DNA of 61,464 nt, counting the filler, from Basidiobolus ranarum (Eukaryota), in NCBI GenBank assembly GCA_040143965.1. It is 6 parts of 6 records of this genome, joined end to end, with 100 filler letters (N's around TTAATTAATTAA, not from the genome) between each part and the next. Parts side by side here need not be neighbours in the genome. Positions count along the whole stretch, not along the records: positions 41,074 to 51,221 come from JASJQH010007609.1; 5 more parts are not named here. One strand, 5' to 3'. The notes under the pieces were generated by a model that did no database searches, was not told the origin of the DNA, and saw only the letters and a list, made by a program, of their open reading frames with translations. Both the position numbers and the translations under genes were made by a program. Of the stretch, positions 1 to 61,464 are shown piece by piece. The first letter of the stretch is position 1; each line of letters starts with the position of its first letter.

Positions 1-214
1 CACTAGCACCTACAGAACACCAAGCCTAGCTGCCTAGCAAACCTACTCTCCACCATAACATAGCAACCCACTGCTATTCCTAAGACATATATTAGTTAGA
101 TCTGCTCTGCTTATATATCCTGCTTAAACAGTTCTAAGATTCGGCACTTAACTGTTTCTTTGATTCAGTAAAGTTCAAGACTTTTTATCCACTTTTCTCT
201 TGGACACAACAGAA

Positions 215-660
215 TGCAAATGGGGGAAGAGATATTAAAGACAGGAGATCTACACCAGAATACTTATCTCTTTGCTGTAGTGGAGCTACTTCTTGGATTT
301 CCAGAAACACCCTACCATTGCACTCTCAACAACTGAAGCAAAATATATGGATGCCTGTGAAGCAACAAAAGAAGCAGCATGGTTACAAAAATTCTTAACA
401 GATTTATGCTATTATTAAAATTCACCAACTACAATACTTCAAGATAATCAAAGTTGTATTAAACTGGCTAGAAATCTCACATTTCATAATAGAAGCAAAC
501 ATATAGATATTGGATATCATTTTATTTGAGAGGCTATAGTGAATAAGTTTGTTAACTTAAATTATTGTACTATTGAAGATCCAGTTACAGATATAGCACC
601 AAAACTTTCAGCTAGATAGAAATTTGCAAACTTTAGTTTTTACTTCAAATTAGTTTATAT
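215..660 (+). mobile_element. Degenerate Ty1/copia pol, RNase H region
   Basis: Translates with stops/frameshifts to ...TIALSTTEAKYMDACEATKEAAWL...QDNQSCIKLARN..FHNRSKHIDIGYHFI..., hallmark copia RNase H motifs; followed by a polypurine tract GGAGGGAGAG (672-681). Confidence 0.9.
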
Positions 661-681
661 TATCATTTATTGGAGGGAGAG

Positions 682-1027
682 TATTGAAATTAGCATTGCC
701 AAAGCACCTATATAACCATATATAACTTAGTATTTAGTTCTATTACATTGCACTAAGATATTAAGCATTATTCTCATGAGCAATTTACATAGAGTATTTT
801 TACCAACTTCAAAGTTCTCAGATATATAGCTTTTCTAATTGTGCTAGAAGCCCTTAAATGTGCACACATGTTCCTGATATCTTCTTTAACTCATTCTGCA
901 TGTTTACTTGTCCACATCTTTACAAAAGTATAAATGTCAACTTTCTACTAAATAAATCAATAAGCAAATACCATCATATTCTCTAGTTCCCCAAACTACT
1001 TCTAACATGTACCCAAATACTTTAAAA
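682..1027 (+). mobile_element. Degenerate copia 3' LTR (~345 bp)
   Basis: Begins TATTGAAATTAGCATTGCC directly after the PPT; collinear by eye with the reverse complement of the LTRs at 37215-37563 and 39053-39401. Confidence 0.85.
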
Positions 1028-1292
1028 CTATATATATCATAAAGAGAAAGCACCTTAACTATGGCCCCTATATTCTAATTAGGAATATCTCTAAATCTAT
1101 ACAAACAGTAAGTCTTATTACTACCACTTGTTCTATATCTTTATACACAAGCTCCTGAATATCTGAAACAATTGACTTCTTTGCTATATAAGCCATAATA
1201 TTCTCTTAAGAATAAAGTGATTAAAACTGTTTCATATGTTGCCTCTATTATACAAAGTCTGCCTCCAATAAATTAAGATCCTCTAGCTGTTC

Positions 1293-1521
1293 TGTCAAGA
1301 TATAAGCAAACTAACAAGTAGAATGTGTGAAGAAAGATCCAGTAGCATGTGTACAAAGTTTGGGGCTTCTAGCAGAAGTTTGAAACAATCCATATATCTG
1401 AGAACTTGTTTTAGGTAAAGTTGGTTTTAGAATAATGGGTGATATCTGAGTGAAATATAGGATGACTAAACACTAAACTATATATGACTAGATAGGTGCT
1501 TAGGCCATGCAAACTTGAGCA
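1293..1521 (-). mobile_element. Partial copia LTR, opposite orientation
   Basis: TGTCAAGATAT...CATGTGTACAAAGTTTGGGGC...TAGGCCATGC matches the same LTR family (compare 39157-39401). Confidence 0.8.
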
Positions 1522-1529
1522 GATCAATC

Positions 1530-1632
1530 ATTTTGAATTTGGTACATAACTTGGATTTAGTTCTTTCCAAAGTCTTCAAGTCATTGGTTGCTATGGGAAG
1601 GTCATCTACATATAAGGGTATAAAACTGGGTT
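1530..1632 (-). mobile_element. Copia reverse transcriptase fragment
   Basis: Reverse complement of GGTCATCTACATATAA encodes LYVDD; similar to 40315-40410. Confidence 0.8.
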
Positions 1633-4447
1633 CCTCTTACCAGTCATGTAGCATCTGGTAACACACCATAGAGATATGTATTTGAGTTTATCTAAACTTA
1701 TCATGAATTTGGGCTTATTTTAATGAATAATGTCAAATCATTTCATCATATACTTATTAGATATTTGTATATTGAATGTTGCTTCAACAGCTTTTCGAGC
1801 ATTTATTAGAGAGCTTATAGGGGGCGGATGCACACCTTTTTGTTAAATTCATTTTCACCTTCTTGGGATTATGTCTTTAGTATGTGCTATTGGTACAGCT
1901 GATATTTTCTACATAAGATTATGCTACAAAATTCTTGCATTTATATTTTTAGATCCTTGTCAAGTGTGCACACTTTGAGGATAGAAAGAGAACAGAGATA
2001 GTTATTTCTATATACCTTCGCCTTGGTAGCAGTCAAAAGTTAATATTGTACGATAATATGCCTATATTTTCAACCCCTTTTTCAGAAAGGCGTCTAGTAT
2101 AGCAATAGTATTACAATATTGGAATATATGCGCTTCTTCCATTTAAGTCACCTTGTCCAAGGATGTCTTGCAAAAGTAATAATGGTATCCAATTATATTA
2201 TGTGTCAGAGTTTCCGTAGAACTAACATTATTCTATATCTATTAGTTAAACTTTCGGACTGCGTTCACATCCTAAACAATCGCCAATTTAATACATATTA
2301 CATATCTTTTCAATTCTAGCAATAATACGTAAGCACTGCATCAACAGATATCAACGTAACAAAGCAGAACATACACAAGGAGCTATTAACTATTAGCTCG
2401 CTCAATACGTATGTCGACTAAGCCAAATGCGCATGATAGTAACGTTAAATAGCTGGAACGTGGGGAACTGTTCCAATCAGCTGCAATGTTAATTACCGTG
2501 TACAAATACTATGTGACATAAATTTCAGCGACGGGCCCGTGATTTTCACAATGATCTTGAGGCATGTTTCATCTTCATATGGCGTCGACTAACAGTGAGC
2601 TTTACAAGGCGCTTTACCTCATTCAATGGGTTTCTACCTAGTCCACTTATTGAAGCAAGAACATAGCCAGATTTAGCTGAACACCACTGGTCATGTAAGA
2701 TAGCCATCGGACTTGATCAATATTGCCACAGCATCCAGTCGCGTCATGTATTAATTGGATCAGTCCTTCAAGTTGTGCATCCTCAACAGATCCGAATTGA
2801 TCCAAATTCGTCATGAAAGCTATTGCAGTTGTCTACAATATGCTAATGAGTTCTCCACCTTATAGATCAGACATATGGTTTAGACCAAATGCAGTGCTTA
2901 GAGCAAGCTTAGTCTTAATGGCTATCCTAAAATGGAGAACTCAATGGAATGCTGTGATCCACTCATTTGGTTATGGAGTTTGATTCATTACATATCCGTA
3001 ATGATGAGCAATTGCTATGAGTTCCTTGACTGGCTCGGGGATGCCTTGAGAAAGTATTTGGGGCCTCCCTTATATTGCATAAAATGGAATTCTACACTCT
3101 TTTGAAGCGAGTACTTGATTGAAGTCGATTCGATGTTATGGCATGTCGACCGAGAATTCGTACAACTAGGGACTTCTGAGATCTGATTGTGGTAAGTTAA
3201 CTCGTAACTATTTGTCTTACATATGTTGGGTATCTTTCCTTGGACGCAACAGTTGGAAAGCTCAGTATTTCAATGTGTAAGCTATGTAGATCGGTCAAAC
3301 ACCACTGCTAATCTGATAAAGAATCTGATAAGTTCGTTTAAGCGTGAGGCTTCCACCAGACTTCGTGTGAGTGGGTAGATTGTTTAGATGCTAACATCTG
3401 TCCATTGTTATTCGCTGATAGAGTCACTCTAGTGTTTCCTCGGAGATGCCAACGGTTGATGCTGGAGTTGGCGCTTCTGTAGATTCTCTTGTGCGTCAGT
3501 AGTCTTCGTTAAGCTGTCGTATGCGCAAACCTGGGCTAGTTTTAGTGCTTCTCTACATAAATGGGATATCTCAACTCCGAAAAGCCTAGGAATTTCAAAT
3601 GAAATTCGTTACTGTAGATCTCAATATATCTTATCAGATGTTACCGAATTTCAATTGGTTTGAATATTGCCTTTTACAAAAAATGGACTTTTACTGCTGT
3701 AGTATTCTGGGGTTCTGTTGATACTTTGGATTTACTTTAAGGCCAGCGTTATATCAGGAGGGGTGTTTCAAGCCGCAAGTCTATATGGAGTAATTGCTAT
3801 GTGCTCGGAGTTAACCTACGACGAGCAGTACAGTCGCACAATACCTTTCTGGTTTTGGGACCAGGATGAGTGGCAACAGGAGAGTTGTCAGATGTCGTTA
3901 GCAACTCCAGTACTGTCGGATTAAATATGTTGCTCCGGAGCAAAACTTTGCGGGTAGCTTCGGAGATAGACAAATCATTTGATGGAGAATTGGGCTGATC
4001 TTGGTCAAGTAGCATTGTGGAGTGCAATTGGTATGATTCAGCGGATCACTTTTATCTTCTCCATGACCTATATGCAGCTATGGATATGTTGATCTCGGAC
4101 GATCTCTATTTGGATTGATTCATTATGAGCTACCCATCTTTAAATTCATCTCGTCACACAGAGAGTACATTAGTATATTGTTTAATTAAATGAATTTTTT
4201 CATCCTCGATCCGTTGTTGTCAGAAAAAAAATGGTGTTCCTTTGAAGACTATTAAATACTCGCTAGCATGTGGTCAGGTTTCTTGAAGCCCCTTCTGGTG
4301 TACTCCGTATTTTCGTCCCTGCCTTATCCAAGAATTACACTTTCACTACTATAAGGTAATTAAGCTTCTCACTGCACTCTTTGCATTGGCTTGTTTATCT
4401 TGGTGGTATTTATTTCCGTGTCATTAAAAATTTAATAGTACTTTAGA

Positions 4448-5562
4448 ATGGCTGATAACCAAGAATACGACTACGAAGCTCTACCTGAAAATGTTTCTGT
4501 AACTACACATCTCATTGCAGGTGCCCTGGCCGGCATTACCGAACATACAGTTATGCACCCATTTGATAGTATTAAGGTTAGTGGAGTGGTTTTTGTTTAC
4601 CCGGATCATCCTATGGTCGCTAAAGAATTTTTACTATTAGACCAGAATGCAGATTATAAATCCAAATCCTCAGGCTGTTTATTCTGGAGTTGTTCAAGCG
4701 ATAGCCCGTATGACTACTACGGAGGGTGCGCGCTCTCTCTGGCGAGGAGTCAATTCAGTCATTCTTGGAGCAGGACCGGCTCACGCTTTATATTTTGCTA
4801 CCTACGAGCATTGTAAAACAATGTTTGGAGGCAGCGGAATTGGCCACCACCCTCTTGCCACAGGTATATTTTTACGTGACTACTGTAACGTTTCATATAT
4901 TAGTTTACTGATTTTTCAATTTTATTTTTAGGTGCTGCCGGTGCATGTGCAACGATTGCTAGTGATGCTCTGATGAATCCATTTGATGGTACGCGTTCAT
5001 AGTTACTTTCAATTTCTAAGCACTATTATTAATATCATTGACAGTGATTAAACAGAGGATGCAAGTCCATGGATCCAGTTACAAGAGCGTCTATGAATGC
5101 GCCATGAAAGTTTTCAAAACTGAAGGCTTCTCTGCATTCTATGTTTCTTATCCCACGACCCTCACGATGACCATTCCATTCCAGTCGATTCAGTTTGCTA
5201 CATACGAATACATGTGCGATGTTCTGAACCCTAACCGCACCTATGACCCCAAAACCCATATCATATCTGGTGGTATAGCTGGCGCATTCGCAGCAGCTGC
5301 AACGACACCTCTCGATGTTGCTAAAACTCTATTGCAAACCCGTGGTACGTCAACCAACATGGAAGTCCGTAATGCATCTGGAATGCTCTCTGCTTTCCGT
5401 ATCATTCTAAAGCATGACGGCTTCCGTGGACTGCTTAGAGGCTGGAAGCCACGCGTTCTTTCCCATATGCCCGCCACTGCTATTGCATGGTCTACCTACG
5501 AGTATTTCAAATGGTTCATCAAGACAAAGAATCAGGAATCCCTCACCACTGCTCACCCATGA
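4448..5562 (+). CDS. MRS3: Mitochondrial iron carrier (mitoferrin, Mrs3/Mrs4, SLC25 family)
   Basis: Exons 4448-4576, 4641-4863, 4932-4988, 5045-5562 with GT-AG introns; N-terminal DYEALP; three carrier signatures (PFDSIKTR, PFDVIKQR, PLDVAKT); [10 protein letters not shown] and IPFQSIQF motifs. Confidence 0.95.
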
Positions 5563-7277
5563 GCATCACTTGAAATCAGCATATGCAATTTATCTTTAGT
5601 AGCGCGTTCCAAAATTTCATGATTGGCAAATTCCCCTTATTGGCTACCTCCAATCTATATTTGATCCTCGTTATCGCATTCTTTCATTAGTGTATTAATA
5701 GTGTTTTTCCACCTTCGGAGCCATCTGTGTTGTGGATTGTAGTGAATACTTTGGTTATTCTTATATTGCGCAGTCACAATCTTGTCTGATCCTTATATAA
5801 CTCCATGCATAACGAGCATATAGATGTAATAAAATCCACTTCTATAACCAAGGCTAGAAATAGTGCCAAGCTCACCAAGGATGTTAGCATTGTACAATCC
5901 ATGAACTTGGCAATCACAACTGACACTAGTGTTTACGAAACCTGAATGTACCATCACATGGCCTTCCGCAGCAGATGACATCATGAGCACCACGGAACCT
6001 CTAGGACTCTTTCGGAAATATGCATACCACATTTATACCCAATGGGCCACCAAGAGTTACCCTTAGTGTACCAGAAACCGGAAAAACAGGAATGGCGACA
6101 AGCTAACCGGTACACCGTGCTAGTGTTGAATGAATTACCCTATCCCTTTTCTGATAACAAACTATTGGAGACGGATTACACAGGATCCTCAGCGACCTGG
6201 ACGTCTCTGATTTCTATTTGAAAACAACGCACTCATACATGGCTTGTTTACCATGACCACAAACTCTGGCCCGGCATCCTATTCTCAACTGATGGATGTT
6301 CAGAAACTGTCTGTACCTGAACTGCCATTGCTTGCGGAGCGGTAGAATCGTGTCCTTTTATTGCTTGATAGTTTAGACTAGCTAACTTGTCCGTATTGGT
6401 ACTGGCATCGAGATACGTGGATGCATAGATAATACTTCCATAGAAGGAGAATGTGAAACAGTGCAGCCTACTTGGTACTCAAATGTACAGCAATCCCTAA
6501 TCCCCTAATATTTGAGTAGCTTCAACAGACAAACGCTGTAGCTAGTGAAAAACCATGTACTAAGGAACTGGATGTAACATTCTACCCTCTGGATGGCCTT
6601 GCCAAGATCAACGACCATCTATGCCAAGAATACGCTACACTTCCGTTCGATTACTACAGTATACTAGAGGCCTTAAAAAGTATTATAATCAAGTGTTTCA
6701 GTAACTCAATAAATATCTGAAGGCGGTGTAACATGAGTAAATATCAGAAACGAATGATTTTCCAAATAGGATTCCGGAAAAAAAGTGACTGAACCCGGGC
6801 CGTTTCGGCGATTTTATACTACGGTTAAGTTCACGGGTAATAGCTCAAGTCTGAAGCAGAACTAATTCATATCAATGAGGTAAACTAAATATGATCAGCA
6901 TCCATTTGGATTTAGTCTAGGCGAAATTCTTTCCACAGCATCTGATAATGGCATGAATTAATTCTACTTTAATATGGTTTGGCTTATTGATTCGCAAATC
7001 TTTATTAGCTTGGAGTTACAGAATATATGGAACAGTCTTAAATTATATTGTAAATATATTTGAATAGGAAACATTTGAGGGCCTATCCAAACAATAGTCT
7101 GTCATTTATTGATTCTCCATTACTAGGGATGGTCCCCTATTTGGGAAATGACTACACATATTTATATACGAGCAGTGAGTCCATCTTGCGCTTGTACTCC
7201 CTCGTTAATTCTCTTGTTCTCGTCTGTTTTGAATATTTTGAGTTTTGAACGAGTCAAAGGACTTTTTTTCTATCGAA

Positions 7278-8444
7278 ATGACGCAACTTTTATCTTTCAT
7301 TTCAGATAAAACTCTGGCACTTATGTTACCAGTTGTAGTGTATTGGATCTTCTCAGGGTTTTTTTATTTCGTGAGTGAACTCCGCATTCCATTCTTTGAG
7401 AAATACCGGAACCACACTCCTGAAGAAGAAAAAGCCAAAAACCAGGTTACCGTGAAAGAGGTGATTACCAATGTGCTAGTACAACAATTCATCCAAACCC
7501 TTTTAGGCTTGATTGTTGTAGCTGCTGAAGGTGCAGAGGAGGTGGATTATTCATTTACACCAACCAAATTCCTGGCAGACCAATATCAAGCAGAATGCTT
7601 TCAGATTCTCAATGTGTTAAGTATTTGCCCTGAAAGCCGTTCTTCAGCCTACCTTCTCGCCATCACATCTCAAATTTTGACTTGGATTGTACTACCTTTT
7701 GCGCGCTTTATGGTTGCTATGTAAGTTTTGAGTAATACGGTTAGCTTTTCTTTTCATGTGTTAATACTTGGTTTTTAGGTTAGTCCTAGATACTATTCAA
7801 TATTTCCTACACCGCTGGTTCCACACTAACCCCTATCTGTATCGCAAATTCCACTCTGTCCATCATCGAGTATACTGTCCCTATTCCTTCGGTGCTCTTT
7901 ATAATCACCCCGTAGAAGGATTTCTGTTGGACTCTCTTGGCACCAGTGTTGCTTTTGCTGCGTCCGGTTTATCCACACGTGGAGCCATTGCTTTCTTTAC
8001 CTTTGCTACAATCAAAACAGGTAAGATCTTATGATTATCACCGTCATTCGGGAACAAACAATTTATTTATGTACACCTTCTTAGTTGACGATCATTGTGG
8101 ATACAGCCTACCATTCGATCCTTTGCAAAGACTTTTCGGCAACAATTCAGCCTAGTGAGTAAACACCGTTGTGCAGTTCCATTTGTTTTTAGATACTTAC
8201 ATGATGCTTCATTTATAGTCATGATATTCATCACCAACTCTACGGTTTGAAAAACAATTACTCCCAACCCTTCTTCACTCATTGGGATCGACTATTGGGA
8301 ACTTATGTCTCACCAACCGAGATCAAACTTAAGCGTACGGAGCGCAAGGTAGAGAAGAATGCCAATGCTAATGGACACACTACACAAAGAAGTGCTACTG
8401 TGATCAACAGCAGTTTAAGAAAATCCAGTCGTGTAAGAATTTAG
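7278..8444 (+). CDS. SUR2: Sphinganine C4-hydroxylase (fatty acid hydroxylase superfamily)
   Basis: Exons 7278-7720, 7779-8020, 8085-8154, 8219-8444; His boxes HRWFH, HSVHH, HDIHH; GALYNHPVEG, VDDHCGY and NYSQPFFTHWD motifs. Confidence 0.95.
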
Positions 8445-10189
8445 AAATTGGTACGGTTAGGGAAATATTTATTAATAAGGTTGAAAAGTGATAACTCAAA
8501 GGTGAACCCGGATTTTTACTGGTATCGGTTCAGTTTGATTAATATATGAAAGTATTCGTATGATGTCCCAAGATTCCTTCATCTCTGTCTTATAGTTTTA
8601 TTGTTTGAGTGGTCGTTTTTTTCTGCCTTTTTCTTGTTACAGTCTAGCTAATTATCTGTAGACATTCGTCTTAAATTTTATTAAACTAACGCAGTTCTCT
8701 ACCAGAGCTATGCTTAATCAACAATCACTTTGGTTTCTTCATTGCCTTTACTAGTGACTTCACCATTTGACTTCTTTTCTAGAGCTAGTTATGACTAGTA
8801 TAGTGTTGGTAAAGATGGAACTTTCCAACAGATTGTCAGGAGGTTTGCATATAAATTAATCCATCCCCGCATTCAATGCTCTGCCATTAAGGAATGTTTA
8901 CCAGAGCCAATCATTCATAAATTTCATATTTAAATCAGGTATTATATGGAACTCACTTTTTTCAAACTCATTGATATTTTACGATAACGAATGATGGCCG
9001 ATAGTGTTGCTCGGCTGGTGAGCCGATATACCATCTAAAATAATGGAAGAATACATTCTGGGTAAATTAGTATTGCTACCAATAGAGTGTCAGTGAGTGA
9101 CCATGGTATACTGTGCCGTACCAAGAAATATGCATACACTAAAGTACTTACATGTATTACATAGTGAAGCGCTCAATATGATGTAAACCTCCCTAGATTC
9201 TTAGTAACTCCGTATGCCGATGAAGAATCAACCTTGCGATCGAAATACTCATCATTAACATGTGTCAATGAAGTGGCTGCAAGGAGAAATAGGCTGAACT
9301 TACATCTCTGGGAAATGGGCACTTGAATGGAAATCAATAGTTTAAGTAAAGTAAACCGATAATATGAAGAAAACTCGGGGAGGGATGGGTAATGTTTCAT
9401 AAAATTTAATCATTACTTTAAATCACCGCTTACAGTGAAGTGAATTGAATTAGTCATTTAGCCATGATTCCGATATTTTTACCAATGATTCCCGATGATA
9501 AGTAGATTGATTACATTGTTTTTCATAATCATCACCTGTTGTTGTAATTTCGCACCTCCCCAATGTTTGCGAAGAAATTTCTATATTGTTGGTAAGACCA
9601 CGCGGGTTGACCCTTATTTGTTATTGTCACTTTACCCAATACAAACCGAGGATTTGATATACCGACCCTGAGTGAATCCACTCATGTTGATCGATGTGAT
9701 GATGCTTATCTTTTTGAAATGGCCCACAGTATATTTCACTCTCTCTCTGTTTATCAAATTTGGTTAGTATCAAATGAATCATCTCTCTTCAAGTGACTCA
9801 CTATAAGCACACATCCCAAGTTCATCACTTTCGTAGCAGATATTCCGGTTCAGGTAAGTTGTCAATCACTCACATGATCCAACATTAAGAATTCTTATCA
9901 GATCTTGCATCCCTTCAGCGAATCATTACTCTACTTCGGACAATGCTATAGTGGTATTAGTAATCATTGTAAAAGTAATTAGGTAAAAGTATGTATCTCG
10001 CTTCTAGCCACAGGCGGTATTATCACACACCCCTATTCACATGATGATCTACGTTCAGTCGTTTAAGCATTGGTATCCATCGTGTTCTCCTTTGCCAGGC
10101 TAAATGGCGCTGATTGGGGTGGTGATATTTCAAACCCGTATATAGATGTATCAAGAGTAATAATAATAACCTCTGGACGCCAACAGGTT

Positions 10190-10289
10190 NNNNNNNNNNN
10201 NNNNNNNNNNNNNNNNNNNNNNNNNNNNNNNNNTTAATTAATTAANNNNNNNNNNNNNNNNNNNNNNNNNNNNNNNNNNNNNNNNNNNN
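10190..10289. other. Artificial contig spacer (N run with TTAATTAATTAA)
   Basis: 100-nt N block with a central linker giving stops in all six frames; same block recurs five times. Confidence 0.97.
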
Positions 10290-11625
10290 ATGAACTTAGG
10301 AAACGTGATCATTTGATCAGATGAGAATTGGTTGAAATATGGAAATTGATTTGTGCTTTGTTCATTCCTGAAGTCGGTATTTATAATGAAACCGAAAGAG
10401 TGTGGAACGAATAAGAATTTCGACTAAGGATGGACTGGTCACTCCGCAAATCCATTTCCAATTGGAGTAACGAGTGGAATTCTACGTTGATTCGGATTTG
10501 GCTCATTTTATTGTGGACTACATTAAATGTACTTAATATTCAACTCCGAACAGTTGTTGGTAAGCCACTTGATTTTATTGCTGGAAATGGTGTATCGCTG
10601 TCGGGCGGAGAGTTAAAATGTGTCCCAATAACGATCTACAGCCTGAATTGGCTCTGTAAACATTTAAAGAGGTGATAGTGCCAACGCCTCCATCTTTACA
10701 TAGATTATCATAGACAGCCACAATGGCAAAAGCTCACCCCAATCGCGATTGTACGTAAAAAGGCCACTTCAACTGGGATAGTTGTGAATTCGATGGAGCT
10801 ATCTAGACCATATCCACTTGTATAACTAACGTCGGAGTGGATATATTTAGGAAGTCTATCCATATAGCGTTAATCTCCAGTATAGTTCTCAGATGACCTT
10901 AGCCACACCTCTCACCAATTAACACCCGCTGGATCAAACCAGTCATAATGCTTCCTCGTCATTGTCAAATATAGATCGTTTTGGACTAGAACCATATTTA
11001 AGCTACTTGTGGTTGTATTTCCATAGATGATTTCCTCGGAGCTTTTTCGCCTCATTGGTCAACTCTGAGTGAACCGCTTACATCTCCGAATAGGTTTTGA
11101 GTTTAAACTCTTTTTGGTTTACGAAAATTCAGAATTGTTACGAAGACGACATTGTGAATAGATACATTAAATGTGTTTAATGCCGAGTTTCTATGTCGTG
11201 GGATATTGAATACTGAGTGATCTTCTTGCCTCGACGTCACTTTCTCACGTATATTCTGTGTGGAAGTTAACAATAAATCTCATGGATCTACAAGTGTTAA
11301 TCAGATAGCGGATATTTTCCCAGCATTCAGAACCCCATTTGAGTAGCAAATTTTATCATTATGATAAATTGAAATACGAGGCTACTACAAACAATTAACT
11401 GTTGTATGTTGATTGATTAAAAATTGCATATGGTGTGATCACGTGTTTGCTCAGGGATTCAACCCCAATCCCTACCTGGATTGAGTAAAGAACAGATCAA
11501 GAACAATTAATTGATACCCTTATAGCATCATAAACAATTAATTACGAATAATAGATTAAAATCAATTTCAATATTTGTATTTGCAAATAAAAATTTCAAA
11601 GGTAGCTTTTTTTGTATGATGTAAG

Positions 11626-11930
11626 TGTTGAAGTGTTTCGCGAGTTTGTTGGAAGTGGTTTGGAAAACCAGAGGAATTGATGGTTTTCGCTTATTGATTT
11701 AATAGGTCGATTTTCCCAATAATTTATAGTTTTGTCAAGATGTAAACAAACCAACGTGTAGAATGTGTTAGGGAAGGTCCCAGGAACATGTGTGCAAAGT
11801 TTGGGGCCTCTATATATCTTCAAACTTCTAAGTAAATCCCTCTTGATGTGATATCTTAGTTCAATATGGAATAACTAAATACTAAGCTATATATGACTAT
11901 ATAGATGTTTAGGCTATGCTAATTTCAACA
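11626..11930 (-). mobile_element. Copia solo LTR with 5-bp target site duplication
   Basis: TGTTGAAG...TTCAACA termini flanked by GTAAG at 11621-11625 and 11931-11935; same family as the other LTRs. Confidence 0.93.
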
Positions 11931-12467
11931 GTAAGAACAAGCAACAAAAGCTGTCAAATTGTTAATTAGATGCTCAATAGGTACGGGCTGATTTACCGAG
12001 AAAACAATGAAGGTAATACGTACATAAAATTGTGGTTGCTAATATTATGACTTTCAACAATTCATCCAAAATGAATACAAACAATGCGAGTAGGTTCAAC
12101 ATAACAATAGGCTAACATACCAAGTAAGATTCAAACTGTTCATATTTCTTGGGTGGAGAGAGTGTTCTGAATATGAGTGTTAGCGTTAAAACTTGAGGTA
12201 GGTGGTACCTCATTTCTTATCCCTCCAACATAAAACTGAGCGTGTTCAAGAAGTACTAGCAATAATGGTAAAACTGGCTGATAATGAAAACTGAACTTTA
12301 GTTAATCTTAGAAATGATCTATAATTCGGTTATTGGTTTTTTTGATGATGCCATGATATTTAGAATTTGCTTGAAAGTGGCTTTATAGTAAATATCAGTT
12401 ATTGTTGCAATAACCATGAATGTGAATGGAAAAGTAAATACAAGAAGTAATGAATATAGTGAACTAG

Positions 12468-13694
12468 TTATAGATTTAGCATATAGTTTGACAAAAGATA
12501 AACCAAGCTCAGTAGTGTAAAGCAACATTGAATGGATGTAGCTGAATTCTCAACTAATTTATGTCGGACGTCAGCAGCCTGGCCAAGACTACTTTTAGTA
12601 GTAGAAGCATTTGCAACGGTGGATGTGGATGTGAAAGAGGTCGATGTTGAAGTTGTAGTAACCACGGTAGCAATTGGAAAGTTTTGAATCTGATTTCCAT
12701 TATGTTTACATTCAATTTTAATGTCGTCAAAATAAGCTTCAAAGACAGTGTTTGGATTACTCCAATTCGTTGGTCCACCAGCCCAGCTCATGGTTCCATT
12801 TCCACCACTATTACTATCCCAGATACCAAATTGAACCTGGGCTAGTTGAGATGGATACCTGTGTTCCTTTGTCTTTTCATCGTATGTAGTGTTCTTTCTC
12901 AGGAGCGTTCTGGCCAGTTTACTGTTTACATACCACTTGATAGATTCTTCTTCCCACTGAATTTGATATTCATTAAAGCTTCGTGCAGTGTTATCATTGA
13001 CCGACACTGACATGCTGTGACGGTTATCATGAAGATCTTCGTGATAGTAATAATTGGTTTGCACTTCATTTGGACTTTTCCCAACCCACTCAAAGTCTAT
13101 TTCGTCACCCTCGGGACTACGAATGATAAAGGAAGTAACCACGCCAGGAGCTACAGAAGCGGTCTTAACTTTAGCGGTAACGGTGCCATATTGAATCCAT
13201 CTGATGGAAGATACAGTAGCACCAAACCCTTCTCGATCATGCTCTTTGTTTGTTTTGTTGCCAAGCTTCATACTCAAAACAAGCTCTTGGTTTTTGATAG
13301 CAGCATAACTTGGAGTATAATTACTGTACCAGTGATAATCTCCATTGGGATTTCCATTGAATACTCCAAATTCGATCAGATCATTCTTACTGAAATCATC
13401 CGAAAAGCTTTCACACTGGGGTTTGGGATAGCAGCTGTTAGGTGAATAACTGTTACTTGGATCACAAATGTTTGCAATGCAACGATGACCTAAAGGATTG
13501 CAGTAGCCACCAGAGCAGCACGGGACAGACTCATGACAAATAGAGCCATTGTGGTAATTTGCGCATCCAGCAGTGGCTTGATTGATACAAAGAACCAATA
13601 GAATCAAGATACATAACTAGATAGAAGAGAGCTGTTAGTGTGTCAATTCAATGTAACTGAGAATCAAGAAGACAATTACCTTTTTGACAGCCAT
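12468..13694 (-). CDS. UTR2: GH16 Crh/Utr2-type chitin-glucan transglycosylase, copy A
   Basis: Exon 1 13694-13680 (MAVKK), exon 2 13616-12468; signal peptide, Cys-rich chitin-binding-like N-terminus (CHESVPCCSGGYC), catalytic DEIDFEWVG, GIWD and WAGG, Ser/Thr-rich tail and hydrophobic GPI-like C-terminus. Confidence 0.92.
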
Positions 13695-13989
13695 GGCTGA
13701 AAGATTGGTTGAAATAAATGTTGTGCCATACCTTCAGCTAGCACGACCATTATATATACATTTCACGTATTCACATCCCACTCCAAATATTGGAGGACTA
13801 TATCGTACAACAATGCCCTTATTGAGTGAACTAGATTCTTCAAGTTATTTATATCTTGTTGATCCACTCAACACTTAGGAAGAAATGGTAAAACAAGTCA
13901 CATAAAATGACCCATGTTAAGAAATTATCTAATTAAAAGGTCAAAGCTGAGAGTTTGAGCAAATGTTGAGTTTGTATTTGGATATACTT

Positions 13990-15725
13990 GAGAACCTAGT
14001 CAATTCATGAACGAAACCAACTTGCAAAACACATGAACTTGTGAACAATTCAAACCATCCACTCCTGTAAATTGGCAAGACTAAAAATACTCCTGCTTAA
14101 AATGGAAGCGTTATTTGTGGCTTATAATTGTTTATATTTATGAATGTCCATATATGCTAAGATTGTTTTAGCTAGATAGCAGGAAAAGATAAGGTATTGC
14201 GATATCCTGGGCTCATCATGTGTAGTAAATGTAAGCTGTAATCAGTAGCTGAAAGCTTATTCCTTAGACATCTTGATCGCAACAACGAAATATCCAGGTA
14301 TAAAACCAACGAAGATTACTGCTGGCACTTGGTAATACTTTCTAGGGATGATATACAACTAATTGCTGCCACTAATTGCTGCCACGACCGTAACCATGAC
14401 GACATCACTGATCAAATCAGTATATTTTACGCAAACTAAATTACTGTTTCTTAACTAAAGAAAGATCTGAGGTCAGATCTGGAATATAGCCAGATTAATC
14501 AAGATACAATTAGCCAAATATATCAACTTCATCAAGCCCGAGCAAAGCAATGGCTACGTAAATATATAAATTGAATCAAGGATTTTGATCAAGAGTTGAA
14601 AGAAAATATTGAAGTCATTCTGCTGGCCCAAGATGCACAAGAATATTTATATTTATTGTACTCTCTTGTTATTGTTTTCTAGCGTTAACGGAATTTGTAC
14701 ATTGATTTTATTAAACACAACTAATATCAAAATCGTTCATTCGACAGTGGATTGGACCATTGAACTTACTCCTAACTTGTTGGTAAGCAAGTACTTCAAA
14801 TGGTAAGAAAGATTGCATCAAACGAAGCGAATGAAGAAAACCATCTAAATAGAAGGTTAAACCTGAGATTTTTGGCAATTCTTGGGTCTGTGTTTTGATT
14901 TATCTGAGAATCTAGTCAACAAAAGAACTGAATCAACTCGCAAAACAAACAAGAATCTGAGCAATTGAAACGCTTTACTCTTGTAAAAATGGCAAGGATA
15001 AAAATACTTTAGAATAAGAAGAGTGAGTTATTTTTAGTCCTTGATTGTTTACGTTTATGAGGGGTTAGAAATGGTCTTATGGCTAGGAATGTCTTAGTTA
15101 GAAAACAGGAAAGAATAAGGTTGGCTGACGGTGTAGTGAGAACGATATGTTAAGTAGAATATTAAAATCGAGATCGCGTTGTGATGCTCTTAATTCGGGA
15201 ATAACTTAGAGTGGGGAGTAAAACCTTCTAATTTAGGTTTCTTAAGACATGTCTACGTCATTGATAAGTAGGGGAAGAGCATCAACATACCTCTAACCCT
15301 GTTGTTTGCTTTTCTTCGCTAATAAAGTAGCGTGACATTAGCCAGGGTATATATATGGCAATGCAAAGATATGCCAGATAGCGTTGATTCATGCTGAAAT
15401 ATTACCCGCATGAATCAACAATGCGATTACTTTACTGACCAAATTACCATATTTTGTGTTTATAAAATCGTGTGGGAGACTATTTATTAATAGAATGCCT
15501 GAAGTCAGATCTGAAATGGACGGATCAACTCCGTTGTCAAGATGTAACTAACCAAATACATCAAATGCTATCAAGGTACAACCGGTTAAATCCATCAACT
15601 CAGCTTCATCGATGAGATTATTAAGGCCGTGGAAGCAAATGCAGGTAATTGAAACAGGATATTTATTTGAAGTAATTCTGCAGAGTCAAGATGTACAAGA
15701 ATATATACATCTATTGTTCCTCACA
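13990..15725 (+). repeat. Diverged ~0.9-1 kb direct duplication of non-coding DNA
   Basis: 13990-14200 resembles 14906-15122 (GAGAAcCTAGTCAA...TGGCAAG..TAAAAATACT...GCAGGAAAAGATAAGGT); 14468-14665 resembles 15499-15722 (GTCAGATCTG...CAAGATG.ACAAGAATAT). Confidence 0.7.
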
Positions 15726-16961
15726 GCTCTAAATGATTTTAAAAGTGAGAATAACCACGGCATCATTTGCAGATTATAGATTGCTTCCGATTCTCTTTGA
15801 GTTAGTAAATGTTCTATCACTCATTTATCGATTCTATTACAAAGAAGTATACTATGATTGAAAAACATCTACTCGCAACAAAGTGTCATACCACCTTATT
15901 TAAGTGTCCTTTGATGTTTACCACCACTTGTTCGCATAGATATAGCTGAGTACACATCTCTCGGGGTAGTTGTACAATACACGATGGTTGGTATTAGATG
16001 CCAAACAGTATATTTCTTAGCAGCTCAATGTTGTTAAGGTTAGCACATGGTGATCAAATTCTGACGTTTATTCTAAGTTTTGCACACTTAACTTGAAGCA
16101 CTTATTGTGATCTCCAACATTGAGATATTTGCTTTAAAAAACTCATTTCACCGAACAATGAAAATCATCCTGAAAGTTTGAATTCTCCGAAAAACAAAAA
16201 TGGGGCGTATATTCAGATACTTTTGAGAAGTAAAGTAATTAGTGAAAGAATAACCCAACAAATGATAATCAGGTTCACGGAAAAACTTCTCACTGGAACA
16301 ACAGTACTATTGAACAGACTGTCGGGAGAGTTACCCACGTTAGTTCTCATGATATGTTGCCTTAAAGGATCAACTTTTCAAAAATTACTAATTGGTCTCT
16401 GATTTTTTTTCACATTCAGTATGATGCAATTATGGCATTCCTATTTACAAGGTTTGACAACCATCCGACTACTCGTCGCTCAGAAATTAACTCTTGTGTG
16501 ATTCTTGAAATCACTACCCCCTGCTAGCATTGTTAAAATTGCAACTGGAAATCTGTGCCAAGAAGTAAACAGAGATCGTTCTTGTGAAAAATAACTAAGA
16601 CGTTGCCGCTGATAGATATGTTTTTGTAAGACTGACACAATTTTGATAATGTAAGTGATAATTTAAGATACTAGTATAAATATATGCAATATAATTGGAA
16701 TAAATTTTTCAGTGAATAATCATCAATTGTAAATTCGAGGTTTCCCATATTTTGGCGATTTGTATAAATATAGATGATATGTGTAGTTGGAACAGTATCG
16801 TGCGGCACCGCTTATTTTCCGTGTTGCTCATAAGCCTCTTAGCACCATAGGCTTGTTACTACTTGTAGTTTAAGAGCGTCATTTTAAGCGTAGACGAAAA
16901 GAGTATCTAAGTACCCTTTCATGCTTTCCTAATATTGACGGAAACTTGAGGGTCGGGAACT

Positions 16962-17098
16962 CATACATTCACTTTATTAAATACAATGATTTATACATTT
17001 CAATACGCATACATTCACTTTATTAAATACAATGATTTATACATTTCAATACGCATACATTCACTTTATTAAATACAATGATTTATACATTTCAATAC
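16962..17098 (+). repeat. 46-bp tandem repeat, 3 copies
   Basis: CATACATTCACTTTATTAAATACAATGATTTATACATTTCAATACG at 16962, 17008 and 17054 (last copy lacks the final G); no spacers. Confidence 0.95.
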
Positions 17099-17579
17099 AA
17101 CTCTCACTATTCACATCATTGAAGACAATACAAACTTCATGATACGAAACAATGTCTAAAATATCAATGAAGTAACTAAGATATTCAGACTGTATGTATC
17201 ACTCGCATAATAATGATTTGAGCGAACAAATTATGACTGTTTGTATAAGAAATCTCATATATAAGTTTAATGGGAGCGAGATTCGAACCCTCGCCATTGG
17301 AGTGATTGTTCATTTTCCTAACGTATGTGTGAAGTCAGTAATTAAGACTGTCTAATAATCATTATCACTAGCCTGGAAGAAAGTGGCCTAAAGAACATTT
17401 TGTCCAATAGACAATGATCACTTCCATCTATTTGGTATTATCTTATTCTATCTAGAAACCTGCTCAAGAGAGCCTCTTTATTGACTGTTTGTTATCAATA
17501 TTAAAAATGTAAACATGAAAGACACGCTATTCCTGAATAGCGCAAGTTAATGTAAGAGAAGACAAATAGATTAAAAATA

Positions 17580-18881
17580 CTATAAGTTCAACACATAATG
17601 AGTGAAAAAATAAATTGCTCCAAGTAGTACAGAGCTTGCTTTGACCGATGGAGCTGAATTTCCATGCGCATGGGTCTCAACTGTTTGATGTGCTACGCTA
17701 GCACTCAAGCCATTAGATGAACTTAAACTGGCTGGGGATGGGGGGAGCAAAGAAGTGTCTGATACTGAAGTAGATTTGGATTCACTAGAGCTACTGGCCT
17801 TAGACGAAGCTTCGATACTAGTTGATTTGGTGGTGGAAGTAGAAGCAGGGATTACACTAGTTGGAAAGAGCTGAACTGCGTTACCATTGCTTTGACATTC
17901 AATTTGAACCGAGTCAAAGTAGGCCTTGTAAACTGTGTTAGGATTACTCCAATTAGTTGGTCCACCAGCCCAGTACTCAGTTCCATTGGAGCCACGACCA
18001 CCATCCCAGATACCAAATTTGACCTGAGCTAGTTGAGATGGATATTTGTATACTTTTGACTTTTCATCGTAGGTATCCTTCTTGTAGAGTGTTCTGACCA
18101 GCTTATTATTTACATACCACTTGATAAACTCCTCTTCCCATTGGAATTTGTATTCATTGAAGCCAGCCGAAGTGTCACTGCCAACAGAGGTCGAATTCAT
18201 ATTTCTCCAATCCTTTTGGTCTTTATAGTAGTAGTAATTGGTTTGAACATCATTTGGACTTTTGCCAACCCATTCAAAGTCAATTTCATCACCCTCGGAA
18301 CTACGAATGATAAAGGAGGTCACAACACCAGGAGTTACGGAAGCAGTCTTAACTTTGGCGGTAACAGTGCCATATTGAATCCATCTAACATAGGATACAG
18401 TTGCACCTACTCCTTGCAGATTTCCTTCACTGTTTTTTTTGGTGCCAAGTGTCATACTTAAAACAAGTTCATCATTTTGGATGACTGCATGATGCTTGTC
18501 AAATTCACTAACCCACTCATAACCTCCCTTGGGATTTCCATCGAACTCCGTAAATTCAATCAGATCGTTCTTACTAAAATCCTCTGAAAAGCTTTCACAC
18601 TGAGGTTTAGGATAGCAACTGTCTGGTGAATAACTGTTACTGGGATCACAGATGGTTGCTATACAATGGTGACCAAGATGAAAACACCAGCCATCGGAGC
18701 AACAAGGGGTATACTCCGGGCAAGTAGCATTGTTGTTTTTACATATAGCATTGACTTGGCTACTACTGAGAATTAGCAGAGTTAAGAGAGATAACTAAAT
18801 GGAAAAGGGGAGAAACCGTTAACTTATTGAAAAGTAGATGGAATTGGAAATTAGGATGTATATCACCTTTTTAACCGCCAT
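17580..18881 (-). CDS. UTR2: GH16 Crh/Utr2-type chitin-glucan transglycosylase, copy B
   Basis: Exon 1 18881-18867 (MAVKK), exon 2 18794-17580, open and in frame with the listed ORF; CPEYTPCCSDGWC domain, DEIDFEWVG, Ser-rich tail, GPI-like end; same intron position as copy A. Confidence 0.92.
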
Positions 18882-20291
18882 GTTGAATTTGCTAATACGA
18901 ATAATGTAGACTACAAGCTGTGCTATATTCTTAGTTAAACTCACGCTTTATATTCAAATCTCATATATCTATCTTCCATTGTGCGTTCCTAACACTAGAT
19001 ATGTACAAGCCGAGTTCAACCTTATTTGGACATTGATTGAACTGGATTTTCTGTACTAGGTCGCAAGAGGCTTTTCAACCGATATTCGATAGTAAATGGC
19101 AATCAAGGTCACATAATATCATATACGATAAAAATACATGTGATTACGGGGCTAGAAACTCAAGTTTGGTATATCTTATTGGATACCATGCTATAATAAG
19201 GGATATAGTCAACCAGTGAATTGAATGGTCTTGAAAACAGAACATTTTCATTATTAATGGAACCTCAGAACATTAAAAATAAAACTCGACTATGAATATT
19301 TCACATTAAAGAGGATATGTTATCTTTGGTAGGTATAGGAGACTTGAAATATCCTAATATGGACGGAGAGTTGGATAATGGTAGGTGTCTTCAACTTGCA
19401 CTATCTCATTTTTGCACCATTGGGTATAGGTACTATGCAAACAGAAGAAATGAAGTTTAAATGATTCTATGACCTTTACATGGATAACGTAATGAATAGA
19501 GAGAACCAAAATAAGTAGCTCGTATTATGACTATAAGTGATTAAGTATGACTGGTGAGAGGAGTGGTTGGAGAAAATGTCAAAACCGCTCAACAAACAAC
19601 AGCAATGCTCTTTGGGAATATGGTGTGGGGAGTTGAAGTTTATATTTTTTCATTCCGTGACATTAGCCAGGGTACATGGGTTAGGGTATATATGGTAATG
19701 CAAAGGTATACCAAACAATATCCATTCATGCTGAAGTATTACCCGCATGAATCAACAATGCATATTGTGGAGCGTCTAGAATATTATTACAAAATGCATA
19801 ATTAAAGAGTTACTGATGCAAGAAATACCTTTCATATTTTCGCTGAGGATTAACAATTCAGATAAGATTCAGCATATCCGATGTTACGGTATACCAATCT
19901 TGTTGGATAGACTGGATACTTTTACAAAGTATGAAGATGTTATTCATTCTCTGAAAACACTCCTGGCTCTATATTTTGAAATTATTGTGCAGATCACAAG
20001 CTAGATGCCCCCATCAAAATATATGAAAATGACCCTGCTTTGATCATTTTTGATTGGGTTGAGTATCATCAAATAGCTCTAATAGGATAATATAAAGTGA
20101 AATAGTATGTGCTAGTAATAGGTGGTATAGTGATTGAGAGGTTCAGTATGTCGAAATCATATATAGCTTTTGGCAAGTAATAGGTTCAGGAAACTAATAC
20201 ATTTAGTACTGTGAGTTTAGCCTGTAGCCTTTGACTGGTAACTAGCAAACACAATGAAAATAGCTATTTTAGAATAGCATGTAGTCCTAGG

Positions 20292-20464
20292 TGTTGAAGT
20301 ATTTTGGAAGTTTGTTGGTGTTGAAGTTAGCGTAGCCTAAACTCCTATATAGTCACATATGTTAAAGTATTTGGGAGCCTGTTGGAAGTGGTTTGGAGAA
20401 TTAGAGGAATTGGTGGTTTTCACTTATTGATTTATTGAGTATTCAGTTGACATTTATAGTTTTG
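20292..20464. mobile_element. Three nested copia LTR termini running into the contig end
   Basis: LTR 3' end (minus) at 20292, LTR 5' end (plus; TGTTGAAGTTAGCGTAGCCTAAA) at 20319, another LTR 3' end (minus) at 20360. Confidence 0.8.
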
Positions 20465-20564
20465 NNNNNNNNNNNNNNNNNNNNNNNNNNNNNNNNNNNN
20501 NNNNNNNNTTAATTAATTAANNNNNNNNNNNNNNNNNNNNNNNNNNNNNNNNNNNNNNNNNNNN
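20465..20564. other. Artificial contig spacer
   Basis: 100-nt N block with TTAATTAATTAA. Confidence 0.97.
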
Positions 20565-22650
20565 ACACATCTACTTCCCTTTGCTATTCCCCCCAGTGCA
20601 GAAATGGTTAACGGTTGGGGAAAGAGTGAAAAAGATTATGCACCGTACTTGCCAGACTCTTTCCTCAAAGAACTCGATGCAGAATTACTTGAAAATTTTA
20701 ATAGTTAAAGCAGAATTTAACGCGGTTATATATATATACTAATTTATTACTATTTATCTTATCCATATCATTGAGCCATCGGTGCTTCTTTATGATCTTC
20801 AGTGCAACATATACTCACATGTTGTTAATTCAGCTATTTTTGATCGCTTTGGGAGCTGTTAGTATTGTATTCACTACCATTTGCCTGAGTTTCCCATTTA
20901 TTTCTTTTCTTATGTTACATTGTTTCTTTGATCTGTACTGTTGAGAACATGTTATACTCTTCTACGTGGAATATCCTCTTGATCGATTTGATTATTTCCA
21001 TAGACAGTTATTCGACTAGTTTACTTGTTAAAATAATCATACCATTACACTTGTATTCCCATGGAAAATCTCTTTACACTTCTTCAACCCTATTGTTACA
21101 ATGAAGAATGATGCGGACCATTGAGCTTGTAGAGAATTTTTTATAAACATTTTCTTGAGCCTTTAGGAGTAGAAAGCTTCCTGCATTTACCAACATAGCT
21201 AGAATAATATTCAGGGGATTTCACATACGCGTAAGTATTTCCCTACCGTACGATAATCCGAAAGCACCCCTAGTTGGAACTAGATTCTATAACCGATTAG
21301 TTCCATTAGTTCAGTCCCTGATTTAAGCTGTTCAATAGAAAGTATTGTTATCTGTGTGCTGAAATAGAATAGTCATTTAATATACAATGAGTGAACTCGG
21401 TTTTGCGAGCTAACACTTGAACTGCAACAGAGATGACCAATAACGGCTCTTCCACATGAAGAGATACATACAATAAAGTTTGGTGGAAACTAAGAGAATA
21501 CTGCAAAAAGTTTTGCTCCTCTAGCATGAGGTAGAATAGGATAGCTGCATGTACAATCAAGAGGGAATCCTTATCTCTCCAGTTTCAAACGCCAATGAAC
21601 TTATACTGACAACCAGCAATAAATTCAATACATTAACTTTAAATCACATGTAGCCCAAAACGGTCTCATCTATTTGATATCTCGATCTCACCATATGCTA
21701 CATGCTCCTTGCCAGAGCATGCCCAAATTCCCGGGAGTAGAGGGCAATCCCTCGACACAAGATAAGGGTTGGAATAAGGAATGTCGAGAAACAGGGAGGT
21801 TACGTGCATCCTTGAAATGCTAGTAAGTCTTGGAGGCATCTCTAAGTGGTGAAGTTATCAACAATCAGTTAAGGTTAAATGGAACCAACACTAATATGCT
21901 CGAGGGCGACGCCTATCCATACAAGGCTCAAGTGGCTGGTACTCAGGGTTATATCTGGGTTGTCATATGAGTGTAATCAATGCTTCAAACCATACTAGGT
22001 CATATGGTAATAACCCGGATCCACGTGGTTGGTTGCCCATCTCAATGGTTTCATTTGTTAATTTTGGACATGAATCTGGTGGCATTGTTGACATCTTTTC
22101 ACATGGACTCATAGGGTGTTGTATTAGAGTACAGGTAAAAAGGAAGCTACCCCGGGGAGGTCTCATGGCTACTGGAACTCAAACTCTGATAGTGTATGTA
22201 CTATCCCTTTATTCACCAGCTGATATTACACTATTATATTTAGCGGATTTGGCGAAATATGTGAATTAACTATTTCTTCATTCAGCCTTTAGGAGTGTTT
22301 TATAGGGGCGCTTGGAGCAACTTCATCGCCATGCTTATCTATGACCACATTCTTGTTTAAGAAAATTAATATCAATTGAGTCAGTGATATAAGCTTGCTG
22401 GCGTACGATATTGATGTGCTTATCAGTGTCCGACATAATTGCTATCTTAGGTAACCCACTGAATCAATTAGGAAAGTAAATAGATCAGTCAAAATAAGGT
22501 CCCGTTATTCATTCAGTATTCCGATCTATTATTACACATCATGGTTGCTAGAGTGAGATCGAATAGGTAGGCCGTCATGAACATTTATTTAGACCTCGCT
22601 TCACATTATCCCCCAACTTTTATCCTTCTATCCACGCTCGAGTAGCTGAC

Positions 22651-24294
22651 ATGACCGGTTTAAAATTTAGTGAACCGAAGCGTACACATGAATGTGAGCC
22701 ATTACTACCAACTGCTGGGAACTCCAAGCGTTACGGCCCACTCAGTGCTGATGATGATATCCCCACCATGGGAAAGATAATCCCTTTGAGGCGCAACAAG
22801 ACAATGATTGAGAAAAATAAACAAGCGAACAACCTTATTGACAAGTTTACTGGAATCGCCATAGAAGGCGAAAGTACTACAGGCGGCGTATTATTCAACC
22901 TTCTAAAGTTCAATACCAAAAGAAATACTGCTGCCAAAGCTAAAAAGCACTTTCCTCCGAGCCTGAACGATGGACGTGACCAAATCGAAGATATCTCTTG
23001 TAGCTCAGATGAGGATACCATAACCGAAAAGCAATTGGAAGCGAGGGCCGAGGCCACCGCGTTCATCGCTGATATCTTGTTGAGACAAGACTATCTTATT
23101 CTTTTATCTAAAGCTATGGTGGTCCTTGGGTCACCAGCACACCGTCTCGATGATAACATGAGTCGAGCCTCTGCTGCTCTAAATGTCCAGTCTTCATTTG
23201 CTTTCTTGCCAGGAGTCATTATGATTTCGTATGGTGATGAGCAGACACATACAAGTGAAACTCATATCATTAAGGTGGATCGCGGATATAATATGTACAA
23301 ACTGGATCAAGTAAACACCATATCAAAGCACGTAATATATGGACATATCAAAGTAGAAGATGCTTATGAGGCTTTGGAGAAGGTAATGGATTCTGAAGAC
23401 CTGTATTCATGGTGGTGTGATATTCTAGTCTTCGGTGCCTCCTCCTTTTTAATCGCCCCTTTAGCTTTCCAGGGTAATTGGGGAGAGGCTTTTGTTAGTG
23501 GCATTCTTGGTACACTCATTGGTATTCTGAATCAAATTTCAAAGAAACTCTTCAATTATGCAAATGTGTTCGAAATCTCAGCAGCGGTTATAACATCTGT
23601 GGTTGCTACTGGTCTTCGCCATCAAATTTGCTATCAATCCGTGATCATGTCTTCAGTATCTATGTTGCTACCTGGTCTTGGTTTAACCACATCTGTGATG
23701 GAACTGGCGTCACGTAATTTAATTTCCGGGGTAGTGCGCCTGGTATATTCCCTGGTAGTAGCTTTCATGCTAGGATTTGGTTTATCTTTTGGATCACAAA
23801 TGTGGCGAGCAATTGATAAGGATAAGAGTGATGGAATGGAATGTCTTCCACCGCTTCCCGAATACTGGACTTTCATCCTGTTGCCCGCCACTTCGATCCT
23901 TTATTGTATCAATCTTCAAGCACATGCACGTCAGTGGCCAATGATGATTTCTCTATCTTGTACTGGGTTTGCCATATCGCAATATTCGTCACAAGTTCTT
24001 GATCCCACAGCTTCAGCAGCCTTTTCATCATTCTGTCTTGGTTTGCTTGGTAATATCTACTCACGTATCACCCATGCACCAGGATTTGCCGCTACTCTGT
24101 GCGGAGTGATGTTATTGGTACCAGGAGGTTTAGGTGTGCGTGCGGTATATGAATCATTTGGTCAAAATGGGAATGGTACAGCGCTTGCCTTCGAGATGAT
24201 CGTTATAGCACTAAGTATATCAGTGGGATTATTTGTCAGTACATTGTTGGTATATCCTACTGGTAAAAGAAGAACCGCTCTGTTAACATTTTAA
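22651..24294 (+). CDS. PRM10: Prm10-like ThrE-family (threonine/serine exporter-like) membrane protein, copy 1
   Basis: Intronless 547-aa ORF; GSPAHRL, FAFLPG, THTSETH, LLPGL....ELASRNLISGVVRL and LLVPGG motifs; about ten hydrophobic segments. Confidence 0.9.
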   Translation: MTGLKFSEPKRTHECEPLLPTAGNSKRYGPLSADDDIPTMGKIIPLRRNKTMIEKNKQANNLIDKFTGIAIEGESTTGGVLFNLLKFNTKRNTAAKAKKHFPPSLNDGRDQIEDISCSSDEDTITEKQLEARAEATAFIADILLRQDYLILLSKAMVVLGSPAHRLDDNMSRASAALNVQSSFAFLPGVIMISYGDEQTHTSETHIIKVDRGYNMYKLDQVNTISKHVIYGHIKVEDAYEALEKVMDSEDLYSWWCDILVFGASSFLIAPLAFQGNWGEAFVSGILGTLIGILNQISKKLFNYANVFEISAAVITSVVATGLRHQICYQSVIMSSVSMLLPGLGLTTSVMELASRNLISGVVRLVYSLVVAFMLGFGLSFGSQMWRAIDKDKSDGMECLPPLPEYWTFILLPATSILYCINLQAHARQWPMMISLSCTGFAISQYSSQVLDPTASAAFSSFCLGLLGNIYSRITHAPGFAATLCGVMLLVPGGLGVRAVYESFGQNGNGTALAFEMIVIALSISVGLFVSTLLVYPTGKRRTALLTF

Positions 24295-24845
24295 CCTCAT
24301 TATTTAGAAATATTCATTTATCATCTTGGATGAATTCATCATATATTTGAATATCAACTGATTATGTAATCCATTGTTGATTAGTACATTTAACAAGTAA
24401 ATAGCCCATTGCCATTATCCAATTCTATCAGGTGAATTTTCAGTCATAGTAAATTTTCTAGTGAAATAGGAAAAAAATGGATTATAAGTTCAGTGTAAAC
24501 TGCGCTAGAGGGCATATTAGAGGAAGTATATGAGCTTGAAAGCAGTGGCTATTCTTTTTGCCTTATGGCAAGGTTGAAGATCTCTGATAAATGTATTTAT
24601 AGATTTTAATATCTTTTGATATACTACAGAGAAGTTGATAGGATAGCTCCTCAGGACATCTGTGAATGTTAAATGTGTCATCTGAACCTAATTGTGAAGA
24701 CTTTTTATTGCCAAGCTCAACTTTACCCATTTAGTGACATTAAACATATACATTCAATACGTTCTTTGCGCTATAATGTAAAATATTATCAACACTAAAG
24801 AAAAGAGGTGCTAAAGAGATAGTAACTTAAATATGGGGCCCTCCC

Positions 24846-25033
24846 TGTTGAAATAAGCATAGCCTAAACACCTATATAGTTGTATATAGCTTGGTATTTA
24901 GTTATTCCATGGTTGCTTACCTCTTGACAAAACTAAAAATGTCAACTTTCTACCCAATAGATCAATAAGTAAAAACCATGAATTCTTATAGTTCTTGATA
25001 CCACTTCCAACAAACTCCCAAAATACTTCAACA
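24846..25033 (+). mobile_element. Internally deleted copia solo LTR (188 bp) with 5-bp target site duplication
   Basis: TGTTGAAAT...ACTTCAACA flanked by CTCCC at 24841-24845 and 25034-25038. Confidence 0.92.
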
Positions 25034-26533
25034 CTCCCATAGTTTGAGCATTGTATTCATTGGCATAGGGTCAACTCATTGCAAATATGAAGTTCAATGT
25101 TCTTGATAAATGTGAATATGTTCAGGGTCCTGCTAAGTAATATATTGTAATAGTGGGGCGTTTTACAGCACCATTTGATATGACCCATATACAATATTGA
25201 TGCTGAGATTCAGTTTCTCCTATCTATGGTATGCACCCTTCAGGTAGGAATTTGTAGCTAGAATCAATTAGAATGTGATAAGAGTAATCAAACAGTACAC
25301 CAAGCGAAAGAACTCATACTGTGTAGCTATTCTGATATATGGAGTGTATGGGACTGAGTTGATTTCTCTGATACAACTGAGTACTTTGCTTTTGGATTGT
25401 TTCACATTTGTAACAAGAGTCCATCATTAAGATCAATCCAGAGAATTGACATGTAGTCTTTGCATTGATTTGGCCATCAATGAATCCTAACCCTATCATT
25501 TATTGAATACCTTGAGAAAATGAACTTGGTATCATAGTTTAGTAAAGAATGAGAATAAATATCAAGATTGGCGAATTAGGAGAGATTGTGGAGGCATGAT
25601 TTCTTTCTGGAGTTATCGATTGGCTCAAGTGATGCATCCCAATGGGACGGAGTAACAATAGAGCACAAAGCTATCCAAATCAAATCGATCAAGCACACCA
25701 AGCTAGAAAAATTAGGGGCAATCTTTGCGTGGATAGGTCGATTGGGTAACTGGTATATATATAGTAATACAGATCTTGATTAGACTTGTCAATACAACAT
25801 AATTCCTAAACCGTTCTCAAGCGATGAGTTCATCAATAACTTAATCCGGAACTAATATTTCTAGTTCAATGAATAATTGCAAATCATTCTAAGAATTCGC
25901 AATTTCTGCTTGTATCAGGAATATACTGACTTCATAATCCCGTGCATGTTGTTTCTCTTAACCTAGTCAATCCTAGAGGGATGACTAATTAACGTTACAC
26001 GTACGTTCGGAAAACTGGTTGAGTACGGTTAATCTGATAGCACCGAAGTGTTGATGATTCGTTGGGATCCTGATTGGAACACTTCTTGCGCGCTTTAATT
26101 ACGAGTAAACTATAAGTAAGTGAGTTGAATCAGCGTATTTTATTAACTACGCCTCCGAGCACATCGGCTTCGAAGGCGGTGATGTACTATACAGTTGAGA
26201 TAATGCTCTACTTTCGGTCCATTATCGATATGCCAACCTTATGAGGGGATGATATGGAGGAGAGAGTGATGGTGGTGGAAAGTAGATAGCAGACGAGTAA
26301 ATAAATGGTATTGGGTGAGTGTAGAGTAACAGAAATAAGTTCTATACATAGATGTAGGTAAGTGATAGTGAGCTAGATTGATGGTTGGTTATTTCAAAAT
26401 GATTTGCCGATAATAGAAGGCATTCAGTACATATCTTCACAGAGATAATATGCGAATTAGGGTATACATGAAGAGTGGAGTATCGAGTACACTCTCAGAA
26501 GTGAATCATTTCGTAATACTCGTAAATCCTTAC

Positions 26534-28240
26534 TTAGAACATCATCATTGCAGTTCTCCTCTTACCAAATGGATATACAAGTAAACTAGCAACAAAGAGT
26601 CCAACAGCAATACTCAAAGCCACCACGATCATTTGAAAAGCTAGAGTGGCTCCTCCAGAATTGTCATCCGTTCTATCTTTCTCATCGGTAAACAGAGCAA
26701 GGAATCCTTTAACACCCATACTACCGGGTACAAGTAGCATAGTACCGCTGAGAACAGCTGCAAACCCAAATCTATGCGTGATACGTGAGTAGACATTGCC
26801 GAGAAAAGCCACAACAAAGGCAGAAATAGCGGCACTAACTTGGGCACCAAGTGGTCCCGATGTGAAATAACTCACAACAAACCCAACAATGCTCAAAGTC
26901 AATATTGGAGGCCATTGACGGAAGGTTGCGTTCAAGAAGATACAGTAGTTTACAGCCAAGAGAGGTAAAAGTAGGAAGTACCACCATGCATTAATGGCAT
27001 GAGTATCGGAGACCATTTTAGAACCATCAATAGATTTCCAAATACTAGTTCCAATATTCAGTCCAAACCCAAGCATAAAAGCACTCACTAACGCAAATAC
27101 AAGTCGTACAACACCAGATATTAGATTCTTCGATCCCAGTTCAATGACAGATGTAGTCAACGATAAACCTGGTAAAAGAAGCGTAACACCTGATAACATA
27201 ACTGAACTATAATTTGCATATTTATGAAGCGCACTAGCCACAAAGGAACAGATTATAGCAGCCGTGATCTCAAAGACATTGGAATAATTGAAAATTTTGG
27301 ATGAAAGAATACTCAAGCAGCCAACACAAAATCCGAGTGCACCACTAAGTAAAGCATCAATCCAATCGCCATTGAAGGCCAAGGGGCAAATGAGGAAAGA
27401 ACAAAGGCAATAGTTGAGAATCTGGACCCACCATGAATAGACTGGCTTCTCTTCCATCATTTCTTCTAGAAGCTCATATGCAACTTCGACACTTAACTCT
27501 CCATAGATCACTTGACGTGAGATTTCGTAAGCACGTTCGAGTTTATCCATATTATATCCACGATCCGCTTTCAATATATGAGTATCACTTGTATGAGTAT
27601 CGGCATCACCAAAGGAAATAATAGCTACTCCAGGTAGAAAAGCAAATGATGTTTCGATATCCAATGCGTTGGAAGCTAGTGACATATTGTATTCAAGACG
27701 ATGAGCAGGTGAGCCAAACATAACCATAGCTTTGGAAAGAACCATCAAGTAGTCTTGTTTCAACAGTAAATCAGCGATATTGGCTGTAATATTCAGTTGC
27801 TCCTCTAAAGCATAGGCAGTATATCCATCATCAGCGAAACTGCTTCTGTTTGAAGCCAAAGGTATAGTTGATCCAGAGTGAGTGCGGTTGTCTTTAAATA
27901 TATCTCTTGGATTAGGTGTGGAGTAACCGGACTTGCTATGACCTCCTCCTTTGAGCATGCTTAGTCTAAGTAATTGTGTCAAAATTCCACCTCCAGTCTC
28001 GGATTGTGCAAAACGGTTTTTGCGGTTTGTGGAGAATTTGGCAACCATTTCTTTAGCTTCGATGTTTTTTTGTATCACCGTCTTATTACGTTGTAATGGC
28101 TTGACATCTTCCTGATCGGGGATATCCAGAGATGAAGAGGAGTTCTTCTCGGTGGTGTCGTCGACCTGAGTGTCCGTGGAGGATTGGTTGTCATCGTCAT
28201 CAATGGCAAACTTTGTTTTCTTTTGCTCGGGGTTTGTCAT
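26534..28240 (-). CDS. PRM10: Prm10-like ThrE-family membrane protein, copy 2
   Basis: Intronless; first ATG at 28240 (MTNPEQ); same motifs as copy 1 (GSPAHRLE, FAFLPG, THTSDTH, LISGVVRL, LLVPGS; ends GKRRTAMMMF). Confidence 0.9.
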   Translation of the reverse strand: MTNPEQKKTKFAIDDDDNQSSTDTQVDDTTEKNSSSSLDIPDQEDVKPLQRNKTVIQKNIEAKEMVAKFSTNRKNRFAQSETGGGILTQLLRLSMLKGGGHSKSGYSTPNPRDIFKDNRTHSGSTIPLASNRSSFADDGYTAYALEEQLNITANIADLLLKQDYLMVLSKAMVMFGSPAHRLEYNMSLASNALDIETSFAFLPGVAIISFGDADTHTSDTHILKADRGYNMDKLERAYEISRQVIYGELSVEVAYELLEEMMEEKPVYSWWVQILNYCLCSFLICPLAFNGDWIDALLSGALGFCVGCLSILSSKIFNYSNVFEITAAIICSFVASALHKYANYSSVMLSGVTLLLPGLSLTTSVIELGSKNLISGVVRLVFALVSAFMLGFGLNIGTSIWKSIDGSKMVSDTHAINAWWYFLLLPLLAVNYCIFLNATFRQWPPILTLSIVGFVVSYFTSGPLGAQVSAAISAFVVAFLGNVYSRITHRFGFAAVLSGTMLLVPGSMGVKGFLALFTDEKDRTDDNSGGATLAFQMIVVALSIAVGLFVASLLVYPFGKRRTAMMMF

Positions 28241-30722
28241 TATGTGATAGTTGTGGAGAGGATTCAAGGCAAGGTCTGAATTGAACTAAAGGTTGGAGTA
28301 AATTTGTATAGATAGCTTTTAAGAAGCTTTGTTGCAAAGTGGCGACGTAAACTATTCGCAAGCGATTTAGTAACAGAGAATGAGAAGATGGGCCACGGAA
28401 ATTTCCGGTAATATAAAGTATCTCTGAGAGAGCGCAGAGAGATAAGAATCTTTGAATGATGATAGAGGTGAGATACCTTGGGTTTATATAGGGATTTCCA
28501 TAGCATCCAAATGCTTTCACTGAAATCATTCTCACGTTTACTGGCTTAAGCATTCAAGTAGGATCCATTTGATTGTATCGCAATCACATCCCAGTTTCCT
28601 TTTTGAACGATCCATGATTCCATACGAACAATAAGCTATATGTATCTAGTCGATACAATAAAATCATCGAGAAACTCAGAGCAACATCAGTATGGGGAGA
28701 ATGTTTCTGTTATTTTTATTCCGTCCTACCAAAGCGGTACGATATCAAATCCACCCCAAGGATTAATATAGCTCGAATGGGTGAGTCCATTGATACACAT
28801 ATATGCATCATGACTTACAACGGCTGGCATTTCTCGCAGCAACTTTCGGTTTGATGAACTGGTTGACAAGATGATTTGAAACTCAAGAATAGTTCGCCAT
28901 TGTATGCGTAATAATGGACTTTCATAGTGAGCAGATTCGGCTCAATCCCTACCTTGACTGACTCCGAAGACCCGATTCATCGTTTGTGTGATTGATAATT
29001 CGTTCGGACCCTCTACGGCAATATAATGGAGTATGACGATTGGTAGGTGAACTCCAATCCTTAACGCCATTGAGTATCTCTGGACGAGGGTAAATCTCAA
29101 ATTGGGTATCAAGATCTCTGGCAAAGATGCCAACCTACTGGCGAGTGATTCGCCCATTGCTAGTCCAGTGCCTGGTATGTCTCCCCTAAAACGCGATCAG
29201 TCCTAGGGTGATGTAGTGGCTTATTTCCTATCGATTTATTAATTTTGACATAATCATCGGCTTCTTTCCACATTGCCCTTTGAATGCCACTGATGCCCTG
29301 TATTTGGGAATGATTATGACGTCGTATATACCCAGGTTGGCATGCATATGAAATTCTACGATTTATCTCATCAGAAATCTGAACATAACAAGGCAACCAT
29401 CTGCGATAGCAATCAGTGAAATAATGATCACATTCATATGGATCATCAATCTATGTCATCATTGGGTTCAGGTACTAACTCGGATTGAAGACATAATTCA
29501 GGCTCCAGAGATATGGGGTTAGGAAAGAACAATAAGACGCTGCTTAGAAGATTCTTGCTGTTGTCTGAAACACTTCCATTCTTAATTCCCTCGGAGTCGG
29601 AATATGCACACTTTGTTGGAGTCCAGCAATATACATTGTGATTATCCCATTAGAAGACACCAATGCATTACATCAGATTCGCCTTTCCTCAGAATGGGAA
29701 ATGGCAAGACGACATTATTATGACATATGCAAAATTCCAAATGACCACTAATTATTTCGGTTGGAATGATAAGACTCAGAATAGCAACACACAACTCTAT
29801 TATTATTATATTCTATGTTCCATCAATGGCTTTTTCGAGCACGAAAATCCTGATGATGCTTCATATGCGTCGTGTTTCGCAGAACATAAATTGCATTGAA
29901 TCTTTGCAAATTCTCACTCGCCGAAGATGCTTGTGGGAGGAGAAGATTCGATTCCTTACCAAACAGGCCTGCGAGTAACCCATCCAATAAACTTGAGAAA
30001 CATTTATATCAAGTACCCAGACTACACCCTGCCTGCAAGCAGTCCTTTTTCCTAATGAGGTTAAGTGGTTTAAATATTGCACAAAATTGGTTGACTATAT
30101 GTGACATTTCACGAATCCCTAGATCCTGTAGAATTTGATACTCTGCTATCATAAAGCTAGGTTGTAATCTTCATATAAAGATCAAATGTGACATGAAAAG
30201 TAGGGGCTACGCTGACATGTACCATGCAATTCGAATGCAATTCTGAACATAATATTCCAGTTTTCTGATATATATTAGCGTCTTGCCTCAAATGAATCTC
30301 TGAAACCTGGTACACTGTAAAGTCCCAAGTTTGATATATATAGTTATTTTGGAATGGTTCAAGTCGGAGCCAGGAGAGTATTTCTCTTCTACTGAATAGA
30401 CCGATCCTTAGGATAGTGTGCTCATTTCAAGGTGGAAGTGACAATTATAAAGTCTTGTAAATAAAATATACTCGCCATAGCAGCTGCCAAATCTAATCTG
30501 TAGAGTCTATATGATTTAGGCGCAAAGAATTCCTGAAATGTTCTCGGTGAATTGTTTTTCGCTAGGAAGAGCTGAAAAGGAAACCAATCAAGGGGGAATT
30601 CGGTGATTAAGTTTACCACACTCCTTTTTCACAAGACTCCAGACGCCCCATACCTTTCATGGGTCTTTTATGGGATCTACACGCCCCAAGGAATAATGGT
30701 AGGCACAATTAGAATTACTGTT

Positions 30723-30822
30723 NNNNNNNNNNNNNNNNNNNNNNNNNNNNNNNNNNNNNNNNNNNNTTAATTAATTAANNNNNNNNNNNNNNNNNNNNNN
30801 NNNNNNNNNNNNNNNNNNNNNN
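30723..30822. other. Artificial contig spacer
   Basis: 100-nt N block with TTAATTAATTAA. Confidence 0.97.
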
Positions 30823-33800
30823 TGATTGGGCTTTGCGAACTGCCGGTTTTACAAGCTGGAGATGGGTAAATATGGAACTCGACGAATATTCTGGAGAGGA
30901 CCCAGCTTACTGGCAAGATTTCCTGATTAATTGTCCTATCATAGCCCTGGAAGCCATAAAATAAACCACTCATTCGCCCATAATAACGGGATTTTACCTC
31001 ATTTGTCAATTTTAAATTTGTATTACCCACAAATCCAATGTACAGCCCGCATGAGATGAGCGGCTATAGGACTTGCTACCATTCAGATGTAAATAAATGA
31101 AAAGCCATGTAAAGAAAGTTTCACAGAACTCCCCTTTTGGTGCACCTGACTCCCCTAATATAGTGCACTTAAGTAAGCAAGTTGCATTCTTAAGGCTAGG
31201 CTGGGAGATGAGTCACTTCCTTGGTTAAGCTTTATTTTTAGGAGTGCACTCCAATCGGAGAATGAATCGAGTTGAAATTAGCCGGTTGGATTGTTACATC
31301 TATATTACGATGTTGAAGATGTCATTAGTGGATATATATCACGATGTGGAGAATGTCGATATTTTGCTTCATTCGGTATATGTCCCTAAGCTGGGTGAAA
31401 ACTGATTCTAATTCAGGACTTCTTTCTATTGTTTATGTGGGGGAGTTTCGTATGTGAAACCACGTAGTGAACCCGTATATAGCGGCGTAATTCTAATAGA
31501 AAAGCATAATTCTAAGCAATGGAAATCCATATTCTGATTTTTTAATTATGCATCTCATCGTATCTAACAGGAAGAAGAGTGCACCAATGTAACTAGTGCT
31601 TTACTTCAAGTGGAAGTGAACGTGATTTGGTACGAGTTAGTTTATTGTTGACTTACAAATCTTGCATAAATTCATGATGAGTCTAATGAGTATGGAACGA
31701 AACAGGGTTGAATCTTTATGAGAGCTAATAATAAACTCCTATGGGAGAATCAATGTGTCGGTATAGACTGGATAGATTGAAATATGATACCACACCACAA
31801 GTTGTATCTTGGCTTTTTTTTGATGTCGATCTACTGACTGTGTCATCTTATAAATGCCAGAATGGCTCATTTTACTCCTATAGATTCTCTGAATATGATA
31901 TTATCGATTACTTGCAGTATTACCTCCAAAAGTATAGATGCTTCATCTACGCTTAGTTGATGAATATATCTTAAACTCTATCAATGGAGCTATGTTGCAA
32001 TGAATACTCTTTTGACTTTTTTCCCCAAATTTCCTGCCATTGTTTTTCAAGATAATCATCTTATAGGACTTGAGCTAAAAATCCCCAATTTAATACTGGA
32101 GATACGCATATTGAAATTAAATATCCATTTGTCAGGAATGACTAGAGGATATTCTTGTCCAATTAGAGTATTATCCAGTAAAAGATAAGAGGGCCAGTAT
32201 TTTCAAGCAAACCACTTTCAAAAGATAAAATTTAAGAACCTGATTGAGCCTGGGAATTATTTGTTGAGAAGCCATATTGAAGTATATGCTCTATGGTTTT
32301 GAATATTCCTATCAATACATATCTGACTATATCATAAATCAAATCTTCAACCAAGTTGTACGTTCCAACTCTGAACAAGAATTTAGCATCTATGAGAATT
32401 GTCCAGAAATTAGCAAAGTTGAACTTGAAATTTCCAAGTCATTAAAGTTAAGCCCAAGATTGCTCATTTAACTTCCGCAGATGGTCTGAGCACAATACCA
32501 TCACTTGTTTCAGCTTTACCTTCAAAGGTATTGACACTTTTCCATACTCTTAGCATATATCTCTCAAGCTCATCATGAAACCATTCCTGAAAACTCCTAT
32601 AAACATCAAATCCTCCAAATAAAAGTACATCAGAAATTACTTCGTTCAAGCCTTTTTATTTATACTGGGAGAACTGTATCCCCCAACCTCGTTGAATATA
32701 CCCTTCCCAGAACATTTATATCCAGTTTGTATTTGGATTCTGATGTTTATATGGGTAGGATAGAGTCACTAAAAACTTAACGGAGAGCCAAGCTGAACTT
32801 CGCAACTTGTTATTTGCCGAGTTGGAATGCAATGGAATTCCGATAGACAACACTCATATCTGGAAGGCGATGCTGTACCACACTCAGTCATAATGTGGAA
32901 GTTAATTAATTGAGATATTTCATGCATCATTAGACATATATCATTGAATTTTACTATGATGATTGCTATCAGAGTGCAGTACATTAGATGACAGGGTAGT
33001 AGGAGGTAAATTACTTGGTTCACCCGATTACGAAAGAGATAAAACCATAATGCAGCATGGTGAATACAGGCTTTTACACGTGAAATAAGATAGCTAGTCA
33101 CATTAGTAAGTTATTAATTGATTGTTACGAGATGCATGACACAGCAATCCGAACTACGACTGCGTGTTACGTGTTCTTTTACAATTATGGTTACAGTTAC
33201 ATATTTGAAATCAACCCTTTTATGACATAAAAGCCAATTTTAATGGCGATTCAATGTTATCCCGCGTATCGTGGATTGGGTATCATGGCTTGGGGGAAAA
33301 TTGGCATAAAGCTATTATCGACCATAACATTAGTAATGTCAAGTTAGAGACCACAGGTTTGGGCGTTATTGTGATTCTATTTTGGTGGGATACGAGGTAG
33401 CATATCTAAGAGAATCCGAGAATGCAAATATTCATACACCACAAGCAAAGACATCTTCTGCTCATTTGTAGAACTTAATATAACATGGCTATTCTCTGTA
33501 CCTGTACCTTCATTATATTTCACTACAGCTCCAGTACGTGAGCCTTCGGGCTCTACAAACTTTAGAGTCCGCAGATCTTTGTTCCACAGTTACTTTATCA
33601 TCAATATAGGATTATGTTATTCCAAACAAATTGTATCACTATTATCATCAAAGTTGTAACAATTTTATAAGTTGACCACATGTTGGCCATTTGATCGGTT
33701 TCCTAATGTAGGCTGATGCGCTACTTGTGCCCATGGAGGGATTATGAAGGATTATCTCACACACACATCGGCCTTGCTTTATGCCTGTAGCCTCAGTTCT

Positions 33801-35082
33801 GTTTTTCAACACATTCTAAGCATTCTTGCCTATTTTCACTAATCAATATTATCGTTATATAGGATTGTAGTTGGCAGGTGTAAAGATTCAGGTTGAAAAT
33901 TCACTTCAAAAGTTGTATCTTCCGCACAAATACACCCTTATATGCACCCTCCTACCACGTGTGTCGATTGACCTAATAAATTTAACCTGAATCTAGGTCC
34001 ATTCTCTATGGGTATTATATCATTAATTATATTGTACAAAGAATTAATATTCCTATGGAGCAGTTACTCTAGCATGATATTATAAATCTGCTCGATCATG
34101 ATGACCGAAATGGCGCACAAAACACTATGCTGGTAATATTAGATTAGAGTTTAAATTTCAGAATGGGATAATTAATTTGATATTGACCTGAGCCACGATA
34201 GGGCTGAGCTTGTGTCGACTTCCTCTCTACTACGAGTAAGAGTTCATGTATTGTTTACTATATTAGTAGATGAAATAGACATGTGTGTACAATGTCGACT
34301 GCTGCTGTTATCAGCCATGATATTCCTTGCTAGTATAGGCGCATAGATCTATGGGAATAACCGTTAACAAAGTTTTTAAATCTATCGAGTGGAGCATTCT
34401 AAAGAAGAGTGTCCAGACTGCTTCTGATAGCCAAATATAGCTCGGAATGTTTTACATGCAGCTCATCGCTTGAATTTTAGCATTACAAGATACTTCATCA
34501 TACACTGAAGACGTGATATGTAAAAGTGAATTTCAGTTACAGAATGTGAATTCCAAAATTTTCCACTTTTCCATAATTAGAATAGCGTCCCCTGGATATG
34601 CATACATTGTATTAACAATAACAAACTGGTATATGTAGTACGCATTTGGTTGTATATTCATGAAATATAGGCTCAAACAATACTCATTAGTAACGTTAGA
34701 TTCATGATTTTATCTGATTCACTCTCATGAATTAAGTGATACACATATATACAAACCCTAATGTACCACCACTGGAGGAAATGGATGTAGACTTCACTAA
34801 TCTATATTTTTACGAGTCAAATCTCACACCCTCACGTTTAACGTAACCAAGGTTTCAATACCTCTCAACAGGCTCAATAGCCTGATTTCTGTCGAAGAGT
34901 TGGGAAACTTTATGACTTCGCATTGGGATATGGTACTAGCTACACAGTACAAGATGCTAGCTGATATTTTATTCCTTGGAAGATATGTAAATGAAACTAT
35001 TGACCAACATTCAACATATCATCTGGCATTTAGCTACTTCCGCATTCGTTAATATTGGTCAAGAGCTCTCGAATAACTCAAG

Positions 35083-35480
35083 ATGCAAAAAATGGATTCC
35101 GGGGACCTTTAAAAGGGAGTAAAAATCACTCGTGGGGATGGTAGCAAACCTCATATTCCTATTATCGGAGGTGGCGTTTATGGTCTCGCTACCGCTTGGA
35201 CTTTACGGAGCTCGGGAAGTCACTGTTCTAGCCAAGCAATATGCTCAACGTGGTGCTCATGAAAACGAGATCGTCTCTGAGATTGCTGGTGCGTTATGGG
35301 AATGGCCGCCTGCGGTCTGTGGCTCCCATGGAAAGGATACCGATGCACAGTTGAAAAATTTACAACGCTGGTGTCAGGTTTCCTATCTACAATTCAAGAA
35401 TATTTCTGGTAAATTCGGTGCGGAAGATACTGGTATTCGTAAATGCATGTCGTGTTTCCTATTTGATCGTAAATTAACCA
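35083..35480 (+). pseudogene. D-amino-acid oxidase-like FAD-dependent oxidoreductase, disrupted 5' fragment
   Basis: One frame reads MQKMDSGDL*KGVKITRGDGSKPHIPIIGGGVYGLATAWTL (GxGxxG at 35167-35184, stop at 35110). After a frameshift near 35215 the listed ORF frame reads EVTVLAK...SEIAGALWEW...RWCQVSY...TGIR, as in DAO N-termini. No C-terminal two-thirds found. Confidence 0.8.
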
Positions 35481-36037
35481 CTGGAGGTTATGTTTGTACA
35501 AGTTCTTATATGAGACTAAATAAGACTTTGGCCAAGTTCTACCGAACATTAGATTATTTACACCACTTTTTAGTAGAGTATAGCTAATGACACACTAATT
35601 TACAAAAGTAATTTCCAAAATGCCATGAATATAGCTGCTACATCTGCATGTGCTACACAAAAACTAAATTGAATTTATAAACCAGGACTCCTGCTTACAA
35701 AATATAAATACACTACAGTACACAGTAAGCCTCAATGCTGTTAAACATATGCCATGAAGCTAAACCTGGAGAATATATCATCAAGAAACGCAATTAAAGC
35801 TCAATAGCTAATGGAGTAGTGTGGGGTGGGAAGAAACCAACTACTCTGATTTCGATCTTACCCCATGCATACACATCAGAGAGTAGGAGATATAATATTG
35901 AAATCAAGACGTAGAAGAGGTAAATATCACAGGACTATAAAACGTAACTACAGTACACTAAGTAATACTACTAATATATCTTGCTTAGATTCTATAGAAA
36001 CAACTTTTAATTATCAACAACTTCTACACACTTGATA

Positions 36038-36590
36038 GTGGAATTTTCTGCCTCAAAGATATTATGCCTTTTTTCTGGACTTACTGCTATTAGTGCAGCT
36101 GCACTAAACCCAAGGCTACAAGCAAGAGACAATGAAGCATATGACGTTAAAAATCTCTTTAATGGTGGAAATAATGGCAATGGCAACGTGGTAATGGCGC
36201 CGGTACTTCTGATGCTGGAAAGGGTGAAAACGGTAACGGCGATGGAAACGGCGGTGTTGGAAATGGTAGTGATAGCGGTTATGGTTATGGGAATTTGTGT
36301 ATTTCTTTTTCATTCAACAGCGTTTTCCGAAATCGGTACTATAAAAATACCAGAGTCAACAACTTCTCCCTGATCGGATTTTACATCGCTGCCTTCAAGT
36401 TCAAAACTAAGTCCCGACTGATACTTTGCATCAGAATTGTCTTGCACATATTCGCATTGTTCAAGTTATCATGATTCCTGGTAACGGTGGTAAGAACCTG
36501 ATTGGTAGGGGAACTGGCTTGCGGGCTGCTCAACAGAAAGGGTTTGATCACCCCTATAATAATAGCACAAATGATATAAGTTAGTTAGTC
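36038..36590 (+). pseudogene. Probable disrupted gene for a small secreted Gly/Asn-rich protein
   Basis: Signal-peptide-like EFSASKILCLFSGLTAISAAAL..LQARD preceded by GTG rather than ATG; GGNNGNGN continues after a frameshift (~36188) as GNGAGTSDAGKGENGNGDGNGGVGNG; TATAAAA at ~35937. 3' end uncertain. Confidence 0.45.
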
Positions 36591-37214
36591 AATTGATCAG
36601 TGAAGCAAGTTCCGTTTTAACAGCAACTAAACTCTGAGATATTTATAGATCATACCAAGCAATAAATATATTTGGGTAAGCAAGACCAGCCTACATTGTG
36701 GTGATCAGCATTCCAAAATATTTTTAGTATAAGAATTTTACTTTGAGAAGAGCACTTTTTGCAACAGTTAATACGTTTGTAGCGGAGTAGGCACAAATAC
36801 TCATTCACCAGTAAAGACAGAAACTTGGATCCTTATGACATCCTTAGAATATGCATCTCTCACTCAGTACTTTGCTTATTAAAATGGTTATGGAATATTG
36901 TATGAGCTTGTTATATTACTAACACATTTCTTAGAGACCAATTTCTTATCACCAAAATCTCCAGTTTTGTTTATATCTTCTCCAGGATACTCCCATCAAG
37001 TGCTTCATAACTTAAGTTTAGTGCATACCTAAAGCAACTTGGTATAATTGAATCCATCAGAGACTCCCATTGTGGTAACTGTTCCAACTCATTGTTCTTG
37101 TGGTTCTCTGGCAGTAACCTTGCAACTTTATATTACTCTGTAATTAATTTTTCCCAGATGTTTGTGTATCCTCTATGACCCTTCAGATTGACTTGAATGT
37201 AGAACTTTAGAAGC

Positions 37215-37563
37215 TGCTAAAGTAATTGGGAGCCTGTTGGAAGTGGTTTGGGGAATTAGAGAAATTTGTGTTCTTCACTTGTTGATTTATTAAGTTGAAA
37301 GTTGACATTTATAATTTTGTCAAAATATAAGCAAGTAGTTGTGTAGATTTTGTTAAGGAAGGTCCCAGGAACATGTGCTCAAAGCTTAGGGCTTCTAGCA
37401 CAAATTTGAAAATATATATATATCAGAGAACTTCTAAGTTGGTACAAATATTATAGGTAAATTCCAGTTGAGAATAATGGGTAATAGCTTAGTGAGATAT
37501 AGGATAACTAGATACTTATCTATATATGACTATATAGATGCTTAGGCAATGCTTATTTCAATA
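37215..37563 (-). mobile_element. Copia 3' LTR, element 1
   Basis: Same LTR family; PPT (CTCTCCCTC on +) abuts at 37564. Confidence 0.9.
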
Positions 37564-39052
37564 CTCTCCCTCTACTAAATAGTCATAAAAACTAATCCCA
37601 AGGAAGGTCTAAATTTCTCAAATTTCTTTTTGGCTAATTGTTCAGGTAACATATCAGCAATCATGTCTTCAGTAAAGCAGTAAGCTTAGTCAATAAAATT
37701 ACTCTCAATAGTCTCTGTAACAAAGTGATGTCTAATATCTATATGTTTGCCACTAGTATAAATATGGGATTTTTAGCTAATTTGATGCATCTTTGACTAT
37801 CCTTAAATATTGTAGCTGGTGAATTTTGAAAACAGCCCAATTCTGTTAGAAATTTTCTTAAAAATGTTGCTTCTTTTGTGGCTCTACAAGCAGCCATTTA
37901 TTCTGCTTTTGGTGTTGAAAGTGCTATGACAGGTTGTTTCTTTGAATTCAAAGAAACAGCTCCATTACAGCAAAAAAATATGTATCCTGTTGCAGACCTC
38001 TTGTCTTCAGTATCTCTTCCCCAATTTGCATCTGAATACCCCATTAGATTAAAGTTTTGAAGCACAAATCCATAGCACCTTTGTAATATCTGAAAACCTA
38101 CTTGACTGCTATGATTTGATTGGATTCATGATTTTGAGGATATTGACACATACCTCCCACAGAATAGGCAATATCTGGCCATGCTCCAGCCATGATGTAC
38201 ATCAAACTACCAACCATAGATTGATAAGAAAATTTCCAGCATTCATTTAAGTCCATGAACATCTGATTTGAGCCAGTTTGGGTCAAGTTAAGATTATCAC
38301 CATTAGGGTATATACTGGATTGCATTCTTACATTTTAAGCTTTTTTAATCCATCTACAATATGCTTAGACTGGTTCAAAGGTATTGTTTTTGTAGTTCTT
38401 TTCATCTTAATTTGAATTCCCACAGAGTATATTGGCTCACTAAGATCAGTCATTATGAATTTAGTGGTTAAGCTGGATTTGGTTTTTCCAAAGTCTGCAA
38501 GTCTTTGGTTGCAGTAATAAGCTCATCCACCTATAAGGCCAGTGAAACAATGTTTGTCTTGTTAGGCCTGAAATAGATACACTGGCCAGCATTACACTAT
38601 TGGAATTTATGTATTTCAAAAAAAGCTTCTATCTTGCTATTCCAAGCTCTTGGAGATTGTCTTAACCCATAAAGTGTTTTCTGCAGTGTTGAAATATTTG
38701 TAGAGTTTCCCAGATTCATAAATCCATCCAGCTGGTTTATAAAGATATCCACAGCAGGCTCACCATTCAAAAAAGTTGCTTCAACATCAAATTGATGTAC
38801 AGATATTTAAAATTTGGCTGAAATTGCTAAAATCAATCTACTTGAATTCAACTTTGCTACAGATACAAAAGATCCAGTATAATCTATTCCTGGTGTGTGA
38901 GAATTGCCTTAGGCTGCTAGTCAAGCCCCATATCTTTCTATATTACCATCTGAGTGGCATTTACTTCAAACACCCATTGGAAGCCAACTAATTTTTTATT
39001 AGTAGGTTGATTGAAATTCTAATCTGGTCATCAATCAAAGCCTGGTACTCAT
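37564..39052 (-). mobile_element. Degenerate copia pol (RT-RNase H), element 1
   Basis: Fragments such as YGLRQSPRAW, YQSMVGSLMYIMAGAWPDIAYSVG, GYSDANWG and KQPVIALSTPKAE with many stops and frameshifts. Confidence 0.9.
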
Positions 39053-39401
39053 TATTAAAGTATTTGGGATCCTGTTGGAAGTAGTTTGGAGAATTACAGC
39101 AATCAGTGGTTTTCACTTGTTGATTGATTGAGTAGAAAGTTGACATTTATAGCTTTGTCAAGATGTAAACAAACCAATAAGTAGAATGTGTTAAGGAAGG
39201 TCCCAGGAACATGTGTGCAAAGTTTGGGGCATCTAGCACAAGTTTGAAGAAATTTATATACCTGAGAACTTTTAAGTTGGTAAAAATATTCTAATTAAAT
39301 TCCAATTGAGAATAATATATACTATCTTAGCAAAATATAAGATAACTAGGTACTAAGCTACATATGACTATATAGGTATTTAGGCAATGTCAATTTCAAC
39401 A
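39053..39401 (-). mobile_element. Copia 3' LTR, element 2
   Basis: On the minus strand begins TGTTGAAATTGACATTGCC right after the PPT at 39402-39411. Confidence 0.92.
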
Positions 39402-40850
39402 CTCTCCCTCAACTACATAGTCATATGAACTAATCTCAAGGAAGGTCTAAATTTCTCAAATTTCTTTTTGGCTAATGATTTGGTTAATATATCAGCAAGC
39501 ATGTCTTCTGTAGAACAATAAGTTAAGTCAATAAACTTTTTCTCTATAGTCACTCTAATGAAGTGATGGTTAATATCTATATGTTTGCTTCTATTACAAA
39601 ACATGGGATTTTTAGTGAACTTGATACAACTTTGCTTATCTTGACATATTGTAGTTGGTGAAGTTTGAGCATAACCTAAATCTGTTATGAGTTAACTTAA
39701 CCATATTGCTTCTTTTGTTGCTTCACACACAGCCATGCATTCTGCTTTGGTTGTTGAAAGTGCTATGGTAGGTTGTTTCTTTGAATTCCAAGAAATAGCT
39801 CCATTACAGCAAAGAAACAAGTATCCTGTTACAGATCTCCAGTCTTCAATATATCTTCCCCAATTTGAATCTGAATATCCCATCATATCAAAGTTTGATC
39901 AAAGATATGTGTTTTTAAGCACTTATCCAGAGTACCTTTCAAATATATGAAAATCCACTTAACTACTATGATTTGATCAGATCCATAATTTTGAAGATGT
40001 TGGCACATAGCTCCCACAGAATATGTAGTATCTGGCCATGTGCCAACCACAATATCAATCAAACTACCAACCATAGATTAGTGAGGAAATTGCTGGCTTT
40101 TGTATGAATCCAAAAACATCTCATTTGAGCCATTTTTGGTCAAGATAAGATTTGTCTCCATTGGGGTAGATACTGGACTACATTTTTGAATCTTAACCTT
40201 CTTTAGTATATCTAGGATATACTTAGACTGGTTTAAAGTTATTGTTTTGGTAGTTCTATCTATCTTAATTTGGACTCCAAGATAGTATATCAATTCACCA
40301 AGGTTAGTAAGTTTAAATTTGGCAGATAAGCTGGATTTAGTTTTCTACAAAATCTTCAAGTCATTGGTTGATATAATAAGGTCATCTACATATAAGGCTA
40401 ATAAAACTGGGTTTGTCTTATCTGGCCTGAAGTAGAAAGTATAGTTAGCATGACTCTTTTGGAACTTGAGTGTTTCCAAAAATGCATCTGAGTTGCTGTT
40501 CCAAGCTCTGGAATATTGTTTTAAGCTATAGAGTGTTTTCCAGAGTCTGCAAGCTTTTTTAGGGTTTTCTGGGTCCACAAATTCATCTGGCTTGTCTATA
40601 TTGATCTCCTTAACAAGCTCACCACTCAAAAAAATAGCTCTGATATCCATTTGATGTACCATAACCTGCTATTTAGCTGAAATTGTTAAAATCAATCTAA
40701 TTGATTAAGCTTTGCTACAGGAGCCAAAGTTTCTGTATAATCTATATGTGGTCTTTGGGAAATGCCTTTGCCTACTAGTATAGCCTTGTACCTTTCTATA
40801 TTGCCATCAGAGTTGTATTTGAGCTTAAACACCTGTTGGCAAATAATGGA
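39402..40850 (-). mobile_element. Degenerate copia pol (RT-RNase H), element 2
   Basis: ORF pieces HQMDI..FLSGEL, LALYVDDLII, YYLGVQI, GYSDSNWG...SKKQPTIALSTTKAE, RSKHIDINHHFIR, ADILTKSL. Confidence 0.93.
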
Positions 40851-40973
40851 TGTCCTCTCATCCCCTAACAGAAATTTGAGGATTGTTATTGTAGGAAAAC
40901 CGTCACAATTTTAATCCATTTGGGATTGACCGTTTACTTACCATCATAAAATCGTCAAGTTAGATTTGATTTT

Positions 40974-41073
40974 NNNNNNNNNNNNNNNNNNNNNNNNNNN
41001 NNNNNNNNNNNNNNNNNTTAATTAATTAANNNNNNNNNNNNNNNNNNNNNNNNNNNNNNNNNNNNNNNNNNNN
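40974..41073. other. Artificial contig spacer
   Basis: 100-nt N block with TTAATTAATTAA. Confidence 0.97.
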
Positions 41074-42652
41074 CGAAAACCCACCAGCTACCAAAGACAC
41101 ATCCTCGGTCATGGAGACGCAGTTCAAACTTGGAAGAAAATTTCGATTTCAGGAACAACGTATATTCAATAATAATAAAATAACTTGAAGTACCTTCCGC
41201 TAGTATTATGAAATGTGTACATACAGATAGAGGGTAAAGCGCCTGGACCTAACTTAAGACGCTTTCTTAAATCAACAATCCCGTCTATCTCAGCTTGAAT
41301 ATCAAGTCCTTTACTACAAAGTCAATATGTGAGATTGACATCAAAGTAAATCAATACGTATCCAAATTTTGAAAAAAGCAACCACTATAAAGATATGAAA
41401 GTATACTAACATGGGTGGCAATGGTATATCTTCCCTGGCTGGACCATCCTGAGAGCCTTCTAGTTTAACCTTTTTGTACTCTTCGACAAGTGATGATGCG
41501 GCAGTTTCTATCTCTGCTCCCTAAATTTAACATTATTTATTACCACCCTATCATGTAATTCACGTTTACGCGTATCGATACGTACAGTAGATCCAGTATC
41601 AGCTTTGGCTTTCTCGTCGTCTTCTTTTAATGCTCGCTCAACCTCTTCTCTGAGAGCCGGATCAGGAGGAAGTTGCCCAAGTTGTACAGGTTGTTGATTA
41701 AATGCTTTCAACTGATGTGTCTTGTGACCGGTAATACCGACTCCTTCTTCAGTTTCTATATCTGGCGATGTGTTTGGTTTTCCGGGTGATACTGCAAAGT
41801 AAAGGACAAAATAACATTATTTAGAATGATTCAGTTATCAGAAAGATGAATTCACTGTCAATACCTTGAATATTCAAATATTGATTTACGATTCTCAATA
41901 AAAGCATAAACTTATTATCTTGAAGAAAGGATATGAACAACTCAAAGGTGACGTTAGTCATCTTGAGGTTATATTTGTTTTTGCGATAAATCTGTACGAG
42001 TGGATTTTCTTCAACGTGTTGAGGTTCAGTGACTGCCGCTAGGCGCTGAATATCTGGTGTATGAAACTCTTCGTGATCACTTTTGTAAGCTTTAAAAAAC
42101 TTTTGAGCTGTAAATAGAAAGAGAAATTCCTCGTGGTTATTTGGTGAATCTTTGAAAAATTTGAACAAAAGGGGCATGAATGTTTAGGGGAATTGCTACT
42201 ATATCTAGCTCTCACCTTGTTCTCTATAGCCCTTAGAAACAAGATCCAAGAACGCGTGTATGTAAATAGGATAGAGCACAACTCTAAGTTCACCCTAATA
42301 AAAGGTTAAATTAACAAAATTTAATTTCTTCTGAAGAATTTTTAGATAATATAATGAAGCCAACTTTATATAGATCTAAAGAATTCTCAATCCAACGTCT
42401 TAAACTCAAATAACTGTCTCCATAAGCGTCAGGATTTCCTTGTTCTGCTTCGTTATAAAATAATAGATAATCTGGTACCGAGGCTTCGTCTTGAGAAGTG
42501 AAATCGGTGGCTACCAATTCATTCAGTGACTGGACCTTTGCTTCGTGTCGAAGCATGGTTTCCGTCTGTCGGTAACCTTTTTTACTAAGATAGCTAAGAA
42601 CTACTTTATCAGCATCTGGTGAATTCGTCATCGAGGAGTTTGGTACACTCAT
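41074..42652 (-). CDS. TAF5: TFIID subunit 5, 5' portion (WD40 region cut off by the contig end)
   Basis: LisH-like VLSYLSKKGYRQTE; NTD2 (YLSLRRWIENSLDLYK, LCSILFTYTR region, LLRIVNQYLNI); later exons LPSICMYTFHNT and LNCVSMTEDVSLVAGGF; several short introns. Confidence 0.93.
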
Positions 42653-43153
42653 TTGCCGTTCGAAATGTGTATGCTAACGATAGGCAATGAAAAAACAAGC
42701 AATACGAGTACCGTCAATAATGAACTAACTCTCTTGATCAAAATATAACTATTGACTCTTGATAAATATAGATTTAGTAATGTCGCGTATTTAGGTCTTT
42801 TATGCATATTGATTTTTTTGCGACAAAAATCAATGAAAATGTCAGAGTAATTTTATCAATTGAGTGGATAATTTTAAAACATTTATTAAATTACAGTTTA
42901 TCTACATTATTTACACAATCTTCCTAAATGTTTATATATATATATAAAGGTTAGACAATTTAATACCAAAAGCAAATTTAATGATATCTGTACGCTCAGA
43001 TTTTAAGGCCCACTCAATTTTATCTTCTTGGTCTCAATAATCGAAAAGCTGGTATTGACCAGGCTAACCAATTATCTTGACTCTTAGAACAAGGATGAGT
43101 TTTATCATCACAGCGCTTAGATACTTTATCAAATGGAATTCCAATTTACCTGT

Positions 43154-43822
43154 TTAAAACTTAAGTGGTAATACAGGCCATAGACTAGGCGCTTTCTGGC
43201 CATTCTCCGAGCATCCTTTTTCGTATTCATAATTCAAAGTAGCTTCTAACGTTGCGATTGTGGATCCAGAGGACCCATAGAGAACGCTATATTCTTATGG
43301 AGTATAGCTGTTGGAAGTCATTGTAGGCAAAGAGTTTAGGGCAACAGTAAGGGCTTCTCCTTCTTCCTTACGTTGAGCTTCAGCCTCGAGAGATTTCTCC
43401 GCATCACCTGTTGGGTTAACATATTCAGCATATAAGATTCAATATGATACGAGAATAATATACTTACGTTCTAGTCGATGCTTTTCGGAGAAAGCGAACA
43501 TTGCGATAGTTTCCTCACTTAACTGGAAGTTAACTTCTTCAACATCTTCGGTTTCTTCCTGAGTAGCCAATTCCTCGTACTGTTCATTGTCAATATTATT
43601 TTGCGGATATGAATATGTATCCACGTGGTGAGTGTACTCCGAAGGTAAAGAATATTGAGGATAGAAGCCGCCGCGTTGTGGATTTATGAGGTTCCTGAAA
43701 AAAGGGAGGTGAGGGGGGAAATGAGCAGCGTGGAATTCCGCAAAACCCAGTGTTCGAGGACGACTGGGCTTATGATTAGGGAATAAATGATGAGCTGAGT
43801 TTTTGTCAAGCGAAGAATGCAT
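43154..43822 (-). CDS. GEMIN8: Gemin8-like SMN-complex subunit (in-frame TAA in the simplest two-exon model)
   Basis: Exon 1 43822-43468 ends FQLSEETIAMFAFSEKHRLER; downstream frame gives LYGSSGSTIATLEATLNYEYEKGC...PSLWPVLPLKF*, resembling the Gemin8 C-terminus as I recall it (LYG..A.I.AMEA......D.......WPVIPLKF). TAA at 43297-43295 if the acceptor before 43407 is used. Confidence 0.75.
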
Positions 43823-44292
43823 TAATGAACAAGAGCTACTGATGTCCTCATATTTTTACGTTCTAGATGACGTAAACCGAGAAACCTCAGGGGTGTCAAT
43901 GTTTTGAACTATTACCCCGGACAATGATAATCTATTTGCAATAGCCCTAATATGATTAAAATATAATGGCTAATCAATGGTCGAAATCAACACTATATAC
44001 TGGAGGTGTCAAGCTACAAACTGACAACATAACTAAGGTAAAATAAGAATTTTGCTTTACTACCAATAAATAATTTTATTCATAGTGAATGTATTGTCAA
44101 CAGAAATCAACAATATTTGATGATTCATATCAATACACGATATAAGCAATTGCCAGTATATCCAAGGAATTGAATCTGTACAAGTGAAAAAGTTAGTTAT
44201 ATGACAAGCGGAATAAATGTCTGCTTCTACTTACTCTTCTATGAAGAAATATAGAAACCGAGGTGAAGAGGCCAAGGTAATCATCAAGAAAT

Positions 44293-44973
44293 TTATTTCT
44301 TCTTGGAGACACCAACGGTTCTTCCTCTTCTGCCAGTAGTCTTGGTATGTTGACCACGGACACGGAGACCCCAGTAGTGACGAAGACCACGATGAGCACG
44401 AATCTTCTTCATACGTTCCAAATCTTCACGGAACTTGTTATCAAGACCGTTAGCCAAAACTTGGGTATACTTTCCGTCAACAATATCCTTTTGTCTGTTA
44501 AGGAACCATTTGGGGATCTTGTATTGAAGAGGGTTTTGAATGATGGTGACGATACGTTCCAATTCTTCGTTGGTAAGTTCACCGGCTCTCTTGGTGAGAT
44601 CAATATCAGCCTTCTTACAGACCATAGTGGAGTAACGTCTACCAACACCCTTGATGGCAGTCAAGGCGAAGACGACCTTGGTTCTACCCTCAATATTGGT
44701 ATTGAGAAGACGGATAATGTGTTGGAACTGATTCTTATCGGGAACGACGAGAGACTAGAAAATAGTTGACAGAAAATCTTAGAATTCAGATTATTCAACC
44801 ATTCTGTAAAGATATCTGCCCAGTGATAGATATATCCATCCATCCATCCTCAAAATCTATATACTAGTTAACACTTGTAGTTCTATTAACTAGTGAGAGG
44901 ATTTTGTCTTGTATTTTGGAATATATTGCAGAGTAAATTACAAATTTACATTAGCTTGACGTTAGCTTACCAT
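44293..44973 (-). CDS. RPS18: 40S ribosomal protein S18 (uS13)
   Basis: ATG-only exon 44973-44971, intron 44970-44755, exon 2 44754-44293: [11 protein letters not shown]...[24 protein letters not shown]. Confidence 0.98.
44782..44858 (-). ncRNA. Candidate intronic box C/D snoRNA (snR76/SNORD88-like target)
   Basis: Within the RPS18 intron: degenerate C box TTGAGGA (44853-44847), CACTGGGCAGATATC (44825-44811) antisense to the conserved LSU rRNA stretch GAUUUCUGCCCAGUG as recalled, C'-like TGGTTGA and D box CTGA (44789-44786). Confidence 0.4.
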
Positions 44974-45419
44974 TTTGCACGTCTACCAGGCCAGGTGGAA
45001 AAGGAGGTTCTATTTCCAAAGCTTGACTAGATTTATTGTTCGACACCGTCCATAGATTTGCAAAAAAATTCATACAACCTTTGGCAGGGGATCATCATAA
45101 ACTGTATGTCACGTGATATAGACACTAGATGTAAATAACATTTAACTAAAACAAAGGTTAATCACTGAAGTTAAATACACGTGAGATAGGTGATGTCAAG
45201 GATGCAATAAGCAAGATGTAGTCACCGGGAATGATGATTCCATTTGCACTTGACAAGCACTACTTGGCAATTTTGAGTATATGAACGTGTGTAGCATCGT
45301 TGCAACTCCAACAAGAATAATAGAGTGCAAAGGAGATAATGTAAAAATGTATGAAATAATGCACTGTCACGCTTTTATTAATATTCCAGCAATCGAACTC
45401 AAAATGCTTGGAAACCAAT

Positions 45420-46325
45420 CTAGTTCTCGTCACCAAGAATAGCATCCTTCTTTGCTTGGATACGCTCAGCACGACGGTCACGGGCAGCCTTAGACTTAAG
45501 ACGATGAGCTTCAGCTTGATCAGCGATGAGCTTAGCTCTGAGCTTCTCAGCCTTAGCCTTGTGGATGAACTCCATCAAGACGCGCTTGTTCTTGAAGACA
45601 TTACCTTTAGATTTCATGTAAAGGGAATGGTACAAGTGCTTGTCGATCTTGCCAGCTTCTCTGTACTTTCTAAGCATACGTCTCAAGACACGTTGACGAC
45701 GCATCCAGAGGACTTGAGTAGGCATACGAGCCTCGGCAGTACCTCTACGCTTACCAGTACCGGTGTGACGTCCCTTACGCTTAGCAGCGAGCTTTTCACG
45801 AACTCTGAAGCGAGAGTGAACAACGTTGGGTTTCTTGATGATGAGACCATCCTTGATAAGCTTTCTAACGTTTTGACCTAATGGATGAAATTTATTAATG
45901 CCAATTAAACAAAAAAAATATTCACTCCAATATACTTACGAGAGTTAGCGTTAGCGATTTCGCTGATTTCATTGGGGTCAATCCAGACTTTTCTTTTACC
46001 GCACTTAAGGACGCTGGCGGCCAAACGTTTCTGACTGCTCAAAGAAACCCTTTTGAAAAATTGGTTATTAGATAAGAGTTAAGGTGGCGGTTGAGGTATT
46101 CTATGAATATTCTGTCAAAATATTGCTAACTAAAATAACACGGGTTCCCTCAAGAAATTCCCATGCTTATAGGTGGGAAATGACATCTGATGTCAAATTA
46201 CAAATGTCCAGATCCGCCTTTCTTGGGAATATATAGCAAAGTAACTTGATGAAACTATCTATCTTCAGAGTGGTATTGTATTGCCGAATATATGTATGTT
46301 TGCATACACAAACTTTAACTTACAT
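45420..46325 (-). CDS. RPL19: 60S ribosomal protein L19 (eL19)
   Basis: Exons 46325-46324 (AT), 46049-45940 ([28 protein letters not shown]), 45877-45420 ([18 protein letters not shown]...[13 protein letters not shown]). Confidence 0.98.
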
Positions 46326-46694
46326 TTTAAAAAAGGAGCAACCTGTCAGGTAGGAGGAAGAGAAGGAAAAACCTTGGTCAAAAAGAGGGGATTTAATTTC
46401 CGGTCCTACCAAAATGATTGGTCTATCAGGATACAAATTTGAGAAAAAAAACAAAATTAATAGTATGATGTTCGATCACATGACTAGTGTGTGTTATCCT
46501 CAGATTTTTATTCAATGAATATACAGTTGGACAAATTATCCACAAGAAATTTAGAACTCTACTGAGCAGTTACGGTTAAGATTTTATAATAGGGTATTGG
46601 GCGATATGGTCAAAAATGGGTTATCTAAACAAGGGAGAATCAAGGTTGAATAAGAGCGGGGGTAATGTAGAGAAGGGGATGTCTGTATAGTTGA

Positions 46695-48750
46695 TCAATT
46701 GAAGATTTGCGAGATATGGGTTCGATGAAGTGGATTATGAGTTCTAGAACGAGGTGAATGTTTTGGCGACCTATTATGTCTGATAGAAGTGTATGACAGT
46801 TTAGATCTTCTTTTTGGTCTGTCGACGGTCCCATTAGTAGTACGGAAAGAAAGTACAGGTGGTGCAGTCGAATGTGATTTCGTTAAGATATTGCGAAAGA
46901 TTGGATTCAGCGAGCCCTGGGATTTACAATCAATGTCAAAATGCTCACCAAGGTTGAGGCTTTGGCCTAATTTTAATGGAGACTTGTCAGCGTCAGATGA
47001 TTGTCCAACAAGTGTATCCGTATCGTTCAAAATCCTATCGAATTCTGAAGGATGTAAGTTCAATTTTTCTTCAAATCTTGGCGGCTCGATCCCGGCAGCA
47101 ATGTCTGGTAGTATGGGATTGAATTCAGTCACTGACATGTCGACTAGACCTAAACCACTAGAAAGCGTTTGCTTTAGTTTGAAGCAACGTTGTTCTACAT
47201 CAGAAGGAGGCTCCAGGAATCCACTTATTATACTGTCATTGGAAGTTCGAATCCGTTTAAAGGAAGAGTTTGAAGAAGAGTGGTAAATGGTAGACTTTGT
47301 AAATTCTTTTGAATAATTAAGATTCGCTTCTAATCCATCAGAAAATAACTGATCTTCGTCCATGTATTCAGATCCTCTTTTGATGTTTGGAGTAGAGTGA
47401 CTCTTTGAGAGACTGTTACTACTGAACTCAGTTGATTTTGAAAGTGTTATTCGGTTAAATGAGTTAAGCGGATGATTTTCATGCCCGACACTTTGATAGG
47501 GTTGAGCCTCCAAGTGATCGTGCGTCTGGCATGATTTGTCAGTCATCAAAGGTGCACGTATAGGTGGAGGAGAAAGTGAATGTAAAGGTTGATCTAAATT
47601 TTTTTTGAAGCATTGGTGCACTCGGACCCTCTTCTATGGGATAACAAGCAGCTTTCATTATCGAAGGCCGGTGGTTCTTGTCGTGTTGTATCTAGATATA
47701 CATTTGGTGAATGAATATTAAATGAGGGAATGTATGCAAATTTTACCAATTTCATCTCTTCTACGATAGACCCAGGTCATCAGTCCAAGTAAAAGGAACA
47801 AGATACATGATCCAATAGTAATAAGAGCTATTCCCCACGGAGGTACTTTCTCGTGCTTTACTGGAAGCAAGCCTAAATCGATATTGTTTAAAAATAGGAA
47901 ATATACCCAGTGGATATGAGGTGATCTTATACCAGATGCACATGTTGAAATTACCGCGGCTGAACTACAAGCTGGAGTTCCGGTACTTCGACATGTAATG
48001 TCATTTCCGCCAAGCTCGCAAATACCCTGATCAAGTAATTCGAAAGGAGGGAGAACACCGGCCAAGCGGTTATTACTTAGGCCTCTGTGTGGTTCAAAAT
48101 ATAGTAAATTATGTGTAAACGTAGTGACTCTAATAAAAAGATTACATAAAGACGGCATTTTATCAGTTTAGATATATCGTTGGGCACCTCGCCACTAAAC
48201 TGGTTATCATTTAAATTCCTGTAATTGAAGCGAAATTGTCAGTGAAGTAAAGGCGATAACAGGGGCAAATTTTGATTCTCACAGATATCCTAATGGTAGA
48301 TCAAACATCTCTACAGGAAGAGGCCCAGAGAATTGGGAGCGAGCGAGAGATCTAGTTATTCCAGAATCTGCAATAGAAAAGAACTTCCAGTATCTTAATT
48401 TTCACTTGCAAATATTTGAGTCTTCTTAGGTTACTGATGGAGGAAGGTATAAGCCCGGTAACTTTGGTATCCACAAATGTAATTCCTGATAGATAGTCTA
48501 GTTTTCCTAGGTCGTTGGGAAGCTTCCCAGTGATATTTCCCATAAATACTAGTTGGGCAACCCGATTATTCTCACATATGATACCGAGAAATAGGCAGCA
48601 ATCTCTTGGCTGATCCTTATCATTGCCAAGGTCAACAGAAATGTCAGTGAAAGAGGAATTTACTAGGTATGTATAGTCTTCATTTAATGAACTCGTTGCT
48701 GAGGAATAGTAAAGAATGGTTGGGAGATATATAGTGATTTTGAAGAGCAT
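46695..48750 (-). CDS. Single-pass membrane protein with plant-type extracellular LRRs and a Ser-rich cytoplasmic tail (model has possible 1-nt indels)
   Basis: Exons 48750-48410, 48351-48283, 48218-48146, 48084-47933, 47872-47747, then the 46695-47621 ORF region. Cys cap CCLFLGIICENNRV; repeats ITGKLP, VTGLIP, QFSGPLP, NQFSGEVP, NRLAGVLP; TM IALITIGSCILFLLLGLMTWVY followed by RRR. The join to the tail is inferred. Confidence 0.75.
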
Positions 48751-49575
48751 ATCCTCTATTCAGAGTTTTCCGCGCTCCACCAATAGTTCACTCGATTTGA
48801 TGTTTAGATGAGCAATAGCAGTGGTGAAGAAACAAACAATTATAATTTGAAGTAGCTAGAGAACATTAAGTTGTAAATATTTAGAATTTAGTTCAATCAC
48901 CAAATCTCGCTGTTACATACCAAACATATATATATATTGTTAGATGACAACACCCCTTAGTCCTGACTCCCAGGAGTTGTAATCAAGATGCTAAAAAAAC
49001 AATGAGCAGGAATATATCATAGTCTCAGCATCGAGTAAGCCCAAAGATCGCCTGTAACATGAGTTAAATATGATAAACCTGGTTACTGCAACAAGATTGT
49101 GGTAATCAGACATGTCTCAAGGGAAATGATAATAAGCAAAACCCTGAACGAAGTTAATAACAGGAAGCTGAAGAGACTTGTTTAATGACCAGGGTTAGGG
49201 CTAGTTGTACTCGTCATTATCAAAACAATAGCCATAGCTCGCTTACCATCTGCCTTTCGGCCAACATGTGGTAAGTATATGGATCGCTAATAGTATATCT
49301 TCATGAAGCACTGTTTAATATGGCACTCTGACACCAATAAATATTAGATCTTATCAATGATTGATCTCCACTAACCCAACTAGAATTCAAAAATGCGTAG
49401 AAAATAGACAAGATTTTCATGTGACTGGGAGGGTTAGGAATGATGAGTTATCAAAGGCCTCGAAAATGAATGGAAATAGCAAACATGACAATATGACTGG
49501 AGCATGTAAAATCTATTTGCAAAAGTACAATTTTCATATTCTATACATATTATGGTAGACCGACATTAAACCAGA

Positions 49576-51177
49576 TCATGCGCTTGAAAGTGTGCTCTTG
49601 ACACCTTCAATGGCGTCACAAAGCTCCTCAGCAGAATTCTTGGACCCAACCTAAAGATGATATTTAATGACCAAACAAAGGAGAAACATGTCACTGTATC
49701 AATAAATACCTTGATTGTGTATTGAACAATCTTATGGCCTTCTTCAAAGGCAACAATCCTTACATACTTGTCAGATACCATCTCACATTTCATATCCGCG
49801 AAAATCACTACGTTCAAAATGGCTTTTAAAACTCCTTCAGTTCTCATAACTATCAACCATTTGGAAAGTTAGAGAATGTGGCAATAACATTATAAATTGT
49901 AAAGAATATTTCTCACTGAGACGAGCACTCTTTTTATCGTTATGCTTAACATTCAACTTCAGTGAGCCTATTCCACGTTCTTTCCATCCCTTTGTCTCCG
50001 CATCCATGACAAATAATTTTGCTCTAACCTTAAAGCAGATAATGAAAGAATCAACTACACGCTCGGAAAATACTACGCATTTTTAGACTACATACCTGGA
50101 AAAGAGTATCTTCACCTTCTTCGCCAGTAGTAACTATAAATGTGCAAATGGGAAAATTAGAGTCACGAAGGTAAATATAGAAATGAGAAAAAGAAGCGTT
50201 ACCTTCGACTTTTTGAAGATCCATCTTAGGGATGGCTCCTTGGCCAATTTCATTACTTGCCGCGCCATTTTCCTTGCTCTCATCAGCATCTAACGCTGAC
50301 GAACCGGACATTAATAGTGACTCGAATGAGGCTGGCTTGTCTTCTGAACTAGAAAAAATCGATGTTCCGGCAGCAGGAGTACCTCCAAAAGAGAATCCAC
50401 TAAATTTAGATCCGAAAATTGACTTGGGTGCATCACCGTTAGTTTCTGGGTTATCAACCTTGGTATCTTCGTTCGACTTTTCTACTTCTTTTTGTAAACT
50501 TTCAGAATCAGTTGTCTGTGGGACAAGACTCTCATCGTTAGGCAACACGCTTTCCTCTTCCTTAGTTACTTTATCGACTGTCTTAGTACTATTGTCCTCT
50601 AAAGTTATCTCCTCCTCAACCACGGTTTTTGGTTGAGCGGTATCTTCTTCAATCTCAGTCGAAGTTTCACGACTAAAAATTTGATTGAATGTTAACTATG
50701 CTCAAATAAATAAAATCAAGGCTTTAACTCAAGAGTAAGGGAAGATTTAAACATACGATCTATGGAAATAAATAGGTTCCATATTTAGCATGAAATACGT
50801 ATTGAAACTTTCATTAATAGCTGTAGAACACTTACTTCTTTGAAGGGACACTAGCTTCTTCCTAAGTAAATAAAACCGAGCAAATAAAAGCAAGGAATGA
50901 ATTTTCAAGTTTCTAATACTTTATCTTCCTTTATACTTATTATTAACGTACTTCCACTTCTTCACTTCTTTCACGTTTACGACTTGTAACACCGACGGAT
51001 TTCTCCTGAGTTTCTATTTCACTATTCAATCTGGAAAGTGAATAAAGTTGAATATACCGACTAACTTTAATCAAATTGAGATAAAAGATTAGGAATGGAA
51101 GTTTTCACTCACTCTTCAGAAACTACATTCTCCTCCTTTTCGAGCTCCTTATTGGGATTTTGTTCAACAGAAGACAT
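49576..51177 (-). CDS. YRB2: Ran-binding-domain protein, Yrb2/RanBP3-like
   Basis: Starts MSSVEQNPNK at 51177; RKRER NLS-like motif, acidic region, FG-like SIFGSKFSGFSFG, RanBD VTTGEEGEDTLFQVRAKLF..WKERGIGSLKLN..MRTEGVLKAILN; stop at 49578-49576; multiple short introns. Confidence 0.85.
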
Positions 51178-51221
51178 GTTTACAATTTAAAGTGAAAGGG
51201 TTCTAGAAGAAAACGAGAATA

Positions 51222-51321
51222 NNNNNNNNNNNNNNNNNNNNNNNNNNNNNNNNNNNNNNNNNNNNTTAATTAATTAANNNNNNNNNNNNNNNNNNNNNNN
51301 NNNNNNNNNNNNNNNNNNNNN
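51222..51321. other. Artificial contig spacer
   Basis: 100-nt N block with TTAATTAATTAA. Confidence 0.97.
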
Positions 51322-51763
51322 AAAGATGAAAAAACTTCACTCCCTTTTTTTGACCAAGAATTTCATAAGATATTTACCCGCAGATATCTTAGAAATACCT
51401 GACCTTGTTCTACAAATATCCGAGGATTTCTTAACCTTTCATTTGGATGGGGTAGAAAATAATTTGGTGCCTTTACCTTCTCTAAGAGAAATTACTGGAC
51501 TGCTAATTCTCAAAAATACCACAACCAAAACTCTCCCTCAACTTCCTATTAGACTTGACCAATTTCTTCGAGCGAATACATCCCACCATTGTACCATATG
51601 TCATCGAGAAGTTCTCGAATCGGGAGTAAAAATTCTCGAGAAATCGAGATTGTTTGGAATTGACATTCCCTTCATGCATATAGTATGTTCTACACATTGC
51701 TTGCGAATCATTCAAAGTAGAAATAAGAAATTGGATTCACTACAAATGGAATTTTCAAATTGA
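51322..51763 (+). CDS. 3' end of an LRR protein with a Cys-containing C-terminal region (5' part lost at the contig edge)
   Basis: LHSLFLTKNFIRYLPADI LRR, then LPSLRE and CTIC...CSTHC, an architecture reminiscent of LRRC58-like proteins. Confidence 0.65.
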
Positions 51764-52178
51764 ATATTCTCTTCATGAACTTCACTCCCCTCCACTGGAA
51801 CTAACTACCTTCCCTCAATGTATATGGAAATTCTTACGTGAATATAACTTTCGATTTCTTAATAAATCACTCCTCGGTTGGGTTGGATGGGATTGTTATT
51901 GGACTATGAATTCCAGATAATTACTGATGTGTGTGGAAAGGTTCATCACATTGTAGAGGGGGATATGTCTTCTGTACAACAAATATGACGAACAAATGAA
52001 AACCATTGAAATTAGGTAGAAAAAGGACATCAAAAGTCAACTCACTATAAAAGGAAGTATCAGGATAGAAAACCAAGTCACTAATAAAATGGAAAAATAG
52101 GTTGAAATTCCATATATTCGTAAAGGACAATTCAAATACGAAACACTTACTTTTTAAAAGTGAGAAAATGGAAATGGT

Positions 52179-52482
52179 TTATAGAATCGTGCATTCACAA
52201 CCGCTACTTTTGTTAACAAACGGATCGTTTGCTCCCGGTGTTCCCCATACTGAAGGTACTAGATAGTCTCGTGTGGTGGATACGTATTTAATAAGCCTAA
52301 TATGAAAGTTTAGAAACGGAAGTGTTGTGTTCTTTGGAGTTTTGAATAATTATAACATACATTTGACTAGCTTGAGAGACTGGGACACGAGGTAGGTCCA
52401 ATTGCTCACGTAAACGGTTATTTTGCTCAAGCATTTTCTTGAGCTTTTGCTCAGACATAGCGTTCAATCCAGAGGTAGGCAT
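52179..52482 (-). CDS. Heterotrimeric G-protein gamma subunit
   Basis: Exons 52482-52361 and 52296-52179: MSEQKLKKMLEQNNRLREQLDLPRVPVSQAS..LIKYVSTTRDYLVPSVWG..DPF..GCECTIL*; GGL domain with CAAX box. Confidence 0.93.
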
Positions 52483-53156
52483 GTTGTTTGCAACGAGGAT
52501 AACGTGCTCACTTGAATAAGTAGGGTTTATAGTAACAGAATAAAAAGTGGTGGTTAATGGAAAAAGAAAGTTTCGACTATTTACAGCGGAAGGGAAGGGA
52601 AGTACAATATGGTGTAAATCAGAAATGGAAAAAGAAGAGGAAAGGCAGAATTCCAACGAAGATCAACAGGTTATTAATGGAAAAAAAGGTAGCTGATACT
52701 CGAGGATCGATTGAACATATCTCTTCAAAAACTCAATTTGTATCAAAATCAATTTGTTTAGGACTTGTGTTTCTATACATTGTATAGATGCCGTCCCTAA
52801 CCCCTTTTTGAAGCCATTAAGTACCCCAAATCAGAAACATCTCTAACCAACTATGCTTGGAATTTGGGCGTTAATCAATTTAGCAAAAACAGACTATATC
52901 TATGACCTAACATAAGAACTAATTGTCTCGAGTAATTGTATTTATTTTGAATAACTTGTAATTTATGATTAGTCAATTTACTAATGAATTTGGTGAAATA
53001 ATCCGACTTGTATTTGATTAAGAAAGACGTTGGATGGTCCATTTTATCTTGCACAACAATGCTGACAAATCTGCAATCAGCATTTACCTAACCCTAATGG
53101 TGATTTCAACAATGTCGGTATCTCATTCTGCTGCTTGAAAACATTAACTCTCTATT

Positions 53157-54064
53157 ATGTTCACTGGAATTGTAGAAATCATCGGCACTGTAGCCAACGT
53201 AAACACCCTTGATACCTCCGAATCTGGAGGAAAAGGATGGACCATCACAATCAAGGATGCCTCGGAGATTCTTGACGATTGTCATCTTGGAGACAGTATT
53301 GCTATCAATGGTACGTTTGACGGAGCACCCACAAACAACTGAGAATAAAGGAATAATTTGGCGTGTTTTCTTGGTGATTTATAGGTACTTGTCTGACAGT
53401 TACAGAATTTGATAAAGATACCTTCAAAGTCGGTGTATCTCCCGAAACTTTGAAAAAAACCAATTTAGGTAGGTCTCTATGGATTGGGTAGTCTAAATTC
53501 TCTAGAATACACTAACTCTTTTGATGATGACTATAGGTGAACTTCAAGTTGGTGCCAAGGTCAATCTCGAGCGTGCTATGGGTTCCGGAATTCGGTTTGG
53601 CGGCCACTTTGTTCAAGTGAGTAAATGCTTCTGCGTTTATTGTTGATGTGTTTACTTATGTTTCAATACCCAAGGGCCACGTTGATGATACAGTATCTAT
53701 TATCAGTATTGTTCCTGAAGGCAATTCTTTGTGGTTCAAACTTCAAGTGGATAACAACGAATTGATGAAATACATTATTCCAAAGGGCTATATCGCTCTA
53801 GACGGTACCTCCTTGACCGTTTGTGAAGTGAACTATACTGAAAAATGGTTCACCTTCATGATGGTTGCATACACTCAAGGACATGTCATCATGCCATCCA
53901 AAAACCCTGGTGACAGAGTGAATATTGAAGTGGACATGCTTGGCAAATATGTCGAAAGAATTGTTTCTGCCAAATTCGAAGAAAATTCCTTAACCACCTC
54001 ACCCCAACTCGAGTCTATGATCGAAAGGATCGTTCAAAGCAAGTTGAATGAAATGAAACAATAG
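53157..54064 (+). CDS. RIB5: Riboflavin synthase
   Basis: MFTGIVE N-terminus; exons 53157-53310, 53385-53468, 53537-53616, 53675-54064; GDSIAINGTCLTV, VNLERA, GGHFVQGHVD and KGYIALDGTSLTV. Confidence 0.97.
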
Positions 54065-54226
54065 GAGTGAAGATGGCAAAGATGGAAAATGTATAGAAAC
54101 CTCATTGTCTCCTCACTAATGCACTCAGCATACGTTAATATCAATAAACTTGATGCAAAATATTGATTCTATGGATGGTTTTATTTCGACAATATTTCAA
54201 TTAATTAGCTTTGATAAAGAGGAGAG

Positions 54227-54269
54227 GGTATTTGGTGGTATTTAGTGGTATTTGGTGGTATTTAGTGGT
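54227..54269 (+). repeat. 10-bp tandem repeat GGTATTT(G/A)GT, ~4 copies
   Basis: Directly visible just downstream of the RasGEF stop codon. Confidence 0.85.
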
Positions 54270-54278
54270 TAATATTAA

Positions 54279-55340
54279 TTAATATTGAATCGGTCGAAAG
54301 GGATATCGACTCTCTTCCTCTAGAAAGGTACACTCAACGTCGTAATTGCTCTCGTATTTGCCCTCCATCAGTTTGACCAATTTAATCACGGCACCTAATG
54401 TTCCATATTCTTGCAGCTCTTGTATTATAGGGAGTAGCAATTCTGGGAGTACCGAGAATCTGTAACTTCCTTGATGTCGCTCCACTTCCGATATGATAAC
54501 ATCTACATCGGCCGAATTGTTTTCCCAATCGTCTAAATATGTGTCTAGAAAGAGATTCATCAGTACATAGGTCAAACACCAAAGCGACATCAAAATAGCT
54601 TACGAAGATATGGCACACATGGAGTGGTTAGATACATCAGGTTAGCACGATATAGTCGAAAATTGCTGGACGGACTCATCAGCTTTCGTAAGTTTTCTAG
54701 GCAGCCTCTATGCTTGGTATTGATCAACTAAATAGTATGATTAGACCGATATAAGGCCAATAGCAGGTAATTCAATTGCATACCAGCCATGTTTGTTGTA
54801 ATGAGGCCACGGGGGCCATGTTGAGGCCTTCTAGGATTGCCATACATGTGTTATAATTATTCCAAGAAGAGCAGTACTATGAAAATTATGAGTTACTTTG
54901 AAGTATAGGTGGTAGATAGTGGAAAATTAAGATAATTACCGATGCCATATTAATGAAACTTTCAATTGTATGCGCTCGCTTTAGCGAGTCCTTTTCCCCC
55001 AGAATCGAGTATGCTACCCAATATTTGACCTGTTATGTACGAATTCACCTTTGGTTAGTTTTATCAGAAATATTGTTATAAAGAGTATCTTCACTAATAC
55101 CTGTTGGAATACTTTGAGAACTTCTTTGATATTTACAGCCATCCAGGGCTCCGTATGGCGCCACGCCTCATGCATACATTCCACAGGTTTAATTTGGTTA
55201 TATAAGTAGGAGTCAAAAAGAGTGAGCTGACGAGCAAGCTCAATTGGGTCAATATCGAGCACTCGAAGACGTCCGTACGGGTATTTCGTAGTCGTATGAT
55301 TAGCAATATGAGGCACTATTTTCTTGGCGTGAAAAGCCAT
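54279..55340 (-). CDS. Short RasGEF (Cdc25-homology catalytic domain) protein
   Basis: ATG at 55340; LDIDPIELARQLTLFD..LY..IKPVEC, NNYNTCMAILEGL, LMSPSSNFRLYR, PCVPYL; about five exons with GT-AG introns. Confidence 0.85.
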
Positions 55341-56048
55341 TCTTACAAGTAACGGTTTAATTAACGAGAAAAAACTCGAATAATAAAGGATTTCCAAGTG
55401 GAGATTCCCAGATAAAAGGAACACAAGTTCACTTCAAAAGAGACAATATATTACAAGCATAATAATATTAAAGAGCAGCCACTAAAGTTATTAATACCAA
55501 TTCCATTACACCCAGGGTAAAGTCATGAACAATTGAGTCATGTTTAATCTAATTTCTGGAATTAAGCTGGAAATGTGATTTACTTATACACGCAATAAAG
55601 ATGATCATTCCCTTGAGTAGCGTTTTACACAGTGACACACATTAAGTAAATCATACATTGATGGGCTGAAGTAAGTAAAAGGTACCTGTCAAAACTAGTA
55701 CAAGAGAATACAAGATCGATACAAGGATCTGACATCTACTACCCGCCATACATGTTGAAATTAGGTGGAAGTCAGGGGAAGAGAACTAGTTAAGGTCAAA
55801 TAGATTATCTTTCGGGAAAACACAGGTATTTGGAATTACCGAGAAGTACTTTGTTGATACACAATGGTAGGAATTTATTACCTGATTCACTTAACAAAAT
55901 TATCGGATTAACTCTAAGAACGTAAAAGGTAGATATGTACAATACTATATAGCACAACGAAAACCATAGTATAGCTATAATCCAAGTCGATAAACCAGGG
56001 GGATAGGACAAAGGTGGGAAGGTTAGGGTTAGGTACAGGTTAGGTATC

Positions 56049-57143
56049 TTAAATCACAAGAATGTGTGAATAATCCGAGTTTAAGTCAAAGTTATATGGT
56101 GGTGGCGGTAGTCCAGGGAAACCAGAAAATGGCTGGTACTCTGGAGGAGATTGAGCCAATTGATTCTGTAGACTCGATTGGACTCCAACCTTTAGTAGTA
56201 CACGAAGGGTTTGAATCTCACCAGTAGGCTCCATCACTTCTAATTCAATAAAGAACTTATGAAACACTTGAATGTATTCAGTTTCACAATCGTACAGGGT
56301 CTGTTTGGGAATCTCTAGGTTCAAGGATCCTTCCCAAGCCAACTCTTGTTCAAGGTTGGGAAGGATACTGGCTCGACTTATGTCATTGGACATTTCTATC
56401 GGTTTGGAAGGGTCGAGATTGCAAACGACAAACTCCCTCAACACCACGGAGGCTTTAAGCATACAAAAATATGGATCTAACGACAGCAGGCTGAACATCA
56501 CTGGGAAAGTGTCACCAACAGTGTACGTTGTATCTGGAATGGAAACACAATAACCCAGTCTCTGCTGCCAAATACCAGTGGCCATGGTAGGCAAAAGGTA
56601 CTCGTCAGTAGTTAGCAAGGACGTGCGTTGTATATTCACCATCTTTTCAGCTTTGAAATCGGGACGGGAAGACGGACGTTCTATGACAGCACTGAGTGTG
56701 TAAGATATGTCGCCACAGGGAGCCTCTATAGATTCAGGTAAGTGCCCCGGCAGGGGAAGTTCAAAATTGTATTGGTAATTAGAAGGAGCAAGCAAGTAAG
56801 GGTCTTGTCCAGATTCTAGGAAAGTCCATTTGTGTTGAATGAGATCAATTTCTTGACGTTGAGCCTCTGTAAGAGTCAATTGAAGTTAGTATGATGTTGA
56901 CAAATTAGAACAACACAAATATAACGTACTAGGTTCACGTTTTATCGATACTTTTCCGAGGAACTGTAATGATATGGATTTGACTTTCAGCGGGTCGGTC
57001 AAATGAAACTTCAAAGCACCGCGTAGTATGCACCCCACGGACTCGTTTGGAGATCCGTGCATAGTGAGAACATCCTTCTGGAGGTTAATTTCTAGCCCTT
57101 CAATACTTCGCAAAGAGGAATCTTTTCGGGATCTTGTAAACAT
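56049..57143 (-). CDS. Alpha-arrestin (ART/Rod1-like ubiquitin-ligase adaptor)
   Basis: Exons 57143-56930 and 56866-56049; arrestin-N motifs ILRGAL...KVKSISLQFLG and YNFELPLPGHLPESIE...YTLSAVIER; C-terminal PPEY and PPPY. Confidence 0.9.
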
Positions 57144-58483
57144 TAAGTGTGTAGAATTAGTTGGGGGTAAACGGTTATGAGTCGTTAGTTAGATTTAAGT
57201 TTGATAATGATGAATGGACATGGACTGAGCCTTTATATATGAAGATAATTGATATTTGTTGAATTTAGAAATATCCTTTCTTCCACTTAGAGCTCTGCTG
57301 GGTAAACCTGTACTAGGCCAAAATGGAACAGAGGAAGATCCGAGAAGGCTGTGATCAGCATTGGAGGGAATAATGATCGGAATTAGATTAGTGGCAGTCC
57401 AATATCAAAAGCAGATTAGAATACAATATAAAAGGTTCTAAGGATTCCAGAGATGTTTCGGAACACCAATTAGGATATTACCTAGACCCTACTCCCCTTT
57501 CTTGGTTTGGAATAGATATAAATATTAAACGAGTATTTATTTCGATTGCGGTCTAGCCCTCCTGTCAACGATTGGGGACTTGTACATATTTCCCACAAAT
57601 GGATGATTTTCAAGTGACAGAATTGTGTACAAGCACTGTATTGACCCCCACTATTAACACTGCCCGTGCTTGGCTTTCACATTGTTTTGGAACCGTGCCG
57701 AGCCTTTTCAACTGATACAAGTAAATAACTATAATTAGCGATACAAGTAATAACAATTAGCTCTCCCATTAAGTCATCATGTTTCGCCGTCATTTGGATA
57801 TCTAGATTTAATTCTTAGAACTTGCAGCTCCAGGCTTTATGAAAGTGCACAAAATCATTTAAACTTTCCATGGTCTCAGATTAAAGAAAGTTATTGATGT
57901 CACGACTCAACATGTGGACGAGAGCGTGATGCATCATGCGTCATGCCAATGAGTGTAAATACAGATCCACATTTGCGTGAGTTACTAGCATGAGCTGAGG
58001 TTAAAACATAGCTCAGGATCAGTTGTGGGACGAATCTTGAGTCAAGAGCTTATGATATATATGGAATAAAGCTTGTTTAAAAGAGTTATGGATAACCAGC
58101 TTAAACCATTGCTTTACATTAATGGTATATTCTTTAGAATAGCCAGTCGGGGTATGATTTGCGGCGAACACCAGTCAAATCCTTACCCTTTAACAGCCAG
58201 TACTCTTGGGAATAGTTGATTTCTTTTAATGATGAAAAAGAGACTTTCAATTAAATAATGTGTGACCATGGTTCAAATAAGATCGCAGATGTATAACATA
58301 AAAGAAAGGAAAAAGACCAACAGTACGAACTCTAATGAATTTCACAGTAAAGCAAACGTATGAAATCTTGATGTGTATGATGACATGTCCGATAAAAAAA
58401 GAAACTAACTGGTAAAAGAAAATGAATGTAATTGAAAGGATCGTGATGATTTAAAATGAGAAGTTAGTGAGTAACATTGTGCT

Positions 58484-59552
58484 TTACAATACGGCTGGTG
58501 TATCACCGAGTCTGTTGGCTTTGTACGGGACACGGTTGTTGAGCTCAGTATTGGTGGGTAAGTCGAAGTCCTTGACCTCTTTCAAGTAGTAACCTTGAAG
58601 AGCATCCTTGGCAGCTCTATGCTCGGCCATCTTAATGGAACTACCGTACCCTTCTCCGATCTTCTCGATACCTGAGAAAACACCGACGATAAATACGGGA
58701 GAGTTGGAGTGACGACCGGTTTCTTTGAGAATTCTATAGATGAGATGGTTTTAGATTGATTGATATACAAGGCCAGCCTGTAATCCAAAAAGTATGACAC
58801 ATACCTAGAGATAGGTCTCTCTTTGCCAAGACGCTTCATCAGAGCTGTCAGCATTCTTTTGGGCTCGGGGATAGGGAGAACAAGCTCAAGGTTTACACTT
58901 CTGGAAAGAATGAAAGCGTGTACGAATTTTCTAGTGGCTTCAGCTCCCTAATTAATAAAAATGTCCTGGAATGAGCAAAAAGTTGCTTATTAAGTAAGCA
59001 CAACTAGGTCATTGAAATCACCTTATCGTGGGAAATAGCACCAAATAAGGCACTAACGGCTTTGGCCATCATAGCGTTGGTGCTGGTTTGAGCATTCTCT
59101 TCTTGAGAAGTGGGCTTCCATCTCAAAATATGTTGAATACCCATTTCGTTACCGACATAAGCCAAGGTCTGAGGACCAGTGTATTGCTCTAGGAGCACTT
59201 GGAAACTATCTACTGGTAATAAAGGATACTTCAAGTGCAAATATTCGGTGACGTACATTTCCAAAGTCTTTTGACCAAGAATTTCGAGCTTCTCGTTACT
59301 TGGAAGTTTACGATTGAAAGAATTGTGGGTAACAACTTGGAGCATAAGTTCAGGCTCAGAAAATTTCATACCAATTCTAGCGGAAAAGGCTTGCAGAGTG
59401 GGAGAATTAGAAGAAACATCTTTGCCATAAATATTCTTGGAATGGACTGCTTTGTTGACAGACAAAAGGACAGAAGAGGTGTGAATAGAGGCGCAAGCAG
59501 CTAGACGAGGAATGCTAGTGCGGGATGCACGTAGAAGGGTCAATGCGTTCAT
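58484..59552 (-). CDS. MRPL3: Mitochondrial ribosomal protein mL44 (RNase III-like plus dsRBD)
   Basis: Mitochondrial presequence; QVVTHNSF..NEKLEILG, YLHLKYPLLP, PKRMLTALMKRLG and GEGYGSSIKMAEHRAAKDAL; three exons. Confidence 0.92.
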
Positions 59553-60049
59553 ACTTCAACTAGTTTAATGGTTCTACTTGGTTCGACCAAGTACAATAAG
59601 AAATTTTTGTGTTGACTAAAATGTAAAAAATTTCGTCCATCTTCGAAAATTCCTCACTAGTAAAAAAGGCCCCCTTGCTAACCCATGGAAAATTTTGATT
59701 TCAGTTAAATTCCATAATCATCGGCATTTCAAGGCTTATATAATTTTTATTAGAACTTGAATTAACATTAGATAAATTGGGTTGCTTAAACTCATTCATT
59801 TAATTATTTCATCGTTCATCGCATTTTCGAAATGAACAAATCAAGTCATTTCATATCATAGAAAAGAAATTGGAAAACGATAGGATCTCATTGGTCAGAA
59901 AAAGGAAAAATATCGAGTGTTTAAACTAGAGAAAGACGATTTTCTTAAAAGTGAAAAATGGCTAGAGAAGTTCCTTCTTTCACCTTGGTTTTGGATCTAT
60001 CCTCGTTATATCCTTTTTTCACGAAGGTTCATCCATTGAATAATTAAAC

Positions 60050-60676
60050 ATGCCACCAAAGTCCGATCCCAACGAAGTTAAAATTAGTAAGTGAACACAC
60101 GATTCAACTACGATAAACGCGCCTACTAACTCCTCTTGCTTATTTTTAAAGTCTACCTTAGAGCCACCGGTGGTGAAGTTGGTGCTTCTTCCGCTCTCGC
60201 TCCTAAGATCGGTCCCCTTGGTCTTTCCCCCAAGAAGGTCGGTGAAGATATCGCCAAGGCCACCCAAGATTGGAAGGGTCTTCGTATTACCATTCAATTG
60301 ACCATCCAAAACCGTCAAGCTGCTGTCTCCGTTGTCCCCAGTGCTTCATCCCTTGTTATCAGAGCTTTGAAGGAGCCCATCAGAGATCGTAAGAAGGAGA
60401 AGAACATCAAGCACAGTGGTAACATCACTTTGGATGACGTTATTGAGATTGCCAGAACCATGCGTTTCAAGTCTTTGGCTCGTGAGTTGAAGGGTACCGT
60501 CAAGGAAATCTTGGGTACTTGTTTCTCAGTTGGCTGTACCGTTGATGGTCAAAGCCCTAAGGATCTCTCTGACTCTATTGATGATGGAGAAGTCGAAATT
60601 CCAGTAAGTAATTAATATTTAAATGCGCCCGCTTAACCTTGAATAACACCTTTACGTTTATTTGTAGGAAAACTAA
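60050..60676 (+). CDS. RPL12: 60S ribosomal protein L12 (uL11)
   Basis: Exons 60050-60086, 60152-60603, 60668-60676; [37 protein letters not shown] branch point in intron 1. Confidence 0.98.
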
Positions 60677-61179
60677 ATCATCAATCTTTGTAGGATGTAT
60701 GCATGTATACAAACCAATAAATTATAGAAAACAAAATTAATTACTTGCAATTTTAATGCGTAATAATATAAGCGGATATTTGGGTTATGATATTGTATCA
60801 TTGTAAAAGATGTCGTTCTAATACTACTCCAACTATTACACCTATCTTGTTGCCGCTTTTATTTATATAACCTATCGCTACTGTCGAGCTGAAAATTATA
60901 CAATTGCTTAGATGATTCAATATGGGCTAATTCTATATTATGAATAATGGCTGGTTGAGACAAAAAAAGAAATAGAGCTGCGAAAAGTCGTGAATTCGTA
61001 AAATGTAATTTATAGTATCCTGCATGAGAAGATATGCTCTTCAATCCTGTTTGCAATCTAATGGTAGAGATGTTCGATTTCGTGTGATAGAGTTACACAA
61101 GCAGTAGAAGAAAAGGGACTGCTAAAACACGGTTATAACTGAAGAAAATTGAGAATTATATGCAGAGTGATTTCGTGCG

Positions 61180-61464
61180 CTATTCGGGCTTCTTTGTATC
61201 TCGAACCCATTTGTATTTATCTATTAACGCCAATGCTTCATTCAGTAGCTCCGTGTTGCCGCTGAATTCTAGAGAACGTCTGACTGCCTCTAATACACGT
61301 TGGTTAGGGAATATCTCGTTTTTACGGAAGAGTGGTAGAAGCTTAACCACTTCGTCGAATAAGCCATGCTTCGTTAAGATTGAAACATATGTGATCCATA
61401 AATTTGGGGTCAGATGGAACTTTTTCTTCACTAGAAGATGCATATTGGTGATGGCTGCACTCAA
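61180..61464 (-). CDS. 3' end of an alpha-helical, PPR-like protein (runs off the window)
   Basis: Open frame to the window edge; PNLWITYVSILTKHGLFDEVVKLL..FRKNEIFPN resembles a pentatricopeptide repeat. Confidence 0.55.
   Translation of the reverse strand: MSAAITNMHLLVKKKFHLTPNLWITYVSILTKHGLFDEVVKLLPLFRKNEIFPNQRVLEAVRRSLEFSGNTELLNEALALIDKYKWVRDTKKPE

Follow-up and report, generated by a model that had tools for sequence, protein, structure and literature searches.

[quoted passage not shown] The question is raised by a locus at 46695-48750, on the minus strand of a 61,464-nucleotide stretch of Basidiobolus ranarum DNA (assembly GCA_040143965.1; hereafter called the window). The current public annotation at this locus consists only of a 132-aa product, the read-through of a first exon (P0042), whose exact sequence is present in NCBI and UniRef. 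Our analyses indicate that this fungal gene appears to code for a plant-type LRR ectodomain followed by one transmembrane (TM) helix, its expression and function being putative. That the locus is an under-annotated six-exon gene for a 549-aa type-I membrane protein, with a cytoplasmic tail joined through a 153-nt intron, stands in our view at about an even chance. The ThrE paralogues found in the window are 79% identical to Basidiobolus proteins, identifying the host as a Basidiobolus-like early-diverging fungus, whereas comparing the ribosomal protein uL11 with the PDB gave no placement. It is thus not a dikaryon, and the original prediction, which had set the protein against the standard receptor types of Dikarya, used a frame that is not applicable here. 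The host is not, to our knowledge, a plant pathogen.

The predicted boundaries of the gene, 46695..48750, were right. An ATG at 48750-48748 lies directly behind an in-frame stop codon, and the stop codon is found at 46697-46695; all features described below are on the minus strand as well. In the preferred model (model B), whose feature coordinates we derived from the exon table and the feature map, six exons separated by five canonical introns, one GC-AG with a consensus donor (GCAAGT) and four GT-AG, form a single open frame from the ATG at 48750 to the stop at 46695 with no in-frame stop in any exon. The GC contents are 0.28-0.39 for introns and 0.37-0.48 for exons, and three splice junctions independently restore the LRR register. 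Once the five introns are removed, the whole set of predicted features, namely leader, caps, LRRs, TM helix, RRR motif and tail, is present. Introns 3, 4 and 5 have donors that differ strongly from the GTAAGT found in the two ribosomal-protein introns of the window. Counting GTNNNN hexamers yielded no usable donor consensus for this genome, with 35 GTAAGT observed for 40.9 expected.

Exon 1 (48410..48750), delineated by its open reading frame, PDB matches and alignment, contains the start codon, the N-terminus, the N-cap, LRR1, LRR2 and the beginning of LRR3. By enumerating possible junctions with GC donors allowed, we found a 58-nt intron 1 (48352..48409), best read from the sequence as a GC-AG intron with donor GCAAGT that keeps the repeats in register. 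The other candidate, a 67-nt GT-AG intron (48434-48368, model A), became second choice once GC donors were allowed: a plant LRR-RLK profile made of 6 sequences, with the window's own row left out, gave 62.1 bits (E 2.5e-21) to model B vs 42.9 bits to model A, a gain of 19 bits. A frameshift at this junction was also considered and dropped, as allowing GC donors removes the sole apparent break in the ectodomain. GC donors are often disallowed by gene predictors, which would account for the truncation of the annotated product at 132 aa.

Exon 2 (48283..48351) codes for the remainder of LRR3 and the start of LRR4, and a stop codon sits right behind its donor, so that splicing is needed after this exon. 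Intron 2 (48219..48282; 64 nt, GT-AG, donor GTGAGA), which harbours a CTGAC branch-like site, restores the LRR4 register. According to the feature map, exon 3 (48154..48218) encodes LRR4 and the start of LRR5. Intron 3 (48083..48153; 71 nt, GT-AG, GC 0.28) has a weak donor, GTCTTT, and is the sole one of the 12 single-intron solutions listed that preserves the LRR5 register. It is followed by exon 4 (47933..48082), with a coding score of +0.25 per codon, which encodes LRR5 and a four-Cys C-terminal cap (about 48023-47937). Intron 4 (47873..47932; 60 nt, GT-AG, donor GTATAA, GC 0.30, in-frame coding score -0.14) is in frame and devoid of stop codons, and its retention would add 20 residues to the protein. 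Finally, hydropathy and the feature map assign to exon 5 (47747..47872) the juxtamembrane region, the TM helix (47837-47766) and the RRR motif (47765-47757).

The N-terminus (residues 1-18; 48750-48697 in the feature map) is a candidate signal peptide, followed by a small-residue cleavage context after residue 18, as judged by eye. The hydrophobicity predicted for this region is present and modest: in the first seven 10-residue windows, the Kyte-Doolittle means range from 1.0 to 1.55. The N-cap (about 48609-48565 from feature map and alignment) contains Cys residues 51, 52 and 59 and, when aligned colinearly with 8 further LRR proteins (6 plant LRR-RLKs), showed the C-x6-C spacing and the invariant Gly of plant caps, in agreement with the predicted Cys cap. 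Downstream of LRR1 (48564-48493) and LRR2 (48492-48421), three more units bring the number of LRRs to five, of 24, 24, 23, 21 and 24 residues, respectively. Together with the score on the plant profile, this count matches the expected five or so repeats of plant consensus. A candidate for the Cys-rich cap anticipated ahead of the membrane was also found, with 4 Cys in 29 residues. A 50-residue piece covering this C-terminal cap had no significant match in the PDB (3 matches, all with E >= 0.9), and its nearest plant match, pollen receptor-like kinase 3, is weak (E 1.8).

A phmmer search of the PDB with exon 1 alone retrieved 82 distinct sequences at E <= 0.01, and the best 60 of these 82 are, by name, either ectodomains of plant LRR receptors or LRR proteins of plants. 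The top match is FLS2 (5.8e-38 across 12 repeat stretches). SERK1/2 and BAK1 are colinear with residues about 19-112 (E 2e-8 to 1e-6), including SERK2 in one stretch over residues 19-112 at 2.6e-8. In an Atlas search based on language-model features, exon 1 scored 0.95 to clusters of plant LRRNT_2+LRR_1 proteins, and the ten best matches share a family or clan. AlphaFold2 modelled exon 1 with pLDDT block means of 80-93 over residues 51-115. Foldseek analyses with this model, restricted to exon 1, ranked OsSERK2, TMK1, SERK1, BAK1 and PEPR1 first, with an rmsd of 1.4 Å over 62-66 columns for OsSERK2. SERKs come first in these ranks, although the best E value was 7.3e-3 and none was at E <= 0.001. 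Pfam profiles run on exon 1 alone gave LRR_14 below threshold (20 bits for a gathering cut-off of 40, E 3.3e-4) and no LRRNT_2 match at E <= 1. Judged from its sequence, the ectodomain of ~200 residues is of the plant-specific LRR class and has about the size of SERK/BAK1 ectodomains. This assignment, already made in the original prediction, is borne out by the PDB matches, the Atlas features, the N-terminal alignment, the Foldseek ranks and the plant profile.

In a weak word-based search, no fungal orthologue of exon 1 was identified among 246 candidates; of the 9 matches, 6 are LRR-kinase proteins (5 with plant names and 1 unnamed) and 3 have LRRs only (JGI or Logan). A tblastn analysis found no paralogue of any exon within the window (best non-self E = 0.052).

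A single TM segment was identified, with a best 19-residue Kyte-Doolittle mean of 2.48 and the five best windows all inside the segment. The RRR motif comes right after it, which supports the predicted TM helix with its stop-transfer signal. By eye, the helix lacks the GxxxG motif that is a feature of RLPs.

The extent of the cytoplasmic region depends on the last splice junction. In the long-tail model, intron 5 (47594..47746; 153 nt, GT-AG, donor GTAAAA) provides an in-frame join to exon 6 (46695..47593), an open reading frame coding for about 299 residues of a Ser-rich tail with a basic end. The cytoplasmic part then comprises 305 aa, vs 37 aa if a 55-nt intron is used instead. Ser, Pro and Thr represent 15.1%, 7.5% and 6.6% of the 305 residues, respectively, and 17 of the last 50 residues of the tail (46847-46698 in the feature map) are K, R or H. 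Thus, the tail of some 300 residues that had been described as Ser- and Pro-rich with a basic end has the expected length, Ser content and basic end, but it is not strongly Pro-rich. Neither the 312-residue tail ORF nor the TM ORF matched any Pfam family at E <= 1, and hence no kinase, as had been surmised from the absence of kinase motifs.

The tail ORF is on the same strand as the ectodomain, directly downstream of it, and can be joined to it in frame. Its length of 312 codons was reached by none of 200 shuffles of the window and none of 2000 shuffles of the locus. The coding score of exon 6, +0.084 per codon, is to be compared with -0.03 +/- 0.05 for ORF-conditioned random sequences, 21 of 2000 of which reached it, and is low beside the scores of the 9 training genes (0.16-0.65). 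None of the other four introns reaches half the length of the 153-nt intron, which has an A-rich 3' end. A join of the ectodomain to the tail through this intron is possible.

In sequence comparisons, the tail is an orphan. We found no homologue among 2174 candidates in a word-based search of longer proteins, and no protein containing the tail in a full HMMER scan of 1.84 billion representatives. The sole HMMER match, an 872-aa repeat protein (P0012) in which one 70-residue stretch is matched 7 times at 25-28% identity, was discarded as a chance match inflated by repeats. In metagenomes, 2 confirmed loci out of 67 pattern matches, each 35% identical over a 34-residue stretch and located on 89-109 kb contigs, were likewise attributed to chance. 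An Atlas search with the tail gave no usable match, with a recognition value, 987, in the range of shuffled proteins, and the AlphaFold2 model of the tail is of low confidence (pLDDT 40.6). The poorly predicted fold and this Atlas value would fit a disordered region and, equally, a non-functional ORF.

We considered that the gene might code for a short-tailed RLP, with the 55-nt intron (47692-47746, acceptor at 47692) used in place of the 153-nt one. Of the two it looks the better intron. Its length is close to those of the other four introns (58-71 nt) and its GC content of 0.27 is intron-like, whereas the following 98 nt (47594-47691) are exon-like, with a GC content of 0.43 and a frame open over 33 codons up to a TAG codon (47596-47594) just past a run of eight A (A8, 47606-47599). 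The resulting tail of 37 aa would resemble those of plant RLPs, which are a few dozen residues long. The 312-codon ORF would then belong to a minor isoform only, or represent a separate or former coding unit. However, the 31 extra codons score neutral (-0.07), and this reading leaves unexplained an ORF whose length no shuffle reached and whose start lies within the gene's final 40 nt. A separate tail gene would have its first ATG just 48 nt past the stop, and its 283-aa protein is absent from the collection. We also looked for second introns that would reach the tail frame after the 55-nt intron; some are too short, others are of the GC/AT type and lack a consensus donor, and those of the GT-AG type (131-251 nt) have weak donors; none was retained. 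Altogether, we regard a short-tailed protein as unlikely.

A decaying or silent gene, slightly less probable still, would be the remnant of a former plant-type LRR membrane-protein gene that no longer yields the full protein, for instance if a frameshift had occurred at the A8 run, which lies between the TM exon and the tail. It is exactly at this run that the exon-like stretch and the tail overlap in their frames, and one added base would link them there. The end of the annotation at 132 aa, the several weak donors, the absence of orthologues (246 candidates, word-based search) and of paralogues (in the window), as well as the low coding score of the tail relative to the training genes, all go in the same direction. 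Conversely, the open frame is complete using canonical splice sites only, its exons are free of in-frame stops, and the only apparent break in the ectodomain disappeared with GC donors. Over 100% of its length, the ThrE protein aligns colinearly with its orthologue from Basidiobolus; with intact genes elsewhere in the window as well, the assembly is not error-prone.

It is very improbable that the 132-aa annotated product is the real one, that is, an unspliced small secreted LRR protein similar to fungal secreted LRR effectors. Its exact sequence in databases and the secreted plant-like LRR proteins described for fungi in a 2025 preprint (10.1101/2025.08.22.671746) speak for it, but it would consist of the cap and about 2.5 repeats followed by 17 non-LRR residues. 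In addition, it would ignore the downstream exons, which provide three more in-register repeats, a Cys cap and a TM helix, and its truncation would be explained by the exclusion of GC donors mentioned above. Foreign DNA, be it a contaminant from a plant or a bacterium or a plant LRR gene transferred recently, is the least credible explanation of all, in spite of best sequence matches to plant LRR-RLKs and about equal BLASTP scores with bacterial LRR proteins (P0009, 3e-11), since the gene is flanked on the same stretch by fungal-type genes of the same GC content, with RPL19 immediately downstream, has short introns as do its neighbours, and shows just 25-44% identity to plant proteins over repeat units. 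An old transfer may have taken place.

The preferred six-exon model can be compared with known systems. With plant SERK/BAK1 and LRR-RLPs, the Basidiobolus protein shares a hydrophobic leader, a candidate N-cap with C-x6-C spacing and a conserved Gly, five plant-specific LRRs, a putative Cys-containing C-cap and a single TM helix. In contrast with SERKs, which carry a kinase, it has none by Pfam at E <= 1, and in the long-tail model its 305 cytoplasmic residues differ from the few dozen of plant RLPs. It also departs from plant SERKs and RLPs by the 23 and 21 residues of its repeats 3 and 4, by the lack of a Pfam LRRNT_2 match and by its fungal host. A 583-aa protein (P0008) matched by exon 1, to be placed with the oomycete and protist LRR-TM proteins mentioned below, combines LRR modules that are capped with a TM helix and a tail of short length. 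However, it has two LRR modules, and with only 27-31% identity over the repeats it is not an orthologue.

According to Soanes and Talbot (2010, PMC2939053), it is widely said that fungi have no surface receptors of the LRR type. Their survey of 49 fungi found rare proteins with LRRs and one TM helix; after curation, five genes remained, from Batrachochytrium, Postia and two zygomycetes, four species in all. As far as their descriptions go, these proteins and that of Basidiobolus both combine LRRs with a single TM helix and have no further domain; the text on LRR-TM genes does not name Basidiobolus (PMC2939053). The 2025 preprint (10.1101/2025.08.22.671746) reports plant-like secreted LRR proteins (sLRRs) with a patchy distribution across fungi, including two Mucoromycota and one chytrid, and gives BAK1, FLS2 and LRX as the best structural matches of those of the ZtLRR type. 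Compared by description, ZtLRR-type sLRRs have in common with the Basidiobolus protein a plant-like LRR domain in a fungus, but they lack a TM helix and are effectors of a single domain that plant pathogens secrete (10.1101/2025.08.22.671746), whereas our spliced model has both a TM helix and a tail. The absence of a membrane anchor that defines sLRRs is seen only in the unspliced 132-aa annotation. Oomycete and protist LRR-TM proteins similarly associate a plant-like LRR ectodomain with one TM helix outside plants, with added kinases in the Phytophthora sojae PsRLKs, described as LRR receptor kinases (PMC8254037).

A possible mode of action can be outlined. If the N-terminus acts as a signal peptide, the LRR solenoid would face outward, and by analogy with other small LRR ectodomains its surface might bind a protein, a peptide or another surface protein. 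Signalling through a disordered tail, as put forward in the original prediction, is conjectural: the 305-aa Ser-rich tail, probably disordered, could transmit the signal to the inside if short motifs open to phosphorylation recruited partners in the cytosol. Signal transfer would then proceed as in fungal single-pass wall and osmotic sensors rather than by kinase activity. Sensors of the Wsc1, Mid2 and Msb2 type are single-pass proteins whose non-enzymatic cytoplasmic tails recruit partners, and in place of LRRs their ectodomains have Ser/Thr-rich mucin-like or WSC domains. The likeness is in the proposed mechanism only, as there is no sequence relation between them and the Basidiobolus protein. 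With one donor and a nearer acceptor giving a short-tailed RLP-like form, two isoforms are possible. It is unlikely that the locus encodes a working kinase-less plant-type LRR surface receptor of an early-diverging fungus, with one donor and two acceptors generating short RLP-like and long forms, the long form having a Ser-rich, disordered tail that ends in a basic, NLS-like segment and recruits partners or is released.

Literature searches combining Basidiobolus with leucine-rich repeat or LRR found no description of such a gene, and those for LRRNT_2 in fungi returned, among the matches listed, plants or NLRs. The proposal of a new system was nevertheless too strong, since fungal LRR-TM proteins (PMC2939053) and secreted LRR proteins (10.1101/2025.08.22.671746) have already been reported. 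With plant-like LRR proteins thus on record in fungi, the gene is a variant of something known.

The known fungal exceptions are a few uncharacterised genes in early-diverging lineages and the secreted plant-like LRR effectors of plant pathogens. If a Basidiobolus-like fungus has a membrane-anchored LRR protein of plant type and SERK size, a case from outside this group of pathogens would join them, raising the question of whether this receptor class predates plants or was acquired. As a GC-AG intron appears to truncate the public model to 132 aa, surveys based on predicted fungal proteomes may count too few genes of this kind. Should the Basidiobolus protein prove to be a working receptor, LRR surface receptors would not be wholly absent from fungi, and Basidiobolus could be used to study one.

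The LRR gene is read on the minus strand from 48750 to 46695, its ATG directly following an in-frame stop. Stops break the locus into several short open frames, and an open frame of 312 codons ends at 46695; splicing is needed for any full reading. Introns were enumerated one junction at a time. With intron 1 restricted to GT donors, one workable solution was obtained, a 67-nt intron giving a 546-residue product (model A), which removes from the end of exon 1 ten residues with a very good alignment to plant LRRs and leaves repeat 3 poor. A frameshifted pseudogene, suspected under this model, was discarded after a GC-donor intron restored the register of repeat 3. Permitting GC donors yielded a 58-nt GC-AG intron 1 with the consensus donor GCAAGT, which retains the ten residues and keeps repeat 3 in register. 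Few fungal introns are of the GC-AG type, and those that are usually have this strong donor. The resulting model B, which we prefer, has six exons on the minus strand (48750-48410, 48351-48283, 48218-48154, 48082-47933, 47872-47747 and 47593-46695), separated by introns of 58, 64, 71, 60 and 153 nt, and encodes 549 residues. Against a profile of the six plant LRR-RLKs in an alignment of exon 1 with eight LRR proteins, the window's own row being excluded, model B scored 62.1 bits (E = 2.5e-21) versus 42.9 bits for model A. GC content is 0.28-0.39 in introns 2-5 and intron 1 of model A, 0.33 in intron 1 of model B and 0.37-0.48 in the exons of model A. The RPL12 (60051-60170, plus strand) and RPL19 (45900-45960, minus strand) genes each harbour one short intron of ~62-66 nt with the donor GTAAGT, and the RPL12 intron has a TACTAAC branch site; GTAAGT is absent from all five introns of the LRR gene.

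The product is described in the numbering of model B, with hand-adjusted window coordinates. Its N-terminus (residues 1-18) is modestly hydrophobic. There follow an N-terminal cap containing Cys 51, 52 and 59, five LRR units (24, 24, 23, 21 and 24 residues long), a 29-residue C-terminal cap with four Cys, and a TM segment (residues 221-244, 47837-47766, minus strand) that reaches a Kyte-Doolittle mean of 2.48 in its best 19-residue window and precedes an RRR motif. The ectodomain has two N-x-S/T sites. The cytoplasmic part comprises 305 residues (15.1% Ser, 7.5% Pro, 6.6% Thr), and 17 of the last 50 tail residues are Lys, Arg or His. Each feature of the original prediction, namely the N-terminus, caps, repeats, TM helix with RRR, tail and basic end, is thus present in the spliced model.

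The 115 residues of exon 1 gave 82 distinct matches to PDB sequences at E <= 0.01, and the best 60 of these 82 are all, by name, plant LRR proteins, receptor ectodomains among them. FLS2 ranked first (5.8e-38, over 12 repeat stretches), and SERK1, SERK2 and BAK1 gave single colinear matches spanning the cap and both repeats of exon 1 (E 2e-8 to 1e-6). Atlas, a protein language-model feature comparison, placed exon 1 at 0.95 beside plant LRRNT_2 and LRR_1 clusters, with a family or clan common to 10 of the 10 best matches. In a MAFFT alignment of exon 1 with eight LRR proteins, the sequences run colinearly from leader to second repeat, and the cap in between keeps the C-x6-C spacing and an invariant Gly. 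An AlphaFold2 model built on this alignment has a mean pLDDT of 72, with block means of 80-93 at residues 51-115. Foldseek returned no match to this model at E <= 0.001; its top ranks were OsSERK2, TMK1, SERK1, BAK1 and PEPR1, and OsSERK2 superposed with an rmsd of 1.4 Å over 62-66 columns. The Basidiobolus protein appears to carry a plant-type LRR ectodomain of about the size of that of SERK and BAK1. Against a plant-type assignment, Pfam reported for exon 1 LRR_14 alone, at 20 bits, under the cut-off of 40, and did not report LRRNT_2; the C-terminal cap by itself had no significant match in the PDB. In BLASTP searches with the whole model, moreover, bacterial LRR proteins score about as high as plant ones, and the repeat class is therefore no proof of plant ancestry.

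A word-based search with exon 1 passed 9 of 246 candidates: six LRR-kinases (five named plant proteins, one unnamed) and, from JGI or Logan, three LRR-only proteins. That none of the nine is fungal is, in a search of this type, only a weak sign that fungal counterparts are lacking. Within the window, no paralogue was found. A 145-aa ORF directly after an N run (51326-51763, plus strand) looks by eye LRR-like, of the cytoplasmic type, in its first 30 residues; Pfam found nothing in the overlapping stretch 51278-51763, N included. Just upstream of the LRR gene, the ORF at 49837-50082 (minus strand) resembles by eye part of a Ran-binding domain.

No shuffled sequence reached the length of the tail ORF, whether the whole window (200 shuffles) or the locus (2000 shuffles) was randomised; the tail ORF is no chance open frame. 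Its codon-usage score of +0.084 per codon compares with -0.03 +/- 0.05 for random ORFs of the same composition, 21 of 2000 of which reach this value, and lies below those of all nine training genes (0.16-0.65). The 181-codon open frame antisense to it (46741-47286, plus strand; coding score -0.003 per codon, about 0) is taken as its by-product. The tail had no relatives among 2174 word-search candidates (longer proteins), no usable match in Atlas (recognition 987) and no Pfam family. One match in 1.84 billion representatives, which was repeat-inflated, and two in metagenomes were taken as chance. The collection includes other proteins of this genome, yet the tail finds no self-match in it, so the tail is absent from every public gene model. 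AlphaFold2 modelled the tail alone at a mean pLDDT of 40.6, with no residue at or above 70, which may reflect disorder and is equally what a non-functional ORF would give.

Three readings of the join remain. The tail can be joined through the 153-nt GT-AG intron, whose donor lies right after the RRR region and which is more than twice as long as the other four. Its first 55 nt are intron-like (GC 0.27) with an acceptor at their end, and its last 98 nt are exon-like (GC 0.43), with a frame that stays open for 33 codons as far as a TAG directly following an A8 run. A 55-nt intron would yield a 37-aa short tail, possibly as an alternative isoform off the same donor; we regard a short-tailed, RLP-like product as the main product as unlikely. 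The third reading is a frameshift at the A8 run before the tail. That the gene is silent or decaying we consider slightly less probable again.

Read through to the stop at 48352, exon 1 gives exactly P0042, a 132-aa annotated protein found in NCBI and UniRef as a cluster of one; the public gene model therefore ends at intron 1, a truncation that a gene predictor disallowing GC donors could explain. We give little weight to P0042 as the real product. The original observation is confirmed, and it is sharpened by the GC-AG intron, the 549-residue model and the truncated annotation.

Foreign DNA has similarly little weight: neighbouring ORFs are of fungal type (two GH16, two ThrE/Prm10, an arrestin, a mitochondrial carrier, RPL19 and RPL12), GC content is even across the window and the adjoining ribosomal-protein genes have short introns of about the size of those of the LRR gene, which makes contamination unlikely. 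One of the ThrE proteins shares 79% identity, from end to end, with proteins named from Basidiobolus meristosporus and B. ranarum, the next relatives being from Piptocephalis and Syncephalis (40-45%). The two GH16 and two ThrE/Prm10 ORFs lie side by side (12468-13616 and 17580-18794, minus; 22567-24294, plus; 26534-28285, minus). Identity between the two ThrE proteins is 50%, and each has closer Basidiobolus counterparts, indicating old local or genome-wide duplicates. N runs (10190-10289, 20465-20564, 30723-30822, 40974-41073 and 51222-51321; five pairs of 44 bases, 12 apart, 440 N) recur at ~10.25 kb, and longest-contig values given for proteins of this genome are 10148-10158; the window thus seems to be stitched together from ~10-kb blocks, or masked at their borders, and the LRR gene lies entirely within one such block.

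Basidiobolus belongs to Basidiobolomycota in the NCBI taxonomy, outside Dikarya, and the earlier comparison with Dikarya receptors does not apply. The observation of a plant-type LRR membrane protein holds; to call it a new system goes too far, plant-like LRR proteins having been reported from fungi before. According to Soanes and Talbot 2010 (PMC2939053), LRRs with one TM helix, as here, occurred in just 6 of 49 fungi, and the five curated genes, from Batrachochytrium, two zygomycetes and Postia, are described with no further domain. A 2025 preprint (10.1101/2025.08.22.671746) describes plant-like secreted LRR proteins, patchy across fungi and including two Mucoromycota and one chytrid; ZtLRR resembles BAK1, FLS2 and LRX and bound the TaBAK1 ectodomain in yeast two-hybrid. 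Unlike those secreted proteins, the Basidiobolus protein is membrane-anchored in the spliced model. Literature searches naming Basidiobolus yielded no description of such a gene.

With this architecture, the LRR domain would face outward and might bind a protein, a peptide or another surface protein. As the cytoplasmic part has no enzyme, any signal has to go via recruitment to short motifs, presumably in a disordered, phosphorylatable tail. Fungal single-pass sensors signal by such tail recruitment. An intact gene for a membrane-anchored LRR protein with a disordered signalling tail is a reading to which we give about an even chance. The original interpretation is partly supported: what the sequence points to, in this early-diverging fungus, is a SERK-sized LRR protein of the plant type that is anchored in the membrane and whose tail is an orphan.
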